From positions 386,107 to 418,106 of the forward strand of contig NW_008806279.1 in the NCBI RefSeq assembly GCF_000400465.1: DNA of 32,000 nucleotides. The letters are read 5' to 3'. Source of the DNA: Wallemia ichthyophaga EXF-994 (lineage: Eukaryota > Fungi > Basidiomycota). The notes under the pieces are model-generated. The model was given only the letters and a program-made list of their open reading frames with translations. It was not told where the DNA came from and searched no databases. Shown in pieces: positions 1 through 32,000 of this stretch (the stretch's first letter is position 1; each line of letters begins with the position of its first letter). A program made the translations under genes and the position numbers.

Positions 1-1846
1 TGTACGAGCTTAAAGTGACTGGCGAGGGACTTAACAACCTCACCCTCTTGGGCACCCAGAACATGAATCTGGAACTCTTCTTCCTGGTCACGGCGGTTTG
101 TGTTGTTATGCGGCCAAGCTGTAAATTCTTCATTGGTGGAGGTCAACGGAGAGGCAACATCGTGGGTCAGAAGGTTTGTATCAGTGTCCTGGTGGTACAG
201 TTTGATGATATCACCATTTCTTAATTTCAAGTCATCCTTAGGAGCCGATCCCTCGCCTGGAAGAATCTGCCAGTAGTTATCCAAACCTCTATGAGGTATA
301 CCTGATACTATCTGACCTACTCTAGTGGTCAGAGGGTGTATTGGTGTCTCGAAAACTCGCACCTTGGCTGCTGACCCTTCCATCAGGGTATCTAAGAGGG
401 TAATATTGGAATTCAGTATGTAAAAAGTTGCTTGTGTCGCGATTTTTGAGAGTAGCTGTGTCATAGTAGAATATCTCTGAGTAACATTAGACTACTGCAT
501 CAAATTGATACATTACAACCTACCTCTACTATTTTCAAGTACTGGATTACCTTGGAGAGTCTCCTGGAATCTTGGAGACATGAATGTGTCACCTGGGCCT
601 GAGTATTTGAGTATCTTGAAGTGAGCCCAGAAGAGTGAGAGATACACTATAGCAGGGACAACAACGAGACAGAGTACACGAGCTGCAACGTGGCGAGTTA
701 CTTGATTCTGAGGAGTTGTTAGCAAGATAAAATTTTATGAGACGTGCTTACCATTGTGTGACCTCTGCGGATGTCGAGAATGTTCCATAAATCAATAGCA
801 ACGGCTACGCCGATAGTAAGGAAGGTGAAGAGACCAACCATCTTACAGCCAAGAGTCAGAGCCAGTGAGACACCGGTCAAGGCTTGCCAGAACCACCAGG
901 AAGGAGTAAATGAGCTGTAAATCGGATTAGCTAAGCAGCCTGGAAAGTTACTACGCGCTTTCTGCGACATTTAGAGAATCTCACGTAAGAATAGAGCGAC
1001 AAAGCCATGAAGAAGACGAGGGCTGCATCGAGTAATATCAAACGCGTTTGAGCGACGTGGCCATTGTCTGGATTGGAGTGAGCGTATCGACATACGAAAG
1101 TAGCTACCAACCGAAGAGCATTATCGCAGCTGAGAGAATACCGATAGCTTTAGGATAGCCGGATTCACGCATGATACCATAGATAAGAGGTATGGTGAAT
1201 GAGCCTAAGACTGCTGACAGAGATCTCATACCAACATATGGAACACCGCCTGCAGTGTAGCTATCGTTGATGTTTGTGAACTGCCAAATGTAAGCATAGG
1301 GAGGGATAGCGAGAAGAAACGCACGCGGAAATCGCCATTGAAACCAGACAAGTAGCCAGCGAGACCGTTGAGCATCTTTGCGAGTGGAGGATGAACATCA
1401 AAGTAGTACTCTCTCTTGATGTAATAAGCTGCGAACTGTGGGAGTTGTAAGGAGGTTTCCGTTGTAATCTTGGCAGACGGACTTTCCCGAAATGAACTTC
1501 ATCAAAGCTTGAAAGATCGTTAGATGTATAAGTTGACGCCAATTTTACCTACACGACTTCGCTTGGATGGTCTATTTTATGGAATCTGATTGCCAGCGCA
1601 ACGGAAGCAAGAAGGAAACCGATCACCCAGTCAACCTTTCCGGTAGCGGTGATAGTCGTAGGCGCTTTCTTATCCTTAGAAATGTAAATAAGAGCGTAAG
1701 TCTGCTCTGTCTGCCATCCTCACATAACTGCCACGAGTTGACTTGTGATCCACGGCGATTGACTGGTGTGTAAATGCCGAGCCTGAACTGTACGATTGCA
1801 GATTATCCCCAGCGGAGTTCTTACTTTTTCCGCGCTGATAAGCCAT
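1..1846 (-). CDS. PMT4: Dolichyl-phosphate-mannose:protein O-mannosyltransferase, PMT4 subfamily; 3' part runs off the window edge; about 9 introns
   Basis: Hand-spliced translation gives [83 protein letters not shown] and the MIR-domain [16 protein letters not shown] typical of PMT4. The ATG at 1846 is joined through a 49-nt intron (1723-1675); the start position is less certain than the identity. Confidence 0.92.
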
Positions 1847-1879
1847 TTGGTGGAGATGGAAGAAGCTTGAACAAACGCG

Positions 1880-3841
1880 ATGAGGAGTGAGATAGACTAT
1901 TCGGTTTATTTGGTCACAGCGAGAGATCTATTGCCAGTTGGAAAGGTGCGTCAAGATCCACCAATCAAATCCACTCTAATTCACTGCCAGCATTATCTCG
2001 AATCTCTCGAGGAGTCACTGCAGGGCGGCGTGACTGTCGTTCAGCTCAGAGAGAAGACTATTGACACTGGAGAGGTTCGTGTGTGACTTACAAGCTTTAT
2101 AGCCATAACCACCTAATTATTTCCCAGTTCATTCAAATCGCTCAATCCACTAAAGCGATTTGTGATAAGGTGCGTCATTCATCATTCGCCCGATAAGCCT
2201 AAAGTGCAGTTTAGTACAATACTCCACTCCTTATAAACGATAGGATTGATGTCGCACTCGCTATTGACTGTGCAGGCGTCCACGTCGGCCAATCCGATGC
2301 TCCCCTTGCCGTTGCTCGTAGGTTACTCGGTCCAAACAAGGTTATCGGCGTTTCTGCAGGCAATATTGATCAAGCAATAGCTGCGCAGAAAGGTGGTGCT
2401 GATTACTTGGGAATTGGTGCAATATACGGCACTCAAACAAAGGATGTATCCAATAAGATTATGGGACCAGCAGGAGCTAGAGCCGTTTTGGCAGCATTGG
2501 ACCCTCATTCACCAATCAAAACTGTCGTTATTGGTGGTATCAAGTCAGATAATGTATTGCGCGTGCTGCACGGTGTACATTTTAGGGATACAAAGAGATA
2601 TCTCGATGGCGTGGCTGTCGTCAGCGACATAGTCTCGTCTCCTAGGCCAAGGAAAGCTACAGAAAATCTAGCTCGCCTTGTCCAAGCTTTCAGGAATAAT
2701 GAAAACACAAAACCTGAGCCAGCCATTAACGACATCGATTCTGTCCTCAACAAGGTTTCAGAGATTATAAACGCAATACCAGATCAAAGCCCGCTCATCC
2801 AGCAAATGGCTAACATTGTTACGGCTAATGATCAAGCCAATGCTACACTTGCACTCGGTGCTAGTCCAGTCATGGCTGCGTATGTCCTGTTTCTACCATG
2901 TCTGTTTGTCTGACACATACAAAGCGTTGTTGGTGATCAAAAGGATCTCAATCCACACATTGGAGCACTTTTGATCAACATGGGAACCGTATCCGATGAG
3001 CAAAAGCGTGCTATGCTTGCTGGAGGTAAGTTGTGTAATTTTCTCAACCAAAACTCAAATTATATTAGGACGCTATTCGAATATTAATAAGAAGCCGCTC
3101 ATCTTCGATCCTGTCGCTGTAGGAGCCACATCATTCCGCAGGGAAACCGGGAAAGGTGGGCAAAAGGCATGAAGTCGTTAAGAGACTAACCGAAATTAGA
3201 GCTGCTCAGCCACTGGCATCCAACAGTGATTAAAGGGAACGCAGCAGAGATCGGTGCCTTATCAGGCTTAAACGAGGTTACCACGAAAGGTGTCGATTCC
3301 GTCGGACCTGGTTTCAAAGATCCGTATTTGGTAGTTCGATCCCTGGCGAACCGAGAACGTAGGTTATTATGTGCTCATACGATAAGACCTTCTGAAAAAT
3401 GTTACTGTTCAGGCTGCGTAGTTGTGATGACTGGTAAGGATGATTACATCAGTGACGGCGAACGTACAGCGAAGATATCAAATGGACATCAATTACTGGG
3501 GCAAATCACAGGATCTGGATGTGTCACGGGAACAGCAATAGCAACGTGCTGTGCAGTAGCATCAATGACAGAGGGAGATATGAATAAAGATGGAAAATTG
3601 ACCACAGGTGATCACTTTATAGCTTCGATTGCAGGGTGAGTAGTTAAGCCGCAGCGCAATTAGTAAACGGCCTAACAAAGCAAACCAATTTAGGGTATTG
3701 GCTCTTGAAATATCCGCCGAGATTGCAAGCACCCGAAACGACGTCAGAGGACCAAACACATTTAGATCAGCATGGATAGATGAAATGAGCAATTTAGACA
3801 AAATCGATTTAAGTAAAATGAGTCGTGTAATTGTTGCCTAA
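1880..3841 (+). CDS. THI6: Bifunctional thiamine-phosphate synthase / hydroxyethylthiazole kinase (ThiE-ThiM fusion); about 8 introns
   Basis: N-terminal IDYSVYLVT, GGVTVVQLREK, LLINDRIDVALAIDCAGVHVGQSD, ADYLGIGAIYGT (ThiE). C-terminal VTANDQANATLALGASPVMA, LLINMGT, FDPVAVGATSFR, VIKGNAAEIGAL, ITGSGCVTG, RGPNTFRSAWID (ThiM). Stop TAA at 3839-3841. Confidence 0.95.
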
Positions 3842-4043
3842 AAAGATCAGCTTGAAATTAATTTGAAGGTTTAAGAAGTTTTTCACGCGTCGGTCTTTGG
3901 CATGTTATGTCAGTTTTCGATATTGAAAATCACTTTCAATTAAACAAACCCATAAACACCGAAATTTCCGAAAGGGTTCGATAGTTGATATGGTGAAGCA
4001 TCCGAATCTTAGAATACAGCTAGCACACTCGAAGCACATACCC

Positions 4044-6183
4044 ATGCTTAACAATGGGATAAGTGATAACTATATGGATTTGGAAGTGAGTGGTGTGCAT
4101 TCAGGTGTACACCACTAATGTAATTACAGGCAGATGGCGTTCCTACACCTGCCTCATTATACCCACCTACACCGTTGAAAGAAAAGCACAAGCTGAGCTG
4201 GACGGATTTGGGATTTAGGACAAGCGGCAAGAAAGCAAAGACCATCCTATCTGAACAAAACGGAGTTGTTTATTCCGGTGAAATGATGGCTGGTTTGTAC
4301 ACAGGCCTGTCGAAAAGTCATACACGCCTAACACGTCTTCCGCAGTATTGGGACCTTCGGGAGCAGGTAAATCCACCTTCTTAGATGTTATCAGCAAGAA
4401 AGCCAAAGGATCTTCTGGCACTGTTGTGCGTTTTATATCTCCGCTATTATCACATATCTAATGATGGACAGATATCTTTTGACGAAGATTCGAAATTCAA
4501 CATGAGAGATTTGGCACAATACGTTGAGCAAGACGATGCTCTTATTGGCGTTCTTACCGTTCGAGAGACTGTTGTCTTCGCGGCAAAATTGAGGTACGTG
4601 ACGACATTGAATCTGCTAAACGTGACTGACATTGTCACAGCTTGCCAAAAAGTATTTCAAAGGCCGAAATGCTAAAGAGAGTTGATCTTACAATGGAATC
4701 GTTGGGCATATCCGAGATAGCCAACATGAGAGTAGGATCACCCATCCAACGTGGAATATCAGGTGGTCAAAAGAGGAGAGTGACTATAGCATGTGCAGTC
4801 GTTTCACATCCACGTATACTATTCTTAGACGAACCAACGTCTGGACTGGATAGTCAGACATCACAAGAAGTGATGCAATCAATCAAAAAGCTGGCAGTTG
4901 AGCAAGGTATTATAGTACTTTGCACGATTCACCAACCTAAATGGGAGATATTTCAAATGTTTGACCAGTGTTTGCTGCTCGCACAGGGGCAGACAATGTA
5001 TCAAGCACCTACACTCGACCTCATCAACTACTTTGACTTTCTCGGTAAACCCTGCCCTGCATACACCAATCCAGCAGATCATGCAATTACACTAGTAAAT
5101 ACGGATTTCTCAAACAAGTCATCGGGATTCGATAGCGAGAATTACTTGAATGGATTGTCACAGAAATGGAAGCTTTATTCACGGAATGGATCAATTAGCT
5201 CGAGTTTCAAGGAAGATTATTTGGATTCGCATGCGACACCAGCGGAATCATTTACTTCTAAGTCAAATTCTGGTTCGGGCCTTGCATTAAAATCTTCAAA
5301 AACAAATTTTTCCGACTGGTGCTATAAAGTAGCGGTATTGTGTCATAGATCACAGCTCAACAGTCAACGTAATCTTCTGGCGTATGCAGCGAGAATGATT
5401 ATGTATGTTTTGATGGGGTTGCTTATTGCCACAGTTTGGCTGCACCTTGGAACAAGTTCAGACAAAATGAACGAAAGATTGTCGGTACACTCGTTTGCTG
5501 TGACATTCATTTCATTTATGAGTGTCAGTGGGATACCATCCTTTTTAGAAGAAAGGATGGTTTACGTTAGGGAGAGGGCTAACGGTTTATACGGACCTTC
5601 AGCATTCTTGATTAGTTCAACGCTTATAACAATTCCATTTGTGTTTGTTTGTTGCACATTGTTTTTGTTGATCATTTACTGGGCAGTTGATCTTAACTCT
5701 GGAGTTGATGTTTGGTTTAGGTTCCTAGCTTACTACTTTTTAACTTCGTTCGTTGCGGAGTGCCAATCGGTTCTGATAGCAACAGCGATTCCTGATAACG
5801 TTGCAGCGATAAGCCTAGGATCGTTCATCAATGGATTTTGGATGTGTGTTCAAGGTTATTTCATACGAGCGCCAAATCTGCCAAAATTTTACTACTATTT
5901 TGTGCACTGGATATCATTCCAAACATACGGATTTGTTCTTAGTACAAAAAATGATTTGGAGGGTGTGTTGTTTAGCTGCACTCAAAATTCAGATGGAAAA
6001 TGCCAATGCTCGTATCCTTCGTCACTTGAAGATCAAGGTATTTGTGCACTTCCTGGAGAAGATATTTTAGGATATCTTGAGATTAGGGATAAGAATAAGA
6101 TATTATTCGCTTTCGCAATGTTGATCATTGCTTTCGTTTATCGTGTTTTGTTTTACGTTGTCTTACGTATGACGAAAAAGTGA
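4044..6183 (+). CDS. ABCG-family half-size ABC transporter (NBD-TMD, white-like); 4 introns in the 5' part
   Basis: Walker A GPSGAGKST, signature GISGGQKRRVTIA, Walker B LFLDEPTSGLDS, H-loop CTIHQP, NPADH, then a hydrophobic TMD with ERMVYVRERANGLYG. ATG at 4044 joined via a GTGAGT intron. Confidence 0.93.
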
Positions 6184-6259
6184 AATCTCACATGTACGTT
6201 TTTTAACAACTCGTTATGACAATATTTATGTATTTATCACCATTTATCGCTTATTATCG

Positions 6260-6840
6260 TTATGTTACAAATTCATATAGCTCCTCATCTTTATTGCTCA
6301 AATCTCTTTTAAGACTTAAATGGATTGAAGTACGTTTAATTGAAATGACGAGAAATTCCAACTTTGGTATTTGAGCTAAAACTAAATTGATACGTTCAGA
6401 GTTTAATATGTCATCTGGTTCAGTCTCTGTGAGTTGCAACTCAAAATATTTGTTCTGTCCATCTGGTGTGTAGGTTACACTTGGAATGAGTTTAAGTAAA
6501 TTCTGTAGTAAATTGTTAAAAACGAGCTCTTCTTTGAGTGTAGAGTATCTAAAAGTTAATCTACGGATGTAATTTGCGTTGACTGATGAATTTTTGAGTG
6601 TATGTGTGAGATTAGAGACAGCAGAACGAAGTTGGTGGTTAGAGTAGTGCGTAAAATCTGCTAAACAAGTTTATATGATTAAAAAAGCTGTGCACCCCAC
6701 CCACCGATAGAATTATATAGATGATCAACTCCTAAGGCGTATAAATGCCGGGTGGTTTTGATGACATTGACAAGATCGCTGCGTTCGAGGTGGTGTATGA
6801 TGGGAAGGAGCAATTCCGGGGGTAGATTGGAGATGCTCAT
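6260..6840 (-). CDS. Small F-box domain protein (~178 aa), absent from the ORF track; intron 6704-6661
   Basis: Exon 1 MSISNLPPELLLPIIHHLERSDLVNVIKTTRHLYALGVDHLY matches the F-box consensus (LP.E....I...L...DL......R). A 44-nt GTGGGT..TTTAG intron joins it in frame to a 401-nt open exon ending at TAA 6262-6260. Confidence 0.8.
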
Positions 6841-6910
6841 GAAGTGAGTGAGTGAGAGAGAGGAGTTGAAAGTGACTAAAATATGATTCCCAATGAAGAA
6901 TAAGGAATGA

Positions 6911-7468
6911 TCAGCTGGTTTCTAGCATTTCTGCTGCCAAAGAAAAAGAGTTAGTTTGAGTGGATTTGTCGGATGCATCAAGGCACTTTTGTTGTTGATG
7001 CTGGTGATACTCCTGTTGTTGTTGTTGTTGTTGCTGCTGCTGTTGTATCCATTGCATCATTGCCGTATTTATCTCCAATTGACGATTAGATAGTGCTTTA
7101 ATCTCATCCAACATTTGAACATTAAATTTACTCTGTTCAATGGCAGATAAATGTAAACGCCTGTTGAGATCATCTGCGAAAGAGTAGACTGTGATATCAA
7201 GTCAGTACATCTACACACGGGTATTCAATAAACTACCGAGATTCCTTGTATTGAATAATTCAGATTGTCTGTCAGTTTGAATCTCTTGATAAATGTTAGT
7301 GAGAGATGTGGGTAGTGTGTTTAGGATGTTGTGCATCTCCACCAACAACGCCTTTAAATGAGTATCGACGCTGTTGCTGTTGCTAGATCCAGAAGAAGAA
7401 GATGGCTGTGTAAAAGCATCTGTATCGCTTCTTGTGATTGAATGAGTGAGTAGTGAGTAAATGGACAT
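6911..7468 (-). CDS. Hypothetical protein (~169 aa) with Ser-rich N-terminus, helical segments and a polyQ tract; intron 7236-7189
   Basis: ORFs 7468-7211 and 7114-6911 join in frame through a 48-nt GTAGTT..TACTGAC..CACAG intron. No family recognised. Confidence 0.55.
7010..7047 (-). repeat. CAG/CAA trinucleotide repeat encoding polyQ
   Basis: (TGT/TGC)n run on the + strand; translates as QQQQQQQQQQQEYHQHQQQ. Confidence 0.85.
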
Positions 7469-7544
7469 GATAGGTGTAAGCGAATAACGAGTGAATTAAT
7501 TAGAGAATCAAAATTTTATTTATAATTCAGACAGAATCTAAGTT

Positions 7545-7848
7545 TTAATGGAAAGCGCTGATGCGTTTGTTAGATGGAGTCATCATAGTAAACTAGATTC
7601 AACCCACCCGTGATACCAGGCAGCGAAGAAGGGAGTACCAAGTCCTATCGCAGATACGATTGTAAGTTTGACACCGAATCCACCGCCTTTAGTTTTGAAT
7701 GGCATTGTCTGGTGTGTGTTATGAGATAATTGAGTGATTTAAAGCCAGTTGTACTAACTTCATTGACTTTATTTTCAATGTGGACTGTTCTAACGCCTCT
7801 TGGTGCTTTGGCTATTTGTCTAAGTGCTGGGCGTGCAATTATGCTCAT
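7545..7848 (-). CDS. COX8: Cytochrome c oxidase subunit VIIc (yeast Cox8), ~67 aa; introns 7758-7709 and 7607-7558
   Basis: Arg-rich presequence MSIIARPALRQIAKAPRGVR, then VHIENKVNETMPF and a single TM segment ending GLGTPFFAAWYH, as in the COX7C family. Both 50-nt introns have plausible splice signals. Confidence 0.8.
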
Positions 7849-7969
7849 GGCTGTTGGTGGTTCAAGTTAGAGAGGGTGTTTGATACATCCCACGCAGAAC
7901 ATAAGCAAATCACATATACAAAGTAGAAATCTCATATATTAACTTAATTTAACTAATTCTCATCTTCTA

Positions 7970-8683
7970 ATGCAACTTCCAACTGATCACGACGCGCAGA
8001 CATCAAGTTATCCCAACCACCCAAATTTCCCCAGTTTCCCTGGAAAAGTGAGCTATTTATTCATCTATGGGATTTTACAAACATTTATTTCAGACTCTTG
8101 TCCATGGCAGAGCAACACATACTGCAAAACAAGCTGCAAAATATAAGCGTGCTTATCTGATAATTAGAGAGAGATGGAATGAAACTCAGCATGAAACTGT
8201 TGAAATTAAGGAAAACATACGTAAAGCTCAATCAGCGTTGCAGGAAGTTGAAGATGAGAATGAGTGGGTTTAGATTTTTATCTCACTTTTTATCTCACTT
8301 TTACAAGTGTTTTACTTGAAGCTTTGCTTAAACATCAGCCTGGTTTGGGTCAGTCTAGCTTGTTTGATGGGGGGCAATTGGAGCAGCAGCAGCAGCAGCA
8401 ACAACAACAATCACCACAGCCACAAACACAATCCCCACAACACCCACAACAACCCATCAAACAAGAAGACCCCCACTATCCCCAGAATCAGGACATTTAT
8501 AACCAACAACAGCAACACGAGCTAGCTTTAATGGGAAGTACAACACATCCACACCAACACATCCACCAAATACAAGATTCTATTCAGATTCAACCAACGT
8601 TATCAACTTCCAAGCGCTCAATCGATGACATTATCTCTTCTAATGATAACGATAACCAATATCTTAAACGTCAGCGTTTCTGA
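7970..8683 (+). CDS. Coiled-coil protein resembling INO80-complex subunit IEC3/INO80E N-terminus, with a Q/P-rich tail; 2 introns
   Basis: Spliced product MQLPTDHD...AAKYKRAYLIIRERWNETQHETVEIKENIRKAQSALQEVEDENDVLLEALL resembles the IEC3-type KY..K...coiled coil..END.LL motif (recognised by eye only). Ends in a basic KRQRF, possibly an NLS. Confidence 0.5.
8380..8450 (+). repeat. CAG/CAA polyQ and QP low-complexity repeat
   Basis: gagcagcagcagcagcagcaacaacaacaa followed by QSPQPQTQSPQHPQQP. Confidence 0.8.
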
Positions 8684-8718
8684 TAACCCTAAATTGTTTC
8701 TAAACTTTGTATTATTAT

Positions 8719-11095
8719 TCAACTAGCATAAGCTAATCCAGGTAACAATGCTTTGCCTGAGTCGCTACCTATTTCTGCGAAATCCGCGAATAAATCCATA
8801 TCCACTATACTCTTCATAACTAGGTATATATGTTCCCCTTTATGACTATCACTGGGTTCACACGACGAGCATAGATCGTAACTACCAGCTAGATTTACGC
8901 ATCTAAACCACTTTCCCATTACTGGTTCCATACACCTATCACAAACCACCTTGTCATGTCTGATTGTCGATAGATACTCGTTAGGTCCAGTGTGTGTATC
9001 ACTCCCATCAACTGTTTTACCTGCTGGTAAATGATATAACACCGGTATACTACCTCCCATCCCTCTCAATCCTGGTTCACGTAATTGATAATCCAATTTG
9101 AGGAAAATATGCAATGAATCGTGGAGAACGTACGACATATTCTCGCATTCCGAGCACAGATTATACTCACCAGAGCAGTGCAAACACGCATAACGCTCGC
9201 CTGTAATGTTGGTATTGCAACCATTACACCGCGTGTGATGGTTAGTTGGAGTAAAATTGTGGGTGACCACACCACTTTCCATACCACGCAACTGAGTATT
9301 TTCAGTCTGGATGGTAGGTGTACCGTTCCTATCGCTATTCCACATGCGTCTTGCGCGCGCTGATACCCTGCAGCTGAGTGAGTAATCTGAATATCTACCT
9401 TCTCCTCACCCACTGCTGCACTTCATGTAACGATAACGGCAAGGGTATTTTCATCATCACGTGCGTCTCATCATGACCATTCCCATCTGCCGCTCCGAGA
9501 CTTTCGCAGTTCTGACACAAATCGTACAGTGCACATACTGCGCAGTGAAATCGTGGTCCAATAATATCGCCCAGACAGTGATGACAGAAAACATTCTGGT
9601 GTTTACCTATGAAGTGAGTGAGTGGTGACTGTAAAATAAACAATAGCAGCCTACGATTATGCTGTGGAGTGCTTGTCGCTGCTAGAGATCCATTCGACGC
9701 AGCAGCACCAGCAGCTTGCGAGCGTCTCTCCGTCGCGCTCTCTCTTTCAGCCTGTCTCGTCTGTCTCCCCACCACAGTTTGTGGCAATTCAAGAAAAGCA
9801 TGTGAGGGGTGTATATCTCCCACACTACTCCAACATCTCCTACAAAGGTTAAGGGATTGACAACTGACGCATTTGAAATTAACTTCTAGCTGTGTTTTGC
9901 ATATAGAGCAATCTCTTTCATCACCATAATCTACTTCTATCCAACCCTGATCTGATCTAACACACTCCCTGAAAGCGTGCTTGGGAGTGTTTTCAATTGC
10001 GTGTACTGCACCTGCTCCTTCAATGCAATCCGGACAATATTCACAACTGGATACACCACAAGTTGTGCAGATGTAGCGTAAGTTATCGAGTAATTTTCCA
10101 CAACTGCTGCAAAGAGGAACGTCATTATTGATGAATATTCCATCATTTGATCCAGTAAGCGTATACCTATAAGACCCCTTCCCGTCACGCTCTAGAGCTA
10201 GAGAGACAGACTCAGAATCGAAATTTGATTGATAGTCATCTGACGTAGCTGTAAGAGTATCTGTAGCTGTAGACTCAGATGGTGCTAGCTGTGTGCCAAA
10301 TGTAGCCAAAAGTGCTCTTTCAGATTGATCAGCAAACCAACGCACTGCTAAATCACCTCTATCTGGACCATTATTAGAACCATCTGCGATTACAAGCTTG
10401 TTGGAAAGCTCAGTGGAGGTGTTGAGAGAGGGTGTAGACTCTGACGGTTTTAATGGGTTATGAGTGGCTTGAGATGCTGATTCATAGTCATCATCAACAT
10501 CACCATCTTCGTCGCGCTCATTGTGTACCTCTGGTTGCCGTTGCGTCATAGTGTCTGAGATACTATCAATCTTTGTATTGTGGTTGGATGACGAGGCTAG
10601 TGACTTTGGCTGTTTAGAAGCCATCTTCATTGCCTGCTCTTTGTACTTGACGGATAGTTTCGAGAGTGATGAACGCAGTGAGAATGACTTTTTAGTTGAT
10701 TTCTCAGAAGAGGATTGAGAGAGTGAAATAGAGCAATTATCAGCATCCTTCACGCCGTAGCTAACCGATTCAGAGGAAGAAGAAGAGTTGTATATCGACG
10801 TCGCAGCATCAGAGAGTGAAGGGCCATCGTAATCGACGAGGATTTCCAAGTTGAGAGTGATATTATCATCGCAGTCACCACCAAAATACTCCAAACACTC
10901 ATCTAAATCGTTATCGGTTTGTAGCCTAGTGTGGATCCCATCGTCATCGACGTAGACGACGCTAAAAGAGTCACTGGCTAAGGAGAACGCTTGCTGCAAT
11001 TTCAAGTTCAAGTTATGGATATTCAATGAAAGTCTATTAACATAAGTAATCTTCTTGTATTTCGCATCGAGACTGCACTTTACAATTACAGCCAT
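8719..11095 (-). CDS. PB1 domain plus five ZZ-type zinc fingers (NBR1/p62-like selective-autophagy receptor architecture); probable introns ~9654-9607 and ~9412-9367
   Basis: N-terminal PB1 (VIVKCSL...SVVYVDDDG..TRLQTDNDLDECL). ZZ motifs: CSSC..RYICTTC, CSIC..FKCVSC..NLCRRC, CHHC..IIGPRFHCAVC..YDLCQNCE, CNGC..ITGERYACLHC..YNLCSECE, CDRC..VMGKWFRCVN..YDLCSSCE. No FW or UBA domain recognised. Confidence 0.85.
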
Positions 11096-11098
11096 GGC
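11091..11098. promoter_or_regulatory. Palindromic double start-codon site GCCATGGC
   Basis: The + strand ATG (11094-11096) and the - strand ATG (11095-11093) share 2 bp. Both read gccATGGc. Confidence 0.85.
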
Positions 11099-11786
11099 CG
11101 ATCCATTTCAAGTGCTTGAGTTGCCAAAGACAGCATCACAAGGTGAAATTAGGAAGCAGTATTTAAAGCTAGCCAGGCAGCATCATCCAGATAAAGTACA
11201 TGACTCACAGAAACCCCAAGCAGAGGAGTCATTCAGGCAGATCAGTGTGGCATATGAAACTCTAACGCAACCACCTTCAGAAAGATCCTCTAGCTCACAC
11301 TCACAAGCATACGCTGATCCTTTCTCCATGTTCGATCAGCTATTCGCCCAAATGAGATCATCTTCTGGTTTCTTCAACGATCCTTTCTTTGGCGGTGATA
11401 GTATGGGCGGAGATTCGTTCTTCGCTGATCCTTTCACTGCTCCCTCCCACAGAAGACGCGACCCATTTGCAGATATGATGGGTGGCGGTGGTTTCATGGG
11501 CATGGGCATGGGCGGGATGGGTATGCCATCCATGATGTCACCAGGAGGAATGGGAATGGGTAGATCAGCAGGCAGATCAATCTCAACAACCGTCGTAAAT
11601 GGAAGGAAAGAAACGCGCGAGACTAACACAAACAGTGACGGGTCGTCGACAACGACTATAACTACACCTGAGGGTTCATACCAAACAACACAGCAAGCGC
11701 AGCTTCCACAGCAATCAAGCTCAAGCTCTACCAATTCAAGGCAATTCAACGCCTTGCCAAGCGCGTATAACAGTTATTGGATGTAG
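11094..11786 (+). CDS. Class B J-domain (Hsp40) co-chaperone with G/F/M-rich linker and S/T-rich C-terminal region; intronless
   Basis: MADPFQVLEL..ASQGEIRKQYLKLARQHHPDK..AEESFRQISVAYETL contains the HPD motif. It is followed by FF.DPFF repeats, a GM-rich segment and SISTTVVNGRKETRET. The real ATG is at 11094; the ORF track uses an upstream TTG. Confidence 0.92.
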   Translation: MADPFQVLELPKTASQGEIRKQYLKLARQHHPDKVHDSQKPQAEESFRQISVAYETLTQPPSERSSSSHSQAYADPFSMFDQLFAQMRSSSGFFNDPFFGGDSMGGDSFFADPFTAPSHRRRDPFADMMGGGGFMGMGMGGMGMPSMMSPGGMGMGRSAGRSISTTVVNGRKETRETNTNSDGSSTTTITTPEGSYQTTQQAQLPQQSSSSSTNSRQFNALPSAYNSYWM

Positions 11787-11884
11787 AATAGTGGTTGTTG
11801 ATACTTGTACACTGATTATATAAACATTATTGCTCTATTTATTGGGTGGTTTGTTGCTGTTACTGCTACTATTCACTACAACTA

Positions 11885-12152
11885 CTACTGCTGCTGCTCG
11901 TCCATAATCACACTCCATACTGAGGCCTTGTACAGCGTCAACACTAAACCCATCTTCTGCTCTAAATGGCGCAGCTGGAGCAGTAGCTGCTCATTTGGAT
12001 TCTGGCTGAGCTCCTTACACACGTGATTGAACTGAGATTTGTGAGCGTGGCAGTGCTGCTAGAAAACTACCGACCCTCTTCATCGTTTGAGCTATCTGCG
12101 TATATTCCATTAACACCGCATTCTCCAATTCGCTGACATTATTCTCATCCAT
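11885..12152 (-). CDS. DAD3: DASH/Dam1 kinetochore complex subunit Dad3 (~74 aa), absent from the ORF track; intron 12074-12032
   Basis: Spliced product MDENNVSELENAVLMEYTQIAQTMKRFNHVCKELSQNPNEQLLLQLRHLEQKMGLVLTLYKASVWSVIMDEQQQ matches Dad3 hallmarks (LE..VL.EY; LR.LE.K..LV.TL.KASV). Confidence 0.88.
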
Positions 12153-12216
12153 CCTCGCCGTCGATATTCTAGTGTGTGGCTAGTTGAAACGCGACGGCGA
12201 GGTACACGCGCTATAA

Positions 12217-12975
12217 ATGTCTCGACGGAATAACAAAGGCATTGGATCATTGCACCAGCAGCATCACCAAAACAACGACGCTTATCGCAGTCTCGGGAAC
12301 AGTATAAATGCGCAACAACTACAATCGATACATCATCAAATATCCACTTTCAAACAATATCTCACTGATTTCTCAAAAAACCATCGCAAAGACATTGAAA
12401 GCAATGTTCAATTCAGAAACCGTTTCACTGAAATGTGCTCAACTATCGACGTTGATCCACTCAATATCAGTAGAGGCAGTCTATTCAGTAATTTGACTGG
12501 TTTCTCTGATTTCTACTTATCTCTCGCTGTACAACTCGTTGATATGTGCGTATCTACCGCAACACTCACAGGTGGTCTAGTCAGAGTTGAAGATATTCTC
12601 AACGCTCTCTCCCTCAAGCGAAAAACCCAAATCACACTAAGTGACCTACAGAAGTCTATTAAGGTATTGGCACCTCTGCATGATAATCGACATCAGTATG
12701 AGATCATACCTGTTAATCAAATCCTATACATGCGCTCACAACCTAAAGAACTCAATAACGACATGCTATCACTACTCTCACTCGCACATTCTAATCATGG
12801 TTGGATCGATCAATCCCTTGTCCAAAATGCTCAGTCGTGGACTGTCGAGAGAGTCAGAAATTCCCTTAGACAGGCTGTGATGGATGATGGTATTCTTTGG
12901 ATAGATAACCAAGCTCCTCAATCTAGATATTACTTTCCCTCTCTTTTTCAAGACATTGTTCAATCTCTTGTATAA
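12217..12975 (+). CDS. SNF8: ESCRT-II subunit Snf8/Vps22 (EAP30); intronless
   Basis: F...HRKDIESNVQFRNRFTEMCSTIDVDPL, DFYLSLAVQLVDMC.ST...TGGL, RSQPKELNND and LWIDNQ are EAP30/Vps22 motifs. Confidence 0.9.
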   Translation: MSRRNNKGIGSLHQQHHQNNDAYRSLGNSINAQQLQSIHHQISTFKQYLTDFSKNHRKDIESNVQFRNRFTEMCSTIDVDPLNISRGSLFSNLTGFSDFYLSLAVQLVDMCVSTATLTGGLVRVEDILNALSLKRKTQITLSDLQKSIKVLAPLHDNRHQYEIIPVNQILYMRSQPKELNNDMLSLLSLAHSNHGWIDQSLVQNAQSWTVERVRNSLRQAVMDDGILWIDNQAPQSRYYFPSLFQDIVQSLV

Positions 12976-12992
12976 TTTCACCCTTGCATGCT

Positions 12993-15900
12993 TTACAAAT
13001 AAACTTCCGATGCTATTATTCTTGTTATTGATTTACTCAGCCAGTCTGTATCCATCAGCCATTCCAACTGCTTATCCGAGGAGGTTGCATAAGTCTGCGC
13101 CTGGATGTAGACCTCTTCTGCCGTTGTCGCACGTATACGCGGTAACGGATGTAAAAGGTACTGTCTCAGTGTTTGATGAGCTTCTGAATAGCCAAATTTG
13201 TAGTATAACACCGTTGCAATCTTCATACCAACCGTGATCCGAGAGATTACTTTTGATTTCTGGCAGTATTTCTCGTTGAACGTGACGAGCTGCTTAAAAT
13301 GATCCTCTTTTTCAAATGCGCTCTCATCCGCAACGTTAAAAAGTATGTTGGCCAATCCAGTAAAGAAGCTAGTCTTGGTATTCGTTCCTGCCAGCTTCTG
13401 ACACCGTACCATTACATCATCCAGCAGCTCCTCAGATATACGCAGAACAGCTTTACGAGAGTTATAAACCGATACTTCATTCTTGCTGATAATTGCCAAA
13501 GCTAGTCCCATCAATATTCCATCTCTTACTGGCTCGCATTTCTCGTAAAGAGGTACCACGTTTTCGTATATTTTGTTGGACGAGTACACATCCTCAGTCA
13601 TTTGCTTAGTGTCCTCGATAAAGTGCTCAAGTGGTGTTGCCAGTGACTGAGTGGTGAATGGTAATATCTTCTCCAGCTCATCAAGCGCAATCCATCTGCT
13701 TGTGTAGATGTTATCGAGACTAACGCCTACCAGTCGACTGATTACCATCTCTACAAATCTAGACGAGTAATGCGCTCCAATGCACATTCCTAGCCCTTTT
13801 GCGCACGATTGACGCACCCACGCACCCACGTCTCCTCTTTGATCAATTGCATAATCCCACAGCCCATTGTAAAAATTATGTAAGACAGTTTCCTTCTGTG
13901 CATCATCGTCGAGCGATGAGAAGACTTTTGACAAAGACTCGTAAGCGTTCACCCGACATTCCACAACAACCTTAGCTTTACAGATACGCAGTAAGCATTC
14001 GAGAGCTTCCGTGCGCACTCCAACATTCGAGTAATGAATATGGCCTAATGCCAGAGGTATTGATTGCTGATGTGCCTCTTCAGCGGTGTCAAAGTCGCTT
14101 ATCATTTTGACTATTACTCTATCACAGTCGCAATTCTTGCTTAGTTTTCCGAGCGCATTTGAGGATGCGAATCTTACTACTTCAGACTTATGCGTCATAC
14201 CTGCGCTAATAATTTTCAGAGCTATGTCTTGGTGTTTGGGAGCATTGGTGGTATTCGAAACTGCTCCTATTACATTATTGCACACCTCTAACACTGGACT
14301 AAATCGGGGTGTTTGCAATGCCCAAAGCTGTACTTGCTTGAGTTGGCCGAAAACCTACATCGGGTTGCTTCAGAATCAGTTTTAAATAATACTCAACAAA
14401 CTCACCCGATCATGGAGCTCATTTGCGCAAGGTAGAGCAGAAGCAAGTTGGTAGAGTGTGGCAAGACTTCCATGCAATAGGATTGGATCGTTGGTAGATA
14501 TGCGCGGTGTCTTGATTTCAATTAAGTAATCAAAGACTGACTTTGAAGGCTAACTCACAAGCTTATTCACTACTTCGTCAACGAGATAAACGTGTTTCTC
14601 ACACACCCTGCCCATAAATTTGGATGAGAGCTTGCGCATGTCAAAATCCCAATGTGTAAGCACATTACTGGCGACGAATGGTATGATTGAATTGCGATAA
14701 AAGTCATACCTTCGAGAGGATTAGCTGGATGCTAAGATAGTACGCAGTACCCACTCGCATACTTCTACGGCAGCATCAAGGAAAGCGGTACGGCGCACGC
14801 CAACAACGAAGAAATCGACAGCGCGCAAAACATCGATACCATATTTTACGAGGTTCTATCAAGTACAAGTGAGCGTCTGCACCCACGTAAAACAGATACT
14901 CACTGTCCTGCCGACTAATTCTTGAAATGCCGCACTAGCAGCTCTGCGTATATGAACCTCACGATCGAACAAAGCTTTCTGAATGAGATTAACACTAACC
15001 GTGTCAATGATACTGGCCAGATGTTGTGGTGCTACGCTTCGCGCCATTGCCCAGAAAAGGTATGCAGCAGCATCGCGCGAATTGCTACCTACCGACGCCG
15101 CACCTTTCTTTAAATCAAAATGCAGACTTGCGACAGCAGCTGGAATCAGATTAGGAATGAAGTACGGCGGTACGATGCCATTTCGAACGCATTCAGCTAG
15201 TGCAAGCGTGGTTCCATGCCACGTGTTCTCGGATACCTGCGCATAATCACATGTAGCAAAAGCCTCGGTTGTCGCATCCTCCACATCAGTCCCATACGCG
15301 TATAGAGACAGAATTGCTTCGAGAATATCGCGCCTGCCTCCCTCATCAAGCTTGCCAGCTAGCCGCGAGAGATGTTTGGCTGCTGACCAGCGTACTATTG
15401 TATCACTATCACTGAGATAGTCTAGAAGCTGTCCAATAGTATCTTCGACTCTGTCGATATTTGTGCTGAGCTTGTTGGAAACTCTTGCTGTTAACTTGAC
15501 GTGGTACTTGCGTAGGAGAGGGTTTAAGCTACTTTTATCGACTGTGCGCGATAAAGCTACTTCTATTGGTGACTGGAGCTCCGCCACTGTAGCGCCTTGA
15601 CTGACTTTGAGGATCTCGCAAAAGAATTGGAGGATTGAAGGTGCCTTGTAAAGGCGTTAGAGGGTATAATTGCGAGTATCTACACCTACGATAAAAGCAT
15701 TCTTTTCGTGTGAGCTGAGTTGATCTGAGCACCAACCAACGAAACCGGAGAGGTAAGGTTTCATGTCCTGTCTGAGGGAGTATTGAGTAAAAGCAAGTCA
15801 TAGCTGTTGGAAAGACGGACCTCATGAATGCCCTGCTAAGTACGAGAACAGCTCCCTCACGCTCCTTTCCTGGGTAGAAGAAGTACTCTGTGCACAACCC

Positions 15901-16474
15901 TTGCAACTGAGCAGCGACATCCTCGCCTGGAAGTATCTTGCCAAGATCAAAAGGTATTTTGATAGCAATAGAAAGCCACAAAAGCACAACGTATCTAAAT
16001 TCCCAAGTCACAGTTTGAGTAAAGGATCGTGAAGCGTTGATAACCAAAACCAAGTCTGGTATGGAATGAGGGAAGAACCTGCTAATAACCTTGTAACCTC
16101 TAGTTTTGCAAAATGTGTATATAAGTCTCGACAGCGTATTCTTTGCGCTATCGCTGTGCTGATGAGATAACGATATCGATAGTGCGCTGATAGCGGGAGA
16201 AAGCATCCGATCTAAGTAAGGATCGAGCAGATAGCTTTGTTCCTGGTATATTTCTAGCTGTGTCCACCGTAAGCTCTCGCTCACGGGATGGCAAAACACG
16301 AACAATCAAACCAATTTGATAGACAGCGGAATCTTTGGCGCGTAGATCGACAACGCCTTCATCTAGTACTGTACTTAAATACCTGTTATAGTCCTGGAGA
16401 TGATTGAACGTCGACAGCAGCTCATCTTCATCCATCTCAATTCGATCTCCTCGCTGTTGCACCACAACCGCCAT
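12993..16474 (-). CDS. TBCD: Tubulin-folding cofactor D (TBCD; Cin1/Alp1 orthologue), HEAT-repeat protein; about 7 introns
   Basis: LEIYQEQSYLLDPYL, YTFCKTRGYKVISRFFPH, WEFRYVVLLWLS, LSDSDTIVRWSAAK, WHGTTLALAE, RDAAAYLFWAMAR, FDREVHIRRAASAAFQELVGR, DQRGDVGAWVR. The start could be the ATG at 16474 or at 16435. Confidence 0.93.
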
Positions 16475-16482
16475 CTACTCAA

Positions 16483-17644
16483 ATGATACCAATAATAGAC
16501 TTACACAATAAATCCCAAGAGGAATCAATAAAAGCCGCAGATGGCTTATCTACATATGGCGTTTTATTCGTCAGAGTCCCAAAGAGCGATAATCTCGAGA
16601 CATTCACAGACATGATGGAGGACTACTTTGACCAGCCTATCGATAAGCTCAAAGCGGATGAGAGGCCTGAGCACAGCTATCAAGTTGGATGTACTGTCGG
16701 TATTGAAAAGGCTAAATGCTTTTCGGTGCGTCATTCGTCCTTTTAAATTCTATGGCGGTGCTCAGTTATCCTTAGACACACGATGCTTACTGTGTCTCCG
16801 TTATCAATTCTCTCGAGGAGAGCGAGAGACCGACACCTGTGGAAGCAAACGGCGACGGCAGTGATTTGAAATGTCGTTTCTTCCATAGAATGTCGACGCC
16901 AGATCCCAACACCCAATACGCAACTGATATGCTCCAGAACATCACTCCCGCTGACTTCAAAGGCAGGAACTGGGAGGGTGTGATGAACGATACTGGAAAG
17001 GTGTTTCTCAACGCAATAGAGCACCTCTCCATTCTTTTGGCTCAAGGACTAGGTTTGCCACCTGACACGTTCGTAGATTCGGCCAAGTACGGCAATCACT
17101 TACTTGCGCCAACTGGTTCTGATCTCAGTAAGTATGGCTACCTCAACTCAGTCCTGGCCGGGTTCCATGTGGGTGTGGCACTCTCTCTCAACTCGACTAA
17201 CCTTCGCAGACGGATTTGAACTTTCTCACTATACACGGAAAATCTAGATTCTCGGGTTTGAGTATCTGGGCGCGCAACACGGGCAAGAAAATCCCAGTGT
17301 CTATACCAGACGGCTGTTACCTCGTCCAAGCAGGTAAACAACTAGAACATTACACTGGCGGGAAGATTTTGGCCGGATTCCATGAGGTGGGTTTGGTTGT
17401 TTTGCATGTTATGCGCTAATTTCAAACTTAGGTTGTTGTTAATGACAAGACAATCAGTCAGATTGAGAATCACATGCAGCAACATCCAGCTCGGCCATTG
17501 ATTCGCGTTTCAAGCACATTTTTCTACCATCTCTCTTCTTCGCTTCCTTTGCCCGAGCACCTGCCAAAGTATCCCGCTATGAATGTCGGCGATTTAGTCA
17601 TGAATGAACTCAAGTCGATTGGGCTAAGCGAGGATGCCAAATGA
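16483..17644 (+). CDS. 2-oxoglutarate/Fe(II)-dependent dioxygenase (IPNS/clavaminate-synthase-like fold), substrate unknown; 3 introns
   Basis: MIPIIDL N-terminus, HLLAPTGSDL, spliced FHTDLNFLTIHGKSRFSGL (HxD), AGKQLEHYTGG..AGFHEVVV (distal His) and RVSS (2OG-binding RxS). Confidence 0.85.
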
Positions 17645-17699
17645 GGCTGTGTTGTAATATACTAATGACTACTAAGGATTAATCATTTCCTTTAACTGT

Positions 17700-19214
17700 C
17701 TGTGTTTGTTAACGTCATGAGGGTTTCTTTGAGCAGAGATGAAATAATTGGGCGTCTTATCCTGTCAAGCACACTTTCACTGATAGTGTCTTGATCCCTG
17801 CTCTATTGGAATTTGTTCCTAGCTTCCTTTATGTGGAAGGACTTGTTCAATTGTCAACTAAGAATCCTCTCTATTCAAAGCCGAGTGCGTCATAGCACCG
17901 AGACTGCAGCTTTCATGGGTAATAATGTTATGATTTTTAGTTGCTGGTTGCGCAAACAGGGCGGGGGTATTCCTGATGACTAATGTTATGCAGTGCTCTG
18001 TAATTGTCTGACTGTATTTTGCATGTTGCAGAGAGAGTGATTTGGGACTTAAAATTAAGGTTTCATACTATCGTGATTTCTGTGGTACCAACGCACACTT
18101 ATTTAACCCTCTACTCTAATTATATGACTTTTCGAAATTCACCTGGTTAGGCTAAACCCTGATTCAAAGTTAAACTGACCCCCACTTTTTAGTACATCAA
18201 TAGCTTTCGATAGGTACGTGATAAATTGAAGTGGCCACATATTTTCCTGGAGTCAGCATCTAGTCTTGGAGACGCTAAGTGTCGGAAAACGCAAGTTAAA
18301 CGGATGAACACTTAAAATTTTCCGAATCTTGTGGTCTTTATAAGTCAAAAGATTTTATAGCAATCAATCAAGTACATTAGATACTCTATATCTATCCTAT
18401 AGCGTGCCTCAGATCGATGTCGGATCGCTACTTCCAAACCTTTTGTAGGACGAAATTTGAGCCCCAGGGATATCATTTGAGCTTACATTTCCTCGAATTG
18501 TCCACGAGTATCGTCAGAGCCTTTTTATTTGGAGAATTCAAAAAGTCATATATCGGCCATCTGAGATCTGATCACTGCCCTCTGGAGATTCCAAGACCGC
18601 GGATTTTAGGTGGATGAATAAAATAAAAGTACATCAGAATGCTTGATTTTATATGAAGATACGGTGCTAATTTATTTCCCAGAATGTCATTTGTGACATC
18701 GCCTCCCACTTTCTTTACCGTTTACAGGGCCAGGTGAACAGGTCCAATTCAGTGAAGTGCTGTATATCGCTTTTGCTCATCGAATTCACTGTCAATGTAC
18801 TAGATAAAGCACTCAAACCACCCTTCTATGTCAAAGACCCAACTAACGTCATCAAAGATATCATTTAGTATGACTTTGAGTGATTTAGAGGCCGGAGAAG
18901 GTGATTGATATGCTCTAGGGGGTATAAGATTGTCACAGCTGTTTATATATGCCTTCCTCTTGTCATTAAAATCATTTTCGATCCTGTGACTGAGGGAAAA
19001 GATGAAAATAGGGCTGAGCGAAAGACAAACTTAGCATAGAGAAAGCGCAGCAAACAATGAGAGAGGAAGCACTCAGTTTGCGTGCACCAACTTACATCAA
19101 CAGCCAAGACACGAAAATCATGCGTGGGTGATGGCTCAGGACGAACGTGACAGGATTAAAGAAAGCGAAGAAACGGGAAAAGCGAGGATAGTGAAAAAAT
19201 CGGAGAAAATGCAT
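17700..19214 (-). pseudogene. Possible lineage-specific gene or decayed gene: signal-peptide-like first exons, then stop-interrupted coding-like sequence
   Basis: ATG 19121 (or 19214) MIFVSWLL, a GTAAGT..GCTCAG intron (19095-19014) and an open exon IPIFIFSLSHRIENDFNDK... Downstream there are further intron-like signals, but I could not assemble a stop-free model. Confidence 0.3.
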
Positions 19215-19227
19215 CCAAACGATATAT

Positions 19228-20939
19228 CTACGGGGCCAATCTCTTAGGGTCTCTAGGGAAGAGGGAGGCGCGTCTGATGTTGTTGAGCTTAAGGAAGAGC
19301 ATGAGAACGCGCTCGAGTCCAATACCACCACCGGCGTGAGGAGGAGCACCAACGGCAAAAGCGTCGAGATAGCCTGTTGTGTGGAGTCAGTCTTAATAAT
19401 ACAAATTAAACACCAACTCACCCTGCATGTCGGAGGGATTCATGCCGTGCTCGCGCATTCTTTGTGCGAGGAAGGCAGGGTCATGTATACGCTGCGCACC
19501 ACTGAGGATCTCCTCGCCGCGCATGAAGAAGTCGTACGAGTTCGAGTAGCGGTTGTCGGTAGGATCAGGCATGGACTGGTGGAGTAATTAGTTAGCTGTG
19601 TGCCTCACGCAGAAATTTCACCCACGTAGAATGGTCTGCAGCTGAGAGGGAATTTGTCGAGGATGTAGTAATCCGTGTTGTACTTGTCCTTGACGAGCGC
19701 ACCGAGGAACTTCTCCGTCTCAGTGTTGAAGTCTTCGAAGTCGTCGACCTCTCTACCAGCCTCTCTAAGCATCTTGATCGCGTCTTTGTAGTGCAGCTTA
19801 ACAGTTTGGTCAGGGAAGACGAACTCGTCGTGAGGGAACTGCTTCTTGATGATGTCAATCTCCTTGGCATATTGCGTGTTCAGGCCACGGAAGATCGTCT
19901 TGAACATCTCGTCCATCACCTCGACGACCTCGTGGTAGTGTTCTTCAAACGCCATCTCTAAATCGAGACCAGTGAATTCTGTCATATGACGGTGGGTGTT
20001 TGAATTCTCTGCACGGAAGACAGGACCAATTTCGTAGACTTTCTCAAAATCGGCTGCTATGCACATTTGTTTTGGCAATTGTGGGGACTGAGCAAGGAAA
20101 GCCTGGGATTTGAAGTAGGAGACGTTAAAGACAGACGCACCAGATTCAGACGCGGCGCCCATGAGCTTAGGAGAGTGAATTTCGATAAAGTCTCTGGAGT
20201 CGAGAGATTGCCTGAAGAGGCGACAAATGGCAGACTGGACTTTGAAGATGGCTTGGTTGGTTTGAGTGCGGAGGTCGACGACACGGTTGTCGAGTCTGGT
20301 TTCCAAGTGGACCTTGTTAAATTGAGCGTCTTCTTTCTCGTACTCAGCTTCAGGGCGCGAGGCGTCTTCGATGGTGAATGGGAGAGAGCCACCAGGTACG
20401 TCAGAGATAGTGAAGAGCTTCTCTATAGCGATTTCAGCGTCATGTTGGGTTGCAGAGTTAACGGGATCCTTTGGGAGTTGCACGGAGCCTTCAATAAGGA
20501 CGATCGATTCGTCGCCGAGTGAGGCAGCCCATTTAACCATCTGCTTCGAGACGGCGGGTTCGCTGGCAACGAGAACACCTTGGATGGATTTATCCTGCTG
20601 GCGAAAGTTGAAGAATACCATTTTGGCGCCTTGGGCACGGGAAGTGTGGACTCTAGCCCTGATTGTAATGTGTTGGTTGTTTAGTGATGCGTTTATGTGT
20701 TCAATTTGGGTGCGTGGGATGTGTGTGCGTTGCTGGGAGTGCACGGAGATAGGGCCGTAGTTCTGGGCAGCTGTGTCGATGGCATTGGCCTCCTGCTTGT
20801 CCTTCTGCTCTGCAGCCAAACGGTCCTGGACCGCTTTTTTCTTTGCGTCTTTCTCTTGTTGCTGCTTGAGCTTCTTCAAGGCAGATTTGGTCAGTGGCTG
20901 TCCGTTCGCGTCTAATACTGGGGCTTCGTCTGATGACAT
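19228..20939 (-). CDS. DPS1: Cytosolic aspartyl-tRNA synthetase; 2 introns near the 3' end
   Basis: [117 protein letters not shown] at 20939. Confidence 0.97.
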
Positions 20940-20970
20940 GGCTGAGTGAGTCAAAGAAGAAGACGAGTTT

Positions 20971-22469
20971 ATGGATTACAATCAAGTTAAAAATCATTTT
21001 ATAAGCGGCAATTGCGGTAGCTCAGTGTGGAACATCAACAATTTAGCCCTCATTTCGATAAACTCATTCCTACTCTACTCGATTTTGGTTAAGCGGTGGA
21101 AACTGAGCGTACTGGCGCAGAGTTGCGTACTTTTCATACCACAATTTCTGGCAGTTACGCTGCTTTACACCCATCTCACGCTATTCAACAGCTGTCTCCT
21201 CGCTGTCACCGCACTCACCGCGCAATTTCACCGAATCCCTCAACAACACACAAAACACACAAAACACGCAAACTCTATTACATCATTTGATTTTGATAAC
21301 CAATCCCGCTGTAACACTCAGCCACCGTCCCCACTCCCCGTACACTCGTCGCTCCAGATCCATTTGACAAACAAATCCTACATCACCAACTACCGCGGCT
21401 ATCTGTTATTCTTCACCTTCATATCCATCCTAGCTGTGGACTTTAATGTGTTCCCAAAAGTCCTGTCGAAAACAGAGTCATTCGGGACGAGTTTCATGGA
21501 TCTAGGCGTCGGGTCTTTTACATTGGCTTTTGGCTTAGTGGATGCTAGATATCACCTGCTTGGCAAGTACAACACGCGCAAAGTACTTCCACTTGTCGTT
21601 CTAGCCATGATGAGGCTGATATCCGTCACTGTGACCAACTATCCACAGCACTACTCGGAGTACGGCACCCACTGGAACTTCTTCCTCACTCTAGCTGCTT
21701 TGCCGCTGCTGGCGAAGCCACTGACCATCCTCAACATCCATACGCGCATTCAGTTCTCGTGGATGGCCATCGTCATTGGCTGTGTGTTTCAGCTGGTACT
21801 GGCACTCACATCTCTGCAGCACTGGTCATTGAATGCACCGCGCGCAAATCTCCTCTCTCATAACAAGGAGGGTCTAGTGAGCATAGTGGGATACCTCTGC
21901 ATATACCTCTTCGGGCTGGACATTGGTCTCTATTCACTGCCCCAGCACCCATACGCCTACTTCCGCAACACGCTCACTAAGCCCGTCCATGCCGACCAGC
22001 GGGGAAAGCTGCTGAGTGTGCTGTTCTCCTATGCGATTCTGTACTGGTGTGGATATGGCGTAGTGCGTGGATTGAATATGGGCGTCTCGCGCAGAATCGC
22101 CAACCTGCCTTATGTACTTTGGACAGCAGCGTTCAACACCACTTTCTTGACGCTGTTCGTCCTCATCGATCTGGTGCACTTCAAGACGCCTGCGCGCCAG
22201 TCGCTCGCTGTACCGGGGATGATGGGCGCTATCAACAGCAATGCCCTGGCTCTGTTCCTAATAGTGGGTTGATACTCCGCGCGATAGCTGTAGCGATGCA
22301 CAACTCACACTATACAAACCAGGCAAATGTGTTCACGGGACTCGTTAACCTCTCCATGCAAACCATCTACGCAGGTACGGTAACGTCGCTAGCTGTGCTC
22401 GCCGCATACACCGTCACTCTTCTCTCGATAGCGTGGATCAGTCGGGAGAAGAAGCTGCTGCGGCTTTAA
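20971..22469 (+). CDS. GWT1: GPI inositol acyltransferase Gwt1/PIG-W; intron ~22264-22322
   Basis: ILAVDF..FP...SKTESFGTSFMDLGVGSF, HYSEYGTHWNFF.TL, NKEGLVS..GY, VSRRIANLPYVLW, spliced N.LALFLI-ANVFTGLVNLSM. Confidence 0.95.
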
Positions 22470-22581
22470 GAGGGGTGTTGAGTGTATAGTACGTATCTGA
22501 AACTAATATAATCTGTCTGTAATACGCAACACGCAACACGCAACTTTGTTTTGTACCTCGACGTCATCTTGTACCACCATC

Positions 22582-23610
22582 ATGTTCAACTTGTTCAAAT
22601 TGTTTTCCAGTGGCCATGGCAGTGGCAGCGTGGCAGAAAAGGATCCAGCTATGGAAGCGTTAAAAGCAGCAGCATCGGCAAATGCAAATGAAAAACAACC
22701 CAGCAGCACGAACATACCCGCACTGCCCATTCAACCACTCAACCTCCCCAGTCTCGCAAAGTTACGTGGGAAGCACGTCGTACTCGCAAGCAGCTCACCG
22801 CGCCGTCGCGACATACTCGCGCAAGTTGGAATACATCCCCACGTCGTCCCGTCCACTTTCGCCGAGACGCTGAGTAAGGAAGACTTTGCACACGATGCAC
22901 ACGCATACCCCATAAACACGGCCACTGAAAAAGGCAAAGAGGTTTATGAAAGAATGGTGGTGAGTTGCTAACGATATGGCCATATGACGCCAGTTAACCT
23001 ATTTGCAGATGGAAGACGATAAGAATTCACCTGATTTAGTTATTTCAGGTGAGTAGTGAGTTTACAGCACCATTCACACACTCACACACTCCCACACACA
23101 GCCGATACAGTCGTTCTCGTCCCAGACAACGCTCCTTCTCTTTCCAAGGGCCAGAGCTGGGATGAGGCGCATGGAGAAATGAGCTACTCTGTCTGTGAGA
23201 AGCCCATCGATAAAGCTGACCAGTATCGCATGCTCGCCGATGCTAGTGGCCGCTCACTGCAGGTAGTCACTGGAGTGTGTATTAGTGGGTAAATGCACTC
23301 GTATGCACACTTTCTCTCACCACCTACAGCTTACCCCACCCTCCAAGCACCCGGTTATGCGCAGAGGACATTCGCCAATGCCACTACCGTTCACTTCTTC
23401 GATATCGATCCATACACCATTGACCGCTACATAGACACAAACGAGGGTATCGATAGAGCAGGTGGTTTCGCGGTGCAGGGATTGGGCGCGTTTATGGTCG
23501 AGGGCATCACCGGCGACTACAACAACGTCGTAGGATTCCCTCTCGCAGAATTTGTTCGTTTCTTAGACACGCTTATCGAGAATGACGAAGACGTGCTCCA
23601 AGTTGAGTAA
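22582..23610 (+). CDS. Maf-family nucleoside-triphosphate pyrophosphatase (ASMTL N-terminal/YhdE-like); 3 introns
   Basis: VVLASSSPRRRDIL, VVPSTFAE, TATEKGKEV, VISADTVV, EKP, YI.T.EG.DRAGGFAVQG.GA, GDYNNVVGFPL. Confidence 0.9.
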
Positions 23611-23672
23611 CATTACTTTCAATGCATTGACTTTATTTTTTAATCGTTTGAAATTACGTTATATGCAAATTG

Positions 23673-26089
23673 CTATCTTGACCGACTTTGTGTATGTGTA
23701 TCGCCTCCATTACATACGGCATTGTTATTCGAATTGCTATCACTATTGAGGAAGTCCTTCACCTTGGCATACCAAGTAGCTCCCACACTCGCATCTCTGC
23801 CCTCATCGAAACTAAATTCGACATCTCTTCCACCAGCGCTAACAATGACCTTGTTCTTCTCTGCCAGTCGCACCCGTGCACGCTCCTCGCTATCACCGAT
23901 ACCCAAATCCACCTCAAACTTTACCTTGAGCGTGTCTTCTTTAACGCACAGCAACCGAGGCAGATCCGTCAACAGCAACCAGCGCCGCTTCGTCCTGCTA
24001 AGGAATTTGCGTTGTGTGCGCACAAGCACGGGTGATGCGAGATGTAACTTTTCTGAAGGTAATAATATGGTGTATCTGTGGTGTTTCAAGTTAGTATCAC
24101 CTTGCCTACATCAACATACCTCCGACTCACAGCTGCGACTTGAGTTCATCCGACATTTCCTTGCCGTCATTGACTATTGATGAGAGAGTGAGCGGGGCAA
24201 GATAGTCACTATCACTACTGAAGCCGGGACTGGACGTCGTTTTTTCATCCGTCTGCTTGTTGTCTTCTTCATCACGAAGCTGCTGTTGTTGCTCCTCTTG
24301 CTCATCCTTTATCTGCTCAGACTCATCTTCATCACTCTCCTCCCATCCAAGCTCGAAATATGCGTCTGATGGTATGTTCGACTGTGGACTAGGCTCGTTC
24401 ATCCCAGTCGCTATTGACGGCGGATCCGTACTCCAGATCTGCTGAAAGTTAACATCTTTAAACCACTCATGATTTCTTATATCCTCTATCCCGTCCTCAC
24501 CACTCCCTAGTCTATCTTCTGGATCTAGCACCAGCAACTTTTCCACCAGATCACGTGCAACTGGTGGGAAGTTATCAGGGAATACGTAATCCAACTTCAT
24601 TATTAGCTGGAATGTCAAATATTCATTCGTCGCTTTGAATGGTGGTTTACCTGTGATCATCTGGTAAATTATACACCCGAGTGCCCAAAAATCACATTCT
24701 TTGCCAACACTCCTGTCTCGGAGGAGTTCCGGTGAAACGTATTCAGCGGTACCGACGAAAGATTTACTACGCTCATCGTTTATATCTGCATCTGACTGAT
24801 CAAGTATCTTTGCACTACCGAAATCAGTCACTTTGATCACCATATCTGAGTTGAGGAGGATGCTAAAGCAACATCGCGTTAGCTGTGCAACCATAACACA
24901 CCCACACCCACTTCTCTGGCTTGATGTCACGATGTATGATACCACGGCCATGCATAAACCCAATAACTGAGAGTGTCTGTGCAGCGTAAAACTTTGCACT
25001 CTTCTCGTCAAATGAGCCCATCTGTGACAAGTCAATATCTCACAAAAAAACATCCTCCACGCTCATACATACCTTTTTGATCCACGATAGCAGCTCGCCA
25101 TTAGGCGCATACTCCAACGCAAAGAAGAGAGAATCTCCTGCAAGGTTGTGTAAATGGTCACTCCCTCTATATGCCGACCGACCCTCTCTGAACGTCATCC
25201 ATAGTCTAATAATCCCGGAGCTCCCTTCATTCTTTTGTCGCTTGGGTTTGCGTTGCTGTGGGCTCTTAATATTTTCTTGCGAATTTTCCCTCAATTGCGA
25301 CGATCCATTAGATATATCAGTGTTGAGGATCTGCAGAGCATGTTTCTCGATAGTGACATACTTGATTTTGTTCTCCTTTACAATATGCGCCTGGGAGAGC
25401 TCCTTCATAGCGTAGATCCGCGCTTGTTTGGGCGGAGGTATCGACTGGGACGACATACTACTTGATGAGCTTGTCGAGGAGGGTATGGAAGTGTTCATTT
25501 TAACTGGAGAGGTGGCTAATTGAGGGTACTGATGGTTTTGAGAGTGTTGTAATGGTTGAGAAGATGGCTGAGATGGCTGAGATGATACTGTGTGCGTCGG
25601 TAGCTTATCCCATGCCAAGGTGACAGTAGAAAAGCTACCCTCGCCGATAATATCTCCCCAAACAAAATCATCCTTGCTCTTACCCGCTTTAGGCGGTGGC
25701 TGTGTGCTCGAACTGAGCGAGCGCACGCCAGACAGTGTAGGTCTAGTGGTAGGGCCATTCATAGCTTTCTGACGCGTTGGAGAGCCTGGTGGCGTCATAC
25801 TGCTACCGTTGTTCGGAAGGAGATGTGCGACGACGGTAGCGGAGGAACTGACGGAAGGATCCCGCGAGCGATTTACTATGGGTATAGAGACTGGCGAGCC
25901 ATCACGCTCAGATTTCTCTTTGTCTTTGTTACCGAGCTGCGAGAGCTGGGCATCTTCTGCTTGACGTACATTAGGCGTCGATCCCCACGGAGCGGCTTTG
26001 ATGGGCGCAGCGGGTATACTAGCGGTAGAAGAGATGCTACTGGACAATGTGGAGCTGCTGTCGTTGACGTGCTCCATATCCTCGTCCAT
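23673..26089 (-). CDS. PKH1: PDK1/Pkh-family Ser/Thr protein kinase with C-terminal PH-like domain; about 4 introns
   Basis: DFVWGDIIGEGSFSTV, YAMK.L..AHIVKENKIKYVTIEK, spliced HRDIKPENILL, TDFGSAKIL, SFVGTAEYVSPELL, KATNEYLTFQ, and C-terminal KRRWLLLTDLPRLLCVKE. The Pkh1 versus Pkh2 label cannot be resolved. Confidence 0.92.
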
Positions 26090-26179
26090 TTGCGTCGTGT
26101 TGGCTGTACTTGATCAAGAAATGAATTGAAATTAAATACATGTATTCGTAAAATAGGCATAGCATCGTGTTATATAGTT

Positions 26180-27378
26180 CTAGTATCTGTATCCGCCCAT
26201 CATTCCTGGCCCACCCATGCCACCCATCCCGCCCATCCCCATTGGGTATCCTTGCTGGTATCCCCCGCCGTACATCCCGCCGTACTGGGGATATCCGTAC
26301 TGTTCCATAGGTACCGTGTACACTTGAGGCACGAATATAATTTCACGTGTGTTCGGTTGATCGTAGTAGCCTATTTTAGATTAGTTCCGAAGAGCGCGTA
26401 AGCGGGACGCGGCGACTCACTTCCGCGATGGGACATACCGTTCATGTTGTTCATCCCAGGCATGCCGTTCATGCCGTTCATGCCGTTCATTCCGTTCATC
26501 ATTGGGTTCATCCCCATTCCTTGGTTTGGTACCATGCTCCCGGGCATTCCACCACCAGTCATTCCATTACCGTGCATTCCACTAGGCATTCCACCGGGCA
26601 TTCCACCAGGCATTCCACCAGGCATTCCACCCATTCCACCACCCATGCCGCCCATTCCCATTCCCATTCCACCACCCATGCCTCCGCCCATACCGCTATC
26701 GAGGCCACCGGGCATATAAGGCATACCCATACCACCTCTGTGCATGCCCATACCGCCTCTATTGCCCATACCCATACCCATGCCAGGCGTACCACCCATC
26801 CCCATACCAGCACCCATCCCCATACCGGACATTTCCGCCTCCTCGTACATCCTCCAAGCGGAAGCCGAAGCGATTTCGCAAGCGTATTCCATAGCAGGAT
26901 CTGGCATCATACCGAAGCATTCGTGCCAGAATCTGTAAAAAAAAAGGGAGTCATGAGCGAGTATCTACGTGAAAAGCCACCCCACCTACTGTCTAGCATA
27001 AGCAATAGCGAGAGCGGCGCAATTCTCGCGCGCTATATGCTTTTCCATGAATGTCTGTTGATGAAAACGACTGCGATGGTGAAACATAACTGAAACAGCT
27101 TCACTCGCGGCTGCACCACCTATCTGCATAGGCGACATAGCGTGACGATCTACGCCTGCCATCCACTGCTGGTGCATGCCGTATGCATCGTGTGTGCCTA
27201 ATCCACCGCCGAACTGGCGTGAACGCATACGATCGAAGATGTTATTGAAGAAACCACTTTCATTCGGTCCATGAAGGACATTGAAGAAGTCATGAGGTTG
27301 TCGCAGATCACCTATGTTAGACCACGTCGGTGTCTGTGGTCGATATTGATTGAATCCGAATCCTGCTGGTGTGTTCAT
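26180..27378 (-). CDS. Uncharacterised protein with a short helical core and a long Gly/Met/Pro/Asn/Tyr low-complexity C-terminus; introns ~26992-26937 and ~26421-26372
   Basis: ORFs 27378-26986, 26910-26371 and a terminal exon ending TAG at 26182-26180 join in frame via GTAGGT..TTTACAG and GTGAGT..CTAAT..AATAG introns. Confidence 0.65.
26440..26830 (-). repeat. Coding tandem repeats GGM, (MPGG)n and (MNG)n
   Basis: On the + strand, repeats of cattccacca(g)gg, catgccgtt and cccatacc. Confidence 0.8.
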
Positions 27379-27637
27379 TGTGCTGTGTCTGTGTCTGTGT
27401 CTGTGTGCGTGTGGTGCGTGTGGTGTGTGCAACGCGTCTGTAATCGTATGTCGCCGGTGACTCCCGAATATATCTCTAAGTCCTGCGCGTATTCCTTCTG
27501 TTCTGCTATGTCCTTCTCTTCTTCTACGTCCTCCGTAGACGCTACTAATCTTGGTCGCTGCTAATGAAGCTGTGTGGGGAGTATAAAATATAAAAATATA
27601 AAAATTACAAGTCTATTCCATTATTCGTCTCTTTCAC

Positions 27638-30232
27638 TTATTGCGTCTCACTCTCTCCACCATTCGGAAACGCGGCTAACGAGCCATGCAGGCTGTCGAA
27701 CGTCGCCAGCGACATATCAAAGAAATCCGCATAGGGTGTGTTAGCGTTAGGCGGGAACATGTTAAGTGGGTGTGATTGTATCTGTGTGTGTTGCGTTTGC
27801 TGCATTTGCGATGTTTGCTGCTGTTGTTGTTGTTGTTGTTGCTGTTGCTGCTGTGTTGCAACACCCTGAGCTGAATTATTCGAATTGAGGTTGGAATTCG
27901 TATTTGAATGTGCTGTCGGCGTCTGAGAGAAGAAGTTCTGCAGACCTAACTCTGTCCCATCAAAGTACATGTCGCTTAGTGATCCGTGAGTCATAGCGCT
28001 GAACCAGCCATCCAGATCGAGTTCGTCATCTGCAGGTGTTGGCAAGCTAGTGGCTGTTGAAGGGACGATGGGCGCGGGTGTGCTGGTGTTATTGCTGGCA
28101 TTATTATTATTATTGTTATTAACCACCGAGACAGCACTACCACCACCACTAGCATTAGTCTGATTTTGCGCACTAGGCAGACTAGTGTGAGCAGTTGGTG
28201 GTGTGTGGTGTATGCCTGTATCGGTAGCGCGCGGTCGGCACACTCCCGCTAGGTTCGATGACGCCGCTGCCTCCTGCGCTTCAGCCTGTTGTTGAGTTTT
28301 CTGCAGATAGCGCTGTCTTAACAGCGCAATCGATCTCTGTAGACCAGGTGTGTATTCCGCTCCCTTGGCTAACACCCTGAACGTTAGCACCAGTCGCTCT
28401 CGAGCATCGCTGCTCCGCACGGGATCGTTCGACAACAGTTCAGCAAGATCAATAGTCGCGCTGACATAAGCGCAATATGTCATCAGATACGTCATGTTGC
28501 ACAGTCCAAATGAACGCTCATGGAGACCGAACAAAGCGTTGATTTCAGCCGCATTGCGCCGGCATATATCTATAGAGTCTGGGAAAGGTGTGTTAGAGAA
28601 GGGAGGGGTGGGCGATGCGAGGGTGTATGGTCTATAGAGCAATATCCACGTCGTACGAGTGAGAAGGCTGAAGGGTGCTGTGTTAGCGGTGTAATCCATT
28701 ACTTGTACCCTCTACCCACTTCAATGTAAGGATATGGACTGGTGGACACGCACTCGGGAGTGCACGCACATCGAGAGATATACTCCCCGGTAATGTCCAC
28801 ATATATGTCTGAAGTTGTTTGTGCGTGTTACTGACGAACTGGTTGCATTCCTCGAAAGGAGCTCGCGTAACGTACACGGTAGTGAGGATATCTTCAATAA
28901 TCTAATTTTTTTATCAGTATTTGCATCCTACACCAAACACACACCCACCATCCACAGTTTGCACGAATTTTCAAAAGTGAGACTCTCATGTGCGAGTGCA
29001 TATGGGTAATTAGCAGCCTGAGGGGGGCCATCATCTTCTAAGAAAATAGGCGCCCATGAATCTTCATGATCCGTGTCATCATGATAGTGGGGGAGAGGGC
29101 ATGGAGGTTTGGGGAAAGTGGGAGCTCTGCCCAAGACGAGACTGATGAGCTTATCCCAGGTATACGCACTCCAGACGACTCTCCTATGCACGGTACGCTC
29201 CTCATGAGAGTAGCTAGCGAGTGCAGACTCGTCTTCCCTGTCAATACCGAGATCGGAGATCATTCTAAAAGCGATACCAGCGAGAATAAAGCCCTGTGAG
29301 ATACGCCCAAGTGCGCAATCTCTACCACCGAGGATGAGCAGTCCTTGAATAGTGGGTATGGAGGACGGCTTATCGAGTTCGCCAGCGAGATAGACACGGG
29401 CCTTAAAGGCGTAGTCACCACCAGCTTCGATAGTGGAGAGATGTCTAGAGGCGTGTGCGTAAAGAGCATTGAGCAAAAAAGGCGAGTACCACGGACCACC
29501 GCCATTTTTCATATCGCGGAGGAAGAGAGATTTAGTGATAGTGAGGTGCTGTGGGCACTGCCAGCAAAAGTAAGTAGTGAGAAGAAGCTCAGACTGCCGC
29601 TGACTCGGAGTGTACTGATCGTGAACCATAGTCTGAGAAGCAGGGGAGAGAGCTTGACTGCCCAAAACGCTCGACACAAGCAATTCAGTGCGATCAGGAG
29701 GAACATTTGTAAGAGGCATGTTGTCGCTCTGGCCATCGAGAACGTGGAGGTGGGAAGCAGCGTTGGGCTCCGACGCAGACTCTTCTTTAACTCCTGGTTC
29801 CTCTTTTACAGTGAGGCTACCGCTGGGAGTGGTATTTGCGTTAGTGTCAGTCTTCCGCCTCTTTCGTCTATTGTTTGCGGAAGCCGAGAGGTGGATGGAA
29901 GAGTGTTTGCGTGACCAATCAGCGAGAAGCTCAGCCCTGTGGTCATCAGTAGCAGAAGTAAGTTGATTGATAAAGTCCTTATGATAATCGAGTTGGTTGA
30001 TTGTACGTGCGAGGCGTGCGGGAGCAGCAGTGGCAGGAAAGACACACTCGTAACCGCTCTTCAAGCACTGAGCACAAGGAGCTTCATGAGCGTCGCATTT
30101 CCTCTTCCTGCGCCTGCACTGCTCACAGCTATCGCCATATCTGCGCTTCTGGTGGGAGGAGGAGTCTAGATCGAAATGGTTGTTGTGGGTGTCGTTGCTG
30201 TGTATTTGATTAAAGCTCAAGCTGTGGCTCAT
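27638..30232 (-). CDS. Zn(II)2Cys6 fungal transcription factor with Fungal_trans middle homology region (NirA-like) and Q/N-rich C-terminus; 2 introns
   Basis: SCEQCRRRKRKCDAHEAPCAQCLKSGYECVF, LLTTYFCWQ, SIPTIQGLLIL, AFRMISDLG, RRVVWSAYTWDKLISLVLGRAP, WILLYRPY, LMTYCAYVSATI. First ATG at 30232. Confidence 0.92.
27815..27856 (-). repeat. polyQ (CAG/CAA) tract in the transcription factor; a separate polyN (AAT/AAC) tract lies near 28098-28121
   Basis: tgctgctgttgttgttgttgttgttgctgttgctgctg on the + strand. Confidence 0.85.
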
Positions 30233-30528
30233 TGGCGAGCGAAAGACAGATAATTTCAATTATGAGTGATGGCCGGTGATGGTGATGAGCTAAGCCGGGT
30301 TTCTGAAGAATTGCGCTGAGTTAGGGGGAGACTGGGTGAGTGAGAGATTGAGTGCGTATGAGCATTCTACAATCGATAAAACCCTATAAAACCCAGGTAC
30401 CTTACAAATCTGCTCACTTGGAGACACCTGCCCTGGATCTTATCAAATGTCGGTATCTTTATCCGATTTCAAGTAAATTTATAATGTTTTCAAGTAAATT
30501 TTAAGCAATCCAAGTAAACTCAAGTAAT

Positions 30529-31094
30529 TTACAACTTTTTGGATAAAACAAACGCGTCTCTAGAACCCTCCCCTTTAAGCCTCTTGTAATAATCCTTGAC
30601 ATCTGCTTGAATTGAGAAGCCATTAGCTTTATAGAATTCTATAGCGTCATCATTCTCCTTCTGTACATGCATATAAACGCTATCGAGCTTCTTCCTCGGC
30701 TGAACTTTATCACCTTTTATGATTGGCTCTGGATCGCTGACTGCAGCTTTGAGTATATGATTGAGCATGTGCCTCCCCAGTCCTTGTCTCCTGTACGGTG
30801 CAAGTACAGCGAGTATCATGATATACAGCTTCCCGGCTTCCACCTTACAGCAGACGCTACCAACGGGGATATCATTATAATAAACCAATTTACAGAAATC
30901 CTCGAGTTCTGGTGATTGTACTTGCTCATACACGCCATTTGAGTAGGGCACTTGGGTGGGTGTTTTAGTGGTAATACCCATGGCTCAAAAACCCACGCAC
31001 CTGGTAAGATTACCCCATTCAGTCTCCTCAGTGTACCGATATTCTGCCTTGTAACGCTTGCAAGATCCACGCGTGGTGATAGCTTAATGCTCAT
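30529..31094 (-). CDS. NAT5: N-terminal acetyltransferase Naa50/Nat5 (NatE catalytic subunit), GNAT fold; intron ~31000-30951
   Basis: VT..NIGTLRRLNGVILPVPYS..VY, VYYNDIPVG.VCC, LYIMILAVLAPYRRQGLG, VYMHVQ..N..AIEFYK..GF.I....KDYYKRL....A.VL.K. Confidence 0.9.
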
Positions 31095-31226
31095 TGTGCG
31101 GGTGTAAAGAGTTATCGGATATTCGTGGTTATTAAATATATTCCCGCTTTCACAGCATTCCACGCCTACATGCCTACGCGCCTATACGCCACCACTGTCT
31201 TCTTCCTACACCCACGACAACCATCA

Positions 31227-31877
31227 ATGACATCGAGTAAGTGATCCACCCACACAAACAATCATCCACGCTGATATCCCCAAAGTAGCTAAACGCCCTG
31301 TGGATCTCTTCTACGCCGTATTTCTCGCCATCCACCTCCCAATGACACTCGCTGTCGATCTTCAGTCACTCTACCCGCAACATCTCATCCCAGAACCGCT
31401 GAAGGAGCTCCTCCGCTTCTGGATTTCCATCTCCAACGACCCTATTCTCCAAGGCGGTGGCAGTGGCAGTCCCCTCTGGGCGTGGGCGCGTTCCTTCTTA
31501 GCTTTGGAGGCTGTAGGCCAGATTCCCATTTTTATTTTCGGCGCGTATGGGCTATATAAGGGTGTGTTACTTGATACTAAGACAAAAGCAACACACTCAC
31601 TCACCCACCAGGCTCTAGAAGCGTTCAAGTTCCCCTTCTAGTCTACGGCGTTTCCGCAGCTACCACCACTTTCGCCTGCTTGGCTACTGTGCTCGCTCTC
31701 CCCGTGCACGCTCCTCCTTTCCCTCCACCACTCACCGGCGCTTTGGCTCTGTCGCCGGAGCAGCGCACTATCCTCCTCGGCGCATACACCCCCTACCTCA
31801 TCATCCCCCTCTTGATAGCCTGCGATATGGCTGGCAGACTTTCGCGCAGAGGTTATCTGCACGAGAAGATGCTTTGA
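31227..31877 (+). CDS. EXPERA-domain membrane protein (TMEM97/sigma-2/EBP-like); 2 introns
   Basis: KRPVDLFYAVFLAIHLPMTLAVDLQ, NDP, W.RSFLALE..GQIP.F, LLVYG.SAATTT, YTPYLIIPLLIACDM..RL. ATG at 31227 joined by a GTAAGT intron. Confidence 0.85.
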
Positions 31878-32000
31878 GGTGTCTTTGTCTATCTATATCT
31901 CCATTAATGCAAATAGCATGCATTTATTTATTCACATGATACACCACGTCGCAACGCTAGCAGCAACTACGGCGCCATACGCTGTCAACGCTTGTCTGGA

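Follow-up and report, generated by a model that had tools for sequence, protein, structure and literature searches.

Can two protein-coding genes on opposite strands of a fungal genome begin at one and the same site, with no DNA between them, and is such an arrangement a regulatory device or a product of genome shrinkage? The question is raised by a locus of Wallemia ichthyophaga at which a gene for a J-domain protein (J gene) and a gene for a protein with PB1 and ZZ domains (PB1-ZZ gene) diverge. A stretch of 32,000 nt that contains the locus, here called the window, was analyzed, and all positions refer to it. W. ichthyophaga is a salt-loving fungus with a very compact genome, which comprises 9.6 Mb and is about three quarters coding (PMC3849046).

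Two coding sequences overlapping in one CATG

The initial annotation had proposed that a palindrome carries overlapping start codons for the two genes, and this was confirmed from the sequence, the open reading frames, and the domains of the encoded proteins (Table 1). The two start codons have A11094 and T11095 in common, resulting in an overlap of the two coding sequences of 2 nt. The genes are thus adjacent, located on opposite strands with their 5’-ends facing one another, and share nucleotides of their coding sequences at these ends; orthologues exist for both. The length of the intergenic DNA is zero. Each ATG is the first one after an in-frame stop codon, which is located 13 codons upstream for the J gene and four codons upstream for the PB1-ZZ gene. 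The next in-frame methionines are residue 79 of the J protein and residue 156 of the PB1-ZZ protein, and both lie past the N-terminal domain, which begins one to two residues after the initial methionine in both proteins. Together with the common starts of the orthologues, this upholds the view that both start codons are necessary.

Among the 113 CATG sites of the window, only the site at 11093-11096 is the starting point of long open reading frames on both strands, with 230 and 566 codons. The runner-up opens frames of 82 and 263 codons, and one of its ATGs is not the first of its frame. The octamer GCCATGGC is unremarkable by itself, as a second copy without open reading frames is present at position 22613; at the shared start it results from alanine being residue 2 of both proteins. 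As a side observation, about 177 CATG sites would have been expected in the window. A shortage specific for CATG was rejected, because other palindromes of 4 bp were equally under-represented (ratios of 0.57-0.94).

The J protein begins with a J domain that contains the HPD motif (in the sequence QHHPDK), followed by a linker rich in G/F (a DPF/G/M-rich region) and a C-terminal Ser/Thr-rich block, SISTxVVNGRK, as in DNAJB2/B6 (SISTxxVNGK/R). It has no zinc-finger domain, and a Pfam scan revealed no domain besides DnaJ. An alignment with a fish DNAJB2 spanned the RSISTxxVNG block and covered 92% of the query. The similarity was 26%, and therefore the protein is called DNAJB2/B6-like on the basis of its sequence and not an orthologue.

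The minus-strand ATG opens a frame of 566 codons (9395-11095), which includes exon 1 and part of the remainder of a protein of 760 amino acids with one PB1 and four ZZ domains. The N-terminus was modelled by AF2 with a pLDDT of 79, and the top PDB matches of the model were the PB1 domains of AtNBR1, NBR1, p62, and p40phox. The Pfam match to PB1 was below the threshold for the W. ichthyophaga protein and above it for the Lyophyllum orthologue. The predicted N-terminal PB1 domain is followed by ZZ domains (four stretches in Pfam, E = 5.5e-19), as in the NBR1/p62 receptors of selective autophagy, but a Pfam search with E values up to 1 yielded only PB1 and ZZ, and neither an FW nor a UBA domain. 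Hence, only the N-terminal architecture is NBR1/p62-like, and the protein was not filed as NBR1.

Table 1. Features of the J and PB1-ZZ genes and of their shared start (positions in the window)
Feature	Positions	Strand	Basis or remark
PB1-ZZ exon 3, two more ZZ fingers and stop codon	8719-9367	-	ORF, Pfam, protein mapping
PB1-ZZ intron 2, 46 nt, GT..AG	9368-9413	-	protein mapping
PB1-ZZ exon 2	9414-9606	-	protein mapping
PB1-ZZ intron 1, 48 nt, GT..AG, in frame, stop-free	9607-9654	-	protein mapping
PB1-ZZ exon 1, 1441 nt	9655-11095	-	760-aa protein mapped onto the window
Predicted PB1 domain, residues 2-87 (beta-1, residues 2-9)	10835-11092	-	weak Pfam PB1 match (residues 5-75) and AF2 model
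uORF, six codons, out of frame, across the main ATG	11086-11106	-	uATG (gaaATGg) 11 nt before the PB1-ZZ start
8-bp palindrome GCCATGGC	11091-11098		W. ichthyophaga only
Shared CATG	11093-11096		plus-strand ATG 11094-11096 (J gene) interlocked with minus-strand ATG 11095-11093 (PB1-ZZ gene)
J gene, single exon, 230 aa, class-B-like	11094-11786	+	ORF and Pfam
J domain, residues 3-60	11100-11273	+	Pfam DnaJ, E = 1e-17; alignment with PDB J domains begins at residue 3

Conservation in Wallemia and the spacer of the outgroup

The interlocked CATG was found in five Wallemia lineages, i.e. W. ichthyophaga, L003, W. hederae (L006), L009, and W. mellicola (L002, L007, and L008), and the proposed absence of intergenic DNA was thereby borne out across the genus. 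Conservation was restricted to the CATG. In the other four lineages the J strand reads gtCATGgc, gtCATGat, gtCATGgt, and gtCATGag; thus the palindrome and the identical Kozak contexts, which had been put forward as part of the arrangement, exist in W. ichthyophaga but are not a general feature. Likewise, the search for the CCATGG overlap in related genomes, which had been suggested as a check, retrieved the CATG overlap in all five lineages, but with variable flanking bases. The N-termini of the orthologues of the two proteins follow the patterns M-[A/T]-V-[I/V]-[V/I]-K-C and M-[A/S/V/M]-D-[P/A]-[F/Y].

Synonymous divergence between the lineages is saturated, with dS values above 1.6 even in the closest pair. 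The dN/dS ratios of 0.05-0.09 indicate strong purifying selection on both genes, and the ratio for the first 60 codons of the PB1-ZZ gene alone is below 0.1. An outgroup contig (L004) of a more distant relative has the same gene order with the same divergent pair, but with a spacer of 91 nt, and its PB1 protein has about 28 additional N-terminal residues. The EAP30 protein encoded there shares 44-50% identity with each of the Wallemia copies, compared with 64-85% within the genus. The pairing of the two genes is thus conserved in the five lineages and in this outgroup contig, and it is absent in Lyophyllum and Rhodotorula. To find further lineages, JGI metagenome contigs were scanned with the PB1-ZZ alignment, which gave no match. 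The window contains five other divergent gene pairs, with ATG-to-ATG spacers of 33, 121, 64, 47, and 31 nt, and W. mellicola as well as W. hederae have comparably short spacers in divergent pairs.

Taken together, the locus is a genuine head-to-head pair on one CATG. We regard it as likely that its spacer collapsed during genome compaction, and that it represents the extreme tail of spacer loss and not a dedicated device. The ancestral state would have been a bidirectional pair with roughly 90 nt between the start codons, a distance retained in the outgroup. Compaction of the Wallemia genome would then have removed the spacer as well as dispensable N-terminal residues of both proteins, and shrinkage would have halted once the start codons met, with each methionine directly against an essential domain. 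Such a state should be hard to leave, because every deletion would disrupt either a start codon or a domain, and an insertion within the CATG would in most cases cost one ATG. This mutational difficulty may explain why the arrangement has persisted past the saturation of synonymous sites. A collapse in Wallemia, and not a later expansion in the outgroup, is the direction suggested by the sequence of the single outgroup contig.

Promoters, leaders, and competing explanations

Due to the absence of intergenic DNA, each core promoter must fall into the coding exon of the partner gene, and this earlier claim thus holds. The core promoter and the 5’-leader of each gene would be located within the first exon of the other. 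With a distance of 0 nt between the start codons, the two transcription starts almost certainly lie within less than 1 kb, barring a distant 5’-exon. By geometry, any leader longer than 0 nt makes the 5’-ends of the mRNAs complementary, and complementarity would extend along a short 5’-stretch. The leader of the J gene probably comprises a few tens of nucleotides, because the 50-107 nt upstream are devoid of ATGs. The leader of the PB1-ZZ gene would either be shorter than 11 nt or bear a tiny uORF. The uATG is formed by codons 4 and 5 of the J gene (CCA TTT); it was found at the same position in four of four lineages with a script and additionally by eye in L009, and in four of the five lineages the uORF stop overlaps the PB1-ZZ start as ATGA. 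A conserved uATG would hamper translation from a long leader, and for this gene the picture of a leader of tens of nucleotides may be wrong. That the uATG at -11 is a selected feature was not retained as a claim, because its conservation has a chance of about 0.04 from Pro/Ala codon usage even if the lineages are taken as independent; it is mentioned as a remark. Look-ups of the exact proteins for transcripts retrieved genomic contigs only, and neither protein is present in the supplements of the 2013 transcriptome paper.

Several candidate elements were rejected. A TATA-like sequence, TTTAAATA, located within the J codons Q-Y-L-K and some 70 nt ahead of the PB1-ZZ start, was noticed by eye and is missing from L003. 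A splice acceptor directly upstream of the J start (acAG/ccATG) occurs only in W. ichthyophaga and L003 and not in W. hederae or W. mellicola. A TISU or YY1-like element on the palindrome was dismissed because of mismatches to the consensus and lack of conservation. Embedded promoter motifs were also sought as excess conservation of synonymous sites. In codon alignments of four lineages, with 9-16 codons per bin, so that a short motif could escape, the fraction of unchanged synonymous codons was 0.07-0.21 in the first 20, 40, or 60 codons and 0.12-0.24 in the rest of either gene; the two regions thus agreed, and no constraint was apparent.

An assembly junction had been named as an observation that would overturn the arrangement. 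Three independent assemblies of W. ichthyophaga agree in the 35-mer at the junction, the site is well inside a scaffold of 543 kb (GCA_000400465.1), and the junction recurs in four other lineages (NCBI, ENA, and Logan assemblies); no point in favor of an artefact of assembly or sequencing was found, and its probability is practically negligible. We also consider it very improbable that one of the two starts is unused, be it due to an upstream exon, to initiation at the ATG at 11067 in combination with an extra intron, to a downstream methionine, or to silence of one gene. The GeneMark reference model does begin the PB1-ZZ gene at 11067, an out-of-frame ATG that requires the extra intron, but this model loses the first PB1 strands and no PB1 match is on record for its product, whereas the frame from 11095 is predicted to encode a complete PB1 fold from residue 2. 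In W. hederae a second in-frame ATG directly follows the first one of the J gene (CATGATG), and the AG located 2 nt before the J start of W. ichthyophaga and L003 might be read as the end of an intron, but this AG is not shared by W. hederae and W. mellicola. Furthermore, the orthologues in all lineages begin at the same methionine, initiation at the next methionines would remove the domains, and the low dN/dS ratios include the very beginning of the PB1-ZZ gene.

Two further explanations accept the shared start and differ in how it operates. Transcription of both genes might begin no more than about 10 nt ahead of the AUGs, as it does in some highly compacted eukaryotes, such that the transcripts would overlap by a few to about 20 nt with essentially no antisense interaction, although the promoters would still reside in the exon of the partner. 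A leader of less than 11 nt would avoid the uATG, which has a good context and occurs in every Wallemia lineage; however, as noted, its conservation fits codon usage. The other divergent pairs leave as little as 31-47 nt for two leaders. In addition, antisense ATGs are not depleted in the first 20 codons of the neighboring gene, as expected if leaders stop short: for 13 divergent pairs of three species, 20 ATGs were found in the 60 nt antisense to the neighbor’s start versus 24 expected (P = 0.24), but this test has little power. Fungal scanning ribosomes recognize very short leaders poorly, which counts against this explanation, and we regard it as rather unlikely. Still less probable is a selected regulatory device, by which the genes would exclude one another via transcriptional interference or dsRNA, or be obligatorily co-activated from one nucleosome-free region, with the uORF perhaps acting as a translational gate on PB1-ZZ. 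The arrangement has outlasted synonymous saturation in five lineages, the pairing is kept in the outgroup but not in Lyophyllum or Rhodotorula, and it is plausible that a DNAJB2/B6-like chaperone is the functional partner of a p62/NBR1-like PB1-ZZ protein. As both serve protein quality control and have remained paired throughout Wallemiomycetes, there is room for selected co-regulation, and the ATGA formed by the uORF stop also fits. However, synonymous conservation near the start is not in excess, the palindrome and the Kozak flanks vary between species, unrelated neighboring pairs are nearly as tight (31-121 nt), and the mutational difficulty of leaving the state can account for its persistence. 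Thus, nothing points to the mutual exclusion or co-activation that the initial annotation had envisaged. It would be a long shot that crossed promoters in one nucleosome-free region at the CATG, with complementary 5’-ends and/or the conserved uORF of 4-6 codons, set the ratio of the DNAJB6-like chaperone, which would counter aggregation, to the p62/NBR1-like PB1-ZZ protein as a scaffold; if true, the fungus would adjust the refolding of damaged proteins and their disposal reciprocally when exposed to salt stress.

Comparison with known overlaps and consequences for annotation

Short start/stop overlaps such as ATGA are known from compact prokaryotic and viral genomes (PMC3887535). They are same-strand junctions that are tied to translational coupling. 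The shared start resembles these overlaps in being a minimal overlap fixed by signal sequences, and the uORF of four Wallemia lineages indeed ends in ATGA on the PB1-ZZ start, but it differs in being a start/start overlap of opposite strands, and in belonging to a nuclear genome whose genes are read by RNA polymerase II. Like bidirectional head-to-head pairs, the two genes have facing 5’-ends and a pairing that is conserved among relatives; in classical pairs, the two transcription starts lie in a common intergenic region of up to 1 kb and point outwards (PMC1487180, PMC2077898, PMC2871058). In the Wallemia pair the intergenic region has zero length, and therefore the two transcription starts must cross, inside coding DNA. 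Metazoan divergent 5’-5’ overlapping or cis-natural antisense pairs likewise have overlapping 5’-ends with possible antisense effects and co-expression, but these overlaps involve mostly UTRs, selection acts against overlaps of coding sequences, and divergent overlaps show poor conservation (PMC2330155, PMC1449890). The Wallemia genes, by contrast, meet within their coding sequences, and this arrangement has been kept throughout a genus in which dS is saturated. According to PMC2387174 (citing Williams et al. 2005) and PMC3514955, the compacted genomes of microsporidia and nucleomorphs have overlapping genes and overlapping transcription. The common features are signals driven into neighboring genes by spacer loss, trimmed proteins, and frozen gene order. 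Overlaps in nucleomorphs are mostly tail-to-tail, with head-to-head spacers being larger than tail-to-tail spacers. By contrast, the Wallemia overlap is head-to-head and exactly at two start codons, and it is found in a free-living basidiomycete of 9.6 Mb and not in an intracellular parasite or an endosymbiont remnant.

The translation initiator of short 5’ UTR (TISU, consensus SAASATGGCGGC) is a metazoan element that spans the ATG of genes with very short leaders. In W. ichthyophaga, ATGGC is present on both strands, as in TISU, but the bases around the ATG, with AGCC preceding and GCCGA following, do not fit the consensus SAASATGGCGGC, and the flanks vary between species.

The arrangement looks like an end-point of genome shrinkage and not like a purpose-built switch. 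It offers a clean and natural example, stable in evolution, of two genes that are transcribed by RNA polymerase II and have no intergenic DNA, in a culturable, free-living fungus. The fate of core promoters, transcription starts, and leaders after loss of the spacer becomes testable, as does the extent of interference that is tolerated between crossed promoters. Both proteins are trimmed to their first structural element, which reveals where compaction stops.

The initial annotation had suspected that the arrangement was undescribed. A literature search for this start overlap in this gene pair retrieved no paper, but both genes, with the 2 nt overlap, are already on record in the W. hederae annotation in GenBank. 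At overlapping starts, annotation pipelines mis-start or lose one of the genes: gene finders that forbid overlaps mis-start the reference PB1-ZZ gene, and MAKER-based annotations of W. ichthyophaga strains and of W. mellicola omit the J gene. Gene counts and presence/absence calls at such sites in compact genomes are therefore biased.

The shared start codons and their products

Across the shared start the sequence reads caattacaGCCATGGCcgatcc, in which GCCATGGC occupies positions 11091-11098. The initial annotation had proposed that no intergenic DNA separates the two genes, and this is borne out, as A11094 and T11095 belong to both start codons. In-frame stop codons are found 13 codons upstream of the J ATG and 4 codons upstream of the PB1-ZZ ATG, with no ATG between. 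The next in-frame methionine lies past the N-terminal domain in both proteins, as had been claimed (residue 79 for J, residue 156 for PB1-ZZ). Together with the ORFs, stop codons and domains, which were also checked, this leaves the original description of the site right in every particular. An assembly junction, which had been named as a potential artefact, is contradicted by a 35-mer over the site that is the same in three independent W. ichthyophaga assemblies. Both starts are supported by domain limits and by the cross-species comparison.

The window contains 113 CATG sites, of which only the shared start itself has long ORFs leaving in both directions, and a search for ORFs at a second copy of GCCATGGC at 22613 found none. 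Therefore, it is the gene arrangement that matters, and not the octamer. The 113 CATG sites compare with about 177 expected from dinucleotide content; GGCC, CCGG, CTAG, TGCA and TTAA, other 4-bp palindromes, are under-represented to a similar degree in the window, so that the low CATG count is a general effect with no relation to the shared start.

The J gene (scaffold KE007229.1, GCA_000400465.1) encodes a protein whose residues 3-60 match the Pfam DnaJ domain (E 1e-17), and solved J domains align with it from residue 3. The protein has an HPD motif, its middle is DPF/G/M-rich, and an RSISTxVVNGRK block lies at its C-terminal end. The alignment with DNAJB2 covers 92% of its length; judged by sequence, it is classed with the DNAJB2/B6-like class-B J-proteins. 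J and Dad3 are convergent genes with only 98 nt between their stop codons (11787-11884), and therefore their 3' UTRs probably overlap too.

The PB1-ZZ product (P0001) has 760 aa and is encoded by three exons inside the window; its closest PB1-ZZ relatives bear the name Wallemia ichthyophaga. Because intron 1 is in frame and stop-free, the mechanical ORF runs through it; if it were retained, 16 extra residues would lie between ZZ fingers. At 48 and 46 nt, the two introns are very short. Pfam recognized four ZZ stretches and a sub-threshold PB1 match at residues 5-75. In the AlphaFold model of residues 1-100 (mean pLDDT 79), strand 1 comprises residues 2-9, and the closest PDB matches were the PB1 domains of plant and human NBR1, p40phox/p67phox and p62. 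The predicted N-terminal architecture is thus NBR1/p62-like, and the protein is not filed as NBR1 because Pfam detected neither an FW nor a UBA domain. A Q-rich ORF with a run of nine Q adjoins the 3' end of the gene on the + strand (8264-8683) and belongs to an annotated 207-aa gene that has no Pfam family.

Coordinates of the gene features and divergent pairs (window positions unless a locus is named)
Feature	Positions	Strand	Details
J ORF	11094-11786	+	ATG at 11094, 230 codons
PB1-ZZ first ORF	11095 (A of ATG) to 9395	-	566 codons
PB1-ZZ exon 1	11095-9655	-	
PB1-ZZ intron 1	9654-9607	-	48 nt, in frame, no stop codons
PB1-ZZ exon 2	9606-9414	-	
PB1-ZZ intron 2	9413-9368	-	46 nt
PB1-ZZ exon 3	9367-8719	-	
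PB1-ZZ uORF	11086-11106	-	uATG 11 nt before PB1-ZZ start
PMT/TMP-TENI pair	1847-1879		ATG-to-ATG spacer 33 nt
COX7C/207-aa pair	7849-7969		ATG-to-ATG spacer 121 nt
Dad3/EAP30 pair	12153-12216		ATG-to-ATG spacer 64 nt
TBCD/2OG oxygenase pair	16436-16482		ATG-to-ATG spacer 47 nt
Class-II tRNA synthetase/GWT1 pair	20940-20970		ATG-to-ATG spacer 31 nt
Unannotated conserved J gene (MAKER)	L002 5257-6001; L012/L013 2211-3001		

Conservation in Wallemia and origin of the overlap

The comparison comprised a close relative (L003, Logan), W. hederae (L006, GenBank), a W. hederae relative (L009, ENA) and W. mellicola (L002/L007/L008). In all orthologous Wallemia loci retrieved, the two genes stand head to head on the interlocked CATG. 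The sites outside the window read gtCATGgc, gtCATGat, gtCATGgt and gtCATGag on the J strand, so that conservation is limited to the four central bases. Of the CCATGG overlap for which conservation had been suggested as a check, CATG is therefore kept, whereas the flanking bases vary. Likewise, the palindrome with matching Kozak contexts was found in W. ichthyophaga but not in the other lineages; the 8-bp palindrome and gccATGg on both sides arise there because both proteins have Ala at position 2.

The N-termini read M-[A/T]-V-[I/V]-[V/I]-K-C for J and M-[A/S/V/M]-D-[P/A]-[F/Y] for PB1-ZZ, and thus in each lineage the methionine directly abuts the structural element with which its domain begins. 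Synonymous substitutions have reached saturation (dS > 1.6 even in the closest pair), and dN/dS is 0.05-0.09 for J and PB1-ZZ alike; these sequence comparisons indicate that both genes are functional and that the arrangement is old. In W. hederae the site reads CATGATG (L006 5000-5006), giving J two consecutive in-frame ATGs (MMD...). If the second were used, the start codons would be adjacent and not overlapping, and this may be how departure from the interlocked arrangement begins.

An outgroup was found in a metagenomic contig (L004), whose EAP30 is 44-50% identical to each Wallemia copy, versus 64-85% inside the genus. Its local gene order matches that of Wallemia (EAP30, short ORF, J, PB1-ZZ), but 91 nt separate the ATGs of J (3601, - strand) and PB1-ZZ (3693), and its PB1 strand is not reached until about residue 30. 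The PB1-ZZ orthologues of Lyophyllum and Rhodotorula are flanked by different genes. The simplest history, with polarity taken from a single outgroup, would be that the two genes became a bidirectional pair in the Wallemiomycete lineage and that Wallemia then shed the spacer, along with N-terminal residues that could be spared, until the start codons came together. From there, any deletion would remove domain sequence or one of the start codons, and an insertion within CATG would in most cases abolish one ATG. We infer that the interlocked state is thus a mutational trap, whose persistence would require no selection for overlap itself.

Compaction versus regulation

W. ichthyophaga is a halophilic basidiomycete with a 9.6 Mb genome, about three quarters of which is coding (PMC3849046; PMC6738226). 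The spacers of the five other divergent pairs in the window are so short that their promoters or leaders must intrude into neighbours or be extremely short; in W. hederae and W. mellicola, the spacers of the orthologous pairs span 52-105 nt. Promoters and leaders held to, or forced past, a few tens of nucleotides are the rule here, and the J/PB1-ZZ pair is the extreme of the spacer distribution. In W. hederae, the COX7C model overlaps its divergent neighbour by 55 nt (L006 1554-1608); this model has 110 aa versus 67-78 aa in other annotations, and the overlap is probably an over-extended N-terminus and not a second true overlap.

In the absence of intergenic DNA, each core promoter must, by logical necessity, lie within the first exon of the partner. 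A scan of four lineages showed 68, 75, 107 and 50 nt free of ATG upstream of the J ATG, which is compatible, though not significantly so, with an inferred J leader of a few tens of nucleotides. A uATG at -11 of the PB1-ZZ start, encoded by J codons 4-5 (xCA T), is present in L003, L006, L009, L002 and the window, and the chance of its conservation from codon usage alone is about 0.04. Its uORF has 4-6 codons among the Wallemia lineages, and in four of five lineages a 4-codon uORF ends in a TGA overlapping the PB1-ZZ ATG (ATGA). The uATG suggests that the PB1-ZZ leader is shorter than 11 nt or that the uORF is tolerated; the uORF could be a translational gate, or reflect mere Pro/Ala codon usage of the J gene. 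For an embedded element, a weak test showed synonymous conservation in the first 20, 40 and 60 codons of both genes to be no higher than elsewhere, and a similarly weak test on 13 divergent pairs detected no ATG depletion antisense to the neighbours' first 20 codons. On present evidence, a putative regulatory role of the overlap is less likely than an end-state of compaction.

Known overlaps and gene annotation

Bidirectional gene pairs occur frequently and are conserved (PMC1487180, PMC2077898), with starts that point away from a common spacer, whereas this pair has none. Overlapping transcription through compaction is known from microsporidia and nucleomorphs (PMC2387174), and nucleomorph overlaps are chiefly tail-to-tail (PMC3514955). 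In metazoa, selection acts against coding-sequence overlaps, and divergent overlaps show little conservation (PMC2330155). In contrast, the present overlap is head-to-head, falls exactly at two start codons and is kept genus-wide in a free-living fungus; it is therefore an unusual representative of a known class, not a new class. Our literature search found no paper describing it.

Annotation pipelines mishandle the start overlap. In the GeneMark reference, PB1-ZZ begins at 11067, an ATG in another frame, and gains an extra intron; the 724-aa product has lost the PB1 N-terminus and has no PB1 match on record. The MAKER models for W. mellicola and for two further W. ichthyophaga strains place the PB1-ZZ start correctly and lack the J gene altogether. 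The GenBank annotation of W. hederae alone carries both genes, and already records the 2-nt overlap.
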